From a virus (taxonomy: Duplodnaviria > Heunggongvirae > Uroviricota > Caudoviricetes): a stretch of 39,432 bases of DNA. The stretch is from IMG/VR virus record IMGVR_UViG_2706794693_000007; one strand, given 5' to 3'. The translations under genes and the position numbers were made by a program. Below are positions 1 through 39,432 of this stretch, piece by piece; the first letter of the stretch is position 1, and the number at the start of each line of letters is the position of its first letter. The notes below the pieces were generated by a model. The model searched no databases. It was not told the DNA's origin and saw nothing but the letters and a program-made list of their open reading frames with translations.

Positions 1-14
1 TCGGTTTACGGGAA
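1..14. other. Half of a gix-like recombination site (TCGGTTTACGGGAA), truncated by window start
   Basis: Exact reverse complement of the left half of the site at 1306-1331; matches the GGTTTnCnGGAA-type half-site of Gin/Hin/Cin crossover sites as recalled. Confidence 0.5.
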
Positions 15-353
15 ACGGTAAACAGGGCGGCGAATGCCCTGCCATCGGACGGCACCGCCGTTGCCGCGAACAGGCTGGCAAATGCCCACACAATTAATGG
101 TGTTCCCTTTGACGGGACGCAGGATATCACTATCTCATCAGGAACAGTAACCGCCATAAGACTGGGGTCGGTGACCGCACATATGCCCGGAACATGGGAA
201 AGCTGGGATCTGAATCTGGGGGGCGGCAATGTTCTTACCGGAATTAAAGTACAGGATGTCGGTAAGAATACGGCAGATAACGTCGGCGGCGTGTATTACC
301 GGCCGTTGCAGTATCTGTTAAATGGAGCATGGGTGACGGCTGCAAGTATATAA
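1..353 (+). CDS. Tail fibre alternative variable C-terminal segment (S'v-like), 5'-partial, silent in this orientation
   Basis: Frame open from position 2; first ~40 aa ([26 protein letters not shown]...[12 protein letters not shown]) match the minus-strand fibre after its gix site, then diverge; shared C-terminal RPLQ motif. Confidence 0.6.
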   Translation, partial: GLRETVNRAANALPSDGTAVAANRLANAHTINGVPFDGTQDITISSGTVTAIRLGSVTAHMPGTWESWDLNLGGGNVLTGIKVQDVGKNTADNVGGVYYRPLQYLLNGAWVTAASI

Positions 354-384
354 TGATATTCAGAAGGCCTTCCGGCCTTCTTTA

Positions 385-906
385 TTACTGTGGCTGCTCA
401 GGCCATTTAATGGCGTTAAATTCAGCTTCTGTTTTAATGGCGGGTAGTTCCATTTTCTTCACCTGACTGATGTATGCCATCCATTGGGTAAGTGCTGCTC
501 TGTCTTCATCGCTGATGGTGCCCAGTTGTAGCTCCGTTCTCCAGTCATTAATTTTTTCATATGCCTGATTAAGATATGACTGGCGCATTGCTTCCAGTTT
601 TCTTGCGTAGTTAACCGGAATACGGGAGATTATGCCATTATCAAACTTCCAGTTTCCTGAAATATCCGTGCCTTCAGGGAGTTCATCGACCTCAACCACA
701 GAAAACCCCGCAGGATACAGCGCCGAGGCGTCCTGTGATATTGAGCAGATAACGCCGCTGTCAGGTGTTATGCAAAGTTTATATTTTTTGGTGAATAATG
801 GCAGGGATTCGTAGAAATCCTTACCATCTTCACTCTGGAAATACTGAACATTATTACCATATGGCATATTTTCAGGATAATAACGGGTTATATTTTTTAG
901 TTCCAT
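385..906 (-). CDS. Tail fibre assembly protein (Tfa / Mu U-like chaperone)
   Basis: 173 aa; strong RBS AGGAGG upstream of ATG; lies directly downstream of the minus-strand fibre variable part; C-terminal ...KWPEQPQ resembles Tfa family. Confidence 0.75.
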   Translation of the reverse strand: MELKNITRYYPENMPYGNNVQYFQSEDGKDFYESLPLFTKKYKLCITPDSGVICSISQDASALYPAGFSVVEVDELPEGTDISGNWKFDNGIISRIPVNYARKLEAMRQSYLNQAYEKINDWRTELQLGTISDEDRAALTQWMAYISQVKKMELPAIKTEAEFNAIKWPEQPQ

Positions 907-960
907 AAAATCCTCCTGGAAATAAATCTGTTTTAAAATATATTATTTACTGACTATTTA

Positions 961-1537
961 TAACTGAGATACCGTAATCCATGTACCTCCGACTAATTTT
1001 TGCAGGGGTCTGAATGCTATAAAATCGTTTGAAGCATCAACTTTACTGTCAATCTGCAGGCCTGCCATAACATTACCGTACGCAGAGTAATATGCCCCAC
1101 CGTACATTACCTGCCTGTTCTCTGCTCCCAGCCTGATATCCTGGATATATCGGGAATCCGCATCCTGCTGTGTTATACCAGAAGTGATGTTTATGTCCTG
1201 CGTCCCGTCAAAGGGAACCCCATTAATATTTCTTGGGGTGGCGAGTCTATTCGCGGCAACGGCGGTGCCGTCCGATGGCAGAGCATTCGCCGCCCTGTTT
1301 ACCGTTTCCCGTAAACCGACGTTATCGATAAAAGCCCCTTTATCCGGAATGTCTGCGCCGTTCTGCTCCCTGCGCAGGTAACGGTTATCACCTTCGCTTT
1401 TGCTGTAAACATCCAGATTATTACGGGCGGTTCCCTTATTCTCCAGGTCGGCGAGATTCTGATCCTTCGCCAGGGCATTAACGTCAGCGGGACCAAGACT
1501 GTTTTTTGTGGCAAGCGTCCCCAGACCAAGATAACCA
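961..1537 (-). CDS. Tail fibre protein, 3' portion (end of constant part plus variable Sv part); 5' continues at 6894-7275 if the 71-bp overlap is joined
   Basis: Open frame from 1537 to stop at 961-963; translation ...[35 protein letters not shown]...[17 protein letters not shown]; first 71 nt identical to 6894-6964. Confidence 0.75.
1306..1331. other. gix/hix-like 26-bp crossover site (TTCCCGTAAACCGACGTTATCGATAA) inside the tail-fibre gene
   Basis: Two 12-bp imperfect inverted half-sites around a 2-bp core; lies at the constant/variable junction of the fibre gene. Confidence 0.55.
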
Positions 1538-1750
1538 NNNNNNNNNNNNNNNNNNNNNNNNNNNNNNNNNNNNNNNNNNNNNNNNNNNNNNNNNNNNNNN
1601 NNNNNNNNNNNNNNNNNNNNNNNNNNNNNNNNNNNNNNNNNNNNNNNNNNNNNNNNNNNNNNNNNNNNNNNNNNNNNNNNNNNNNNNNNNNNNNNNNNNN
1701 NNNNNNNNNNNNNNNNNNNNNNNNNNNNNNNNNNNNNNNNNNNNNNNNNN
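1538..1750. other. Run of 213 N (unresolved or masked); hides the 5' end of gin
   Basis: N characters in sequence. Confidence 0.95.
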
Positions 1751-2253
1751 GTGCAGGATGTGAGCTGTTTTTCGAAGACAGAATAAGCGGTAAGACAAGG
1801 GAGCGTCCCGGACTTAAACGCGCATTAAAGCGACTCCGGCCAGGGGATACCCTGCTGGTCTGGAAACTGGATCGCCTTGGACGCAGTATGCAGCACCTTG
1901 TCCTTTTAACAGAAGAACTCCGGCAACGCGGCGTTAACTTCCGCAGCATTACGGACAATATTGATACATCCACTCCCATGGGACGTTTCTTTTTCCATAT
2001 AATGGGCGCGCTGGCGGAAATGGAGCGGGAACTCATTATTGAACGTACACGCGCGGGTCTTGCTGCTGCCCGTGCTCAGGGGCGTCATGGCGGCAGACCT
2101 CAGAAACTGACAGAGAAAGAGCGGGAGCAAATCGCCCGTTTGCTGGCTAATGGCGAGTCCCGTAAACAAATCGCACTGATATTTGATATTGGCCTTTCCA
2201 CCCTTTATCGTTATTTTCCTGCCTCACCAGCTCCGTCACCAAAAGTACCGTGA
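1751..2253 (+). CDS. gin: Serine DNA invertase of the Gin/Hin/Cin/Pin family, N-terminal ~24 codons lost in the N-run
   Basis: Translation AGCELFFEDRISGKTRERPGLKRALKRLRPGDTLLVWKLDRLGRSMQHLV...MGRFFFHIMGALAEMERELIIERT...GGRPQKLT closely matches the Gin/Hin resolvase-type catalytic core and C-terminal HTH. Confidence 0.9.
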
Positions 2254-2338
2254 CGCTTTTTTGAATTTCCGCAAAACACATATTTTTCAGCGGTCGCTAT
2301 TCTGACTCTGTTTAATTCAGAAACAGGCAGAAAAGACG

Positions 2339-4393
2339 ATGTCAGACTCCAAGTGGAAAATGCTCTCCGCCATGCCCGGAGAGTTTTCAGTCAAGGTTGC
2401 CGGTGGCACGGTGGCATTTATTGAAAGCCCTTTCCGCCCTTCGGGTAATAAAGGGGGGATCACCTTCGCAGACTGCGTGATCCGCTTCAGCACGAAAGAG
2501 CCATTATGGGTAATGCCGGTATCCGGTAATCCCAGTGCAGAAATCACCAGTTCAGGCGTGACTGGCATCATTCCAATCACATCTGACGTGGCCGGAACGC
2601 TCACGCCCTCCGACTGGAATGCACCGGATAACGCCGGGCCTTCCGGTAGCACGAATGGCAGCAGTTCAGAGCCGGAATATTACTTTGTTGTCATTCTCGC
2701 GGGTCAGTCAAATGGCATGGCCTACGGCGAGGGGCTGCCGTTACCGGATTCGTTTGACCGCCCGGACCCACGCATTAAGCAACTGGCACGCCGCAGTACG
2801 GTAACGCCCAACGGTACGTCGTGTACATACAACGACATCATTCCGGCAGACCACTGCCTGCATGATGTTCAGGATATGAGCGGGATAAACCACCCGAAAG
2901 CTGATCTGGCAAAAGGCCAGTACGGGACTGTCGGTCAGGGGTTGCATATTGCCAAAAAACTGCTTCCCTATATCCCACAGAATGCCGGGATACTTCTGGT
3001 GCCCTGTTGTCGTGGCGGGTCAGCATTCACCACTGGAGCCGACGGCTCATTCAGTGAGGCCAGCGGTGCTTCCGCTGATTCTTCACGCTGGGGGGCCGGT
3101 AAACCTCTGTATCAGGACCTGGTAAGCCGCACCAAAGTCGCGCTGGCGAAAAACCCGAAAAACAAACTTCTGGCTGTGGTCTGGATGCAGGGAGAGGCAG
3201 ACCTTGCCTCAGGAAGCCAGCAGCATAATAGTTTATTCACGGCCATGGTTCAGCAGTTCAGAACTGACCTGGCTCCGCTTGCTGCGCAGTGCGTGAGTGG
3301 AAATGCCACCACGGTGCCGTGGATTTGCGGTGATACCACGTATTACTGGAAAAACGCTGGCACCGATAAATATGAGGCAGTATACGGTGGCTACAAAGGC
3401 AAGGAAGCACAGAAAATTTTCTTTGTACCGTTCCTGACGGATGAGAATGGACAGAGCACGCCAACGAATGCTCCGGCGGAAGACCCGGATATTGTGGCTG
3501 TCGGGTATTACGGTGCAGCATCCCGAACCCAGGGCAGTTTTGTTTCGACACAGCGTGACAGCCATTTCAGCTCATGGGCACGCAGGGGCGTCATTTCAGA
3601 CCGTCTGGCCTCAGCTATTATGCTCCATGCAGGGCGCACGGCTGAACTGATGCGTGGGCAGACCGTGACACCACCGGATGAGAAGCCGTCACCTGATACA
3701 CCATCAAAACCGTCCACGCCACCCGCAGACACCACGACGATGAGTACGCTATTTGCTTACCGGGCATCTGAGTCTGAAGGACGGTTGACACCACAGGGTT
3801 GGGCTGCCGGAGGTGGCAAGGCTCAAATCGTGGATGATGCCGGAGCCAGCGGGGGTAAGGCAATGAAACTGACCAAGGAAACAGGAAGAGCCCCCTGGTA
3901 CCTTGAGCATGATGCTGGTAATGGTGCGGACCTGCTGGGTAAAGGTGGTCTTGTCAGTTGTCGTTTTAAACTCGATGGCGCGCTTACGGCTAATCAGTAC
4001 GCACTGGCGCTGTACTGGCCGGTTTCTGCCCTGCCGCAAGGGGTTACTCTGGAAGGAAATGCCGGTCATAACCTGCTGGCATCGTTCTACGTACAGAGCG
4101 ATGCCACAGACCTTAACGTGATGTATCACAAAGGAAACACGGCGCAGAACACGAAGCTGGGGTCATTCGGCGCATTTAATAACGAATGGCATACGCTGGG
4201 CTTCCGTTTTGCCGGTAACAACAGTATTGAGGTGACGCCGGTCATTGATGGTAAGGACGGGACACCATTCATGCTGTCGCAGTCTCCGGTCGGCACGTTT
4301 ACGGCAGACAAGTTGCGCGTGACCGATATCACTAAAAATGCGACTTACCCGGTACTGATTGACAGTATCGTGGTGGAAGTGAATAACGCGTAA
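2339..4393 (+). CDS. SASA-family (sialate O-acetylesterase-like, NanS-p-like) SGNH hydrolase with N-terminal domain, Pro/Thr-rich linker and C-terminal lectin-like domain
   Basis: 684 aa; motifs YYFVVILAGQSNGMAYGEG (GQSN block) and AVVWMQGEADL (WxQGE(S/A)D block); candidate Asp/His at RDSHFS; linker TPPDEKPSPDTPSKPSTPPADTTT; start codon uncertain (weak RBS). Confidence 0.6.
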   Translation: MSDSKWKMLSAMPGEFSVKVAGGTVAFIESPFRPSGNKGGITFADCVIRFSTKEPLWVMPVSGNPSAEITSSGVTGIIPITSDVAGTLTPSDWNAPDNAGPSGSTNGSSSEPEYYFVVILAGQSNGMAYGEGLPLPDSFDRPDPRIKQLARRSTVTPNGTSCTYNDIIPADHCLHDVQDMSGINHPKADLAKGQYGTVGQGLHIAKKLLPYIPQNAGILLVPCCRGGSAFTTGADGSFSEASGASADSSRWGAGKPLYQDLVSRTKVALAKNPKNKLLAVVWMQGEADLASGSQQHNSLFTAMVQQFRTDLAPLAAQCVSGNATTVPWICGDTTYYWKNAGTDKYEAVYGGYKGKEAQKIFFVPFLTDENGQSTPTNAPAEDPDIVAVGYYGAASRTQGSFVSTQRDSHFSSWARRGVISDRLASAIMLHAGRTAELMRGQTVTPPDEKPSPDTPSKPSTPPADTTTMSTLFAYRASESEGRLTPQGWAAGGGKAQIVDDAGASGGKAMKLTKETGRAPWYLEHDAGNGADLLGKGGLVSCRFKLDGALTANQYALALYWPVSALPQGVTLEGNAGHNLLASFYVQSDATDLNVMYHKGNTAQNTKLGSFGAFNNEWHTLGFRFAGNNSIEVTPVIDGKDGTPFMLSQSPVGTFTADKLRVTDITKNATYPVLIDSIVVEVNNA

Positions 4394-4400
4394 GCAGGAT

Positions 4401-4442
4401 AAAAAAATGCCGCCGGTAAGGGAAAACAAGAAACCGGCGGCA
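4401..4442 (-). terminator. Candidate intrinsic terminator, oriented for the minus strand
   Basis: 9-bp GC-rich stem GCCGCCGGT/ACCGGCGGC with 15-nt loop; run of 7 T follows on the minus strand, only an A-rich tract on the plus strand. Confidence 0.4.
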
Positions 4443-4537
4443 AAAAGATCGTTATATCCAAAGCAAAAAATGCAGTGCACCTTTTTACCTAACAGATATT
4501 ACCGGTGTCAACACCATGTCAATAATTGGGAGGGATA

Positions 4538-4720
4538 ATGACATTTTTACAGCTTATTTTATTGTATTTCTGCACGGCAGTATGTGCGTTATATCTGGTG
4601 AGTGGTGGTTATAAGGCCATCAGAAATTATGTTCGCCGCAAAATTGAGGACGCAGCAGCTGAAAAACTCAGTAAAACAGCGCAGGTAACTCCGCTCCCAA
4701 AAGACCCGACCCAGCCCTGA
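4538..4720 (+). CDS. Small membrane protein (60 aa, one N-terminal TM helix, charged C-terminus), function unknown
   Basis: RBS GGGAGGG 3 nt before ATG at 4538; MTFLQLILLYFCTAVCALYLVSGGYKAIRNY... hydrophobic N-terminus. Confidence 0.5.
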   Translation: MTFLQLILLYFCTAVCALYLVSGGYKAIRNYVRRKIEDAAAEKLSKTAQVTPLPKDPTQP

Positions 4721-4755
4721 TTGCAGGGCTTTATTCCCGCATAAGGAGGATATAC

Positions 4756-5010
4756 ATGCCAGAAATTAAAGGCACCGTCACTGAAGACCTGGTAAAACAG
4801 GCACTGTATTCCGGTGAAGTAAATAAGTTGCTGAAAGCGCAGGTCCGCAAGGATTTTGAGGCACAAATCGACACTTACGTTGATGAAGTGCTGGCAAAAC
4901 TTATTGGGCCAGCAGTTGCGGCCAGTGATGCTGATAATGAGCCGAAAACCGACGCGCAGCCAGAGCAACCAGACCCGGCTCAGCCCGGAACTGACAGTAC
5001 CATGATGTAA
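4756..5010 (+). CDS. Hypothetical 84-aa acidic protein
   Basis: Strong RBS TAAGGAGG 7 nt before ATG; coding-like composition; hairpins downstream. Confidence 0.6.
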   Translation: MPEIKGTVTEDLVKQALYSGEVNKLLKAQVRKDFEAQIDTYVDEVLAKLIGPAVAASDADNEPKTDAQPEQPDPAQPGTDSTMM

Positions 5011-5177
5011 CAATACAAACCGGTGGTGTCCTCTGCCGGTTTGACACTAATGAAAACATCTTTGCCGCTATCCAGCCATATGTAATCGCTGGATAGTATT
5101 TCGTATTCAGAAATATAGCTGCTTATGGAGCAGTCAATCCTGCTTCCCCATCCGGGCAGGCAAATGAACCGGTATCA

Positions 5178-5471
5178 TTAGTCCGATTCACGCTTTTGTA
5201 GAATCGTTCCCAGAATGCTATACAGCTCATTAGCCTGTTGCTCCATCATTGAGACGGAGGCTATACGGTGCAAAGTGATTTCAGGAGGTGGCACACCTCC
5301 ATCTTCTTGCTGTGGAGGAAAAACATAAGATTTAATAAAAAAGTTGAAGCATATGAACTCTCCCGCACTCGAACTGTATTTGCAGGCATCTGAATAATCG
5401 GAAAAATAATCATTATAGATTTCCGCATTTTCAATCATTTTTCGATTTCTCGTCGTTACATGATTGTCCAT
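5178..5471 (-). CDS. Hypothetical 97-aa protein, convergent with the 84-aa gene
   Basis: RBS AAGAGG before ATG at 5471; AT-rich ORF with no recognisable motif. Confidence 0.5.
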   Translation of the reverse strand: MDNHVTTRNRKMIENAEIYNDYFSDYSDACKYSSSAGEFICFNFFIKSYVFPPQQEDGGVPPPEITLHRIASVSMMEQQANELYSILGTILQKRESD

Positions 5472-5594
5472 AGCAGCCTCTTACGCTGGCAATTAACCAA
5501 TTGACTTCTATAAATTAGTTGATTTGTTTGCTTTGCGGTATTCAAATGTACAATCATTCAGCACTTATGCGTTACAGCACCGTTTAAAATTAGT

Positions 5595-5680
5595 GATCAA
5601 ACTCATAAATTTTCGCTAATGACATTTCGTGTTATTTGTTGTATCAATTAAATAAATCAAATCGATCGTTTTTGTCGATC
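5595..5680. promoter_or_regulatory. Upstream regulatory region of com-mom with three GATC (Dam) sites
   Basis: GATC at 5595-5598, 5664-5667, 5677-5680, the last two inside near-direct repeats TCGATCG; Mu mom is known to be controlled through upstream Dam sites. Confidence 0.4.
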
Positions 5681-5727
5681 GATTGAGTGATAAAGATATC
5701 AACAACAAAGCAGGAGGTTATGCGGCC

Positions 5728-5928
5728 ATGTATCGAAACATACGGTGCCGACATTGTAACAAGCTACTGGCACGAGCCAGCTTCAGTTATCTGGAAGTTA
5801 AATGTCCGCGCTGTAAAACCCTCAATCAAATCACATCTCAGAGCGCCACAGAGCACCCCACATACACAAGGAAATCCTGTCGTGGGGAACAGAAAGCAAG
5901 TTACATCCCGTATCATCAGCACGCCTGA
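5728..5928 (+). CDS. com: Com-like zinc-finger translational activator of mom
   Basis: 66 aa; AGGAGG RBS 10 nt upstream; [14 protein letters not shown]...[10 protein letters not shown] with CxxC...CxxC; immediately precedes and overlaps mom as in Mu. Confidence 0.75.
5856..5887 (+). promoter_or_regulatory. Stem-loop sequestering the putative mom start codon (candidate Com target)
   Basis: CCCCAC (5856-5861) pairs with GTGGGG (5882-5887); the 20-nt loop contains AAGGA; GTG at 5882 is in the mom frame. Confidence 0.45.
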
Positions 5929-6619
5929 ACTTATTCACTATAACGACAATATCGTCGGTTATGGCTCCCGTGAGTTACGGGTTGAGACAATAAGTTGCTG
6001 GCTGGCCCGGCTGGTCGTCGTCAATAAACATTACAGCCATCGTTTCGTAAATAATTCCTACCTTCATCTGGGCATATTTTCAGAACGGGAGCTGGTTGGC
6101 GTAATGCAATGGGGTTATGCCCTTAATCCAAACAATGGTGCACGCGTCGTAACTGGCACGCAGAACCGCGAATATATGGAGCTTAACCGGTTATGGCTGC
6201 ATGACTGTATGCCGAGAAACTCCGAATCAAGGGCAATCAGTTACGCGCTCAAACTAATCAGACAACTTTATCCGCAGGTGCAGTGGGTTCAGTCGTTTGC
6301 AGATGAGCGTTGTGGCTGTCTTGGTGTCGTGTACCAGGCAAGCAATTTTGATTATGTAGGCAGTCATGAAACAACATTCTATGAACTTGATGGCGAGTGG
6401 TATCACGAGATTTGCAAGAATGCAATCAAACGAGGAGGACAGCGAGGTGAACATCTGCGGGCTAATATCGACAGAGCCAGTGTTCATAAATTCCGTCAGT
6501 TTCGTTACATCCGGTTTCTGGACAAGAGAGCCAGAAAACGCCTTAACACAAAGCTATTCAAAGTCCAGCCTTACCCAAAACCACAAACAGTTAAAACTGG
6601 TTTGAAAGAGAGTGAATGA
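5882..6619 (+). CDS. mom: Mom-like DNA adenine modification protein; start assigned to GTG 5882, uncertain
   Basis: Long ORF in the frame overlapping the 3' end of com; com-mom architecture, size about 245 aa; no ATG between com and residue ~130 so a non-ATG start is required. Confidence 0.65.
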
Positions 6620-6664
6620 ACGCTTAAAAACTCATTCTAAAACTCAAAAGAAAAGCGCCGATTT

Positions 6665-6681
6665 AGTATCAAATAAGTTGC
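6665..6681 (+). repeat. Prophage end-like repeat (GTATCAAATAAGTTGCG) just downstream of mom
   Basis: 17-nt near-match to GTATCAAATGAGTTGCC at 38755-38771 and to repeats at 38817 and 38902; preceded by GCCGATTT as at 38767. Confidence 0.45.
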
Positions 6682-6691
6682 GTATCGGCGT

Positions 6692-6893
6692 NNNNNNNNN
6701 NNNNNNNNNNNNNNNNNNNNNNNNNNNNNNNNNNNNNNNNNNNNNNNNNNNNNNNNNNNNNNNNNNNNNNNNNNNNNNNNNNNNNNNNNNNNNNNNNNNN
6801 NNNNNNNNNNNNNNNNNNNNNNNNNNNNNNNNNNNNNNNNNNNNNNNNNNNNNNNNNNNNNNNNNNNNNNNNNNNNNNNNNNNNNNNNNNNNN
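6692..6893. other. Run of 202 N (unresolved or masked)
   Basis: N characters in sequence. Confidence 0.95.
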
Positions 6894-7275
6894 TCGCCAG
6901 GGCATTAACGTCAGCGGGACCAAGACTGTTTTTTGTGGCAAGCGTCCCCAGACCAAGATAACCACGGGCCAGACGCTGGGCCTCCGCACCGGCATCAGCA
7001 ATTTCTTTCAGGTTATTTTTCCGGGAAAAGGCATTCGCAGCGATAATGGCTTTAATGGACAGCGTAAGCTGGTTTAACTGCGCCTTATCCGGCTGAATAC
7101 TGGCTTCAGCCAGAATATTCAGCAGTTCGGCCTGGAGAATATTCAGCCAGTCCTGACCAATCCAGCTGATACCTTTTTGTCCGTCACCTTCGGTAAACCA
7201 GGTGGTGGTATTACTCTGCGCCGGTGCCAGCGCAGGCATATTCGCCACGCCGGAATTATTATCAACATGAAACAT
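6894..7275 (-). CDS. Tail fibre protein, N-terminal constant part (Sc), 3' end runs into N-run
   Basis: ATG at 7275 overlapping upstream stop; MFHVDNNSGVANMPALAPAQ...[24 protein letters not shown]; last 71 nt identical to 1467-1537. Confidence 0.75.
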
Positions 7276-7835
7276 TAAATAGTCTCCTCTTCATGGCTGT
7301 TTGCATAAACGTAAATAAACGTCTGCCATGCAGGCTTATAACGGTTCAGAATACATTCCAGCGCACCGCCTTCATAAATACGCAGCGGCGTGAGAATATC
7401 ATCCAGCACATTCATATTCCGGTAGCCGGTTTCACTGTTAATCGTGACAATACTGACCCACTGCGAATCCGGTGAGGGCTGAATGTCAATCTGATAACCA
7501 AACTCCGCCGCAAACCGGATATAAAATTCACGGTTCAGCGAGGGCTTCATCCGGTATTTATTTCCGGCATAACGCTGTCGCTCCGTGAGGGTGGCTCCGG
7601 CCATATCACACTCGGGAAGCCCGAGATAACGCTCCCAGTCTTCCAGCAGCAGGCGCGACGTGTCAGGGAAACGCTCGGCAAGCAGCTGTTTACCCGTCCA
7701 GGATACACGCGCTGTCGAATGACTGAGGCCCAGACATAATGATGCCAGTACGGATGACGGACGCTTGTCCCATGCCAGCCCGTCAGGCAGTAACTGCAAC
7801 AGGGCGCGCTGATGCGGGGTCAGGGTTACAGCCAT
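7275..7835 (-). CDS. Tail/baseplate protein (Mu gp48-like, P2 gpI-like)
   Basis: 186 aa, position between baseplate J-like gene and tail fibre; overlapping stop/start. Confidence 0.7.
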   Translation of the reverse strand: MAVTLTPHQRALLQLLPDGLAWDKRPSSVLASLCLGLSHSTARVSWTGKQLLAERFPDTSRLLLEDWERYLGLPECDMAGATLTERQRYAGNKYRMKPSLNREFYIRFAAEFGYQIDIQPSPDSQWVSIVTINSETGYRNMNVLDDILTPLRIYEGGALECILNRYKPAWQTFIYVYANSHEEETI

Positions 7836-8908
7836 GTGATTTCTCCTACCGTCAGCAGCTCACTGTCTCCCGCCTGAACTGACGTCAGCGGACTGCGCAC
7901 TTCAAAATCCTCCAGATTTTTCACCCCTGCCACCGCCCGCCAGAAAGACGACGGCAGAACCAGACCGCCGGGCCGGGATTCGTTATACAACAGGTCGGTC
8001 AGCGCCTGTTTTACGGCCGCCTGATTCTCCGGTGTTTTCGGGATGATCCTGATGCTGAAGGGCACCGGCTTATTGGTCAGTTTAAACACGGTCACCGTCG
8101 GCCCCAGAGGCTGTCCGACAGGCTGGCCGGTCGCCGGATCATCATGACTGCGGATATAATCCGCCACCCGCTGAACATCACCGTCACCGGGGAAAATATC
8201 CGGGTTATTATCCTGAACAAACGTTACCCCCACGCTGCCCGCCTGCGGCCATTCCGGGCGGCACCATGCCCGCGTCACGCCCGGCACTTCACGCGCCCAG
8301 CGTTCAAAATCATACTGCGTGCCGCCGGACGGTGGATTCTGCACCCGGAAAACCAGACGGGAAAGCAGCTCCGGCACGGTTTCCACATCCGCACCACCGG
8401 TGATCCCCGTTCCGGTCACCGTGGCCGTCTGGTTGATCCCCGCCTGCGGTGTGATAAATGTCAGTTTTGTCCCTGCCGGGGCATTCCCCGCACGACCGGC
8501 ACTTTCGGCTTCCACACTGACATTCAGCGTACCGGCCTTACCGGTCAGGGAGGTGGTGATACGGTAAACCACGCCATCACTTCGCTGGAGAAGCACACCT
8601 TCCTTGATCCCCGCATCCGTGGTCAGCATCAGCTGAACCGGCCCGTCCCCCCGAGAGGCAGGCTTACGCATGACGCCCCAGAATGCACAGTGTTTCAGCA
8701 GTTCGGCTTCATCGGCTTCGGTCGGGATGATCTGACGCGCAATCCAGGCCAGATGCTCATGCTCCTGAGCAGATAACCCTGCCTGAGCGTAAGCAATGGC
8801 ATTCAGGGTGGTTTCATTCACACCCGGCTGCGAGCCGGGCAGGCGCTGGCTGATATCCTGCTGTGTCTGCGTGATTAACTGTGCCAGCGGTAAAGGCTGA
8901 TAAGGCAT
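7826..8908 (-). CDS. Baseplate J-like protein (Mu gp47-like)
   Basis: 360 aa, synteny in baseplate cluster. Confidence 0.75.
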   Translation of the reverse strand: MPYQPLPLAQLITQTQQDISQRLPGSQPGVNETTLNAIAYAQAGLSAQEHEHLAWIARQIIPTEADEAELLKHCAFWGVMRKPASRGDGPVQLMLTTDAGIKEGVLLQRSDGVVYRITTSLTGKAGTLNVSVEAESAGRAGNAPAGTKLTFITPQAGINQTATVTGTGITGGADVETVPELLSRLVFRVQNPPSGGTQYDFERWAREVPGVTRAWCRPEWPQAGSVGVTFVQDNNPDIFPGDGDVQRVADYIRSHDDPATGQPVGQPLGPTVTVFKLTNKPVPFSIRIIPKTPENQAAVKQALTDLLYNESRPGGLVLPSSFWRAVAGVKNLEDFEVRSPLTSVQAGDSELLTVGEITWL

Positions 8909-9345
8909 TACTCCCCCTTAAGATCAGCATAAAAAATCATGGGCCTCACTGAACCATCAGGCAGGGTTATGCGCACCGAAAGCGCCAGCCGCGCGTGTCC
9001 CACACGTTCTGCATGACAGACCACGGATGACGCCACGCCATCCTGACTGAGCCAGCCCAGCGCCTCATCCGCGTAAGCACGGGCACGGCTTATCACCGAG
9101 GCCAGCGTTTTTTCCCGGCTGAGAAGCCACAGACGGGAGCCAATGGGGCGCGGGCGAAAACTGTCTCCCCACCATCCCCGGCGGTCGCGCGTACCGTCAG
9201 GGATTTCATCCGATGCCAGCGCCCGGCGGTCAGTAAACAGCGAAATCAGAACGGCCGTCAGCAGACTGTCATCCGTCAGCAAGTCGGCACCGTTCAGTTG
9301 CAGCGAACCGCACCCCTGATCCCATACAATTGCAATATCAGCCAT
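8908..9345 (-). CDS. Baseplate wedge protein (GPW/gp25-like, Mu gp46-like); start moved to ATG 9345
   Basis: GGAG RBS before MADIAIVWDQG...; upstream part of the 193-aa ORF overlaps the preceding gene. Confidence 0.65.
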   Translation of the reverse strand: MADIAIVWDQGCGSLQLNGADLLTDDSLLTAVLISLFTDRRALASDEIPDGTRDRRGWWGDSFRPRPIGSRLWLLSREKTLASVISRARAYADEALGWLSQDGVASSVVCHAERVGHARLALSVRITLPDGSVRPMIFYADLKGE

Positions 9346-9952
9346 TCTCCGGCGCTCCTGTCTTACTGCCTTTGCCGTTATCCTGATGCACATGGCCGGA
9401 ATAGGTGATCCCGGCAATAACGGCATCAGACATCGTGAACAGCCCGTCTGATTTACCTGTACCATCAAGCACGAAATTACCCTTAACATGCAGGTTTTTA
9501 TCCACCGTCACATTGCCCGTAAAGGTGGCCTCCGGCGTATCCACCCGCATCCCCTCATCGGCGTAAATCTCCAGCATTTTGCATGTCACAATAATGCGAC
9601 CATCCTTTGTTAACCGTATCCGGTGCCCCTCATGGTGATACACCCCCGTATCTCCGGCTGTGAGTCCGGTCGGGCGGCTGCGCCGGTCTTCCACCACAAG
9701 CACCACAGTCTGATCCCGCTGTCCGCCCAGACAGGCAAAAAAGGTTTCCGCACCCGGCAGGGGAACGCTGATCTGCCCGTACTGCTGGGGACGCTCCACA
9801 TCATCAAAGGTTTCGCCGTCCATGCCGGTGAGCTGCACATTCTGCATTTTCAGTTCGTCATGTGTGCCGGTCAGAACGCCCCGGCCAAACAACAGGCGAA
9901 TACCGCGCGTTACCGGGGCAATCAGGCGGCTGAACACTTCATCATTCATCAA
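9338..9952 (-). CDS. Baseplate assembly / central spike protein (gpV-like, Mu gp45-like)
   Basis: 204 aa, synteny. Confidence 0.65.
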   Translation of the reverse strand: MMNDEVFSRLIAPVTRGIRLLFGRGVLTGTHDELKMQNVQLTGMDGETFDDVERPQQYGQISVPLPGAETFFACLGGQRDQTVVLVVEDRRSRPTGLTAGDTGVYHHEGHRIRLTKDGRIIVTCKMLEIYADEGMRVDTPEATFTGNVTVDKNLHVKGNFVLDGTGKSDGLFTMSDAVIAGITYSGHVHQDNGKGSKTGAPENG

Positions 9953-11066
9953 AGCTGATCCCCTGTTTTTTCATCTGCTGGCGAATAAAGGCATCAACAT
10001 CGTCACCGGAACCACCCCGGCCCTTACTGTCCGGCTCTGCCGGAACGATAAAGCCGTCACGCGGTGCCAGTACCAGCCGGGTGACTTCCCCGTTATGTTC
10101 ATCAAGTAAAAACTCCACCTGACAGACCAGCAGTTCAGTCTGTTCTATACCGAAACGCAGGGCTGAAACACCGGTCAGCAGATTGACATCCCATAACCGG
10201 CCATCATCCCGGAACCAGCCACGCACGGTGGCAGAAAACCGTTCTGAACGGGCAATCGCACGGCGCATTTCACGCAGGGCACGCTGCCGTGCACCGGTGG
10301 TGTCTGTCTGTTGATCGGCGAGGATGATTTTCGACCGGTAGCGGCCGATCTGCTCATCACTGATGACGCCCACAGGTGCTGCCAGACGGGCGGCGGATTC
10401 GCTGTCTCCCCGTTTGCCACCACCGCGCCCGTGTCCCCGGACACGGTATTCGCTGTATCGTCCTCGCCAGTCCGTGTTGTAATCGGCATCAAGCAGGTTA
10501 TCTCCCAGCACCAGTCTGTCCGTCTGCTGGCTTCCTGCCTGGGTGAACACCAGATCGCCGTCAGCATTACTGGTCACCAGCACCCCGCGATGCCGGGCAG
10601 CACGGGTCAGCGCATCCGCCACGGTTTCTGAGTTTTCCAGCGTAAAAGAGCTGAAGGGGCGTGCAGCCGTGTCGTCGTTAACCTGCCAGCGCACGGCTAT
10701 CCCGAAGGGCGCACATAAATCTGCGGCAATCTGTGCCAGCGTCCGGTTGCGCCACTGGCTGCCGGGATGGATGGCGGCACAGTCCACCAGGTCGCCGGTT
10801 TTATCCCGACCGCTGATGCTGATCTGATGACGGGTTGCACTGATCCGCTGACTGACCTGATCCAGCCAGCCACTGATGACCGTCTGCCCGTTAATTCTGA
10901 GCGTCAGGGACTGACCGGTTCGCAGGGCTGAGGGGATGCGCTCACCGGGCAGCATCAGCCCCAGTTCAAACGACCCGGCCAGATGCTCCAGCGAGCGACG
11001 GACGCTGACCGTCAGCCAGCCGGAAAAAATACTGCCACCGATATACAGTTCAATCCTGCTGCTCAC
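9942..11066 (-). CDS. Tail protein of the P2 gpD / Mu P family (baseplate hub)
   Basis: 374 aa, synteny downstream of DNA circulation protein. Confidence 0.7.
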   Translation of the reverse strand: MSSRIELYIGGSIFSGWLTVSVRRSLEHLAGSFELGLMLPGERIPSALRTGQSLTLRINGQTVISGWLDQVSQRISATRHQISISGRDKTGDLVDCAAIHPGSQWRNRTLAQIAADLCAPFGIAVRWQVNDDTAARPFSSFTLENSETVADALTRAARHRGVLVTSNADGDLVFTQAGSQQTDRLVLGDNLLDADYNTDWRGRYSEYRVRGHGRGGGKRGDSESAARLAAPVGVISDEQIGRYRSKIILADQQTDTTGARQRALREMRRAIARSERFSATVRGWFRDDGRLWDVNLLTGVSALRFGIEQTELLVCQVEFLLDEHNGEVTRLVLAPRDGFIVPAEPDSKGRGGSGDDVDAFIRQQMKKQGISFDE

Positions 11067-12408
11067 TGATCACCTCCACGCTGCGGCCACCCGGAACAAA
11101 AACCGGATCGGGGATATTGTTTCTGCGGACAAAATACTGCCAGCGACTGCTGTTGCCGGTGGCACGGTACAGCGTGACCAGTGCCGGTTCGGTGGTGCGA
11201 ACCATGACCTGAAAAGCACCGGGAAGATGCACGCTCCGTGTGGTTAAATCTTCTGTCAGCGCAAGCCCTGCATCACGTAATGCAAGGGCAGTCCCGGTAT
11301 AGCCCTGTGCGGACAGATCCAGCACCTGTTGTTCCATGGCATCGCTCAAATCCCGGTTGATACGCTGCACATCAGCAGAACTTTCCAGCCAGGCCAGTCC
11401 GCCCGAACGGTCAGTATCCTGAACGTGCGTCGTATTCTGCCGGATGACCTGATCCAGCAGTTTTCCGAGCGTCTGTGCCTGCGACACCAGGGTTGCACTC
11501 TGCATCACGCTCCGCAGCAGACGGATATTTTTCTGTGCCGCAGGCGTCAGGCCAATCAGGCGCTGTGGATCATCCTGTTCGCTGAGGGTGTAACGCAGGG
11601 AGGAAAGTGTGCGGTACAGCTGCGGCATGGCCTGCTCTGCCATGCTGTCACGGTTTGTGGTCAGGCTGCCGGACGGCGTTCCGGCTTTTCCGGTCAGAGA
11701 CAGGGAAGGATCGCCGGGCAGCCCGGTCAGCACGGCAAACATTCCGGCCAGCGATTCAGCCATGCGACGGGGCGCATTAATCAGGGCGGCGGCATTGCCT
11801 TTCAGGGCAGTAAAACTGGCCGTAAAGGCACTGATATCCTGCACAATCCCCATCCCCGAAACGGCATTCTCCAGTGCATCAATCTTATCGCTGATGGTGT
11901 CGGTCATGGCCTGTACATCATGCAGACCGTCTGAAATCACCGTCCAGCCGTCTGAAAGCGTGTTAAACAGCTGATTCATTGCTGAGCCGCTTTTCTGCTC
12001 CAGCGCAGCTGCCGTATCTTCTGCCACCGCAGGGGCGGTATCGTCACTGGCGGGGATCACGTTGATCGTGAACTCAACCGTTCCCTGCTCGCTGGCGTTA
12101 TAACGGCTTTCAAAGCTGTTTATCAGCACGTTTAACGTGCCGTAATCCGGGTGCATCAGTTCACCGGCACCGGGTGCACGCAGCGCATCACGCAGGCGGC
12201 TTCGCTGTGTCTGAAGATCGTCTCCGGTCACCAGAACCGTGAATGTGAACTCCGGGAGTTTTGGCCCCAGATCATCCGCACCGCCGCTTTCACGCAGTGG
12301 GTATTCACGGCGCACAATGTTACGTCCGCCCCGTTCCCGCTGCTCCTGATAAACCAGGAACGGTACGCCACGAAAGGAGCCACGCCCCGGCGTGTCAGTA
12401 GAGGCCAT
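11050..12408 (-). CDS. DNA circulation protein (Mu N-like tail protein)
   Basis: 452 aa, follows tape measure gene. Confidence 0.7.
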   Translation of the reverse strand: MASTDTPGRGSFRGVPFLVYQEQRERGGRNIVRREYPLRESGGADDLGPKLPEFTFTVLVTGDDLQTQRSRLRDALRAPGAGELMHPDYGTLNVLINSFESRYNASEQGTVEFTINVIPASDDTAPAVAEDTAAALEQKSGSAMNQLFNTLSDGWTVISDGLHDVQAMTDTISDKIDALENAVSGMGIVQDISAFTASFTALKGNAAALINAPRRMAESLAGMFAVLTGLPGDPSLSLTGKAGTPSGSLTTNRDSMAEQAMPQLYRTLSSLRYTLSEQDDPQRLIGLTPAAQKNIRLLRSVMQSATLVSQAQTLGKLLDQVIRQNTTHVQDTDRSGGLAWLESSADVQRINRDLSDAMEQQVLDLSAQGYTGTALALRDAGLALTEDLTTRSVHLPGAFQVMVRTTEPALVTLYRATGNSSRWQYFVRRNNIPDPVFVPGGRSVEVISEQQD

Positions 12409-14452
12409 AGTTCCCTCCGTTCCAGACGTTCACATCCAGGCCATGCTGTGCGGTATCATCCACATCAATACTGCGCGCCCGCCAGCCTTCAGGGGCAACA
12501 AGCTCCACCCGTGCGGCGGTTTTCGCGGTGGCCTGTCCGCCGTTTTCGTCACTGCCGCCACGCAGTTTCTGCCAGGCCTGCGTCAGCCAGCCCCCCAGAT
12601 AATCACCGAGATAGCTGCCCACCGTGGAACCAATGGCAACCCCGACCGGACCGGCAGCCGCCCCCAGCGCGCCACCGGCGATACTTCCGGCAAGGGAACC
12701 CACGGCACCGGCTTTATCGGCTGCACTGGCGCTGCTGTCCAGCAGTACAGGAGCCGCCATGGCACCGGCCCACAGGGCACCACCACCCAGCCGACCGGCA
12801 CCACGGAACAGCCCGGCAAAACGCCCCAGCCCCATGCGGTTTCCGGCCGCCGTTAGCAGACCACCGGCACGGCTCATCATACGACCGAAGAAGCCCTGTT
12901 TACCGGCACTCTCCGCCAGTTGCTCACCGGCAGTCACGACGGTCGTGACACCCCGTCCACGTCCGGGGCCGCGTTTTTTACGGCCGCGCACGGTTTTGCC
13001 GTCACCGCTGACCACCACATCCCCGCCACCTGAGGCCAGGCCACCCGCAGGCCAATTGGTGACCAGCACGGGCTGAACGGCAGCCGGATTTACCCCGGTA
13101 AGGAAATTCAGGAACCGGCCAGCGCGTCCGGGCTGCGTTCCCGGTACAGTGGTCTGCGGTTTGCGGAAGGGCGACGTCAGCACGGAGGTCATCGCCATGC
13201 CATAGCGTAAGGGGGTTGCGCCGAGACGTAATGCCCCCGTCCCCGCAAACCTGAGCACCTTCAGCGCACGGGAGGCGAGATACATATACATCAGGTACTT
13301 TGCGGCGGTCTGCGCACCCTGACCAATGCGATCCAGCGCATCGCCATAACCGGCGTCGCGCAGTGCCTGAAGCGTTTCCCTGACTTTCTGAATGACCCGG
13401 TAAAAGCCGGTCGCAGCGTCTCTGGCATACTCAAATCCCTGATTCAGGGCTGAGGCCGTCTGTGTGGCCAGCTTATCCTGTAAGCCGCTTTTCTGTGCCG
13501 CATCAGCATAATCCAGAAAGCCTTTCAGGCTCTTTTTCAGGCTGTCAAACGGTCCCTTTGCCATCACCTCGCGGGCAAATCCGTCCCAGACATCGCCCAT
13601 CATGGACGTCATTCCCGTCCAGGAATTCATGGCGTTTTTCTGGGCACCTTTTGCCTGTTCGGCCATCACCTGAAATAACAGGCGAATGCTGTCCGGTCCC
13701 AGTTTTCCTTTCTCGCCTTTCTCACGGATGATCTTCTGGTTTACACCCAGCTTATCGGCCAGCAACTGGTAAACGTTAATCCCGTATCCGGTCAGAATAT
13801 TGGCGTCCGCTGCCTGGATACTCTGGCGGGCAAACATCTGTTTGAGTTGCAGGGACGCACCCTGTGCATCTGACAGTGACCAGCCGTGATAGCCGCCCTG
13901 ATCCTGAAGCATGGTAATAAAGCGACGGGCTTCCCTGTCACTCATACCGAACCCGCGACTGGAGGCGTATTCCTGCATAACCCCCGCCAGCCCCCAGGTG
14001 GTGTCTTTGGCGTTCTGTACCGCCCAGGCTTTCACTGCTTCCGTTTTTGCCGTATCGCCATGATTAATGGCGTTGAGACGCAGAATATAGTTCTCCATCT
14101 CTGCGGCCGGGCGGATAAAGGCTTTATTAAACCCGTAGACCGCAGCCCCTCCCGCCAGCATCCCGTAAAGGTTGCTTATCCGCCCGATGGTGCCGGTAAT
14201 GCTGCCCTGAAGGCGGTCAAAATCTGACGTCACCGTGCGGATACTGCCACGAACACCGGCAAGCGTTCGCTGCATACGGGAGCCGACAAGTTCTGTCTCC
14301 TGACCGGCACGACGTGCTGCATTTCCAAGACCACCCAGCCCCGTCCTGCCGGAACGGGAGAATGCCCCCAGCTCCTGTGACCACTGGCGGGATTTGGCAG
14401 AAATATTGCCGAGTAAATCGACAATCAGGGAGGCTTTCAGGTTTTTTGCCAT
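12395..14452 (-). CDS. Tail tape measure protein
   Basis: 685 aa, Gly/Ala-rich C-terminal half, position after tail tube/chaperone genes. Confidence 0.85.
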   Translation of the reverse strand: MAKNLKASLIVDLLGNISAKSRQWSQELGAFSRSGRTGLGGLGNAARRAGQETELVGSRMQRTLAGVRGSIRTVTSDFDRLQGSITGTIGRISNLYGMLAGGAAVYGFNKAFIRPAAEMENYILRLNAINHGDTAKTEAVKAWAVQNAKDTTWGLAGVMQEYASSRGFGMSDREARRFITMLQDQGGYHGWSLSDAQGASLQLKQMFARQSIQAADANILTGYGINVYQLLADKLGVNQKIIREKGEKGKLGPDSIRLLFQVMAEQAKGAQKNAMNSWTGMTSMMGDVWDGFAREVMAKGPFDSLKKSLKGFLDYADAAQKSGLQDKLATQTASALNQGFEYARDAATGFYRVIQKVRETLQALRDAGYGDALDRIGQGAQTAAKYLMYMYLASRALKVLRFAGTGALRLGATPLRYGMAMTSVLTSPFRKPQTTVPGTQPGRAGRFLNFLTGVNPAAVQPVLVTNWPAGGLASGGGDVVVSGDGKTVRGRKKRGPGRGRGVTTVVTAGEQLAESAGKQGFFGRMMSRAGGLLTAAGNRMGLGRFAGLFRGAGRLGGGALWAGAMAAPVLLDSSASAADKAGAVGSLAGSIAGGALGAAAGPVGVAIGSTVGSYLGDYLGGWLTQAWQKLRGGSDENGGQATAKTAARVELVAPEGWRARSIDVDDTAQHGLDVNVWNGGNYGLY

Positions 14453-14455
14453 GGG

Positions 14456-14656
14456 TTACTGCTTCGTTCTGAGAATTTTTTCGGTCTGTCGGCAGTGCCG
14501 GTAAAGCTGCGATAAGGGGAGGTTAAGCGCCCACTCCGGGCCGCTTTTTGTCACCATCCCCAGCACAATTGCGGCTTCTTCAATCTGATCCCGGCACTGC
14601 ATCTGGTCGCCCCCGTTCAGCGACCAGCTTTCCGGCCATCGCGGAATCAAGCAGGC
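14456..14656 (-). CDS. Out-of-frame extension of the tail assembly chaperone (candidate programmed frameshift product, G/GT-like)
   Basis: Frame opens only 2 codons upstream of the chaperone overlap, has no ATG, overlaps the last 25 codons of the chaperone ORF in the +1 frame and stops 3 nt before the tape measure start. Confidence 0.4.
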   Translation of the reverse strand, partial: ACLIPRWPESWSLNGGDQMQCRDQIEEAAIVLGMVTKSGPEWALNLPLSQLYRHCRQTEKILRTKQ

Positions 14657-14909
14657 TTACTGCCGCCATCAGTCGGGAGAGATCGCGCTCGCTGAGCTGT
14701 CCTATCTGACGCGGAGACAATGGCCCCTCAATCTGGCCGACAGCGGCAATCTGACGGCGCAGCAGCGCAATGCCGCGCAGTGCCGGTGAGGCCACAAGAA
14801 CCGGACCGTTTCGGGTTTCCATAAGACGCTCGGCCTCGCTCTCCGCATCAATGCTGTCTTTTGCCGTCAGTTCGCGGAAGGTGACGCGGTATTCACGGGA
14901 TTCCCCGAA
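14580..14909 (-). CDS. Tail assembly chaperone (Mu gp41-like), 5' end hidden in N-run
   Basis: Open frame after the N-run ending ...LVAERGRPDAVPGSD; position between tube and tape measure. Confidence 0.5.
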   Translation of the reverse strand, partial: FGESREYRVTFRELTAKDSIDAESEAERLMETRNGPVLVASPALRGIALLRRQIAAVGQIEGPLSPRQIGQLSERDLSRLMAAVSLLDSAMAGKLVAERGRPDAVPGSD

Positions 14910-15161
14910 NNNNNNNNNNNNNNNNNNNNNNNNNNNNNNNNNNNNNNNNNNNNNNNNNNNNNNNNNNNNNNNNNNNNNNNNNNNNNNNNNNNNNNNNNNN
15001 NNNNNNNNNNNNNNNNNNNNNNNNNNNNNNNNNNNNNNNNNNNNNNNNNNNNNNNNNNNNNNNNNNNNNNNNNNNNNNNNNNNNNNNNNNNNNNNNNNNN
15101 NNNNNNNNNNNNNNNNNNNNNNNNNNNNNNNNNNNNNNNNNNNNNNNNNNNNNNNNNNNNN
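14910..15161. other. Run of 252 N (unresolved or masked) spanning the end of the tail tube gene and the start of the chaperone gene
   Basis: N characters in sequence. Confidence 0.95.
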
Positions 15162-15446
15162 CCAGGCCTTCGTCATCATGTGGACTTCACCGGTATCGGC
15201 CACGAACTCAATCGTGACCGCAGTCCAGGTGTTGATTTCATCGGCAGCCGGTGAACCTTCTCCGCCCGCCGGGAATTTACAGTCCAGCGTCGCCTCACGG
15301 GGTTTCTCGCGATAGCCGTAAACTTTCGCGCCTTTCACCACTTCACGCTCAAAGCCGGACGGGGAGAACGTGGCCCCCTCAAGGGTGTCGTACTCCTGCC
15401 CGTTCACACGGATGGTGGCCGTGCCCTGATACTGTTTTCCGCTCAT
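15162..15446 (-). CDS. Tail tube protein (Mu M-like), 3' end hidden in N-run
   Basis: Starts MSGKQYQGTATIRVNGQEYDTLEG... immediately after the sheath gene. Confidence 0.7.
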
Positions 15447-15454
15447 GCCTTACC

Positions 15455-16957
15455 TCACAAAATGAAACGGATCTGCGCGGCCATGAAGCGGAACTGGTTA
15501 ACCAGATCCGGTGTACACATCACATCCAGACGGTTACGGTCTTTTGTGTTGCGCTCCACGAGCAGATTCTTTTTAAAGGTGTCCAGATTTTCGACCAGTC
15601 CCAGATCCACCCATTCTTCCCCCAGCGAAATTAACTGAAGTTTCATGATCTCCGGTGTCACGATATTCTGACCGGCACGAACGGGCGTCCCGTCATCAGC
15701 CAGTTTATGGCGCGGAAAACGCTGCGTGATAAAGGTGCGCAGGGAATAACGCAGATATGACAGGGTGTAGATGGTTTCCACATCCAGATAGCTGGGATCG
15801 ATTTCGCCGTATGCATTCTGACGGTACATCGTCACCTGACGTTCAATCTGCACCACATCCGCGGCCGCGACGGTCACCGTGGACATGCCGGTATAAAGCA
15901 GGCTGTTTCGCTCTTCCCGCGTCAGACGATCCGGTGCTTCAGGTGCCATACGGGCAGGCAGCGCCAGTGTCTGTAATGGTCGGGCCGGATCCGTTGACAG
16001 GGAGGGCGCACAGACCGCACAAATGGAGGCAGCCCAGACATAATCCGGCTCTGGTGCTTTAGGAATAGAAGTGCAGGTAAACAGGAAGTCATTACGGGAT
16101 TCACCAAAACTGGTTGCCGTACCGAAGGTGCCGGTATGCGCCATCCAGACCATACCGTCCGACATTTTTACCGGTCCCCAGCGTTTCAGCAGTTCATCCG
16201 CCAGAATTTTGAGATTTGCCGCATCCTTATAGGGCATGACGATGTAGTTGTACTGACGATTCCCCATCCCTGAGACGCTACGGGTGATATCGGGGTTTGT
16301 TGCCTTCTGTGTTGGCGCGACGAGCTCCAGCGTAAGACCGGCCGGTGTAGTTTCACCGTCATAATAGTTCACCCGTAAATCATGAGCTGAGCATTCACCG
16401 ATAAAGCGGGCGTTAACCCCCATGCTGCCTTTAAGTCCTTCAGCATTATCACCACTGACTTCAGCTGCGATAGCAGTGAATGGCGCATCAGTGTCAGCGT
16501 TAATGACCTTAGCCAGCTCTTCCACAAGCTCTTTACCTTTTTTCCCCTTACTGACGGGCAGGAGGTAACGGCGACCGCCGATGTAAACACTTAACACCCC
16601 GTCTGCCAATGCTGTTCCAATGATATTCATCACGCATGCCCTGGACTGACCTGTTCCAGCCCCCTGTGCAATGGCATATAACTCTGTGTCAGGGTTAATG
16701 GCGATAAATTCCTCTACCATCAGTGCAATCATGGAACCTCGCCCCCAGAGTTCTCTTGCTTGTGAAGCTCGGGTAATACGTACTGGTACATCAAGCTGAC
16801 CGCGCCCCTGAATGGTAGTGTCTTTCATTGCAGCCTGACCAAACAACAGTACCGCCTGACGCTGTGGTGGAGTGCCGGTCACGGCCATTGAATTATTGAT
16901 TTCAATCTGTACCAGCGGAATGCGATTGTTATCGCCGATATAATCAAAGTTAATCAT
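15455..16957 (-). CDS. Tail sheath protein (Mu L-like)
   Basis: 500 aa, synteny. Confidence 0.85.
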   Translation of the reverse strand: MINFDYIGDNNRIPLVQIEINNSMAVTGTPPQRQAVLLFGQAAMKDTTIQGRGQLDVPVRITRASQARELWGRGSMIALMVEEFIAINPDTELYAIAQGAGTGQSRACVMNIIGTALADGVLSVYIGGRRYLLPVSKGKKGKELVEELAKVINADTDAPFTAIAAEVSGDNAEGLKGSMGVNARFIGECSAHDLRVNYYDGETTPAGLTLELVAPTQKATNPDITRSVSGMGNRQYNYIVMPYKDAANLKILADELLKRWGPVKMSDGMVWMAHTGTFGTATSFGESRNDFLFTCTSIPKAPEPDYVWAASICAVCAPSLSTDPARPLQTLALPARMAPEAPDRLTREERNSLLYTGMSTVTVAAADVVQIERQVTMYRQNAYGEIDPSYLDVETIYTLSYLRYSLRTFITQRFPRHKLADDGTPVRAGQNIVTPEIMKLQLISLGEEWVDLGLVENLDTFKKNLLVERNTKDRNRLDVMCTPDLVNQFRFMAAQIRFIL

Positions 16958-17235
16958 CAGGACGTCCCCTTATCTGATGCTGCGGTTTTTTCAGCCACCG
17001 CCGCAGTTTTTTCTGCTACCGCTCCCGCTGGTTTTGCCGCCGCGCCGGTATTAGCAGTTGTGGCAGCCGGGGCAGGCTCCGCCGTTTTATCCACCACAAT
17101 GACGTCGCCATCATTAAGACGGCGGCACCAGAACGGAGTGAAGGGTTTCTCTTCCCCGTCCTGAGAGAGCGGAGTCATCGTGTCGGGATCGCGGATCAGG
17201 CATCCCGGCGCAGGTTTAATAAAAATGGTTGTCAT
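16957..17235 (-). CDS. Small Ala-rich protein (Mu gp38-like)
   Basis: 92 aa, position before sheath gene. Confidence 0.55.
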   Translation of the reverse strand: MTTIFIKPAPGCLIRDPDTMTPLSQDGEEKPFTPFWCRRLNDGDVIVVDKTAEPAPAATTANTGAAAKPAGAVAEKTAAVAEKTAASDKGTS

Positions 17236-17238
17236 CTG

Positions 17239-17802
17239 TTATTCCTCTGACAGTCCGGCGTTTTCACCGGCGGCAGTTGCACCAGGCAGACGGATGTGTG
17301 CCTTAAATTCCGGCGTGCCTTCCGGTTCGGTAAAGGTTTCGTAATGGCGCAGGAAATCATCCAGCGAGCTGATATCCGTCAGCGGGTCGATCATTTCCTC
17401 GCATGAGAAATACAGGGCGTACATCACGGCACCGCTGCCTGCCTGCGTTTCGGTGTAACCGTTGACCGCCTTTTCAAAGTAAAGCGGTGAGGTTTTTTCT
17501 GCTCTGAAGCCGTCCAGCACGGTAATCAGGCGGGCCACAATCTGATAAAGCCCGGGACGGCTGACCTCACGGCCATTGAGCATGTCGCCGATGACGTAGA
17601 ACACCCAGTGACTGACCAGACGCCCACGGGTACGCCCTTCACCGGCACCCAGCCAGGCAACATAGATAGCCGGGGCGTTAATCAGCATGGTGCGCAGTAC
17701 GCTGTCGCTCCAGTCGCCGGGATGTGTGTCAACAGACACCAGTTCATTCCCGAAATACTCACGGATACGGGCGATGTACGCCTGCTCGGTTTCCGTAATC
17801 AT
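17239..17802 (-). CDS. Tail completion / head-tail joining protein (Mu gp37-like)
   Basis: 187 aa, synteny. Confidence 0.65.
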   Translation of the reverse strand: MITETEQAYIARIREYFGNELVSVDTHPGDWSDSVLRTMLINAPAIYVAWLGAGEGRTRGRLVSHWVFYVIGDMLNGREVSRPGLYQIVARLITVLDGFRAEKTSPLYFEKAVNGYTETQAGSGAVMYALYFSCEEMIDPLTDISSLDDFLRHYETFTEPEGTPEFKAHIRLPGATAAGENAGLSEE

Positions 17803-18218
17803 ATAAAGCCCTTCTGGTTGCGCCCGAACACCGCCGCATCAGACTGCACCTGCGGTAAATCCCCGGATTCAGGGGCCGCACCGTCTGTATCCACGCCGAC
17901 CGGCACGTTACCGTTCATGACATCTTTCAGCCAGGCCAGCGCCTCACGGTAACGGTCACGCGCCTGATCGGATGCCCGCTGATCGCACAGGTAATAAAAG
18001 GCAATCGTGCAGCAATGCTGAACAAGGACCGCCGGAACCACCGCCAGCGGCAGCGTGTAACGGGAAGACAGATAGCTGTCGATAAGGGCAGACGCGTCCG
18101 TCAGTGCCCGGTTCAGCTTGCGCGTGTCCGGTTCATCCGAACGGGGCACGGCCAGTAATGGCCTGAGCAAATCCTCGCGGTAACGTGCCCGCATATCGGT
18201 TTCGGTGGCGTAATTCAT
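17799..18218 (-). CDS. Head-tail connector protein (Mu gp36-like)
   Basis: 139 aa, synteny. Confidence 0.65.
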   Translation of the reverse strand: MNYATETDMRARYREDLLRPLLAVPRSDEPDTRKLNRALTDASALIDSYLSSRYTLPLAVVPAVLVQHCCTIAFYYLCDQRASDQARDRYREALAWLKDVMNGNVPVGVDTDGAAPESGDLPQVQSDAAVFGRNQKGFI

Positions 18219-18574
18219 GCGCGCGCCTTTTTCGCCTGTCTGGCGTTATTGCCGGTCTTTTTCCGGGGAGCATCCTGTACGGTTTCGGCTTCGGCTAAAT
18301 CTGCACCGGTCTCTGCATGAACCACACCCGCCACGGCTCCCGCATCATCACCAGGCGTCTGTAGTATTCGTACAGTGAGGCATGGCTCCGCTTCCAGTCG
18401 GGCAAGCTGCTCCGGGGTGACGTCAACCTGCTGGCGTCCCCGCATGAACAGGAACCCCGCACGACGAAAATGCGTACGACTGCAACGCACTTCTGCCAGT
18501 ACCGTGACAGGACTGTCACCACTGACCTGAAGGCCTGAATCATCTGTTGCTGCCACAGTGTGATGTTCATTCAT
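18215..18574 (-). CDS. Hypothetical head-associated protein (Mu gp35 position)
   Basis: 119 aa, follows major head gene. Confidence 0.5.
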   Translation of the reverse strand: MNEHHTVAATDDSGLQVSGDSPVTVLAEVRCSRTHFRRAGFLFMRGRQQVDVTPEQLARLEAEPCLTVRILQTPGDDAGAVAGVVHAETGADLAEAETVQDAPRKKTGNNARQAKKARA

Positions 18575-18617
18575 ATTTGCCCTCCGCAGGGGCCGGGCCG
18601 TAAGCCCGGCTCACCGT

Positions 18618-19565
18618 TTACAGATAATCCGCGACAACCAGCTCCAGCTTGCCCTTCATCTCGTTAGAGACTGTGGCGTTACCGTCTGCGAACAGCTCGC
18701 GCTCCAGCAGCTGCACCGCCTGTTTTTCCAGCGAGGTGGGGACAACAATATGGGTGGGTTTGATGCCGAGTTTGCGGCCACCGTCAGCCTTAAAGTCACG
18801 CATGGCTGACCAGCCGTGCCACAGCGCATCCAGCGTCAGCGGTGACTGCATCATGTAGGCCATCTGCCAGAAGCCGTAGCCCACATTGCGACGGGCGGAA
18901 GCACCGAACACAAACTCGTTATCAGTAAACGCACGGCCTTCATCGACTTTTGTCTGGGCAACCAGTTCGGCTTTGCGGCGATCCTGATAAATCAGCGGTT
19001 TTACCGCGCGGGAGCAGTCAAGCAGATACCAGGCCGGGCCGCTGTAATCCGCCTGTGCACCGACAGAGCCGGTTTTTGCCACAAACATATTGCTGACCAT
19101 CTGTGCATCACCGGAGCCATCCACTTTGGGGTAAACAGGGTGTTCGGTATCAAAGAAGTTCTGGCCGTCATAGCAGGCCGCATTCAGACCATCACGCAGT
19201 GCAGCAAAGACCAGTTCATCCGGTTGTGCCGCAGCGGCACGACCCATTTCCTGGAATAACGGGGAGTAGATGCCGAGATTGTCGTCTTCAAAGTCATCGC
19301 GGCTAATGGCAACGGTGCCTTCAAAGGTTTTGTTCACGATGGCGTAGCCATAGGCTTTCATCTTCTCGATGACGCGGGAGCCGATCCACTCACGGAACTG
19401 CGGGAACTGCCCCAGCCAGCCGTAGGTGTTGGATTTCGAGGTGGACGGCACGGTCATCGCAATTTTCTGGTACTGCGACGGAGCCATGGACATCCCGGCC
19501 TGAAAATCAGAACGGTAGCCCGTCATCAGGGCGGTGATCATCGCCGGTGTAATCGGGGTAGGCAT
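18618..19565 (-). CDS. Major head (capsid) subunit, Mu T-like
   Basis: 315 aa, follows protease/scaffold gene with overlapping stop/start. Confidence 0.85.
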   Translation of the reverse strand: MPTPITPAMITALMTGYRSDFQAGMSMAPSQYQKIAMTVPSTSKSNTYGWLGQFPQFREWIGSRVIEKMKAYGYAIVNKTFEGTVAISRDDFEDDNLGIYSPLFQEMGRAAAAQPDELVFAALRDGLNAACYDGQNFFDTEHPVYPKVDGSGDAQMVSNMFVAKTGSVGAQADYSGPAWYLLDCSRAVKPLIYQDRRKAELVAQTKVDEGRAFTDNEFVFGASARRNVGYGFWQMAYMMQSPLTLDALWHGWSAMRDFKADGGRKLGIKPTHIVVPTSLEKQAVQLLERELFADGNATVSNEMKGKLELVVADYL

Positions 19566-20698
19566 TATTGCATTTCCTCTTTCATTTTCAGGAACTCGGC
19601 TTCGGTTTTACCCAACAGACGTGCGGCGGCGATATCTTCAGCCGACAGCACAGCGGTGGCGGTCTTTTTATCCGGCACGGTTACGGTGTCGGTCTGAAGA
19701 GTGGTCAGAGCCGCAACCGGCTGGCGGGCGTCAAGCTGTGCAGAAAGTGCCGCGACGCCAATCTGTTGTCCGAGTCCTTCCATGTATCCGCGTTCGCTTT
19801 TGAAAATGCGTCCTTCGGACTCGGCCTTATCCAGCAACTGCTCCAGCGTGGTGCTGCCGTGTTGTGCCGACAGCGCGGCATATTCGGTACGCAGGGCGTT
19901 ATACGTCTCAACGGGCACATATTTCGTCAGATCAATAGTGCCGCCAGTTGGTGTGCCTTTTGCGGTTTCCAGTTCTGCCGACAGGCTGGCAACCTGCGTT
20001 TTCAGGGTGTCGTGCGCATCCGCACGGGTTTTGATCCCGGTAAGGGCAGACAGCGCCGCCGTGCCCAGTTCCGGTGTAAATTCGTCACCGTCAGCCACGG
20101 TCAGACCGAGCGCCGTCAGCAACTGGCGTAATTGCTCATTCATGGGGGATTGCTCCTGAGAAGGGGAAACGACATAGAGATCATCAGCACTGAGTGCCGC
20201 GACAGGGTTCATACCCGTAATACCCGGATCATTCGTCAGGGAAGCCATGCGCAACAGGTAGGGTTCCCCGGTGTCAGCGAAATAATGCATATATGCAGAC
20301 AGATAGGCATATTCACGGTCATCAATATGTTTTTGTGCCTGTGGTGTCCATTCAGGTTTAATGAAAATCCCCTGACCCTCACGCCATTCGATGTTTTCCG
20401 GCTTAACCCATCCTGCAGCAATAGCCTTGAATCCGTTTTTCTGCGCATTCACGGAGTGATGGTCATAATCAATCAGTAACGGCTGATGCAGGGCGGAAAG
20501 CCCGGCTTTCATCCGGTTACAGGCGGATTCGTTAATCAGCCAGCCTTCAGTCGGTTTTTCCGGGCGACCGTCACGGGCCTTTACCCGACCGGCTGGCAGT
20601 AACTGACACCATCCGTCGCCGGATGCAGTCAGCGAAGCTGAAAGCACGGCTAAACCGGAGGGGCGATTTGCGTCTTTTGGGTGATTTTCTGTCTTCAT
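19565..20698 (-). CDS. Head protease / scaffold protein (Mu I-like)
   Basis: 377 aa, position between G-like gene and major head gene. Confidence 0.8.
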   Translation of the reverse strand: MKTENHPKDANRPSGLAVLSASLTASGDGWCQLLPAGRVKARDGRPEKPTEGWLINESACNRMKAGLSALHQPLLIDYDHHSVNAQKNGFKAIAAGWVKPENIEWREGQGIFIKPEWTPQAQKHIDDREYAYLSAYMHYFADTGEPYLLRMASLTNDPGITGMNPVAALSADDLYVVSPSQEQSPMNEQLRQLLTALGLTVADGDEFTPELGTAALSALTGIKTRADAHDTLKTQVASLSAELETAKGTPTGGTIDLTKYVPVETYNALRTEYAALSAQHGSTTLEQLLDKAESEGRIFKSERGYMEGLGQQIGVAALSAQLDARQPVAALTTLQTDTVTVPDKKTATAVLSAEDIAAARLLGKTEAEFLKMKEEMQ

Positions 20699-20875
20699 AC
20701 CGGCAGCATAAGCCGGGTATTTTTGGGGCTGGTTTTGCGGGACTTCAGAAAGTGCTGACAGGGGGGGAATGAGAAAGGCGCTTCACGCAGATTTTAAAGC
20801 CCGTTAAATACAGGTTAGAAAATCACGACACGCGCCTGAAGGGGGTAAGGTAATACGTTTGCATACCTTAAACCA

Positions 20876-21349
20876 TTACGGCGTTTCTGTGGCCTTTTTA
20901 AAGCGTTTTCTGATTTCGTCCATGATCTCCTGTTCTGCCACCTGATCAAAGCCCATATACGGACGTGCGCCAATGGCCGCCGGTCCCGGTGGCATACCAG
21001 GCAGGCCACCCCACTGATGAATGGCTGCATAAGGTTCATTTGATCCAATCAGCGCCCAGGTATCGCCATAATCCGTGGTCAGGCGGCGGGCCAGATCGCC
21101 GTTCAGCGTCAGGATTTTGCCGGGCGTGTATCCCTTACGGGTACGCCACTCACGGTAAGGATCTGACCAGTCATGCCAGCGTTCACCATCCGGCTCTTTT
21201 TCCTGCTCAAACGCCATTTCTGACGATGACAGAAGACTCGCCGCCACACTGCGGGCCAGGTCTTTTCCGCCGCCCACAAACTGAAGCCGGGCAAACACTC
21301 GCTGGAGACGCGTAACGTCAACAACGACAGCTGCATCAATGGATGACAT
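20876..21349 (-). CDS. Virion morphogenesis protein (Mu G-like)
   Basis: 157 aa, follows F-like gene. Confidence 0.75.
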   Translation of the reverse strand: MSSIDAAVVVDVTRLQRVFARLQFVGGGKDLARSVAASLLSSSEMAFEQEKEPDGERWHDWSDPYREWRTRKGYTPGKILTLNGDLARRLTTDYGDTWALIGSNEPYAAIHQWGGLPGMPPGPAAIGARPYMGFDQVAEQEIMDEIRKRFKKATETP

Positions 21350-21470
21350 ATTGCCTCCGCATAAAGGATGAATATAAAATAAACAGGCGGTCAGTGTACG
21401 CTTAACTGGTAAAGTCGGTGCCTGCCTCCGGGTGGATCATGTATGCGGGTTCGACCCCCGCCACTGACCG

Positions 21471-22802
21471 TTAATCAATTTGTCCTTCCAGCACCTCAAG
21501 CATTCCGCCCCGGATATCCGATTTCAGCTTATCCATATTGATAACCCGGTAAGCATTCACAATCACATCCAGTTTGTCGGGCTGACGTTTCAGACTGTAC
21601 GGTGCATTAACGGCAATCTGCACACTGCCATCCTGATTTTCCACGATATACATCAGATTGTTGTGCCGTTTGTCCCACAGTACCGCTTTTGGCCTTGCCA
21701 GCATTGCCGGTAAGCGCCCGAAGTCCTCCGGCGTCAGAGCGATGCCGTCATTCTGATGTTTCACACTGTCCGCATGGAGCACATTTTTACCGCTCATCGC
21801 CAGCAGGCGGGCCGGTGGCGTTCCCGTCCGGCTTTCCACTGCCTGCGCAATGCTTTCAGTCATAAAGCCCAGCGTGCGGATATCGTTACCACCTCGCCGG
21901 GTCTGCATGATGTTTTTTGCCCAGATGCGGAACGCCAGCTGCCGCTCCGGGCTGTTGTTCATCTCCTGAACCACCATTTCCCGTAACGCCGGGCTTTTCA
22001 CCTCGATCAGTTTGCGGATCAGCGCCTGGTCTGTGCCGAACGCTGCCGAGCCGGGGTTATATGACCAGCCCACATCCGGTGTCATGGTTCTGGCGCCATC
22101 TGAATATGTGGTCACCGGCATTTCTCTGACTTCTCCGGTCTGTTTATCCACGCCAGCCTCAACATTGCGGGTGGAGAGATGATCCTCACCGGATGAAACG
22201 GATAACCCCATTGCATCCAGACGGGCCTGAGACAATGGCCGCACACGGCAGCGGCAGTTCCAGCCATTGGGCGGGTAGTGTGTTTTCCAGAACGGATCGT
22301 CATAGCGGAATACCAGACCGTTAAGGGCGGAATGCGACGGGCGGGTACGGCTGTCCATGACCGCCACATACTGCCAGAACGGATGCGTGTCCGTGTTGTT
22401 CATCATCTGCGTGTAACGCCCGGCATTGTAAGCCACACGGGTGTTCACGTTGTAAATCAGCGCCAGACGACGGGGACTGCCCTGCTGCACTTCTTCCGCG
22501 TTACCGTCGCTGTCCACCACAATCTGCTTTCCCCACCATCCCAGCTTTTGCAGGCGTGGCGTCAGTGTGCGGATAAATTCTTTCTGTGAAATCCCCTCAT
22601 CAATGGCCCGCTGCACTTCGGCCTGTAATGTGGTTACCACATCCAGCCGTGCCGTTTTTGCTGCCGTGAATGAGCGGGCATGAACATCCGCGTCTGTTTC
22701 GAACCAGTTCCAGCTGATATGCGCCCCTTTGGCGCGGAAGTATGCCACCGTCTCTTTTGAGGGAAGCGTGGCGGCATAACCTAAATCAATCCCCTGAGCC
22801 AT
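21471..22802 (-). CDS. Head morphogenesis protein (Mu F-like)
   Basis: 443 aa, follows portal gene with overlap. Confidence 0.8.
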   Translation of the reverse strand: MAQGIDLGYAATLPSKETVAYFRAKGAHISWNWFETDADVHARSFTAAKTARLDVVTTLQAEVQRAIDEGISQKEFIRTLTPRLQKLGWWGKQIVVDSDGNAEEVQQGSPRRLALIYNVNTRVAYNAGRYTQMMNNTDTHPFWQYVAVMDSRTRPSHSALNGLVFRYDDPFWKTHYPPNGWNCRCRVRPLSQARLDAMGLSVSSGEDHLSTRNVEAGVDKQTGEVREMPVTTYSDGARTMTPDVGWSYNPGSAAFGTDQALIRKLIEVKSPALREMVVQEMNNSPERQLAFRIWAKNIMQTRRGGNDIRTLGFMTESIAQAVESRTGTPPARLLAMSGKNVLHADSVKHQNDGIALTPEDFGRLPAMLARPKAVLWDKRHNNLMYIVENQDGSVQIAVNAPYSLKRQPDKLDVIVNAYRVINMDKLKSDIRGGMLEVLEGQID

Positions 22803-24375
22803 CCAGCATCCCCTTCATTTCCGCAGCAAACATGGCATCACTGAGCAGCGTCATCAGGCGGGAATCATCCATTTCACGGTAAAGGGCAGGCAGGTCTGCC
22901 AGTGCCTCCGCCAGCCCCCGCGTTCTGATGACATCAATGACCGGCTCCAGCACCGGATCGATGGCCTCCTGTAAGCGGCGGGCAGGCACCGCGTCCCCCA
23001 TGTCGTCCAGTTCATCACGCGGCGTGTTTTTCGCTTCCGGCAGTCGGGCTGAAAGCGCCGTCTGTTCTGTCTTTTCCTGTTTTTCCGGTAGCGTTTCCCT
23101 GTCAGGCATGGCCGGTTCATTACTGCTCTGACGGACACGGAATATGGCTTCACCGGGCGTGGGCTGTGGAATACCGGTCTGATCCCGTACCCAGGGATCA
23201 GGAATATCCATCCCCGCACTGAGTTGCATCACCGCACTGGCTATTTTGGTGATATCCCCCGGTTCTTTGGTCTGGAAACAGATACGCGGCAGGCGACGGA
23301 TATCAATGGCGTGGGCGGTGTTCAGGGCATACAGCGGATACACCAGATCGCGGTTCAGGGTTGCAGCCAGCTGGCGTAAATCAGAATCCCTGATTTCCCG
23401 GCGCACCTCGTTATGCACCTCACCCAGCGAGCGCGCGCCTTTGTCTCCGGCTTCTGTGGTCAGCGTGCCGCCGAGTATTGCTTTGGAGATGGAACGCTCA
23501 CCCCACGAAATCATGGTTTCAAACGGATCGGCCTGACCGTTCGCTGCCGCCTGAAACTCCAGCGACATCCCGGCCGGGATGATCCCGCCTGTACGTCGCC
23601 CGATATCCATCACCGCCCGCATCAGGGCACTTTTCTGCTCCGGTGTTGCCCCGGACGGGTATTTCCCGACCTTCATTGGCAGGCCGTACACCTCCAGAAA
23701 TTCCGCCAGATCGCGCACGGAATAGTTTTTGAAAATGAACGGCCAGATAAGCGTTCTGACAAGCCCCGTCGCACCACCGTAGCCGGTGCGTGAACGCGAC
23801 TGATGCACTATCCAGCCAAAGGGCTGAAACGCCACCCCGGCATGGCTGCCGTCACGCAGCCGCAGTTCGCTCAAATCATCCGGGTTAAGGCAGAAATGCC
23901 CGCTGTCACGCCAGCGGATGGCGCGGATGATGTGCATTTTACCGAGCATCCCGTGCTCAATTTCCATGCAGGAATAGCCCTTCAGGATGGCATCCGTGGC
24001 GTCAAACAGCATGGCATCAAACCAGTCTGCGGAATGCAGATATTCGTCGAGCATTTCCGCGTCCTTTTTCTCATTCGCGCTGGCGTTCGGTGGCGGCTCA
24101 ATACTCCATGGCACCCCCTGAATGGCAAGACGTCGCTTGCCCAGCTCCGCAAAAAGGTGGGTGTCCTTTTCTTCAATATCAGCGGCCAGATCGGACTGGG
24201 CAATCAGATCGCCACGTTCAGCCCCGCGAAGGCACTGCGCCGCCCGGTTCGGGGTGATACCCGAAGCCGGATGTTCAATATAACGGCTGGCAATCTGCGG
24301 AATATCCAGCGCGGCACTCTGCATCTCCGGGTCAAAGGAGAAAGGTTTTCCGTCAGTATCAATGATGCGTCCCAC
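22786..24375 (-). CDS. Portal protein (Mu gp29/H-like)
   Basis: 529 aa, follows large terminase with overlapping stop/start. Confidence 0.85.
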   Translation of the reverse strand: MGRIIDTDGKPFSFDPEMQSAALDIPQIASRYIEHPASGITPNRAAQCLRGAERGDLIAQSDLAADIEEKDTHLFAELGKRRLAIQGVPWSIEPPPNASANEKKDAEMLDEYLHSADWFDAMLFDATDAILKGYSCMEIEHGMLGKMHIIRAIRWRDSGHFCLNPDDLSELRLRDGSHAGVAFQPFGWIVHQSRSRTGYGGATGLVRTLIWPFIFKNYSVRDLAEFLEVYGLPMKVGKYPSGATPEQKSALMRAVMDIGRRTGGIIPAGMSLEFQAAANGQADPFETMISWGERSISKAILGGTLTTEAGDKGARSLGEVHNEVRREIRDSDLRQLAATLNRDLVYPLYALNTAHAIDIRRLPRICFQTKEPGDITKIASAVMQLSAGMDIPDPWVRDQTGIPQPTPGEAIFRVRQSSNEPAMPDRETLPEKQEKTEQTALSARLPEAKNTPRDELDDMGDAVPARRLQEAIDPVLEPVIDVIRTRGLAEALADLPALYREMDDSRLMTLLSDAMFAAEMKGMLDGSGD

Positions 24376-26042
24376 TACCAGCCCCCCCGATCAAATTCAT
24401 GATATGCCTCATCGTCATCACGATAACCGCCCTCCATTGCCCGCGACCGCTCCTGTAGCGCCTGACAGGCTGATTCATCCAGGATGAAGCCCTCCATGTA
24501 TGACGCCCGGTTTGCCATACAGAGCGCCACGGCAAAATCACCATGGCGGCGGGCGTTCGCAGCCGTTGCGTTCTGGTCCTTCGTGCGCCCCTTGTCGATT
24601 TGCGGGATACCATTCACTACCTTCACATGGCGCAAATCATCAAGCGTGGTCTGATGGCGGGCGACGAGGATATTCTGATCTTCAAACTCGGCTTTCAGTT
24701 TTGGCATCCACTCGCCGTACCACTTCGGCGACAACATCACGCAGTCGATGATGTCCGGGCCAAAGGCCAGCAGTGCGGCCTCTGCCAGATAGCCGCCGTT
24801 ACCGGTGGCGTCGAACGCCGCACCGACCAGCGCCGGAACGCGGGTCAGGATGTACATCATCACCTGTTCCTGCTGGGCATACGGCAGGTTGCGCAGCTCC
24901 ACGCGAAACACCTCGCGCTTTGCCAGGGATTCGGTGATTTCCAGCAGCACAAAGCAGGACAGGTCACCGGTGCGGGCAAAGTCTTCCCCGAAGCTGAAGC
25001 GGGAACGGGGATTTAATTTCTCTAAAAGCGGTTTTAAATGTTCTTCACACCAGGTTAAAACTTCCGATTCACGCAGCCATGCGGCACGGCTGATGAAGTT
25101 GTCCGGGGCTTCAAACGTCAGAATCGGGATGTCGCGGATCATCGCCATTTCAATAAGCGCGTGGGGGATATAGGCACCGCCGGATTTTTTCGGGATACAG
25201 CCGTATTCCTCGTCGGCATCCTCACGGGTCGGGGCGTTTTTGTAGAGATCATCACGCCATTTCTGCTCGCTTTCCGGTGACCATTCCTGATCGGTGACGT
25301 AACAGATACGACGGTACAGCCCGTCCGCAATGGCATCATCCAGGGTTATGCGGTGGACGCTGTAATCCTTGCGCCCCTCGCGGGCTTCCTGAATGTACTG
25401 ATTAAACAGATTATCGACGCCGTTATGCGTGGAGATAATACGCACGCGCGCGCCCCACATAGTGAGCGCCATTGCCGCCTTGAGAAGCTCATCCAGTGAC
25501 TCGTGGAACGCGGCTTCATCAATCACCACATCCCCCTGAAGGCCGCGCAGGTTTGACGGACGGGAAGACAATGCCTGAATTTTGAATCCACTGTTCGGAA
25601 AGCGGATCATGTAGGTCAAAATTTCTTCTTTTTTATCCCGATCCCAGAATGTCTGCTCATACACATCAGCATCTGCCAGCTGGTTAAAGGCACGGGAGAA
25701 CAGCGCGCAGGCAGAAATATATTCCAGCGCCATCTCCTGCTTTGATCCCACATAAAACACATTGCGGCCACCACGACGCTTCGGTTTTGCAGCAGTAATG
25801 ACGTTACGCCCGGCTTCCGCCCAGGTAAGACCGGTGCGGCGGGATTTCTCCGCGATGCAGACCTGACTTTCATCTGCAAACCAGCGGGCCTGATAATCCA
25901 GAAACACCGGCATATCACCGGGCAAATCAAGGCTGTCCGGCACATCCACGCCCAGCAGGGCTTTTTCACCTGACAGATCAATTTTGCGGGGAGGCGTCAT
26001 TTGCATCAGTGAAGGCGACGTTTCTCTGGCTTTGTTCATCAT
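24375..26042 (-). CDS. Terminase large subunit (Mu gp28-like)
   Basis: 555 aa, between small-terminase-like gene and portal. Confidence 0.85.
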   Translation of the reverse strand: MMNKARETSPSLMQMTPPRKIDLSGEKALLGVDVPDSLDLPGDMPVFLDYQARWFADESQVCIAEKSRRTGLTWAEAGRNVITAAKPKRRGGRNVFYVGSKQEMALEYISACALFSRAFNQLADADVYEQTFWDRDKKEEILTYMIRFPNSGFKIQALSSRPSNLRGLQGDVVIDEAAFHESLDELLKAAMALTMWGARVRIISTHNGVDNLFNQYIQEAREGRKDYSVHRITLDDAIADGLYRRICYVTDQEWSPESEQKWRDDLYKNAPTREDADEEYGCIPKKSGGAYIPHALIEMAMIRDIPILTFEAPDNFISRAAWLRESEVLTWCEEHLKPLLEKLNPRSRFSFGEDFARTGDLSCFVLLEITESLAKREVFRVELRNLPYAQQEQVMMYILTRVPALVGAAFDATGNGGYLAEAALLAFGPDIIDCVMLSPKWYGEWMPKLKAEFEDQNILVARHQTTLDDLRHVKVVNGIPQIDKGRTKDQNATAANARRHGDFAVALCMANRASYMEGFILDESACQALQERSRAMEGGYRDDDEAYHEFDRGGW

Positions 26043-26287
26043 GCTTTACCTGTCAGAATGCTTTTGATTCGGGACTCAAGCTCTTCAGTCATCACGTCCA
26101 CGCCGCTCAACTCATCAGTGGCAGCCTCTGCCAGCAGCGAATGCAGTTGTTCCAGGGATATTTCCCCGGCAATGCTGAGTTCAGTCAACTCACGACATAC
26201 CTTTATGGTTTCAGGAGGTAACTGTGTTGCAAGACTGAATGCTTTCTGATGGGCACTGCTCATCAGTGAGCGGTTATCTGTTGCCAT
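26039..26287 (-). CDS. 82-aa protein homologous to the C-terminal part of the upstream small-terminase-like protein
   Basis: AGGAGG RBS; C-terminus TDELSGVDVMTEELESRIKSILTGKA vs VTDELRGVDGMSEQIEFRIRQMLLGKA of the 193-aa protein. Confidence 0.6.
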   Translation of the reverse strand: MATDNRSLMSSAHQKAFSLATQLPPETIKVCRELTELSIAGEISLEQLHSLLAEAATDELSGVDVMTEELESRIKSILTGKA

Positions 26288-26297
26288 GATTCACCTC

Positions 26298-26879
26298 CTA
26301 CGCCTTACCCAGCAGCATCTGCCTGATACGGAATTCGATCTGCTCGCTCATGCCATCCACGCCGCGCAACTCATCGGTGACCGCATTCGCCATCTCTTCA
26401 GCAAATGCGGCCCGGATTTCTTTTTCACGCTTAATGCTGCGCTCGGCGGCACTTTCTGCACGCTGTGCCGACAGGAGGATGTCCTTAATAAGGCGCATAT
26501 CCACATCGCTGTCGCTGTTCAGGGATTCGGTGGCGGCACGCAGACGGCGGTACATCAGGGCACGGGACATCTCCAGAATCAGTGCCGTGGTTTCACCGGT
26601 CGGCTTATCCCCCAGTTCGGCCATCATGGCTTTTGTCTGCTCGCGTAAATCACGCAGATTACGGGCAATCAGCTCATTACGGGAGGCTTCCCGGCTGATG
26701 GCCGCCGGTGAGAGCTGCTGCTCTTCCGGCAGACCTGCTTCACGGATCAGACGGTTGATTTCCTCGCGGATCTGGACCTGCGTCAGACGTTTTTCACGCA
26801 GCATTTCCAGCAGCGGCTTACGGATGCTGTCGGGGAGCAAATCCACCTTGCGTACACGGCCACGCGCTGGCTTATCCAT
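26298..26879 (-). CDS. Terminase small subunit-like protein (Mu gp27-like)
   Basis: 193 aa, helical, directly upstream of large terminase. Confidence 0.65.
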   Translation of the reverse strand: MDKPARGRVRKVDLLPDSIRKPLLEMLREKRLTQVQIREEINRLIREAGLPEEQQLSPAAISREASRNELIARNLRDLREQTKAMMAELGDKPTGETTALILEMSRALMYRRLRAATESLNSDSDVDMRLIKDILLSAQRAESAAERSIKREKEIRAAFAEEMANAVTDELRGVDGMSEQIEFRIRQMLLGKA

Positions 26880-26881
26880 CG

Positions 26882-27172
26882 TTACCCCCTTGCGCGTGGT
26901 TTCTTCACACCCGGAACGGTGGCGCGGCCTTCCGCCACATCCTGACCCCGGCCGGTCAGTTCAGCGATGAAATAACCGTTAACAAGCGTGCGCTTACGCA
27001 CCAGTCCCTGCTCGGCAAGCCAGGCAATGTGGGTATGAACGGTGTCGCGGGACACGCGGTGACCGTAATCATCCAGGCAGTCCTGAAGCACGGATTCGCC
27101 CAGTTCGCCGTTGTAATCCGCCAGCGACCGCAGAATGACAAGACGCTGATCTTCAGTAATGAAATCACTCAT
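26882..27172 (-). CDS. Hypothetical protein (Mu gp26 position)
   Basis: 96 aa ORF in late operon. Confidence 0.5.
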   Translation of the reverse strand: MSDFITEDQRLVILRSLADYNGELGESVLQDCLDDYGHRVSRDTVHTHIAWLAEQGLVRKRTLVNGYFIAELTGRGQDVAEGRATVPGVKKPRARG

Positions 27173-27476
27173 TGTGTTTTTTCCTTACAGCCTGCTCCAG
27201 CAGCAGTTCGTTCTGATGGGAGACGGATTTCAGGGTGGCATTGGTGGCCTTAAGCTCACCGCGCAGGGTGGTGATTTCGATATTGAGTCTGTTCACCTCC
27301 TGCTGCGTGGGCAGGCCGGAAATCCGGCTCTCCACCCGCTCAACCCGGTCGGAGAGTTTTTCAAAGGCCTCGCGGGGGACAAAGGTTTTGCGCATCAGCG
27401 CCATGAAGATCCCCCCGGCTGTGGCCGTTGCCGACAGGATCGGCACGACATAATCTTTAACGATGCTGACCCACAT
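27165..27476 (-). CDS. Membrane protein with N-terminal TM helix and coiled coil (possible lysis accessory/releasin-like)
   Basis: 103 aa; hydrophobic VVPILSATATAGGIFMALM then heptad-rich region; lies in lysis neighbourhood. Confidence 0.5.
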   Translation of the reverse strand: MWVSIVKDYVVPILSATATAGGIFMALMRKTFVPREAFEKLSDRVERVESRISGLPTQQEVNRLNIEITTLRGELKATNATLKSVSHQNELLLEQAVRKKHNE

Positions 27477-27684
27477 GACCGGCCTCCATGATGTTCTGGC
27501 AGTTCACACAACGGATGGCATCCGGCACGGCAACCAGACGGGCAGCCGGAATGTCACCCCCGCAGTCCGCGCATACACGCCTGCCCGGTGTCTCCGCCAC
27601 CCGGCGCTTACGTGTCAGCCGGTCACAAAGGGCGCGTTCTGTTGCACGCTCCATGACTGCCTGAGCACAATCTGAATCATCCAT
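27457..27684 (-). CDS. TraR/DksA-family C4 zinc-finger protein; start moved to ATG 27684
   Basis: RBS AAGGAAAAAGG before MDDSDCAQAVMER...; CADCGGDIPAARL...CVNCQ four-cysteine motif. Confidence 0.7.
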   Translation of the reverse strand: MDDSDCAQAVMERATERALCDRLTRKRRVAETPGRRVCADCGGDIPAARLVAVPDAIRCVNCQNIMEAGHVGQHR

Positions 27685-27694
27685 ACCTTTTTCC

Positions 27695-28066
27695 TTACTT
27701 CGTCTTTCCTGCCGGAACAGCAGTCGTTCCGGCCATATCAGTAAATTCATGCTGTCGCTGTGTCTCCAGACGGCGGATGCTGGCCTTGTCCACGTTGCAG
27801 TTTTTAATCACCGCCAGCAGTTGCAGGTTGTAAGTGACCGATGCACCAAACGTGAACGGCTGCGGCGCGGGAGGGACCAGGCAGTCAGCCAGCCATTCAG
27901 CGGGGATCGGCACCGGCTTCACCGGCACGTATTTCACAGACGGCCCGCCGCACCCGGTCAGCCACATCATCAGGCACAGGCACAGCGGCAGCAGGCACCG
28001 TTGCCAGTGACCGGCGGACAATGCTCTGCTGTTCCTCGCTGTGCTGCATGTTCTGCTGTTTTTCAT
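27695..28066 (-). CDS. Outer-membrane spanin (o-spanin, Rz1-like lipoprotein), overlapping the i-spanin gene in another frame
   Basis: Lipobox LTGC after hydrophobic LLPLCLCLMMW; Pro-rich mature part; start codon choice uncertain. Confidence 0.5.
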   Translation of the reverse strand: MKNSRTCSTARNSRALSAGHWQRCLLPLCLCLMMWLTGCGGPSVKYVPVKPVPIPAEWLADCLVPPAPQPFTFGASVTYNLQLLAVIKNCNVDKASIRRLETQRQHEFTDMAGTTAVPAGKTK

Positions 28067-28250
28067 TCGTGGCCGCCTTGCTGATTTGTGAAATGAGTTG
28101 CAGGGTGCGTTGCTGGTTTGCCAGCACCAGACGGGCTTCGTCCCGTTCACGCACAAGCACATGATTATTGTCCTCAAGGCGCTGCGTCTTCTGGTGCATT
28201 CCCCATACCACGGCAGCCAGCACGCTCATCACCCCCAGCGCCGCCATACA
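27897..28250 (-). CDS. Inner-membrane spanin (i-spanin, Rz-like)
   Basis: GGAGG RBS 6 nt before ATG 28250; N-terminal TM AALGVMSVLAAVVWG followed by long charged coiled coil. Confidence 0.6.
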   Translation of the reverse strand, partial: CMAALGVMSVLAAVVWGMHQKTQRLEDNNHVLVRERDEARLVLANQQRTLQLISQISKAATNEKQQNMQHSEEQQSIVRRSLATVPAAAVPVPDDVADRVRRAVCEIRAGEAGADPR

Positions 28251-28359
28251 GCCTCCGGCAATCAGGGCCGGTAAGGGATTGTTCACCGCAGACACAGCAC
28301 ACCCCGCAGCAGCACAACGGCACACAGCAGCGCAATCATGAGCGGTCGCCAGAAGCGGT

Positions 28360-28860
28360 TCAGACTTTCGGCAAATCGTAACGACATAACCATTCATCCG
28401 CCGAACGGCGGGCCTCAAGACCGGGGAGTTTTACCCCCTTTGAATAAATCCAGCGGATATACTGCTTACAGGACGCGGGCATCTGCCCGGCATTGATAAG
28501 GCGCAGGAGCGTGGAGTTGCGAAAGTTCGTTTCACCGGCCCAGAAAATCCAGGAGGCCAGCGCCACCGTCTGACCACGGGTAAGCGGCACCTGAACATGA
28601 CGATCGATAGCCGCAAAGGCCCATTTCATGTCCTTTTCCAGCAGCTCCAGACACTCTTCATCAGTTTTTGTCATCCCCGGTTTCACATCCGGGCCGGTAT
28701 GGCCGTAACAGATGGTGGGGGTGCCGGTGGGATCAATGTACGTGGTGTTTTCTTTCCCTTCCCAGTAGCCGGTGTAGTGCGTGGCAATGGTGAACGTCCC
28801 GGCTCCGGCCAGAACAAGGGCAATCAGCTTTTTACGCAGGGGTGCGGGGAGTTTTGGCAT
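28360..28860 (-). CDS. SAR endolysin (T4-lysozyme-type, signal-arrest-release N-terminus)
   Basis: 166 aa; Gly/Ala-rich weakly hydrophobic N-terminus LIALVLAGAGTFTIATHY; lysozyme block YWEGKENTTYIDPTGTPTICYGHT. Confidence 0.8.
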   Translation of the reverse strand: MPKLPAPLRKKLIALVLAGAGTFTIATHYTGYWEGKENTTYIDPTGTPTICYGHTGPDVKPGMTKTDEECLELLEKDMKWAFAAIDRHVQVPLTRGQTVALASWIFWAGETNFRNSTLLRLINAGQMPASCKQYIRWIYSKGVKLPGLEARRSADEWLCRYDLPKV

Positions 28861-28931
28861 TGTTACGCTGTCTCATGGTGTTCTCTGAGTCAGCGTAACC
28901 GTGAGGAAAAGGGGGCAGGATTTGCGGAATA

Positions 28932-29354
28932 TCAGAAAAGCCGTGGCTGCGTGCGTTCCTGATGCAGGCGACGCTGGTTGCGGATAACGGAGTAAATCTG
29001 CGTCTCTGACATCTGGTAGTGGCGGCGCAGGGTTTCAATTTTTTCGCCCTGGCTCCAGCGGGAAAAAATTTCATTATTGCGCAGTTCGGTGAAAAGGGAT
29101 TCACCGACCGGGAGATAATAACCACGCCCGCCCATGTACCCGGCCTGTGCGGCTGCAACCTTACGGGCAAGCATTCCCGCCTGAGCAGGTTCAATCCCCT
29201 GACGGTGCAGTTCAGCACTGATCACATCAACCAGGTCCCGCAGCGTGCCGGGCCAGTTCTTTTTCAGCTCATCATCAGGAATATCATCCAGACGGTCAAT
29301 CAGCGCGTGCAGCTGTTCGCTGTCACCAAACATGCTCATCTGTGTTTCAGCCAT
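28932..29354 (-). CDS. Mor/C-family transcriptional activator of middle/late genes
   Basis: 140 aa; C-terminal HTH FSRWSQGEKIETLRRHYQMSETQIYSVIR; located between GemA-like gene and lysis genes. Confidence 0.75.
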   Translation of the reverse strand: MAETQMSMFGDSEQLHALIDRLDDIPDDELKKNWPGTLRDLVDVISAELHRQGIEPAQAGMLARKVAAAQAGYMGGRGYYLPVGESLFTELRNNEIFSRWSQGEKIETLRRHYQMSETQIYSVIRNQRRLHQERTQPRLF

Positions 29355-29424
29355 ACCCGCCTCCGGTCATCATTACACAGGGCAAGTTTAAAATAAAAAT
29401 CCCGCGCTGTGGCGGGATTTGGGG

Positions 29425-29937
29425 TTAACGGGGGAATGATTTTTCATACAGCCTGCAAACACGCTCATAACTCATCACTGCACGTTCCGACATATCCAGG
29501 GCTGCCAGCATTTTGCGGCGGTGCCAGCGTTTGAGACGCTCCAGCACATCAGAGGCCAGCGCGGGTTGTTGCTCCAGCCACTGCCAGTTAGCCACACCTT
29601 CGCCGTCGTTCTGCGCGGCCGTCTGCGATTTCACCCAGCGGTTAAGGGCCGTTTCCCCGCCATCAGAGATAAATCCCTGCCGGTGCATCACTTTCCAGAT
29701 GGCGCGAATTTTGGCGGTCACCGTACCCGGTTTTAAGGCCCGGTTAACCGGCTTCTGACGCACTTTAAAACCGCGTTTTTTGAAAACATCCAGCACGCGG
29801 GATAACTCACCGGGTGACATATCACGGCAACTGGATTTGCCGGTGGCTGCCAGCAGCGCGGATGTATAGGTATCATGGTCAAGCTGTAGATCGCGTTTTG
29901 CGACATGTATTAAGGTAATCAGGGAAGCGCGATTCAT
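29425..29937 (-). CDS. GemA-like protein (Mu gp16 family)
   Basis: 170 aa; N-terminal LITLIHVAKRDLQLDHDTYTSALLAATGK resembles the GemA signature; precedes Mor as in Mu. Confidence 0.65.
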   Translation of the reverse strand: MNRASLITLIHVAKRDLQLDHDTYTSALLAATGKSSCRDMSPGELSRVLDVFKKRGFKVRQKPVNRALKPGTVTAKIRAIWKVMHRQGFISDGGETALNRWVKSQTAAQNDGEGVANWQWLEQQPALASDVLERLKRWHRRKMLAALDMSERAVMSYERVCRLYEKSFPR

Positions 29938-29950
29938 TATCGTGGCTCCA

Positions 29951-29980
29951 TAAAAAATGGGCGGTGTTACCGCACCGCCA
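29951..29980 (-). terminator. Candidate intrinsic terminator on the minus strand upstream of GemA
   Basis: 7-bp stem GGCGGTG/CACCGCC with 6-nt loop, followed on the minus strand by TTTTTT. Confidence 0.4.
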
Positions 29981-30007
29981 TGTCAATTAACATAAAAGGA
30001 AAAATCT

Positions 30008-30247
30008 ATGTCAGATATAAAAAATGCACTTGATGTTGCCGCATTCACAATGGCTGGAAATCTTATGGTAACCCTGTTCGATAAGGGGCTGATTTCCCGT
30101 GAGGAGGCAATACATATTATCAATCTCGCTCAAAAAAACTCTACCCCGGAAAATGCAGAAGATATCCAGGATGGCTCATATATTAATACCGACTGGCATT
30201 TCGACAATCTCCGGGCCTGTATGGGGATTACCGCTGAAAAAGATTAA
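30008..30247 (+). CDS. Hypothetical 79-aa protein encoded antisense to the early operon
   Basis: RBS AAAGGA before ATG; convergent with and overlapping by 20 nt the 3' end of the minus-strand gene 30228-30524. Confidence 0.5.
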   Translation: MSDIKNALDVAAFTMAGNLMVTLFDKGLISREEAIHIINLAQKNSTPENAEDIQDGSYINTDWHFDNLRACMGITAEKD

Positions 30248-30524
30248 AAATTTTTGCATAATGTTCAGATGTAAGAATTGCTGAACCATCAACACCGAGC
30301 CTACGGCGAACGTATTCCTCGCGGGCTATTTTATTATCCAGAGATACAGCATCCTTAATCAGGTTAATCTCCCGCTCCATTATCAAAAGGGCTTCTCTGG
30401 CTGCAAGATTTTCTTTTATCGCATATTCGATAATGTCCCGCATACGTTCAAGCATGCCGATTTTAGCCAGTTCTTCGTCGATAGATTTAGGCGCAAATTT
30501 GATTTCTTTTTCCATATTATTCAT
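30228..30524 (-). CDS. Hypothetical 98-aa helical protein; start moved to ATG 30524
   Basis: GAGG RBS, start overlaps stop of upstream small zinc-ribbon ORF; AT-rich. Confidence 0.55.
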   Translation of the reverse strand: MNNMEKEIKFAPKSIDEELAKIGMLERMRDIIEYAIKENLAAREALLIMEREINLIKDAVSLDNKIAREEYVRRRLGVDGSAILTSEHYAKIFNLFQR

Positions 30525-30660
30525 CCTCACAATTTATACATGCAGTGTCGTCGCCCATATCGCAGTGGTTACATTTTATCTCACCACAATGTGGGCACTC
30601 TTTCAGATACTCCGGGTCCTCATTTCCACAGGTGGGACATTCAACAATTTGCTCATCCAT
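30517..30660 (-). CDS. Small zinc-ribbon protein (47 aa, four CxxC pairs), absent from the ORF track
   Basis: MDEQIVECPTCGNEDPEYLKECPHCGEIKCNHCDMGDDTACINCEDE; ATG overlaps upstream stop and its stop overlaps the downstream start (translational coupling). Confidence 0.5.
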   Translation of the reverse strand: MDEQIVECPTCGNEDPEYLKECPHCGEIKCNHCDMGDDTACINCEDE

Positions 30661-30985
30661 TATGTATCCCCTGTAATTCCGGCAAGGCCGAAAGATGGCA
30701 CCAGTGCGTCACCTGTCCGTCCTCATCTTCAAGGCAGGCTCCGGTTTCTTCATCAATAAAAAAGCCTTCATACCCCATATGGCCGATGCGCAGTTCCTGT
30801 TGGTCACCATACTGAACAATCAGCACGACAGCCTCCATATCAGGCGGAAATGCGTCATCCAGTGAATGCCAGGGATAACCGCGCAAATCCCCGAAATAAA
30901 CGCCGGTCAGCGTTCCGCCACAGAGCGGCATTCCGGCGGCACACACAAGAGGTTCATCTGATTCAACAAATAAGGTCGTTATCAT
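30653..30985 (-). CDS. Hypothetical early protein (110 aa)
   Basis: ORF in early operon with overlapping stop/start to neighbours. Confidence 0.55.
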   Translation of the reverse strand: MITTLFVESDEPLVCAAGMPLCGGTLTGVYFGDLRGYPWHSLDDAFPPDMEAVVLIVQYGDQQELRIGHMGYEGFFIDEETGACLEDEDGQVTHWCHLSALPELQGIHNG

Positions 30986-31533
30986 GGCGTTAACTCCCGT
31001 AATACAGCGTCCTCGGCAGTCCGGCGACGGTAATAAACTGCGTGAGCAGAATGTTCAGATATTCCAAACTTTTCGCCAATTTCCCGGAATGACAGACGGC
31101 GTGGGTAATCGGAATCACGCAGCTCACGTATAAGACGTACATCATCATCAGATATGCGCGTGCCGGGGCGTAACTCTCCGCACTTTGTTAATCCAGCACC
31201 AATCATTCCTGCCCGACATCTGACAGAATCTTTATTACGTCCGAGATATTCTCCCATTTGCTGGCAGGTCATTGTTCTGGCATTTTTTCGAATAAACTTA
31301 TCTTCATCAGGTGTAAATCTTGGGTGTTTATATTTCAGTAACTCCGGGTATGAACTGCGCAATACACCAGTCCGGTTATATACAGCCCAGACAGTTCTTT
31401 TTATTCTGGCAGCAATATCCTTAACCGGGGTGGATGAATAAAGCGCAATCAGCAGCGCATCTTCTTCAGGTGTCCACGGACGGACATGAGCGGGGGCGCG
31501 ACCTTTTAGTCCCATGGGTTGTAATTTCATCAT
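30982..31533 (-). CDS. Hypothetical early DNA-binding protein with two Myb/SANT-like repeats
   Basis: Repeats WTPEEDALLIALY... and FTPDEDKFIRKN...; 183 aa. Confidence 0.5.
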   Translation of the reverse strand: MMKLQPMGLKGRAPAHVRPWTPEEDALLIALYSSTPVKDIAARIKRTVWAVYNRTGVLRSSYPELLKYKHPRFTPDEDKFIRKNARTMTCQQMGEYLGRNKDSVRCRAGMIGAGLTKCGELRPGTRISDDDVRLIRELRDSDYPRRLSFREIGEKFGISEHSAHAVYYRRRTAEDAVLRELTP

Positions 31534-31536
31534 GCA

Positions 31537-32052
31537 TCACCCCCTGACTCGCTTTTCAGCAGCATAAAACTCATCAGACAGTATTTCGGTCATTTTCTGT
31601 TTTGCGGGTTTTACGCCGCACTGAAGGTAAATCACATCGTCAACGCAGAACCACTTCACAGGGCCAAACAGGATTGCCGAGAAATCAATACCCAACCAGA
31701 ACAACAGCGCATCGGTTCTGGCATACGTGACGGGCGAATATTCACGCCACAGACTGTTCAGTTCATCAGAGGCAACACGCAGGGTTTTAGGGATACGTGA
31801 TGTGCGCGGTGTGCAGCTCCAGCCATTCGACGCAGTCGGTTTTCGCCATAAGTCGCGATGAAAAGGATATTTGTCCTCCGTAAAACGCAGTCCCTTAAAG
31901 TAAAATCCACTGATACCGGATACAAATACCGACCGGCACGCAACATTCAGCACGGCCTCAAGGCGTTTTGCCTCATCCTTAACTTTCTGGCAGTCCTGCT
32001 GGTATTTTTGCCACGCAGCCAGCGCGGAAGGGTTTGATGTTTTAAAGAACAT
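31537..32052 (-). CDS. Hypothetical early protein (171 aa)
   Basis: ORF in early operon. Confidence 0.55.
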   Translation of the reverse strand: MFFKTSNPSALAAWQKYQQDCQKVKDEAKRLEAVLNVACRSVFVSGISGFYFKGLRFTEDKYPFHRDLWRKPTASNGWSCTPRTSRIPKTLRVASDELNSLWREYSPVTYARTDALLFWLGIDFSAILFGPVKWFCVDDVIYLQCGVKPAKQKMTEILSDEFYAAEKRVRG

Positions 32053-32585
32053 TACGCCACCTCCGCAGATATCCCGGCAGGCGCTGCTGTCCGGTCAACA
32101 ATCAGGTAGCGCAGAACATGTTCAGTGATATTCCAGCCGCTTAAACCGCAGATAATGACGCCCAGGCGTATGTCGATATACGCCATCACAAACTGGGGCA
32201 CGCCTTCTTTCATGGCCTGCTCATCAACTTCAGCCACCACATAAACGGTTTCACAGGTCAGAACGCCCTGAGCAAATTCCCACGCCATCGACGGAATATC
32301 ATGCCCCTCAATCCATGGCAGGGATTTTCTGAAGCCGCACCACTGAACATCATCAGCCGCAGATTCCTGGCTGCATTTGCGACGAACCGGCTGCACCGGG
32401 CGGGGACGCGGAATATCATAAAAACCGTTACATTCCGTCAGCACGCCTGCATCAACCGCATCACGCAGAAAATAAACCATGGAGGATGGCGGCATATTCA
32501 TTTTTTCAGCCAGTACACCGCAGGTCAGGCGGCCATAAATACACAGCCAGTTTTTAACCCCTTCAAGCACTTTTGCATCAATCAT
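32052..32585 (-). CDS. Hypothetical early protein (177 aa)
   Basis: ORF in early operon. Confidence 0.55.
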   Translation of the reverse strand: MIDAKVLEGVKNWLCIYGRLTCGVLAEKMNMPPSSMVYFLRDAVDAGVLTECNGFYDIPRPRPVQPVRRKCSQESAADDVQWCGFRKSLPWIEGHDIPSMAWEFAQGVLTCETVYVVAEVDEQAMKEGVPQFVMAYIDIRLGVIICGLSGWNITEHVLRYLIVDRTAAPAGISAEVA

Positions 32586-32730
32586 GATTTATTTCCCCAC
32601 CACATTATTAATGACGATATAAACGTATTTCATATTTCTTAACCCTTATTTTCTGTTTTCAGGCGCAAGCAGTCCCCTGACGCGAGCGCCATAATTAAAA
32701 TGAAGTGATATTTAATTGATTAATGCGGTG

Positions 32731-33261
32731 TTATTTATTCAGTCCGGCGTCCTGTTCAAAAGGCTCGACATAAAAACTTTCAGCGCCTTTATTCACCTTG
32801 ATACCGGCAATGCCTTTCACAGCATCCGGCTCCGCCAGGACGGCTTCCTTGTTCACTTCCTCTTTCGTGCGGATGAAACGCTCAAGCCCCATACGGCGCA
32901 GCATTTCAATCACACCTTCCACATCACGGCTGACGCTGCATGATGGCGTTCCCAGCCGCCATGACACCGTTCCGGTGGTCAGATTGGCTGTTTTGGTTTT
33001 GCCGCCGTTCGTCAGCTCATCACGGTTGGTTTTGCACCAGTCCTGAATCCCTTTAAAAAGCACTTTGATTTGCTTTTTAAGATTTTCAATCTGCGGCGTA
33101 TAACGGGCGGTGATTTCTGCCACTTCGTCATTCATCGCCGTTTCCAGGCGCAGCGCCTCTCGCTGAATATCTCCCAGGGTGCGGATATCACGGCTGACTT
33201 CTTCCCGGGTCTGCGGTGCCGCCTCGGCTGCGGCCTTTAATTTTGTAACGCGTTTAGCCAT
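32731..33261 (-). CDS. gam: Gam-like host-nuclease inhibitor (Ku-like DNA end-binding protein)
   Basis: 176 aa; sequence and size typical of Mu Gam; position in early region. Confidence 0.75.
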   Translation of the reverse strand: MAKRVTKLKAAAEAAPQTREEVSRDIRTLGDIQREALRLETAMNDEVAEITARYTPQIENLKKQIKVLFKGIQDWCKTNRDELTNGGKTKTANLTTGTVSWRLGTPSCSVSRDVEGVIEMLRRMGLERFIRTKEEVNKEAVLAEPDAVKGIAGIKVNKGAESFYVEPFEQDAGLNK

Positions 33262-33272
33262 TTTGTTTTTCC

Positions 33273-33566
33273 TTATTGCAGTGTGCCTGATGCTTTATGC
33301 ACGCGGTGGCGTTTAATGATGGCATCCGCTCCAAAAGACTGTGCAGATGCCTGAAATTCCGCTGAGAGAAACTGAATAATTGCAGGACTGTGATACTGGA
33401 GAATACTTGCATAAACGTCACAGAGTGACGTCGGCCTGTTATCCGTATCACGTTCTGTTTTCACATCCACTCCAATCTTTTCATGCACTTCAACACAGTC
33501 ATTGCCTGCCAACTTTTCGTCATGCGAAACATGATTAAATTCAAAAATAACGCGTACTTTGCTCAT
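33273..33566 (-). CDS. Small early protein, paralogue A (start at MSKVRVIFEF)
   Basis: AGGGG RBS; N-terminus MSKVRVIFEFNHV similar to the next gene. Confidence 0.5.
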   Translation of the reverse strand: MSKVRVIFEFNHVSHDEKLAGNDCVEVHEKIGVDVKTERDTDNRPTSLCDVYASILQYHSPAIIQFLSAEFQASAQSFGADAIIKRHRVHKASGTLQ

Positions 33567-33570
33567 GGAA

Positions 33571-33843
33571 TTACCCCTGTTGATTAAATTCATTACCGTT
33601 AATAACCCCGGAAGCCATGCCTCTGTCTTTCATGAATGCACTGGCTTTCATTGCCACAAACTCTGCGAAGTTTCTGCTTTCTGCCAGCATAACCACCCCA
33701 AAAATCATGGCGGGTCCATTATCTTTCTTCTTTATTCCGGTTGAACGTATATCCAGACTTACCCCTCTGTGCGTGCTGCCATCAGAGTTTTTGCAGATAA
33801 CATCTTCCTTGTATTCGAAAATAATGCGTACGACTTTACTCAT
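33571..33843 (-). CDS. Small early protein, paralogue B (MSKVVRIIFEYKED)
   Basis: RBS AGAGG; N-terminal similarity to 33273-33566. Confidence 0.5.
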   Translation of the reverse strand: MSKVVRIIFEYKEDVICKNSDGSTHRGVSLDIRSTGIKKKDNGPAMIFGVVMLAESRNFAEFVAMKASAFMKDRGMASGVINGNEFNQQG

Positions 33844-34121
33844 CCTCTGGTCCTCGTTCTGTTTGGATAACTGACCCGGCGTCTAACCTCACGGCAGAAC
33901 CGAATCATGGCATTAAAGGCTTCTTCCTCCGTCACCGCTTCCGGTATCCCCGGAACCAGTAACTGCTCCTGTTCATCACGTCCATGACGCGCCATAACCT
34001 CAATCACATGCCGTACCGTGGCAGGCTTTCCGGCAACTATCGGCAATGCACCTTCCGGCAGGACGTAACCAAACTCAATAAGACCACTCGACCACGCCCA
34101 TGCAATGAGATTTTTTTTCAC
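33840..34121 (-). CDS. Hypothetical early protein (93 aa)
   Basis: ORF in early operon. Confidence 0.5.
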   Translation of the reverse strand: MKKNLIAWAWSSGLIEFGYVLPEGALPIVAGKPATVRHVIEVMARHGRDEQEQLLVPGIPEAVTEEEAFNAMIRFCREVRRRVSYPNRTRTRG

Positions 34122-34122
34122 C

Positions 34123-34389
34123 TCACACCTCCCAGTAAACCGTGCAGCCGCTGATGCGGGTGGCCTTCACACGGCGGCGCAGGCCGTTGGTCTGTATGGT
34201 GATTTCAATTTCACCGGTTCCCTGCACGTTGCCTACCGGCGGCGTGGTTTTCAGTGCAAAACGTTGCGGATAGCGCTTACTGCGTTCCAGTACCGCACCG
34301 GCAAGTTCGGTCAGACGGCGCGCGCTGTTCAGGGAGTCGAATAAATTCATTTTGTTACCGCAGGATTGCATATTCATATAACACCTCAT
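34123..34389 (-). CDS. Hypothetical early protein (88 aa)
   Basis: ORF in early operon. Confidence 0.5.
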   Translation of the reverse strand: MRCYMNMQSCGNKMNLFDSLNSARRLTELAGAVLERSKRYPQRFALKTTPPVGNVQGTGEIEITIQTNGLRRRVKATRISGCTVYWEV

Positions 34390-34617
34390 TTAGCTGACTT
34401 GTTTCGCACCAACAGAACGGCATATTCCGCTGTAAACTTCTGTCGCACCTTCGCGATCAAGTCCGGCAGATATCACCATTCGTGTGCGGTCATTAAATTC
34501 AAAAAGTAAATCGCCACATTCTTTATTTTCGGCCAGTGAAATCACCTTCACGTTATCGAAATTAACCAGGTAAAAGCGTCCGTAAATATCAGGAATATTA
34601 AATACCGCCATAATCAC
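34390..34617 (-). CDS. Hypothetical early protein (75 aa) at the position of Mu kil
   Basis: Immediately downstream of B with overlapping stop/start; no sequence motif recognised. Confidence 0.45.
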   Translation of the reverse strand: MIMAVFNIPDIYGRFYLVNFDNVKVISLAENKECGDLLFEFNDRTRMVISAGLDREGATEVYSGICRSVGAKQVS

Positions 34618-35555
34618 ACCTGTGAGAGTAATTCAGGGTTGGTATAAACCTCTTTAAAGGCCGCATTAATATGTTTTTCTGTCAGCGCCGCGCCTTCACC
34701 GCTGGCGGTGAGCCACGCCTGGTTAAGCGTATGTGTCAGAACGCGTAACGCTCCCGGCTTTTCAGCGATAGCCTGCATGACGGCCAGCTCGGCCTCACCA
34801 CTGATCCCCCACGCCATGGCAATGGCCAGCACATCCGCCTTTTTGGCCTTGCGAAGTTGTTTTGTACGGGCAAGACGGCTGAACAGGCGCGATAAATCAT
34901 CAAAGGCGCGGCGTCCACCTTTAAACAATCCGCGCGGGTTACCAATAAGCACCATCCCGATCCCCGTGGCGTCCTGAATTGCCCGGAGTTGCTCCAGACC
35001 GTCAATACCAAGATGATCCGCCTCATCCACAATCACCAGTCCACGCGTTCCCATCAGGCGACGGCGGATGGCGCGGGATAATGCCCCTTTGTTCGCGCGG
35101 GTGTAATCAATCCCCAGCGCATCGGCCAGCTCCAGCAGACACTCCGTGACGCTGGAGTGCGCGGGTGACAGGGTGATCATCCAGGTGTTTGGTTGCTCCT
35201 GGCAGTAATTACGGGCAGTGGCCGTTTTACCCACACCCGGTACGCCCACAATAACGTTAATACAGCCCATCAGGCGAACCGCCTGAAACAGTGCGCGCAG
35301 CTCCTGGACTGTCTGAGTTTCCACAAACTGCGGCGGTTCCGGCAGTGCGCTTTGTTTATTCCAGTTCTCATACCAGGAGCGCAGGGAAGCAGCCACAGCA
35401 GCGTTATCGCCTTTATATTTTCCCTTACGGAAAGCCGATAATGTGCCGTCGGAAATTCCCGCCTCTCTGGCGATGGCATACTGCGTCAGTACGCCGCCAT
35501 CAATAAGTTCATCAATGGTCTTGATTACATCGTTAATATCGGTCATATTATTCAC
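34614..35555 (-). CDS. B: Mu B-like AAA+ ATPase (target DNA activator of transposition)
   Basis: 313 aa; Walker A VGVPGVGKT; N-terminal HTH; directly downstream of transposase. Confidence 0.9.
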   Translation of the reverse strand: MNNMTDINDVIKTIDELIDGGVLTQYAIAREAGISDGTLSAFRKGKYKGDNAAVAASLRSWYENWNKQSALPEPPQFVETQTVQELRALFQAVRLMGCINVIVGVPGVGKTATARNYCQEQPNTWMITLSPAHSSVTECLLELADALGIDYTRANKGALSRAIRRRLMGTRGLVIVDEADHLGIDGLEQLRAIQDATGIGMVLIGNPRGLFKGGRRAFDDLSRLFSRLARTKQLRKAKKADVLAIAMAWGISGEAELAVMQAIAEKPGALRVLTHTLNQAWLTASGEGAALTEKHINAAFKEVYTNPELLSQV

Positions 35556-35628
35556 CTCGCTTGAGACAGCATTCTCCGAGACTGAAACCTCAAATAACCT
35601 GAGTCACCCCTCGGGTTATTTTTTTATT

Positions 35629-37716
35629 TCAGGCCAGCGGATCACTTTCTTTTAATTTCGCTTCGAGCAGTTGCAATCCCCGCTGGAAATTACGCTCGTA
35701 TTCTTCATCAGGTTCATCGTCAGCGACCGGTTGCTGAACGGTCACCGTATTACCCACAGGGCGGTATATGTTTTCCAGCCAGGGCTCCTGCGGCTTGTGC
35801 TCCAGCACGTTGACAACCTCATCCTCGGCATCACGGATTTTTTCCTCTGCGCGTTTACGCATGCCTTTAAGGCGCTGCTGCTGTTTGTAGTATTCCGCGC
35901 TGACAGGGAAGGCTTCGCGTTTATTGCCGTCCCATACCGCCTCGCAAATCACGCTGCCATCCGGGCGGCGCACGGTAATTCGTTCGGCATCATGAATGTC
36001 ATAGCTGATAAGTACCTTACGGCCATGCTCGTCACGCAGCTCGGGCGCGTAGTAAATATTATTCAGCCAGCGTATTTCACAGCGTCTTACAGGGCGCTCC
36101 ACCATCGGCCGGAACATATCCCGCAGTTCAACATCGGACAGCCATTCAATTTCCGTGTCCTCTTCCGCCAGGCGTTTTTTTCTGAACTCCGCCGGGCTGT
36201 AATGTTTACCGTTCGGCTTCATGGGTAATTCATCGTGCGGCCGGTTGTTGTACCACTCAACACCGTCACGAATGGCATCAATCAGTTCAGACCAGGACGG
36301 TAAATCACGCATCGCTGACTGCTGCCGGGCGTTCAGCCGTTTGCCCTGTTGCAGGGCACTGAATGCCGAGCGTAAATCGCGGTTGGTTTTACGTAACGTC
36401 TCGCGATCTGCTCCTTTCCCGAAATAGGTGCGGTATTTACGGGCTATGCGCATCGGTAATGTGCGGTTAAGCCGTTCGATAATGCCCCGTCCCTGCGGAT
36501 TACCGGCAATCCCTGTCGGGTGATTAATCCCCAGTCGTGGCAGTATCCCCACAATCTCCTTATCCAGGACGTCGGCGGTTTCCCCGGAGCCATTATCCGA
36601 GTAATACAGAAACGGTTTGCCATGATGGCGAATACCGTGCTGTATGGCACCGGCTACGGCGAAAACATTTTCAGCCAGGTCAAGGCTCCAGCCCACCACA
36701 AAGCGCGTGCCACCGTCGATAACAAAGGTCACTTCCGGTGCGAATGGCCGCCCGTGAACCGGGTGCGCGCATTTCAGCTTCATGCCGTGACCGTCACCAA
36801 TCCAGACATAATTCACCGGCATTCTGGACCAGTCGCGGCGCGTGAATCCCTCAAGCTGACGGTATTCACTGCCAGTTACCCGGCCTTTTTGTTTCACCAC
36901 TTCCGGCAGTTTCTTCATTGCGCGGCGAATGGTGTCATAAGAGGGCATGATATCGAGCATATAAGGCTCATCAGCGTGCCGGTGCTGCCATTCAGCAACA
37001 AAATCCTCGTAAGCCTCGGTCATTGGTCGGCCGTTTGACTGGCGATACTGCGCCAGAAATTCGGGCAGCCAGTTAATATCTTCGGCTTTTATTTCCTGGC
37101 GTTTACCCGGTGCCAGTAAAAGCAGGCGTTCAGCGGCGTTCTGTGCCTTGTTAAAGGCCGCAATCCAGCGTTTCAGCGTGATTTCACTCAACGCGCGGCT
37201 GTTTCCCTTTTTGGCGTTCGCCGTCTCAACCATTGCCACAATGCGCTCGTCCAGTTGTGATCGTGCCAGGCTGTTAACGAGGAACCGGATAGCTTTAGCG
37301 CAGCTGAAACCGGGTTGTTGCGTGAATTTCAGCACCTCACTGACGATCGCAATGCGTGCGTCTGCCACCTGGCGCTGGTTTTCAGTCAGGGCATTGAGGC
37401 GTTCGACCATCAGTTGTGGTGATCCGCGATATGCCTCCACCGCATCAACCACGGCAGACGAGCGTCTGGCCTTTGTCACCACCGGAGCCGGTGATTCATC
37501 GGCTTTTTGCGTCATCAGTTGCAGGGCATAACGTTCGCGTAATGCCTGCTGTGTCACTTCAGGTAAACAGTCAATGCTGTATTCAAAACCTTTAGCGCCT
37601 TTCTTGCGGCGTCTGCTGGTTTCGCTGGTTGCATACTTCCTGATTGAATAGCGAACGCCTTGCTCCGTTCCCGGCATCCCCGGTAATCCAACCAGTTCTT
37701 TAACTGAAGCAAACAT
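35629..37716 (-). CDS. A: Mu A-like DDE transposase
   Basis: 695 aa; located between ner and B; size and domain order as MuA. Confidence 0.9.
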   Translation of the reverse strand: MFASVKELVGLPGMPGTEQGVRYSIRKYATSETSRRRKKGAKGFEYSIDCLPEVTQQALRERYALQLMTQKADESPAPVVTKARRSSAVVDAVEAYRGSPQLMVERLNALTENQRQVADARIAIVSEVLKFTQQPGFSCAKAIRFLVNSLARSQLDERIVAMVETANAKKGNSRALSEITLKRWIAAFNKAQNAAERLLLLAPGKRQEIKAEDINWLPEFLAQYRQSNGRPMTEAYEDFVAEWQHRHADEPYMLDIMPSYDTIRRAMKKLPEVVKQKGRVTGSEYRQLEGFTRRDWSRMPVNYVWIGDGHGMKLKCAHPVHGRPFAPEVTFVIDGGTRFVVGWSLDLAENVFAVAGAIQHGIRHHGKPFLYYSDNGSGETADVLDKEIVGILPRLGINHPTGIAGNPQGRGIIERLNRTLPMRIARKYRTYFGKGADRETLRKTNRDLRSAFSALQQGKRLNARQQSAMRDLPSWSELIDAIRDGVEWYNNRPHDELPMKPNGKHYSPAEFRKKRLAEEDTEIEWLSDVELRDMFRPMVERPVRRCEIRWLNNIYYAPELRDEHGRKVLISYDIHDAERITVRRPDGSVICEAVWDGNKREAFPVSAEYYKQQQRLKGMRKRAEEKIRDAEDEVVNVLEHKPQEPWLENIYRPVGNTVTVQQPVADDEPDEEYERNFQRGLQLLEAKLKESDPLA

Positions 37717-37718
37717 AA

Positions 37719-37949
37719 TTACGCGACCTTACGAATGTAGCGGCTGGGCCAAATCTCCTCGGGCGGCACCCCCAGGCATTCCGCGATAATCCCCTCATAC
37801 TTGGGAACATGGCGGTATACCGCGTTGTACAGATTGTTCTGACCCACGCCAGCTTTACGGGCCAGCGCCCTCATGCTTCCTTCTCTGGCTCTGACTTCCC
37901 CCAAAATTCTTTGAGGATGCCAATCAGGCTTAACTTCATTTCTCGCCAT
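37719..37949 (-). CDS. ner: Ner-like DNA-binding regulator
   Basis: 76 aa; PDWHP...ALARKAGV...LYNAV...IWPSRY matches the Ner/Nlp family. Confidence 0.85.
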   Translation of the reverse strand: MARNEVKPDWHPQRILGEVRAREGSMRALARKAGVGQNNLYNAVYRHVPKYEGIIAECLGVPPEEIWPSRYIRKVA

Positions 37950-37980
37950 GATTCATCTATCCTAAAAAGTTACGAAATTT

Positions 37981-38000
37981 GATAACTAAACTTAGTTATC
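37981..38000. promoter_or_regulatory. Candidate operator: perfect 9-bp inverted repeat GATAACTAA-AC-TTAGTTATC between ner and the repressor gene
   Basis: Palindrome seen directly; position in the divergent early control region. Confidence 0.4.
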
Positions 38001-38016
38001 AAGTTTGATATAAGTA

Positions 38017-38079
38017 TTGATCCACTTCTGCTTCATGTAAAGCAAAAAAAACATCTTTCTTTTGTCTATTGTGGATCAA
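38017..38079. promoter_or_regulatory. Inverted repeat TTGATCCAC ... GTGGATCAA (each arm contains GATC) flanking an A-rich tract in the c/ner control region
   Basis: Arms at 38017-38025 and 38071-38079. Confidence 0.35.
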
Positions 38080-38134
38080 TGGTTGCTGACAACACTAAAA
38101 GTTAATAATTTCAAATTGATAGGAAGAAAAGAAA

Positions 38135-38680
38135 ATGAACAAGCAAACAACAACATCTCTTTCTTTTCCTGGTGGTAGAAAAGAAAGCATTGCTGAGCGT
38201 CTGAAAAGGCTGATTGGCTCCCGCAGCGTCAGAGCTGCAGCAAGAGATTGGGGGCTTTCATTTTCAACACTAAACAATTATCTGTCTCGTGGCACTGAGC
38301 CATCCTTAAGTGTCGCCCTTCAGATTGCGTCTATCGAAGGAGTAAGTGTTGAGTGGCTATGTGGATTCAGTGATGCATCACAAGTGAATCGGTGTGAGAT
38401 CAAGGAAAATCAAGATGAAAGCAAGAAGATAATTATGACGATTATCAGCGCACTTGATGAAAAAGACTTAGAGCAGCTATCGAAAAATTTGGTTCTGAAT
38501 GGAGCCAAGTACTTAGCTCGGTTGTTAGAGCCTGAAAATCAAGATCTAATCCGCTTAGAAGGAAGGAAAAGAATAGCTGCATTACAGCTTGAAGGTATGT
38601 CTGACGAACGCGTCAGAGAGATTTTGGAAGAAACTGAGAGAAGTCGCAAATCTAACGCGGTAGAACCAAAAGCGGGTTAA
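38135..38680 (+). CDS. Putative prophage repressor (c-like), HTH N-terminus and coiled-coil C-terminus
   Basis: 181 aa, divergent from ner as in Mu; sequence not recognisably Mu c itself. Confidence 0.6.
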   Translation: MNKQTTTSLSFPGGRKESIAERLKRLIGSRSVRAAARDWGLSFSTLNNYLSRGTEPSLSVALQIASIEGVSVEWLCGFSDASQVNRCEIKENQDESKKIIMTIISALDEKDLEQLSKNLVLNGAKYLARLLEPENQDLIRLEGRKRIAALQLEGMSDERVREILEETERSRKSNAVEPKAG

Positions 38681-38754
38681 TAGCATTAGCCCGCATTTTG
38701 CACTATATCGAGTATTTCGCATTGTTTGGAACGCCTTAAAAGACTAAAACCACA

Positions 38755-38913
38755 GTATCAAATGAGTTGCCGATTTTATAATAAATGACTAATTATTGCA
38801 CAATCGGTATCAAATAGACCTTATCCGCACATCTAGCCATCACCTGTTTTATTTCAGTATCTTACAGGTGATTTCACCTCCTTTCACTAAACCCCTTGTC
38901 GGTATCAAATGAT
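38755..38913. repeat. Prophage end region with three direct copies of a GTATCAAAT(G/A) motif (candidate transposase binding sites)
   Basis: Copies at 38755-38766, 38817-38827, 38902-38913; sequence ends ...TTCA at 38916. Confidence 0.5.
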
Positions 38914-39237
38914 TCACCTGGTTATATGTCGCCAGTCGATACCTTCCAGCAGCATCGCCAGCTGCGCCTGTGTAAGGAACACTTTGCCATCACGGGCTGA
39001 CGGCCAGGCGAAGCGCCCACGCTCCAGCCGTTTGGTCAGGAGGCACAGTCCGTCACTGGTGGACCACAGCAGTTTAACCTGACTGCCGCTGCGGCCCCGG
39101 AAAATGAAAACATGGCCGGACATGGGATCGTCTTTCAGCGCCGTCTGTACTTTCGCAGCCAGGCCGTTGAAGCCATTTCTCATATCGGTGATACCGGCAA
39201 CCAGCCAAATTTTGATCCCGGAAGGTAACGGGATCAT
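38914..39237 (-). CDS. tnpB: IS66-family TnpB (Orf2), probably with altered C-terminus at the prophage junction
   Basis: MIPLPSGIKIWLVAGITDMRNGFNGLAAKVQ...LEGIDWR characteristic of IS66 Orf2; stop codon lies in the phage-end TTCA. Confidence 0.8.
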   Translation of the reverse strand: MIPLPSGIKIWLVAGITDMRNGFNGLAAKVQTALKDDPMSGHVFIFRGRSGSQVKLLWSTSDGLCLLTKRLERGRFAWPSARDGKVFLTQAQLAMLLEGIDWRHITR

Positions 39238-39432
39238 CGCTTCAGTTCCTGTATCAGCAGAGTCAGGAGCTTTTCGCTGACATTGCCATTGAAGCGGAGC
39301 GTCCCGTGCCGGAACGTTACCTCACAGCTGATACTGAGGGTTTTCGGGTCCTCTGCGAGCGATTCTGGCTGTTCGGCAGCTGCATCGAGAGTCACAGGAA
39401 GTAGCTGGGGGCTCTCTGAAGAAGGTAATAGC
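38917..39432 (-). mobile_element. IS66-family insertion sequence fragment (tnpA-tnpB), lacking its transposase gene on this side
   Basis: IS66 orf1/orf2 pair with ATGA overlap; expected third gene replaced by prophage sequence. Confidence 0.7.
39234..39432 (-). CDS. tnpA: IS66-family TnpA (Orf1), 3' part only
   Basis: Open frame ending ...NGNVSEKLLTLLIQELKR with stop overlapping the tnpB start as ATGA. Confidence 0.6.
   Translation of the reverse strand, partial: LLPSSESPQLLPVTLDAAAEQPESLAEDPKTLSISCEVTFRHGTLRFNGNVSEKLLTLLIQELKR

Follow-up and report, generated by a model that had tools for sequence, protein, structure and literature searches.

A small gene lying between the predicted small terminase gene gp27 and the large terminase gene (TerL) of this Mu-like phage, here called ORF82, combines two separate homologies. 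Our best explanation, which we hold to be moderately probable, is that ORF82 is a chimeric, dispensable late-operon gene in a variable gp27-TerL slot, and that its C-terminal tail is mainly a footprint of mosaic recombination carrying the TerL initiation region. In a window of 39,432 nt, the whole stretch of viral DNA analysed, and in its relatives we documented the anatomy of ORF82, its homologies, its pattern of presence and absence, and its constraint relative to neighboring genes.

ORF82 is an 82-aa open reading frame on the minus strand (26039-26287) that adjoins gp27. A preliminary description of the locus had proposed this frame together with a strong AGGAGG ribosome-binding site, and both were confirmed by direct reading: the Shine-Dalgarno (SD) element AGGAGGTGA lies at 26291-26299 (minus strand), and the ATG follows 6 nt downstream when spacing is counted from the AGGAGG core. 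On inspection this SD is far stronger than that of gp27 or TerL, and it overlaps the TAG stop codon of gp27 (26298-26300). An identical SD in a relative, L094, drives P0012, a 67-aa homologue that has no tail. Over its full length ORF82 matches phrog_30922, which groups 82-aa proteins without a known function (E 6.9e-52; residues 2-82 against profile positions 2-82). Neither Pfam, NCBIfam nor PADLOC yielded an assignment for ORF82, P0012 or the homologous ORF of L039, and when the AF2 model of ORF82 was compared by fold with viral structures, nothing had E below 0.8. No promoter-like sites were found on either strand of 25700-27300, leaving ORF82 with no internal promoter there. An antisense ORF is open in all haplotypes; we rejected it as an opposite-strand gene, as it has neither SD nor promoter and its product would be serine-rich and of low complexity. 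ORF82 itself looks like a genuine gene, and it is very probable that the protein is made.

Upstream, gp27 (26298-26879, minus strand) encodes a 193-aa predicted small terminase of the Gp27/DUF3486 family, with matches to Pfam PF11985 (E 3e-33, 116 bits) and PHROG 426, 'terminase small subunit' (E 2e-54); the Gp27 profile had no match with E below 0.1 among PDB sequences. Its low-confidence AF2 model (pLDDT 58) consists of an N-terminal HTH-like helix pair, three long helices, a loop and a terminal helix. The C-terminal tail, MANAVTDELRGVDGMSEQIEFRIRQMLLGKA (26301-26393, minus strand, codons 163-193), is the first copy of a repeat. A comparison of 55 distinct Gp27 sequences showed conservation of the tail motif, and the protein sequence of the tail is unchanged among 12 ORF82-bearing loci although pS is 0.155. 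Downstream, TerL (24375-26039, minus strand; 554 aa from a conserved ATG) matches PHROG 2, 'terminase large subunit' (E 5e-43), and PGAP assigns the same ATG in a 99.9% identical genome. The TGA of ORF82 (26039-26041) and the conserved TerL ATG (26037-26039) overlap as TGATG (26037-26041, minus strand), just upstream of which an AGGT SD-like element sits in the GKA codons.

The second copy of the repeat, from a gp27 3' end, forms the C-terminal tail of ORF82, LAEAATDELSGVDVMTEELESRIKSILTGKA (26042-26134, minus strand, codons 52-82). Pairwise alignment placed the similarity well above chance: BLASTP aligned ORF82 residues 52-82 with Gp27 163-193 at 18/31 identities (58%; E 3e-10), the PHROG profile of the ORF82 family matched Gp27 162-193 (E 6e-8), and the two adjacent tails are identical at 63 of 96 nt. 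The shared C-terminus reported at the outset was therefore real, but its supposed extent of ~60 residues was not, as BLASTP ends at 31 aa and an extended profile-profile alignment (hhalign) gave 2% probability. AF2 models predict a matching helix-loop-helix pattern at the ends of both proteins, with low confidence for Gp27. The invariant Gp27 residues A164, I185 and G191 are retained, and ORF82 terminates in SILTGKA with a TGA overlapping the TerL ATG, as in Gp27 tails ending ...ILG[IK]A. Two other invariant positions carry G176V and L190T (Gp27 numbering), and V65 and T79 of ORF82 are fixed in all members. The EIRAAFA motif, 100% invariant in Gp27, is absent, the Gp27-type N-terminal HTH and long helical core have no counterpart in the 82 residues, and a PF11985 search with ORF82 gave no match even at E 0.1.

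The ORF82 tail is most similar to the tail of gp27 in E. coli prophages that lack the ORF, matching it at 75/96 nt and 23/31 aa, compared with 63/96 nt and 19/31 aa for the neighboring gp27 in the same comparison. Likewise, the tail together with the TerL 5' end is nearest to the junction of those prophages, not to the adjacent gp27. Since the two tails are not each other's closest relatives, and pS to the closest tail is 0.40 (pN 0.16), we rejected a recent tandem partial duplication of gp27. What had been described as a partial paralogue of the adjacent gene is thus homologous to it in the tail but is not a simple local paralogue: the N-terminal 51 residues belong to a different family, and the tail is nearer another gp27 allele. 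Informative sites across the three tails form a graded pattern with no clean switch. With 6 non-synonymous sites, versus an invariant gp27 tail in the same phages, the ORF82 tail is much less constrained than gp27's own. The tail pS of 0.40 versus pN of 0.16, together with the fixation of V65 and T79, makes some protein-level selection plausible; a protein-level role that persists in the tail is a fair possibility, though short of an even chance.

The N-terminal domain (26135-26287, minus strand, codons 1-51) is unrelated to Gp27 and belongs to a junction-specific family of small proteins, which we define by homologous N-terminal ~50 residues and a location between gp27 and TerL; ORF82 has both, and shares the slot with L094, L035 and L039. 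An ORF82 HMM run against the whole library picked up the 67-aa P0012 (E 1.2e-10), with query positions 1-56 aligned, BLASTP recovered P0012 (2e-19) and the L039 ORF (5e-6), and same-slot homologues in other phages show 54% and 35% identity. P0012, encoded in L094, has the gp27 tail DNA, the SD and the first 34 codons in common with ORF82; beyond codon 34 its C-terminus is its own, a spacer of 119 nt follows, and the N-terminus of TerL differs. The 65-aa ORFs of L035 and L039 are homologous to ORF82 residues 4-46 and lack the tail. AF2 models the N-domain as three helices (pLDDT 70-84). Searches in all frames traced the unique 165 nt of ORF82 to no other part of the window. A 9-nt MAFFT match had suggested that the N-terminus arose from a duplicated 5' end of TerL; sensitive blastn and six-frame tblastn of the unique 165 nt against the window and relatives were negative, and we attribute the match to chance. 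P0012-type (type-c) DNA had no match in complete E. coli genomes. Because a one-genome-per-species search found no relatives of ORF82, its family is narrow (Escherichia/Shigella plus a few metagenomic contigs).

Among ~230 E. coli prophage genomes that include the region, ~205 records lack the ORF, and it is precisely the 259-bp period that is missing; just a 9-codon remnant is left in L019 and L024. The ORF82 unit is present in 25 complete genomes, with a CDS annotated in 25/25, and at least 1000 contigs from E. coli, Shigella and E. albertii encode the exact protein. Strains 102651 and TOE17 match the window at over 99%, and the O157 Mu-like prophage is of the ORF-less type. Absence or disruption in close relatives had been named early on as telling against the preliminary description; ORF82 is absent in ~90% of them, but intact in 12/12 loci that carry it. 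These loci represent 7 haplotypes and two divergent N-terminal alleles, which keep the residue pattern although 10 of their first 15 residues (about 11 within the first 22) are different. Databases also hold truncated, frameshifted or in-frame-deleted versions (P0003, P0004, P0008-P0010). ORF82 is weakly constrained, with pN/pS of ~0.4 against 0.009 for gp27 and 0.10 for TerL.

We propose that ORF82 is an in-frame chimera in which a slot-specific helical N-domain (codons 1-51) was joined to the 3' end of a gp27 allele (codons 52-82). The gp27 3' end would carry the TerL ribosome-binding region and the overlapping stop/start, and recombination placing a small gene at the junction would therefore have left a gp27 tail ending the new ORF. 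As a result, gp27 would end just upstream, its stop within the strong SD of ORF82, and TerL translation would be coupled through TGATG to ORF82 instead of gp27; this coupling, like ORF82 translation itself, is what we infer from the arrangement. The tail DNA would have been kept because it is needed in cis for TerL expression. Such a requirement explains at most the last ~15-20 nt of the tail, not all 93, and the plausible protein-level selection on the tail is unaccounted for by a pure cis-element model. The first ~17 codons of TerL (about 25990-26039) form one mosaic block with the ORF82 tail: the first 52 nt of TerL diverge from ORF-less relatives, the remainder is 97% identical, and three allelic forms of the N-terminus were seen. 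The gp27 stop and TerL start overlap directly in most of 79 related Gp27-encoding viral loci, and also in a Pseudomonas relative. Direct overlap being the rule, an ORF in between is therefore derived or exceptional. Whether the event was an insertion or a deletion is likewise something we infer, and the graded pattern at the informative sites would also fit an origin of the ORF-less forms through deletion between the two tail repeats.

It is unlikely, in our estimate, that the tail instead mimics TerS, docking on the TerL site for the Gp27 C-terminus and so competing with, timing or modulating terminase assembly; such an abundant small protein might serve its own phage or work against Mu-like phages resident in the same cell. 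The proposed contact is argued only by analogy with TerS of lambda and P22, whose C-terminus binds the TerL N-terminus (PMC9611059), and terminase-targeting small proteins are known from satellites (Rpp, PMC6739421). The significant tail homology, the helix-loop-helix ending predicted for both proteins, a tail pN/pS below 1 over a long divergence, and an SD much stronger than those of gp27 and TerL would also suit a TerS mimic. Against it, EIRAAFA is missing and invariant G176 and L190 are substituted, non-synonymous sites have accumulated where the gp27 tail is invariant, N-domain homologues work without any tail, and most close relatives (~90%) do without the gene. In addition, the TerL N-terminal extension is hypervariable family-wide whereas the Gp27 tail is conserved, and a P22-like pairing of tail and N-terminus is therefore not obviously transferable. 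Terminase modulation would be an improbable role for the tail. We regard as decidedly unlikely an adaptor arising by tail swap, in which the slot domain captured a TerS docking element and would thereby reach TerL or the TerS ring, tuning packaging initiation or excluding the terminase of competitors; the same holds for the joint proposal that those competitors would be Mu-like phages with a different tail or TerL N-terminus allele.

There is a slim chance that ORF82 is a non-functional recombination scar, open by chance and youth, in which the DNA alone (TerL initiation region plus spacer) matters. Its weak constraint relative to gp27 and TerL, its absence from most relatives, the existence of broken versions and the lack of family annotation in Pfam, NCBIfam and PADLOC all point that way. 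However, the SD is perfect, the frame is intact in every locus carrying it and annotated in every complete genome with the unit, the N-terminal alleles preserve one residue pattern despite differing at most of their first 15 residues, diverged homologues occupy the same slot elsewhere, and pN/pS is below 1. A poison or capping subunit, with a tail that packs on the Gp27 oligomer instead of TerL so that ORF82 joins or caps TerS rings, is highly improbable: the conserved Gp27 C-terminal region could belong to oligomer contacts, and the C-terminal part of certain TerS proteins is inserted into another TerS (PMC9611059), but the gp27 model is of low confidence, invariant residues are missing and the gene is dispensable.

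The chimeric accessory gene that we favor resembles several known systems in part. Through its last 31 residues ORF82 is a homologue of the C-terminal helix-loop-helix tail of the Gp27/DUF3486 family (PF11985, PHROG 426), and it takes gp27's usual place immediately before, and overlapping, TerL; it differs from that family in lacking the HTH, helical core and EIRAAFA, and in its two replaced invariant tail residues. Morons and mosaic junction genes are variable, dispensable small genes at a fixed boundary of conserved genes; their recombination joints fall at gene ends or inside them, and a promoter and terminator of its own are typical of a classical moron. ORF82 is likewise variable, dispensable and placed at such a boundary, but it has neither of these elements and is joined in frame to part of a gene from the neighboring family. 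SaPI Ppi is a small satellite protein that targets phage terminase. PICI Rpp, also small and satellite-encoded, targets the phage terminase small subunit or holoenzyme (PMC6739421). ORF82 would resemble their mechanism if its tail does mimic TerS; unlike ORF82, which is phage-encoded, they act against the helper from a satellite, and no piece of TerS went into their making.

In Pseudomonas Mu-like phages, the TerS-TerL position holds the accessory genes tab and atab (JBD26 genes 30 and 31); atab, the one in forward orientation, overlaps the stop codon of the TerS gene and is expressed along with the late operon, and close relatives differ in whether the genes are present (PMC10884400). ORF82 also lies between TerS and TerL of a Mu-like phage, in forward orientation, and would be coupled to the TerS gene. 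However, JBD26 TerS is of another family, a TerS tail is found in neither Tab protein, and the ORF82 locus has no evident opposite-strand partner gene with its own promoter. We rejected homology between the systems, as BLASTP of ORF82 against JBD26 gp30 and gp31 gave nothing at E up to 100.

The locus would show, as a clean case from nature, how mosaic recombination where two genes meet generates a chimeric small protein while preserving the translational coupling of an essential downstream gene. Were the tail functional, ORF82 would be a phage-encoded terminase modulator, and if not, an ordinary mosaic accessory gene; under the adaptor reading it would be a phage-encoded counterpart of satellite Rpp/Ppi, made by an exon-shuffling-like fusion. 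Natural variants are at hand (loci without the ORF, with a tailed or a tail-less ORF, and with a 9-codon remnant) and can be used to ask whether the conserved Gp27 tail is a TerL-docking element in this terminase family. ORF82 also extends the TerS-TerL junction as a hotspot for accessory genes from Pseudomonas D3112-like to enterobacterial Gp27-type Mu-like phages, and other, unrelated small ORFs sit at the gp27-TerL junction in other Gp27-type phages.

The window is a Mu-like (transposable) E. coli prophage whose late genes lie on the minus strand in the order gemA-like, mor, lysozyme, Rz/Rz1-like, TraR/DksA zinc finger, DUF2730, a 96-aa VpaChn25_0724-family protein, gp27, ORF82 and TerL. 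Here gp27 (26298-26879, minus) encodes the 193-aa small-terminase-like (TerS) protein (Pfam Phage_Mu_Gp27, E 3e-33; PHROG 426, 'terminase small subunit'), TerL (24375-26039/26042, minus) encodes the large terminase (PHROG 2, E 5e-43), and ORF82 (26039-26287, minus; 82 aa) lies between them. Direct reading of the sequence confirmed the ORF, its coordinates and its ribosome-binding site as given in the preliminary description: the start region reads GCG-TAG-GAGGTGAATC-ATG, a perfect AGGAGGTGA Shine-Dalgarno (SD) sequence spans the gp27 stop codon, and 6 nt separate the AGGAGG core from the ATG. The complete genome of E. coli strain 102651 is 99.9% identical to the window across the terminase region; there, ORF82 is annotated as hypothetical, and the second ATG, which lies one base inside the stop of ORF82, is taken as the TerL start.

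The C-terminal similarity between ORF82 and Gp27 is real, yet narrower than the ~60 residues originally described. Pairwise BLASTP aligned ORF82 residues 52-82 with Gp27 163-193 (18/31 identical, 24/31 positive), significant at E 3e-10 over these 31 residues only, and the ORF82 family's own PHROG profile, phrog_30922, independently matched Gp27 162-193 (E 6e-8). When the small-ORF family was compared, profile to profile, with an alignment of 55 Gp27 sequences, any longer match had a probability of 2%, and the unique 165 nt of ORF82 matched nothing elsewhere in the window in any frame. The AF2 model of ORF82 has four helices (3-22, 25-39, 45-60 and 68-79; mean pLDDT 70) with a poorly defined tail, and its fold matched none of the viral structure models. 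A low-confidence Gp27 model (pLDDT 58) has HTH-like helices, three long helices, a loop (172-178) holding an invariant Gly, and a terminal helix (179-189). The common segment is thus modeled in both proteins as a helix-end, a loop and a terminal helix.

Searching 1.84 billion representative proteins with an HMM of the ORF82 alignment returned one protein outside the ORF82 family, the 67-aa P0012 (query positions 1-56, E 1.2e-10; pairwise BLASTP 2e-19). At its locus, L094, gp27 with its tail DNA, the SD and the first 34 codons of the small ORF are the same as in the window, so that the gp27 tail (…EQIEFRIRQMLLGKA), SD and small-ORF 5' end form a single identical module. P0012 then has a C-terminus of its own (…LQTLVAHAQSSRRGKT), followed by a 119-nt spacer and a TerL whose N-terminus differs. 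In two more distant enterobacterial Mu-like phages (L035 and L039; gp27 ~73% identical), a tail-less 65-aa ORF in the same slot, the gp27-TerL junction, is homologous to ORF82 residues 4-46 (E 5e-6). Because these N-domain homologues share the slot and have no tail, ORF82 is a slot-specific N-domain (codons 1-51) fused to a Gp27 tail.

Whether the ORF occurs in related prophages received a mixed answer. Querying 5426 complete E. coli genomes with 3 kb around the locus matched 236 records in 235 genomes; 27 of the records aligned end to end (≥95% identity) and 205 aligned in two pieces (90-95% identity) that leave out 259 bp, precisely what separates the stop codons of gp27 and ORF82. The gp27 of these ORF-less relatives ends …EQLESRIKGILLGKA and directly overlaps TerL. 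ORF82-specific DNA was present in 25 genomes (29 places), each time under an annotated CDS adjoining gp27, and the frame was open in all 12 ORF82-bearing loci examined (7 haplotypes), starting with ATG or GTG. The exact protein occurs, always as 'hypothetical', in at least 1000 contigs of E. coli, Shigella and E. albertii, and was not found in a one-genome-per-species scan. Two IMG/VR genomes, L019 and L024, retain a gp27 tail of the window type together with the ORF82 SD and 'MATD' (L019 3082-3114); what remains of the frame is a 9-codon mini-ORF, MATDWFSYE*, with a stop that overlaps the TerL start of P0012-type DNA. Apparently this remnant arose by deletion of the small ORF from a P0012-type locus. 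Some strains carry two or three ORF82-bearing prophage regions (AP022815, 3 places; AP022811, 2; CP166879, 2 of 4 places), which suggests present or recent activity of this phage type in transposition or lysogenisation.

The slot and its TerL border vary further. The first ~17-20 TerL residues (codons 1-17 at 25990-26039, minus, in the window) take at least three allelic forms, MNKARETSPSLMQMT.., MNNAEELSPLLTNTVST.. and MSKRTGEEKIKPDTGLIKLS.., among the window, L001, L094 and L019, on TerL bodies that are 97-99% identical; in the wider family, both the length and the sequence of the region ahead of the conserved VLLGYQ.RW motif are hypervariable. L075-L077 have in the slot an unrelated 63-68-aa protein (phrog_1761/5120; …LQYFKY.HLP..LQ.VSKPF…ALRKLLEAKD), and L085, L087 and L093 have unrelated 50-54-aa hydrophobic ORFs that look like putative membrane peptides.

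Open frames, two divergent N-terminal alleles (MATDNRSLMSSAHQKAF and MEKNIRALIISARHEAF) with the same residue pattern, homologues at 54% and 35% identity, and the perfect SD support ORF82 as a gene. Constraint on it is weak: pN/pS is about 0.4 overall and 0.51 in the tail, against 0.009 for gp27, 0 for the gp26-like gene and 0.10 for TerL, and a few database versions are truncated, frameshifted or carry an in-frame deletion. Since no promoter-like site was found in 25700-27300, ORF82 is probably transcribed with the late operon. An antisense serine-rich 63-aa ORF inside it (26058-26249, plus) is open in all seven haplotypes; neither SD nor promoter was found for it, and it is probably a frame artefact.

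Taken together, ORF82 is an accessory gene of chimeric make-up that occupies a variable TerS-TerL slot, and we regard the common tail as chiefly a footprint of mosaic recombination at the junction. In the large majority of 79 viral loci with a Gp27 relative (30-99% identity), and also in a Pseudomonas relative, the stop codon of gp27 overlaps the start codon of TerL. In DNA, the ORF82 tail most resembles the gp27 tail found in ORF-less E. coli prophages (75/96 nt, 23/31 aa; neighbouring gp27 tail, 63/96 nt, 19/31 aa), and the next 60 nt, which form the TerL 5' end, are likewise closest to that type. The right edge of the recombining junction would fall inside the gp27 3' end, a segment that carries TerL's SD-like AGGT/GGGT (in G-K-A codons) and the TGATG overlap; any gene ending there would inherit both a peptide tail and coupling to TerL. 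In this phage, ribosomes recruited by ORF82's strong SD would end translation on the TerL start codon.

The preliminary description instead proposed that, if the tail is what contacts large terminase, the short protein could compete with or regulate the packaging complex. Such a terminase-directed mimic is possible, by analogy with lambda and P22, whose TerL N-terminus is bound by the C-terminus of TerS (PMC9611059), and the tail is still 74% identical to its closest gp27 counterpart at pS 0.40; it is not the best-supported reading. The most conserved part of the Gp27 family is its C-terminal 40 residues, with EIRAAFA 100% invariant, followed by A164, G176, I185, L190 and G191. Of these positions ORF82 keeps A, I and G; EIRAAFA is missing, and every ORF82 sequence carries V in place of G176 and T in place of L190. 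This loss of invariant residues, the relaxed constraint (the gp27 tail of ORF82-bearing phages has pN = 0 at pS 0.155), the tail-less homologues and the dispensability of ORF82 all argue against a protein-level role, as does a TerL N-terminal extension that is hypervariable across the family whereas the Gp27 tail is conserved. Were the mimic real, its nearest functional analogues would be satellite terminase-targeting proteins (Rpp, PMC6739421). Tab and anti-Tab of Pseudomonas Mu-like phages (JBD26 gp30 and gp31; PMC10884400) are accessory proteins encoded at the corresponding TerS-TerL position, and ORF82 had no detected sequence similarity to either. A recent local duplication is ruled out by the pS of 0.40 to the closest tail.

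Upstream of gp27, the 96-aa protein (26882-27172, minus) has weak, sub-threshold matches to winged-helix/HTH families (HTH_12, HTH_20, ArsR), and such a predicted small DNA-binding protein beside the small terminase might have a role in pac recognition. Only 2 nt (26880-26881) separate the two genes, and the length of P0014, a 291-aa Gp27 homologue 96% identical along the full query, is consistent with their fusion. Overlapping and nested ORFs downstream of the lysozyme gene (27695-28418, minus) match the spanin pair, Rz/Rz1-like (LysC), that relatives have annotated there.

Follow-up and report, generated by a model that had tools for sequence, protein, structure and literature searches.

The window, meaning the whole 39,432-nucleotide stretch of DNA analysed here, is a Mu-like prophage. 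At the junction of its Pe-driven "semi-essential" early genes and the gem operon (gemA-mor), it carries a copy of the Mu early module gp13-gp14-gp15 together with two predicted RNA hairpins. The junction is composed of the following features.

29425 to 29937, minus strand: GemA (gp16), the first gene past the gemA-proximal hairpin, followed by mor; Pfam GemA, E 1.8e-28
29950 to 29979, minus strand: GC hairpin with T6, stem-loop at 29960-29979 and tail CATTTTTTAT at plus-strand 29950-29959, 10 nt before the gemA Shine-Dalgarno sequence
29997 to 30000, plus strand: Shine-Dalgarno AGGA, 7 nt 5' of the gp15-like ATG
30008 to 30247, plus strand: gp15-like gene, ATG start, 79 aa, RefSeq WP_001280088.1, phrog_32893, antisense to the early operon
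30132 to 30138, plus strand: A7 run inside the gp15-like ORF
30228 to 30515, minus strand: gp14-like gene, 95 aa, phrog_6075, homologue of Mu gp14/E15 and convergent partner of the gp15-like gene
30298 to 30337, plus strand: predicted intrinsic terminator of the gp15-like transcript, hairpin 30298-30327 plus ATTTTATTAT at 30328-30337, inside the gp14 coding sequence
30517 to 30660, minus strand: gp13-like zinc-ribbon ORF, 47 aa, left part of the variable module; phrog_5584, E 3e-26

The gp15-like gene is the sole plus-strand gene of the early region, as it is in RefSeq for a prophage 99.4% identical to this one. Apart from it, that annotation has just one plus-strand CDS near the early region, a repressor-like gene (38134-38679). 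The reading frame, its own ribosome-binding site, and a 20-nt 3' overlap with the minus-strand neighbour, which ends at 30228, are all present as the preliminary description reported. The protein matches phrog_32893 with an E-value of 1.3e-45. A search of 1.84 billion proteins returned homologues in 9 divergent cluster representatives (37-49% identity), and the overall identity range of homologues is 30-49%. Mu gp15 (Mup15, NP_050619.1, NC_000929.1 complement 7896..8162) and the D108 type cross-match phrog_32893 at 6e-4 to 5e-7, and their profile-profile alignment with the gp15-like protein has an hhalign probability of 98.3% (E 1.4e-14). Conservation in relatives, on which the preliminary description had let its proposal depend, was found: homologues exist, and all the divergent loci examined have the gene in convergent orientation to a gp14 homologue.

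Many long plus-strand ORFs lie inside minus-strand genes in the window, and terminator-like sites number 4 against 4.0 expected from shuffles. Occurrence alone is thus not distinguishing, and the ORF and hairpin rise above chance because they are conserved across divergent relatives. The pN/pS of the gp15 frame is 0.18-0.29, the minimum among the six frames, and this frame beats every phage-strand frame in all 45 cross-locus pair comparisons. AGG(A) is found 5-8 nt 5' of the start codon in 11/11 divergent homologous loci. On this sequence evidence, the plus-strand ORF is a real gene that encodes a conserved protein homologous to Mu gp15. Frameshifted variants (P0005, P0008, P0009, and P0010) begin at the A7 run or at neighbouring runs and enter the +1 frame after residues 43-54. 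Sigma-70 scans for a gp15 promoter, using a built-in model and a PWM across 12 loci, gave weak, inconsistently placed candidates only. A search of the literature on gp15, Pgem, and Mu transcriptomes found no expression data for Mu gp15 or for this prophage.

The convergent minus-strand gene was originally described as 98 aa long with a start at 30524. The gene is present, and its likely start is the ATG at 30515, giving 95 aa. GAGGA lies 8 nt upstream of 30515, whereas it abuts 30524, and the first position of the PHROG profile is the Met at 30515. Near-identical prophages in RefSeq have the gene called as 30228-30515, and the start of Mu gp14 is likewise one base past the gp13 stop. The protein matches phrog_6075 (E 6e-44), the PHROG that also contains Mu gp14. 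Matches by tblastn were found in Mu, D108, SfMu, and Yersinia Mu-like phages (47-57% identity, E about 1e-21), with 49% identity and an E-value of 5e-21 for Mu. The partner of every gp15-like ORF examined aligns to the gp14 family. The gp14 profile had no match in a contig set with one genome per species.

The gp13-like ORF is translationally coupled to gp14 via TAAtATG. Its CxxC...CxxC...CxxC...CxxC pattern matches the Mu gp13 C-terminus, and it has no RefSeq annotation. On the other side of the module, the Mor protein encoded after GemA is identified by Pfam (E 6.7e-31). The gem operon has been reported to be active even in lysogens (PMC3820752).

The two overlapping genes encode small acidic helical proteins that probably act together. 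The AF2 model of the gp15-like protein has a pLDDT of 80 and four helices; that of the gp14-like protein is helical with a pLDDT of 87. Neither protein matches Pfam, NCBIfam, or PADLOC, and comparison of both predicted structures with known folds gave generic helical results with no informative match. The maximum 19-residue hydropathy is 1.27 and 0.78 for the two proteins, so neither is a hydrophobic peptide. A marginal hit to an Hsp70 lid (PDB sequence profile, E 0.03) was judged compositional. Rfam returned nothing relevant.

The gp15-like gene has its own predicted intrinsic terminator, built into the codons of gp14, which is a new finding here. A hairpin with a T-run is found at the codon-homologous place in 13/14 loci. 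Its stem cells are paired in 90.7% of cases, compared with 31-47% on slid control positions. Four pairs are changed on both sides, and this covariation score is reached by 0/500 shuffles. The compensatory changes alter gp14 residues, with R to H accompanied by R to C in the D108 type and R to C accompanied by E to N in L010. At this embedded terminator, the need to keep an RNA structure has clearly outweighed amino-acid conservation in the overlapping gene. TransTermHP terminator 7839..7873 of AF083977.1, the updated Mu GenBank record, is the same element. On the phage strand, no T-run follows the 30298-30327 hairpin. In the window's copy, a single A x C mismatch makes the hairpin less stable (-10.8 kcal/mol vs -16.8 kcal/mol in L003). 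A simple terminator scan of the window missed the 30298-30337 site.

The same slot is occupied in Mu, D108-like, Klebsiella, and metagenomic Mu-like phages, with gp15 convergent with gp14 and usually just upstream of gemA. The gp15-like gene is present in 22 of the 23 IMG/VR loci with gp14 and was never seen without gp14 in the loci examined. Among about 232 complete E. coli genomes with this prophage backbone, 14 contain the module, and both genes are present in all 14 E. coli genomes having most of it. Mu and the D108-like phage Mu_3F6 have flanks that are 96.6% and 98.7% identical, with no DNA similarity between a point 25 nt into gp14 and the hairpin. In L143, a viral contig, codon 6 of gp14 is fused to codon 5 of gp15, and L042 has a similarly clean loss of the pair. 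In L010, the replaced segment corresponds to window positions 30004-30267 only. At least four allelic types of gp15 exist (phrog_32893, phrog_8747, phrog_38610, and the L034 type), and the convergent overlap with gp14 ranges from 4 to 98 nt across loci. The module has a G+C content of 40-42% vs 52-58% in the flanks; the corresponding values for Mu are 46% and 54%. The genes gp14 and gp15 stay together whether they are passed on, swapped, or deleted, and the frameshifted gp15 variants and the clean losses in L143 and L042 indicate that the pair is dispensable. Strain 102651 has in this slot an unrelated DUF2513 gene, also antisense and accompanied by a hairpin of its own.

The gemA-proximal hairpin (29960-29979) has a 7-bp stem with 6 GC pairs, a 6-nt loop, and a CAUUUUUUAU tail, with a predicted energy of -13.3 kcal/mol. 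A minus-strand terminator hairpin near 29951-29980 had been proposed as the boundary of the plus-strand gene. A terminator-like hairpin is indeed present, but its role as that boundary was not upheld. It is not the terminator of the gp15-like gene because it belongs to the opposite strand, is located 5' of the gene directly before the gemA Shine-Dalgarno sequence, and persists in the natural gp14-gp15 deletion L143. Every locus with this junction has a hairpin at the corresponding position. Pairing is 100% in each of the six distinct versions, and at 2 pairs both partners have changed. The pattern GGCGGTG-N6-CACCGCC is not Mu-specific, as 110 of 122 IMG/VR sites are unrelated. TransTermHP made no call of this hairpin in Mu. 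The interval 29950-29979 is described as a conserved predicted terminator or attenuator, or else as part of the gem promoter region.

The module is probably, with somewhat better than even confidence, a conserved antisense unit, transcribed autonomously, where the early operon meets the gem operon. A separate gem unit is consistent with the "semi-early promoter" that the Mu GenBank record marks in this intergenic region. The mutually antisense arrangement suggested in the preliminary description stands as a convergent overlap of two conserved genes, from which we infer the regulatory antagonism. Since the genes are convergent and overlapping, their transcripts would be mutually antisense. Roughly 360 bp between the opposed terminators (about 29980-30335) would be transcribed on both strands, so that early transcription would run antisense across the whole of gp15. 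Transcription of gp15 would in turn cover the final ~36 codons of gp14 in antisense. Polymerase collision and RNase III-sensitive duplex RNA could make these two transcription events mutually antagonistic, and gp15 would be made mainly while Pe is quiet. The gemA-proximal hairpin may attenuate Pe read-through into gemA-mor, in which case the junction would be one reason why the Mor activator is expressed with a delay ("semi-early"). Against this role, lytic development could not proceed past a strong terminator in front of gemA-mor that was neither leaky nor bypassed.

A further proposal, and a rather doubtful one, is that the pair, together with its two opposed terminators, makes up a sense-antisense switch that is both conserved and exchangeable. 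In it, the antisense protein gene would gate the amount of early transcription reaching Mor, and the allelic diversity would reflect a specificity or conflict function of the two proteins. If this were true, AF083977.1 would have replaced gp15 by a spurious gene, Mu_54, and put the gp15 terminator on the wrong strand.

Other readings of the same features were weighed. The gemA-proximal hairpin may not be a terminator but a promoter or operator part of the gem ("semi-early") unit, or a 5' stabilising stem-loop of the gemA-mor mRNA, with gp15 merely adjacent; this is a tentative possibility and the least improbable of the alternatives. The semi-early promoter of the Mu record (8151..8217) spans the hairpin, which persists without gp15 and has poor T-runs in Mu, L008, and L004. 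Weak -35/-10 candidates on the phage strand recur, ending 5-7 nt before the hairpin, and would place the transcription start site at its first bases; with a start at the hairpin base, the structure could be a 5' stabiliser or promoter element. These candidates are low-scoring and inconsistent, however, and the window has a canonical T6 tail. The stem GGCGGTG/CACCGCC is conserved beyond pairing needs in 6 loci, whereas the stems of L008, L004, and L020 differ in sequence at the same place and keep their pairing, which favours structure over sequence recognition. It is very improbable that the plus-strand ORF itself is spurious and that the real gene is a small same-strand ORF, Mu_54, or the stretch merely a 3' UTR. 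The updated Mu record omits gp15 and calls Mu_54 on the early strand, and long antisense ORFs are common in the window. Nevertheless, Mu_54 has no PHROG match, and no same-strand ORF with an ATG start exists in this part of the window. Protein-level conservation is confined to the antisense frame, where pN/pS is at its minimum, the Shine-Dalgarno sequence and start are conserved, and a predicted terminator lies downstream on the gp15 strand. Judged from these signals, AF083977.1 appears to mis-annotate gp15.

The inserted moron named in the preliminary description is borne out in its low G+C content, patchy presence, and own predicted terminator. It is not borne out as a recent foreign insertion; the gene is ancestral rather than newly acquired, because it occupies the same position in Mu and in distant Mu-like phages. 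A moron-type accessory cassette is possible but somewhat unlikely. Here gp15, with or without gp14, would be a lysogeny-expressed conflict gene (superinfection exclusion, anti-defence, or host fitness) in a swappable slot upstream of gemA, and the antisense layout would serve only to uncouple gp15 from the repressed early operon. This is consistent with a self-contained unit that is polymorphic in presence and allelic type, with recombination breakpoints close to the gene (L010), and with the DUF2513 gene of strain 102651. A precedent is a Pseudomonas Mu-like phage whose exclusion genes overlap on opposite strands (PMC9936078). However, gp15 is always coupled to gp14, an early-operon gene, and has no PADLOC, Pfam, or NCBIfam match; promoter scans gave no consistent candidate. 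Nor is gp15 an independent insertion between backbone genes, its predicted terminator being inside gp14. The cassette and the favoured antisense unit are not mutually exclusive. The toxin/antidote-like module, also raised at the outset, was not supported and is distinctly unlikely. In such an addiction pair, one of gp14 and gp15 would be harmful and the other would neutralise it, with the convergent overlap providing mutual antisense control. Strict co-inheritance with joint exchange and loss would fit, as would the overlap, which leaves no room for a terminator between the genes. On the other hand, neither protein matches toxin, antitoxin, or defence models, and both are acidic helical proteins with generic predicted folds rather than hydrophobic peptides. 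Moreover, gp15 alone is frameshifted in several isolates without evident gp14 loss. Type II toxin-antitoxin pairs are co-directional operons, and type I systems consist of a peptide and a non-coding RNA; two conserved convergent protein genes are not a canonical layout.

Although Mu serves as a reference phage, little of its "semi-essential" early region has been assigned a function. In this analysis, gp14 and gp15 emerge as a two-gene unit, replaced and lost jointly, at the very boundary that precedes the regulators GemA and Mor. The analysis also yields a testable hypothesis, namely tuning of read-through into mor or else a lysogeny-expressed accessory function. The reality and wide conservation of gp15 and of its predicted terminator within gp14 argue for correcting the Mu GenBank annotation. 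As an annotated phage module the locus is already known, and the finding is largely ordinary for a genome scan.

The closest known system is the gp14/gp15-gemA-mor region of Mu. The order and orientation of gp13, gp14, antisense gp15, GC hairpin, gemA, and mor are shared, as are homologous gp14 and gp15, the convergent 3' overlap, the embedded terminator, and the gemA-proximal hairpin. The window differs in having a gp15 of 79 aa with a C-terminal WH(F/L)DNL (phrog_32893), compared with 88 aa in Mu (phrog_8747), and in an overlap of 20 nt rather than 62 nt. The window gp13 is shortened to 47 aa, its hairpin has a better T-run, and its E. coli Mu-like backbone has a lysozyme gene directly after mor.

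Lambdoid morons, e.g., lambda bor and lom and the HK97-type promoter-gene-terminator units, are autonomous small transcription units. The gp15 unit resembles them in being small, with its own predicted terminator, lower G+C content, and variable presence among related prophages. Unlike them, gp15 is coupled to an early-operon partner that carries its terminator and is ancestral in the Mu family, with no independent insertion.

Convergent antisense control in temperate phages is known from lambda OOP RNA, which acts against cII, and P22 sar, which acts against ant. The analogy is that the short transcript, predicted in the case of gp15, stops at an intrinsic terminator that lies within the 3' end of the convergent gene or just beyond it, and that complementary 3' ends are expected to pair. 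The gp15 antisense transcript differs in that it would encode a conserved protein.

The Pseudomonas Mu-like phage Fc02 has opposite-strand overlapping genes, olg1 and gene 10, with demonstrated exclusion activity (PMC9936078). That pair is located beside repressor/ner rather than gemA and has no evident sequence relationship to gp14-gp15. Both pairs are opposite-strand overlapping protein genes in the early region of a transposable phage, and in Fc02 one strand is lysogenic and the other lytic (PMC9936078).

The window is a Mu-like prophage whose genes lie on the minus strand. For an E. coli prophage of strain HH35 that is 99.4% identical, RefSeq annotates a full Mu-type map, from repressor and transposase through tail genes. 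The Pfam matches in the window and the two hairpins at the gp14-gp15 locus are as follows:

32731-33261, minus strand: Gam, among the minus-strand prophage genes (Pfam)
gp11-like protein (Pfam match in the window)
30298-30327, plus strand: gp15 terminator hairpin, 51 nt beyond the gp15 stop, then ATTTTATTAT at 30328-30337
29960-29979, minus strand: GC-rich hairpin, then CATTTTTTAT
29425-29937, minus strand: GemA (Pfam)
28932-29354, minus strand: Mor (Pfam)

Relative to the HH35 prophage (L022 356-6762), ~6.4 kb at the right end of the window (1-6691) is inverted. This segment carries tail-fibre parts, a recombinase-family gene, a DUF6645 gene, and a Com-family gene, has a ~345-bp repeat (1193-1537) at its edge, and probably represents the opposite orientation of a Gin-type invertible segment. 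In the HH35 prophage, RefSeq places a plus-strand 'tRNA-OTHER' amid the head genes (L022 21390-21469; window about 21384-21463), and ARAGORN finds no tRNA or tmRNA across the entire window. A second terminator-like hairpin (29397-29420, minus strand; AAATCCCGC...GCGGGATTT plus a T-run) separates gemA and mor. Exactly at this site (L005 681-801, 1492-2010), strain STEC2018-607 carries an inserted 690-bp cassette of two convergent genes (140 aa on the plus strand, 78 aa on the minus strand), bordered by duplicated copies of window 29390-29420.

The preliminary description reported 30008-30247 as the sole plus-strand gene inside the early region, and ORF calls (79 aa) and RefSeq annotation agree. 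Its own ribosome-binding site (AGGA, 7 nt before the ATG), its 20-nt overlap with the 3' end of the minus-strand gene, and the minus-strand hairpin are likewise present. The convergent gene, described as 98 aa at 30228-30524, is real, but its start is not: the likeliest is the ATG at 30515, giving 95 aa. GAGGA lies 8 nt upstream, and the PHROG profile and RefSeq both begin the gp14-like gene there. This ATG is one base past the stop of a 47-aa zinc-ribbon ORF (30517-30660), the same arrangement as in Mu gp13/gp14. With these elements found at the locus, the earlier observation is therefore confirmed and one start codon corrected.

The zinc-ribbon ORF (minus strand, four CxxC) is homologous to the C-terminal portion of Mu gp13 (phrog_5584, E 3e-26) and is absent from the RefSeq annotation of near-identical prophages. 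The overlap of its stop with the gp14 start context (TAAtATG) suggests translational coupling.

By tblastn, the 95-aa protein is homologous to gp14 of Mu (formerly E15), its identity being 47-57% to Mu, D108, SfMu, and Yersinia Mu-like phages. In Mu NC_000929.1, gp14 is followed by gp15, an 88-aa opposite-strand ORF that overlaps the gp14 end just before gemA. The 79-aa protein matches phrog_32893 at 1.3e-45, and Mu gp15 (phrog_8747) and the D108-type protein (phrog_38610) cross-match this family. Profile-profile comparison of the 79-aa family with Mu gp15 / D108-type gives 98.3% probability (E 1.4e-14). The protein belongs to the Mu gp15 superfamily. HMMER, run exhaustively over 1.84 billion cluster representatives, returned only nine relatives (37-87% identity). 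Conservation in relatives, whose absence the preliminary description would have counted against it, is seen in every contig inspected: the ORF runs antisense to neighbouring phage genes and converges on a gp14 homologue. E. coli, Shigella, Klebsiella, and other Enterobacteriaceae are the hosts. A search begun from gp14 recovered a gp15-superfamily antisense ORF in 22 of 23 IMG/VR loci. The gemA start is about 70 nt away in most inspected loci. The exceptions are L020, where a DUF2786 protein gene adjoins the ORF and gemA is two genes further, and L019, with no GemA called and a different hairpin. Confidence in the identity and architecture of the module is very high. The pair belongs to a known, annotated Mu module and is no novel insertion.

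Public Mu records are at odds over gp15 (AF083977.1 7839..8217, L011 1340-1718). RefSeq NC_000929.1 retains it on the minus strand, whereas the current GenBank record AF083977.1 lacks it, annotates a same-strand 55-aa ORF (Mu_54) instead, and lists the hairpin within gp14 as a plus-strand terminator. No PHROG matches Mu_54, and the window has no same-strand ATG-initiated ORF in the gp15 stretch. That the plus-strand ORF is spurious is hardly credible. Close alleles give a pN/pS of 0.18-0.29 in the gp15 frame, against 0.49-1.5 in the other five frames where defined. In 45/45 pairs from ten divergent loci, the gp15 frame has a higher BLOSUM local score than any of nine phage-strand frame combinations, and AGG(A) is kept 5-8 nt before the start codon in 11/11 loci. 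This comparative evidence supports gp15 and a predicted minus-strand terminator in Mu, over the AF083977.1 annotation.

When the 79-aa protein is clustered at 90% identity, four of ten clusters have a frameshift after residues 43-54. These lie at an A7 run (window 30132-30138) or neighbouring homopolymers, and all enter one alternative frame, giving 88-92-aa products; sequencing error, decay, or phase variation may account for them. Compared with the allele at L021 1109-1211, window 30008-30110 has 1 difference in the first ~100 nt, versus 26/137 positions in the remainder of the gene. This suggests a recombination breakpoint within the gene or extra nucleotide-level constraint at its 5' end.

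The gp15 terminator is embedded in gp14. Hairpin and T-run occupy a codon-homologous gp14 position in 13/14 divergent loci (-14 to -22 kcal/mol). In a gap-free, codon-registered alignment, 90.7% of cells are paired, versus 31-47% with the partner slid. Four pairs show both-side changes, and the covariation score was reached by 0/500 shuffles. Some compensatory changes alter gp14 residues (R to H with R to C in the D108 type; R to C with E to N in L010), and pairing is therefore kept at a cost to protein sequence. Conserved N-K codons of gp14, read in reverse, supply the T-run; no T-run follows this hairpin on the phage strand. The element coincides with a 'terminator predicted by TransTermHP' (7839..7873 in AF083977.1), a site on the minus strand of Mu that begins 23 nt downstream of where gp15 stops. 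A simple terminator scan missed 30298-30337 because one A x C mismatch weakens the window stem to -10.8 kcal/mol, against -16.8 kcal/mol for strain 2015C-3121. Sigma-70 scans found no gp15 promoter, giving only weak candidates at inconsistent places. With the downstream hairpin and T-run on its strand, gp15 is thus probably a self-contained reverse transcription unit.

In every locus with the gp15/gemA junction, the GC-rich hairpin precedes the gemA SD by 6-12 nt. Its six distinct versions are 100% paired, with two both-side changes (T-A to C-G, G-C to U-G). It goes with gemA rather than with gp15. A natural clean deletion in L143, an IMG/VR contig found via the hairpin pattern (7111-7212), fuses gp14 codon 6 to gp15 codon 5 and retains gp13, hairpin, and gemA intact. 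The hairpin may terminate or attenuate Pe transcripts, stabilise the gem mRNA 5' end, or both. Its tail is T-rich on the early strand only; the window, L016, L018, and L020 have a strong one, and Mu, L008, and L004 a weak one. AF083977.1 labels the gp15/gemA intergenic stretch 'semi-early promoter', and a weak recurrent phage-strand -35/-10 candidate has its predicted transcription start at the hairpin base. For this component, a promoter or stabiliser element in place of a terminator is somewhat unlikely.

The gp14 and gp15 genes behave as a unit. Between Mu and the D108-like Mu_3F6, the flanks are 96.6% and 98.7% identical, versus no DNA similarity between 25 nt into gp14 and the hairpin. 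Across the group of E. coli prophages, the segment that varies extends from about 29911/29957 to about 30646/30669, and in L010 a Mu-type allele replaces gp15 alone (30004-30267). The backbone occurs in about 232 of 5426 complete E. coli genomes; only 14 of these carry most of the module, each with both genes. G+C is 40-42% in the module versus 52-58% in the flanks.

In strain 102651 (L004 2038-2783), the slot upstream of gemA retains the architecture with its content swapped. An unrelated convergent pair fills it, an antisense DUF2513 protein (136 aa, phrog_585) and a 102-aa gene (phrog_1988) with a 39-nt overlap, and a different GC hairpin lies ahead of the gemA SD. Other relatives lack an antisense gene altogether.

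About 360 bp (29980-30335) are bracketed by two opposed terminator-type elements. The two genes overlap in every locus (4-98 nt), and there is therefore no room for a terminator between them. Early transcription would cross gp15 in antisense, gp15 transcription would cross the gp14 3' end, and this two-way crossing would lead to mutual interference. A repressed Pe would favour gp15, and read-through into gemA-mor would be attenuated. This regulatory reading is possible and is put forward tentatively. An accessory or conflict cassette expressed in lysogeny is less likely still, and a toxin-antidote pair is improbable; these alternatives partly overlap with the regulatory reading. Searches of the literature turned up no expression data for gp15.

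The finding is real, and the pair is a new member of a known, annotated Mu module. Three things are added to that module: evidence that Mu gp15, missing from the current GenBank record, is a genuine gene; the terminator inside gp14; and the way gp14 and gp15 behave as a unit.

Follow-up and report, generated by a model that had tools for sequence, protein, structure and literature searches.

A Mu-like prophage end joined to the interior of an IS66-family tnpB gene in Shigella sonnei

Here we describe the junction between the tip of a Mu-like prophage and an IS66-family element in a stretch of viral DNA of 39,432 nucleotides (IMG/VR record IMGVR_UViG_2706794693_000007; hereafter the window). 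The evidence supports reading this junction as a genuine transposition joint between the phage tip and the interior of the element, and a simple insertion of the phage into the IS66 tnpB gene is the probable origin of the arrangement. A first-pass annotation had proposed that a Mu-like prophage lies inside an IS66 element, and that proposal stands: the IS66 side of the joint (window 38927–39432) is collinear with, and 100% identical over 506 nt to, a phage-free S. sonnei locus. The window itself is a Shigella sonnei draft scaffold: it matches a Sanger draft contig without a difference (100%) across 10.5 kb, and its identity to the complete genome CP176614.1 is 99.99%.

The right 24 kb of the window is a Mu-like prophage that reads on the minus strand, and the features discussed here are collected in Table 1. 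The putative repressor gene is divergent from ner, MuA, and MuB, with MuB adjoining the transposase gene; in relatives the repressor is annotated as a transcriptional regulator. Early, lysis, head, and tail genes of Mu type lie upstream, according to the annotation of L007—the prophage of E. coli 600029, which is 99.6–99.97% identical to the window. Precomputed Pfam matches and RefSeq annotation of identical or near-identical copies add Gam, Mor, a Gin-invertible tail-fibre segment flanked by inverted repeats (1–79 and 1241–1319), Com, and Mom, with an extra 684-aa SASA/DUF6645 gene between gin and com. No tRNA genes were found in the window by ARAGORN.

Table 1. Features of the window that bear on the prophage, its ends, and the joint with IS66.
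Feature	Coordinates	Strand	Basis or remark
Phage repressor (c-like), 181 aa	38135..38680	+	HTH_3 at 21.8 bits, below the Pfam cut-off of 23; placed and oriented like its Mu counterpart
ner-like early regulator, 76 aa	37719..37949	-	Pfam HTH_35
MuA-type transposase, 695 aa	35629..37716	-	HTH_Tnp_Mu_1 (PF02316), Mu-transpos_C (PF09299)
MuB-type AAA+ target-DNA activator, 310 aa	34614..35546	-	Phage-MuB_C (PF09077), AAA_22
Repressor-proximal (left, attL-like) prophage end	38681..38926	.	Non-coding, 246 bases; tip base 38926 (...CACCTGGTTATA)
Tip-nearest GTATCAAAT, L1-like candidate transposase-binding site	38902..38910	+	TTTGATAC 18 nt from tip on the inward-reading strand
Second GTATCAAAT, L2-like candidate site	38807..38815	+	113 nt from tip
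Third GTATCAAAT, L3-like candidate site	38755..38763	+	165 nt from tip
gin, SASA/DUF6645 gene, com, mom piece	1751..6691	+	Flipped relative to the rest; ends 56 nt before the right tip (BLAST against L007)
Scaffold gap, 202 N	6692..6893	.	Conceals the right phage tip (56 nt) together with its flank
Chimeric tnpB ORF, 107 aa	38914..39237	-	TnpB_IS66 (Pfam PF05717), E=1e-37; aligned to intact copies
3' part of IS66 tnpA	39234..39432	-	Identified from intact matching copies annotated in RefSeq; 65 codons and a stop, overlaps the start of tnpB
TGTC, four IS66 bases adjoining the tip	38927..38930	+	Predicted 4-bp target duplication copy (GACA in tnpB sense), from 8 paired insertions

Both ends of the phage carry multiple candidate transposase-binding repeats in inverted orientation. 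The three exact copies of GTATCAAAT reported at the repressor-proximal end were confirmed, and a fourth exact copy, at 6666–6674 near the opposite phage end, is the innermost right-end repeat; four copies compare with 0.25 expected in the window, and none of 100 shuffles reached four. Measured as TTTGATAC, the repeats stand 18, 113, and 165 nt from the left tip and 18, 40, and 75 nt from the right tip—the 18-nt distance on the right, seen in L007, is the same as on the left. In Mu, the repeats are spaced at attL and packed at attR, and on this pattern the three repressor-proximal copies read as L1-, L2-, and L3-like sites.

The tip can be placed to the base by comparison with other insertions. 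In more than 10 independent insertions of the same phage—in sgrR, bcsA, elyC, citD, a diguanylate cyclase gene, torZ, a T6SS locus, and others—the sequence is common through 38926 and divergent from the next base, and in alignments to intact IS66 copies the IS66 identity starts at 38927 (TGTCGCCAGTCG...). Because the other insertions diverge after 38926 and IS66 begins at 38927, we place the phage tip at 38926, with the left joint reading ...GGTATCAAATGATTCACCTGGTTATA|TGTCGCC. The bases in between the earlier estimate and this one (38917–38926, CCTGGTTATA) are without counterpart in intact IS66 and present at every other insertion of the phage; the tip therefore lies 10 bp further out than the ...TTCA at 38916 that had been taken for the phage end. 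Comparison with intact IS66, the route suggested for locating the junction, did fix it to the base, at 38926/38927 rather than 38916. On the phage's own strand the left tip is 5'-TATAACCAGGTGAATCATTTGATACC... (5'-TATAACCAGG...); the right tip, defined likewise from more than 20 flanks, is ...GGTATCAAAAAAATCGCCGCGCTATA-3' and ends ...GCCGCGCTATA.

Across the joint, a single reading frame combines IS66 and phage DNA. Bases 38927–39237 of the chimera are IS66 tnpB codons 1–103 plus 2 nt, and phage bases 38914–38926 complete codon 104 as His and then supply Ile-Thr-Arg-stop: the split codon CAG becomes CAT, and the phage adds ATA ACC AGG TGA. The last four codons (H-I-T-R) are phage-encoded, and so is the stop—TGA, read as TCA on the + strand at 38914–38916—in agreement with the earlier observation of an IS66 tnpB frame that ends in phage DNA. 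Intact tnpB is 348 nt long and encodes 115 aa with the C-terminus ...DWRQPKRLLTSLTML; the chimera ends ...EGIDWR-HITR* where the intact protein ends ...EGIDWRQPKRLLTSLTML*, and uninterrupted copies carry the intact form, not the truncated C-terminus. Since the window keeps tnpB nucleotides 1–311 of 348, the joint lies inside codon 104 of the 115-codon gene, with 37 nt left to the end of its stop codon and 87 nt to the start of tnpC, rather than at the tnpB/tnpC boundary as had been supposed. The 3' end of tnpA lies beyond tnpB, as annotated before, with an ATGA overlap between the two genes; tnpC is indeed absent on this side, none being present in the window beyond the joint. The last base of the window is the exact base at which IS600 is inserted in tnpA of related genomes, and the stop at this position looks like a short-read contig end.

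The exact 107-aa chimera was found in Shigella sonnei only, in 108 contigs and also in the complete genome CP176614.1, where the left phage tip is at 1,015,140 (in L007, a relative, the phage measures about 38,633 bp). The left flank in that genome runs from an IS110-family element through a 65-aa tnpA fragment, IS600, and the rest of tnpA to the truncated tnpB, which leads directly into the phage; the distance between IS600 and the left tip is 506 nt. The chimeric TnpB cleanly marks a single sub-lineage of S. sonnei.

The same locus was retrieved without phage from 27 S. sonnei contigs—53G and 26 others, most of them complete chromosomes. Its order is IS110, tnpA interrupted by IS600, tnpB (115 aa), a tnpC remnant (152 aa), phage_tail_N, DUF4376, and ipaH. 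Where the window turns to phage, the phage-free locus reads ...GGCGACA|GCCTAAGCGG... and continues ...GACAGCCTAAGCGG...; the IS66 right end, ...GCACGCTTAC, follows between the tnpC remnant and a cryptic-prophage tail-fibre gene (phage_tail_N, 388 aa), and in the empty locus 582 nt separate the break from this right inverted repeat. In the window itself neither end of IS66 is included. Of the features expected of the IS66 family, a TnpB_IS66 frame overlapping tnpA is present and a TnpC DDE transposase is missing: in the window the phage interrupts, and in the empty locus tnpC has an internal deletion that leaves 152 aa only. In addition, tnpA is interrupted by IS600 in the S. sonnei loci that lack the phage, and likewise in the complete genome that carries it. 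The copy is therefore an IS66 derivative, not a functional IS66, and was already defective when the phage arrived. A continuation into tnpC beyond the other prophage end had been suggested as a check; given the state of this copy, an intact transposase gene is not to be expected on the far side.

The left 7 kb of the window must be considered with care, as the window is a mis-ordered scaffold. It contains three N runs (1538–1750, 6692–6893, and 14910–15161) and none from 15162 to 39432, and the lengths of these runs are estimates, not masks: 252 N stand for 242–245 nt in all relatives. The piece at 1–1537 consists of the invertible tail-fibre segment and a further 201 nt of overlap with the beginning of the main piece, and the natural order is the reverse complement of 1751–6691, then 1–1537, then 6894–39432. 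A sister scaffold of another S. sonnei lineage (L049) has the same odd arrangement, joined by one N that follows a complete IS600; in further scaffolds of that series IS600 leads on into unrelated regions, three in all. Because the gene order is normal in complete genomes with near-identical phages, including that of the L049 lineage, a scaffolding error is the best reading of the flipped piece. We also considered the N runs as equal-length masks, with the right tip truly joined to the tail-fibre gene by auto-integration or inversion. This was rejected: 252 N replace 242–245 nt, the order is normal in complete genomes, and IS600 joins the sister scaffolds to unrelated regions.

The phage group leaves a target duplication of its own kind. 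In all eight insertions for which both ends could be read the duplication is 4 bp (AACA, GACG, TAGA, TACG, CATA, GTAT, GCTG, and GATA), confirmed for two of them, torZ and the 53G tail-fibre gene, against empty sites; the 5-bp duplication earlier assumed for this prophage is seen in none of the eight. Nor do the termini follow Mu's TG...CA pattern—the window type is 5'-TATA...TATA-3' and relatives have 5'-TGTA...TATA-3', so that right termini are always TA and left termini TA or TG. The left tip is 5'-TATAACC here, compared with 5'-TGTAACC in two others read (S. sonnei 53G and E. coli 89-3156). Insertion is near-random and has no attachment-site specificity: the flanks differ in dozens of cases, each genome examined has its own, and an ORF that runs from inside mom out through the right tip (MNERLK...SPRY) has about 95 different host-encoded tails in the protein collection. 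It is possible, if somewhat doubtful, that the E. coli/Shigella Sp18-like phages use a 4-bp stagger with TA at the transferred 3' ends, and hence a transpososome geometry unlike that of Mu. No description of the duplication length or TA termini for this phage group was found in the literature searched, in a search that was not exhaustive.

Taken together, the protein families and end anatomy suggest the following mechanism. An Sp18-like transposable phage would have integrated by MuA/MuB-type DDE transposition into the chromosome of an S. sonnei sub-lineage, its target being the tnpB interior of a resident and already non-functional IS66-family copy. The repressor-proximal tip (5'-TATAACCAGG...) is joined after tnpB nucleotide 311 of 348, which cuts TnpB at residue 103 and gives it a 4-residue phage tail; a 4-bp staggered cut (GACA) would have been duplicated, by analogy with all other insertions of the phage group. 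On the same analogy, the far joint is predicted to read ...GCGCTATA|GACAGCCTAAGCGG, with the tip as ...GCCGCGCTATA|GACAGCCTAAGCGGCTGCTGACC...; the far side would run ...AAAAAAATCGCCGCGCTATA and then GACAGCCTAAGCGGCTGCTGACCTCCCTGACCATGCTGTAA, placing the last 37 nt of tnpB after GCCGCGCTATA. Beyond this tnpB end we would expect the 152-aa tnpC remnant, the IS66 right inverted repeat, and the cryptic-prophage tail-fibre gene.

One sequence hints at this far joint: L102, a 721-nt Sanger contig of S. sonnei, begins 15 nt past the predicted duplication and spans the tnpC remnant into the tail-fibre gene, and phage-free genomes offer no reason for a contig break at its start, which may count as indirect support. 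Searches for the joint itself returned no match: the predicted right joint (GCGCTATA, 0–2 N, GACAGCCYAAGCGGCTGCTGACC) is absent from viral and genome-representative contigs, as is the control left joint, and a shorter form is absent from all fetched loci. The control left joint had no match in the genome, viral, and metagenome collections; since it is missing from the same collections, the right-joint negatives carry no weight. Similarly, the predicted 58-aa right-junction ORF is not in the protein collection, where the control—the real 112-aa junction ORF of 53G—is likewise missing. In exact-protein look-ups, CP176614.1 was not among the matches listed with the tnpC remnant at three flank sizes, and its right end was not among the matches listed for DUF6645, GP46, the baseplate protein, MuB, or Mom (299-aa and 245-aa).

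It is this far side that leaves room for an alternative, one that we regard as unlikely: the left joint is true, and the two phage ends no longer flank, or never flanked, one target, so that neither the IS66 remainder nor a 4-bp repeat stands at the right end. Replicative or intramolecular transposition, recombination between two Mu-like prophages, or inversion or deletion mediated by IS600 are possible routes to such a state. The predicted far joint was not found in the collections or fetched loci, CP176614.1 was not among the listed loci with the tnpC remnant, and in the window the right-end piece stands apart from the rest in reverse orientation; these observations would fit separated ends, although L102 breaks where the right end is predicted and near-identical phages in complete genomes keep the normal gene order. 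IS600 is near the left tip, a second Mu-like phage lies 1.21 kb off in 53G, and IS elements heavily rearrange S. sonnei genomes, so that a later rearrangement is possible. A hybrid with the 53G prophage, whose flank is GCTGCCAGGTG, was also considered: across 8 kb of late genes 48 positions distinguish it from the window, and a crossover in the near-identical gin–mom region is conceivable. A 99.98% identical phage lies in torZ in another S. sonnei lineage, with IS600 65 nt from its right tip; however, that copy is a full simple insertion in its own right, flanked by torY on its left and torZ on its right and showing a GTAT duplication, and is not the missing half. The idea that the torZ copy (CP180015.1) is the same prophage with hybrid flanks was rejected on the same grounds—its left end adjoins torY and the GTAT duplication is present. 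All eight other insertions examined are simple and have duplications.

The remaining alternatives concern the joint itself. That the phage ends ...TTCA at 38916, inserted at the tnpB/tnpC boundary with a 5-bp duplication, draws on the resemblance of TTCA to the canonical Mu terminus and on the tnpB frame stopping at 38914–38916; this reading is refuted, as the next ten bases are absent from intact IS66 and kept at every other insertion, intact tnpB runs 37 nt further, and duplications are 4 bp in eight of eight pairs. Even less can be said for a chimera made by assembly or scaffolding from a phage contig and an IS66 contig. The window does have three N runs and at least one mis-oriented piece, but no N run interrupts 15162–39432, the identical joint recurs in a complete genome and in 108 contigs from many assemblies, and the break falls on the very base that other genomes define as the phage tip; such a chimera is thereby excluded. 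We give equally little credence to the transposition of IS66 to a place beside a resident prophage: adjacency alone would suggest it, and it is excluded, since the interruption of IS66 falls within tnpB instead of at the inverted repeat, which lies 582 nt beyond the break, and IS66 with the same flank but without phage is present in most S. sonnei genomes examined. Simple insertion of the phage into tnpB therefore remains the reading that we prefer.

A transposable phage in an IS remnant is expected behaviour, and the finding is therefore ordinary—a Mu-like phage in such a remnant is an already known kind of event. It carries little biological weight, as transposable phages land almost anywhere and an insertion into a dead IS has no obvious phenotypic cost. 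The presence of a second Mu-like phage of different immunity 1.21 kb away in S. sonnei 53G, a separate lineage, is a weak hint that there may be a local insertion hot spot. Only the 4-bp duplication and the TA termini come as a mild surprise, in that two textbook Mu features fail. In practical terms, base-accurate ends are now available for a prophage type that is very common in E. coli/Shigella: T(A/G)TAACCAGG...GCCGCGCTATA, flanked by a duplication of 4 bp. Software or annotators that assume Mu's TG...CA and 5 bp will misplace the ends of such prophages.

For the insertion site, the closest labelled IS66 relatives are of the ISSfl4 and ISEc8 types, and intact three-gene IS66 copies in E. coli are 99.6% identical over 506 nt to the window region. 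In contrast to those intact copies, there is only a fragment here, and the S. sonnei copy is defective even without the phage.

The phage itself can be compared with Mu, D108, and SfMu. The MuA and MuB families are common to all, and so are a Gin-type invertible segment, Gam, Mor, Com, and Mom; the end architecture is also the same, with three repeats that are spaced on the left and packed on the right, and insertion is near-random with no site-specific integrase, as here. DNA similarity to Mu-type records was not detectable in the phage collection at megablast level. Mu, D108, and SfMu differ in having a 5-bp duplication and TG...CA termini, whereas the phage described here has 4 bp and T(A/G)TA...TATA, and the 684-aa SASA/DUF6645 gene between gin and com is extra relative to all three.

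A closer match is offered by a group of Mu-like phages found in E. coli and Shigella. Its described example is Sp18 from E. coli O157:H7 Sakai, reported as an intact Mu-like phage (PMC2669165). Mu-like phages of STEC are reported at variable loci, often within other mobile elements, as were six of 10 in STEC CC119 (PMC10132054). By gene order and sequence relatives, the window phage appears to be a member of the group that Sp18 exemplifies. The 53G prophage has a different immunity region, with a 176-aa repressor compared with 181 aa here, and the 5'-TGTAACC left tips of 53G and E. coli 89-3156 differ from the 5'-TATAACC of the window phage. Sp18-like phages share the order repressor, ner, MuA, MuB, kil, gam, mor, lysis, head, and tail, followed after the tail genes by the invertible tail-fibre segment, gin, com, and mom or a methylase. 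The left end of the window phage is 80–94% identical at the DNA level to prophages in O157 and other STEC genomes, and the Sp18-like phages have variable insertion sites that include the inside of mobile elements, as is the case here.

The window is a draft scaffold containing three runs of N (1538-1750, 6692-6893 and 14910-15161), and its pieces are not all arranged as in intact relatives: the gin-to-mom piece (1751-6691) is inverted and the piece carrying the invertible segment (1-1537) is out of place, with 6894-6964 repeated as 1467-1537. Relative to the tail-fibre gene, the invertible segment lies in the opposite orientation to that of the intact prophage of E. coli 600029 (L007), and both orientations are present among sister contigs. 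Coordinates of the features discussed here are collected in the table.

Features of the Mu-like prophage and its insertion site (L012, complete S. sonnei genome CP176614.1; L056, S. sonnei 53G)
Feature	Location	Strand	Remark
Inverted repeats, 79 nt, 95% complementary	window 1-79 and 1241-1319		flanking invertible tail-fibre segment
SASA (carbohydrate esterase) + DUF6645 gene, 684 aa	window 2339-4393	+	between gin and com/mom
mom-internal outward ORF	window about 6611-6691, on into gap; L007 39713-39849		
Duplication and phage-tip evidence	window 38923-38930; L007 1213-1220 and 39846-39853; L062/L046/L113; L056/L019/L063; L114/L115		
IS600 in IS66 tnpA	L012 8546-9806; L056 about 640-1890		

At the other extremity of the window, its last base, 39432, is the exact point of IS600 insertion within IS66 tnpA, and phage-free S. 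sonnei genomes carry the same insertion. In L013, a phage-carrying draft contig, tnpA is uninterrupted by IS600, perhaps because the assembly strayed into another copy of IS66. Such a copy of the deleted derivative (tnpB plus a 152-aa tnpC) is found in S. sonnei FUDU01000129.1 (L101) with a different right flank; hence, some S. sonnei genomes have the defective derivative in two or more contexts.

Other Mu-like insertions are also found in S. sonnei. Strain 53G carries a second Mu-like phage inside the neighbouring tail-fibre gene (L056 3603-3607), 1.21 kb from the equivalent of window 38926/38927; its repressor, of 176 aa, is a different one, and its left tip reads TGTAACC. Together with the window insertion, this makes two independent Mu-like insertions at most 1.2 kb apart, from different lineages, in one species. 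In another S. sonnei lineage (about 78 contigs; CP180015.1; L030/L046/L062), a phage 99.98% identical to that of the window forms a simple insertion in torZ, with an IS600 65 nt from its right tip.

One ORF (...KKSPRY) begins within the 3' end of mom and extends past the right tip of the phage into the host sequence. About 95 versions of it are present in the protein collection, each with its own host-encoded tail, one per insertion site. Between two head-morphogenesis genes, the RefSeq annotation of L007 places a 'tRNA-OTHER' (18674-18753; window about 21390-21469); ARAGORN predicted no tRNA in the whole window.

In this Mu-like phage group, target duplications are 4 bp in all eight insertion pairs, two of which were compared with empty sites, and the termini read 5'-T(A/G)TAACC...GCGCTATA-3', whereas Mu generates a 5-bp duplication and has TG...CA ends. 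The SASA/DUF6645 gene is present as identical copies across thousands of assemblies (4464 index blocks); Mu has no gene at this position.
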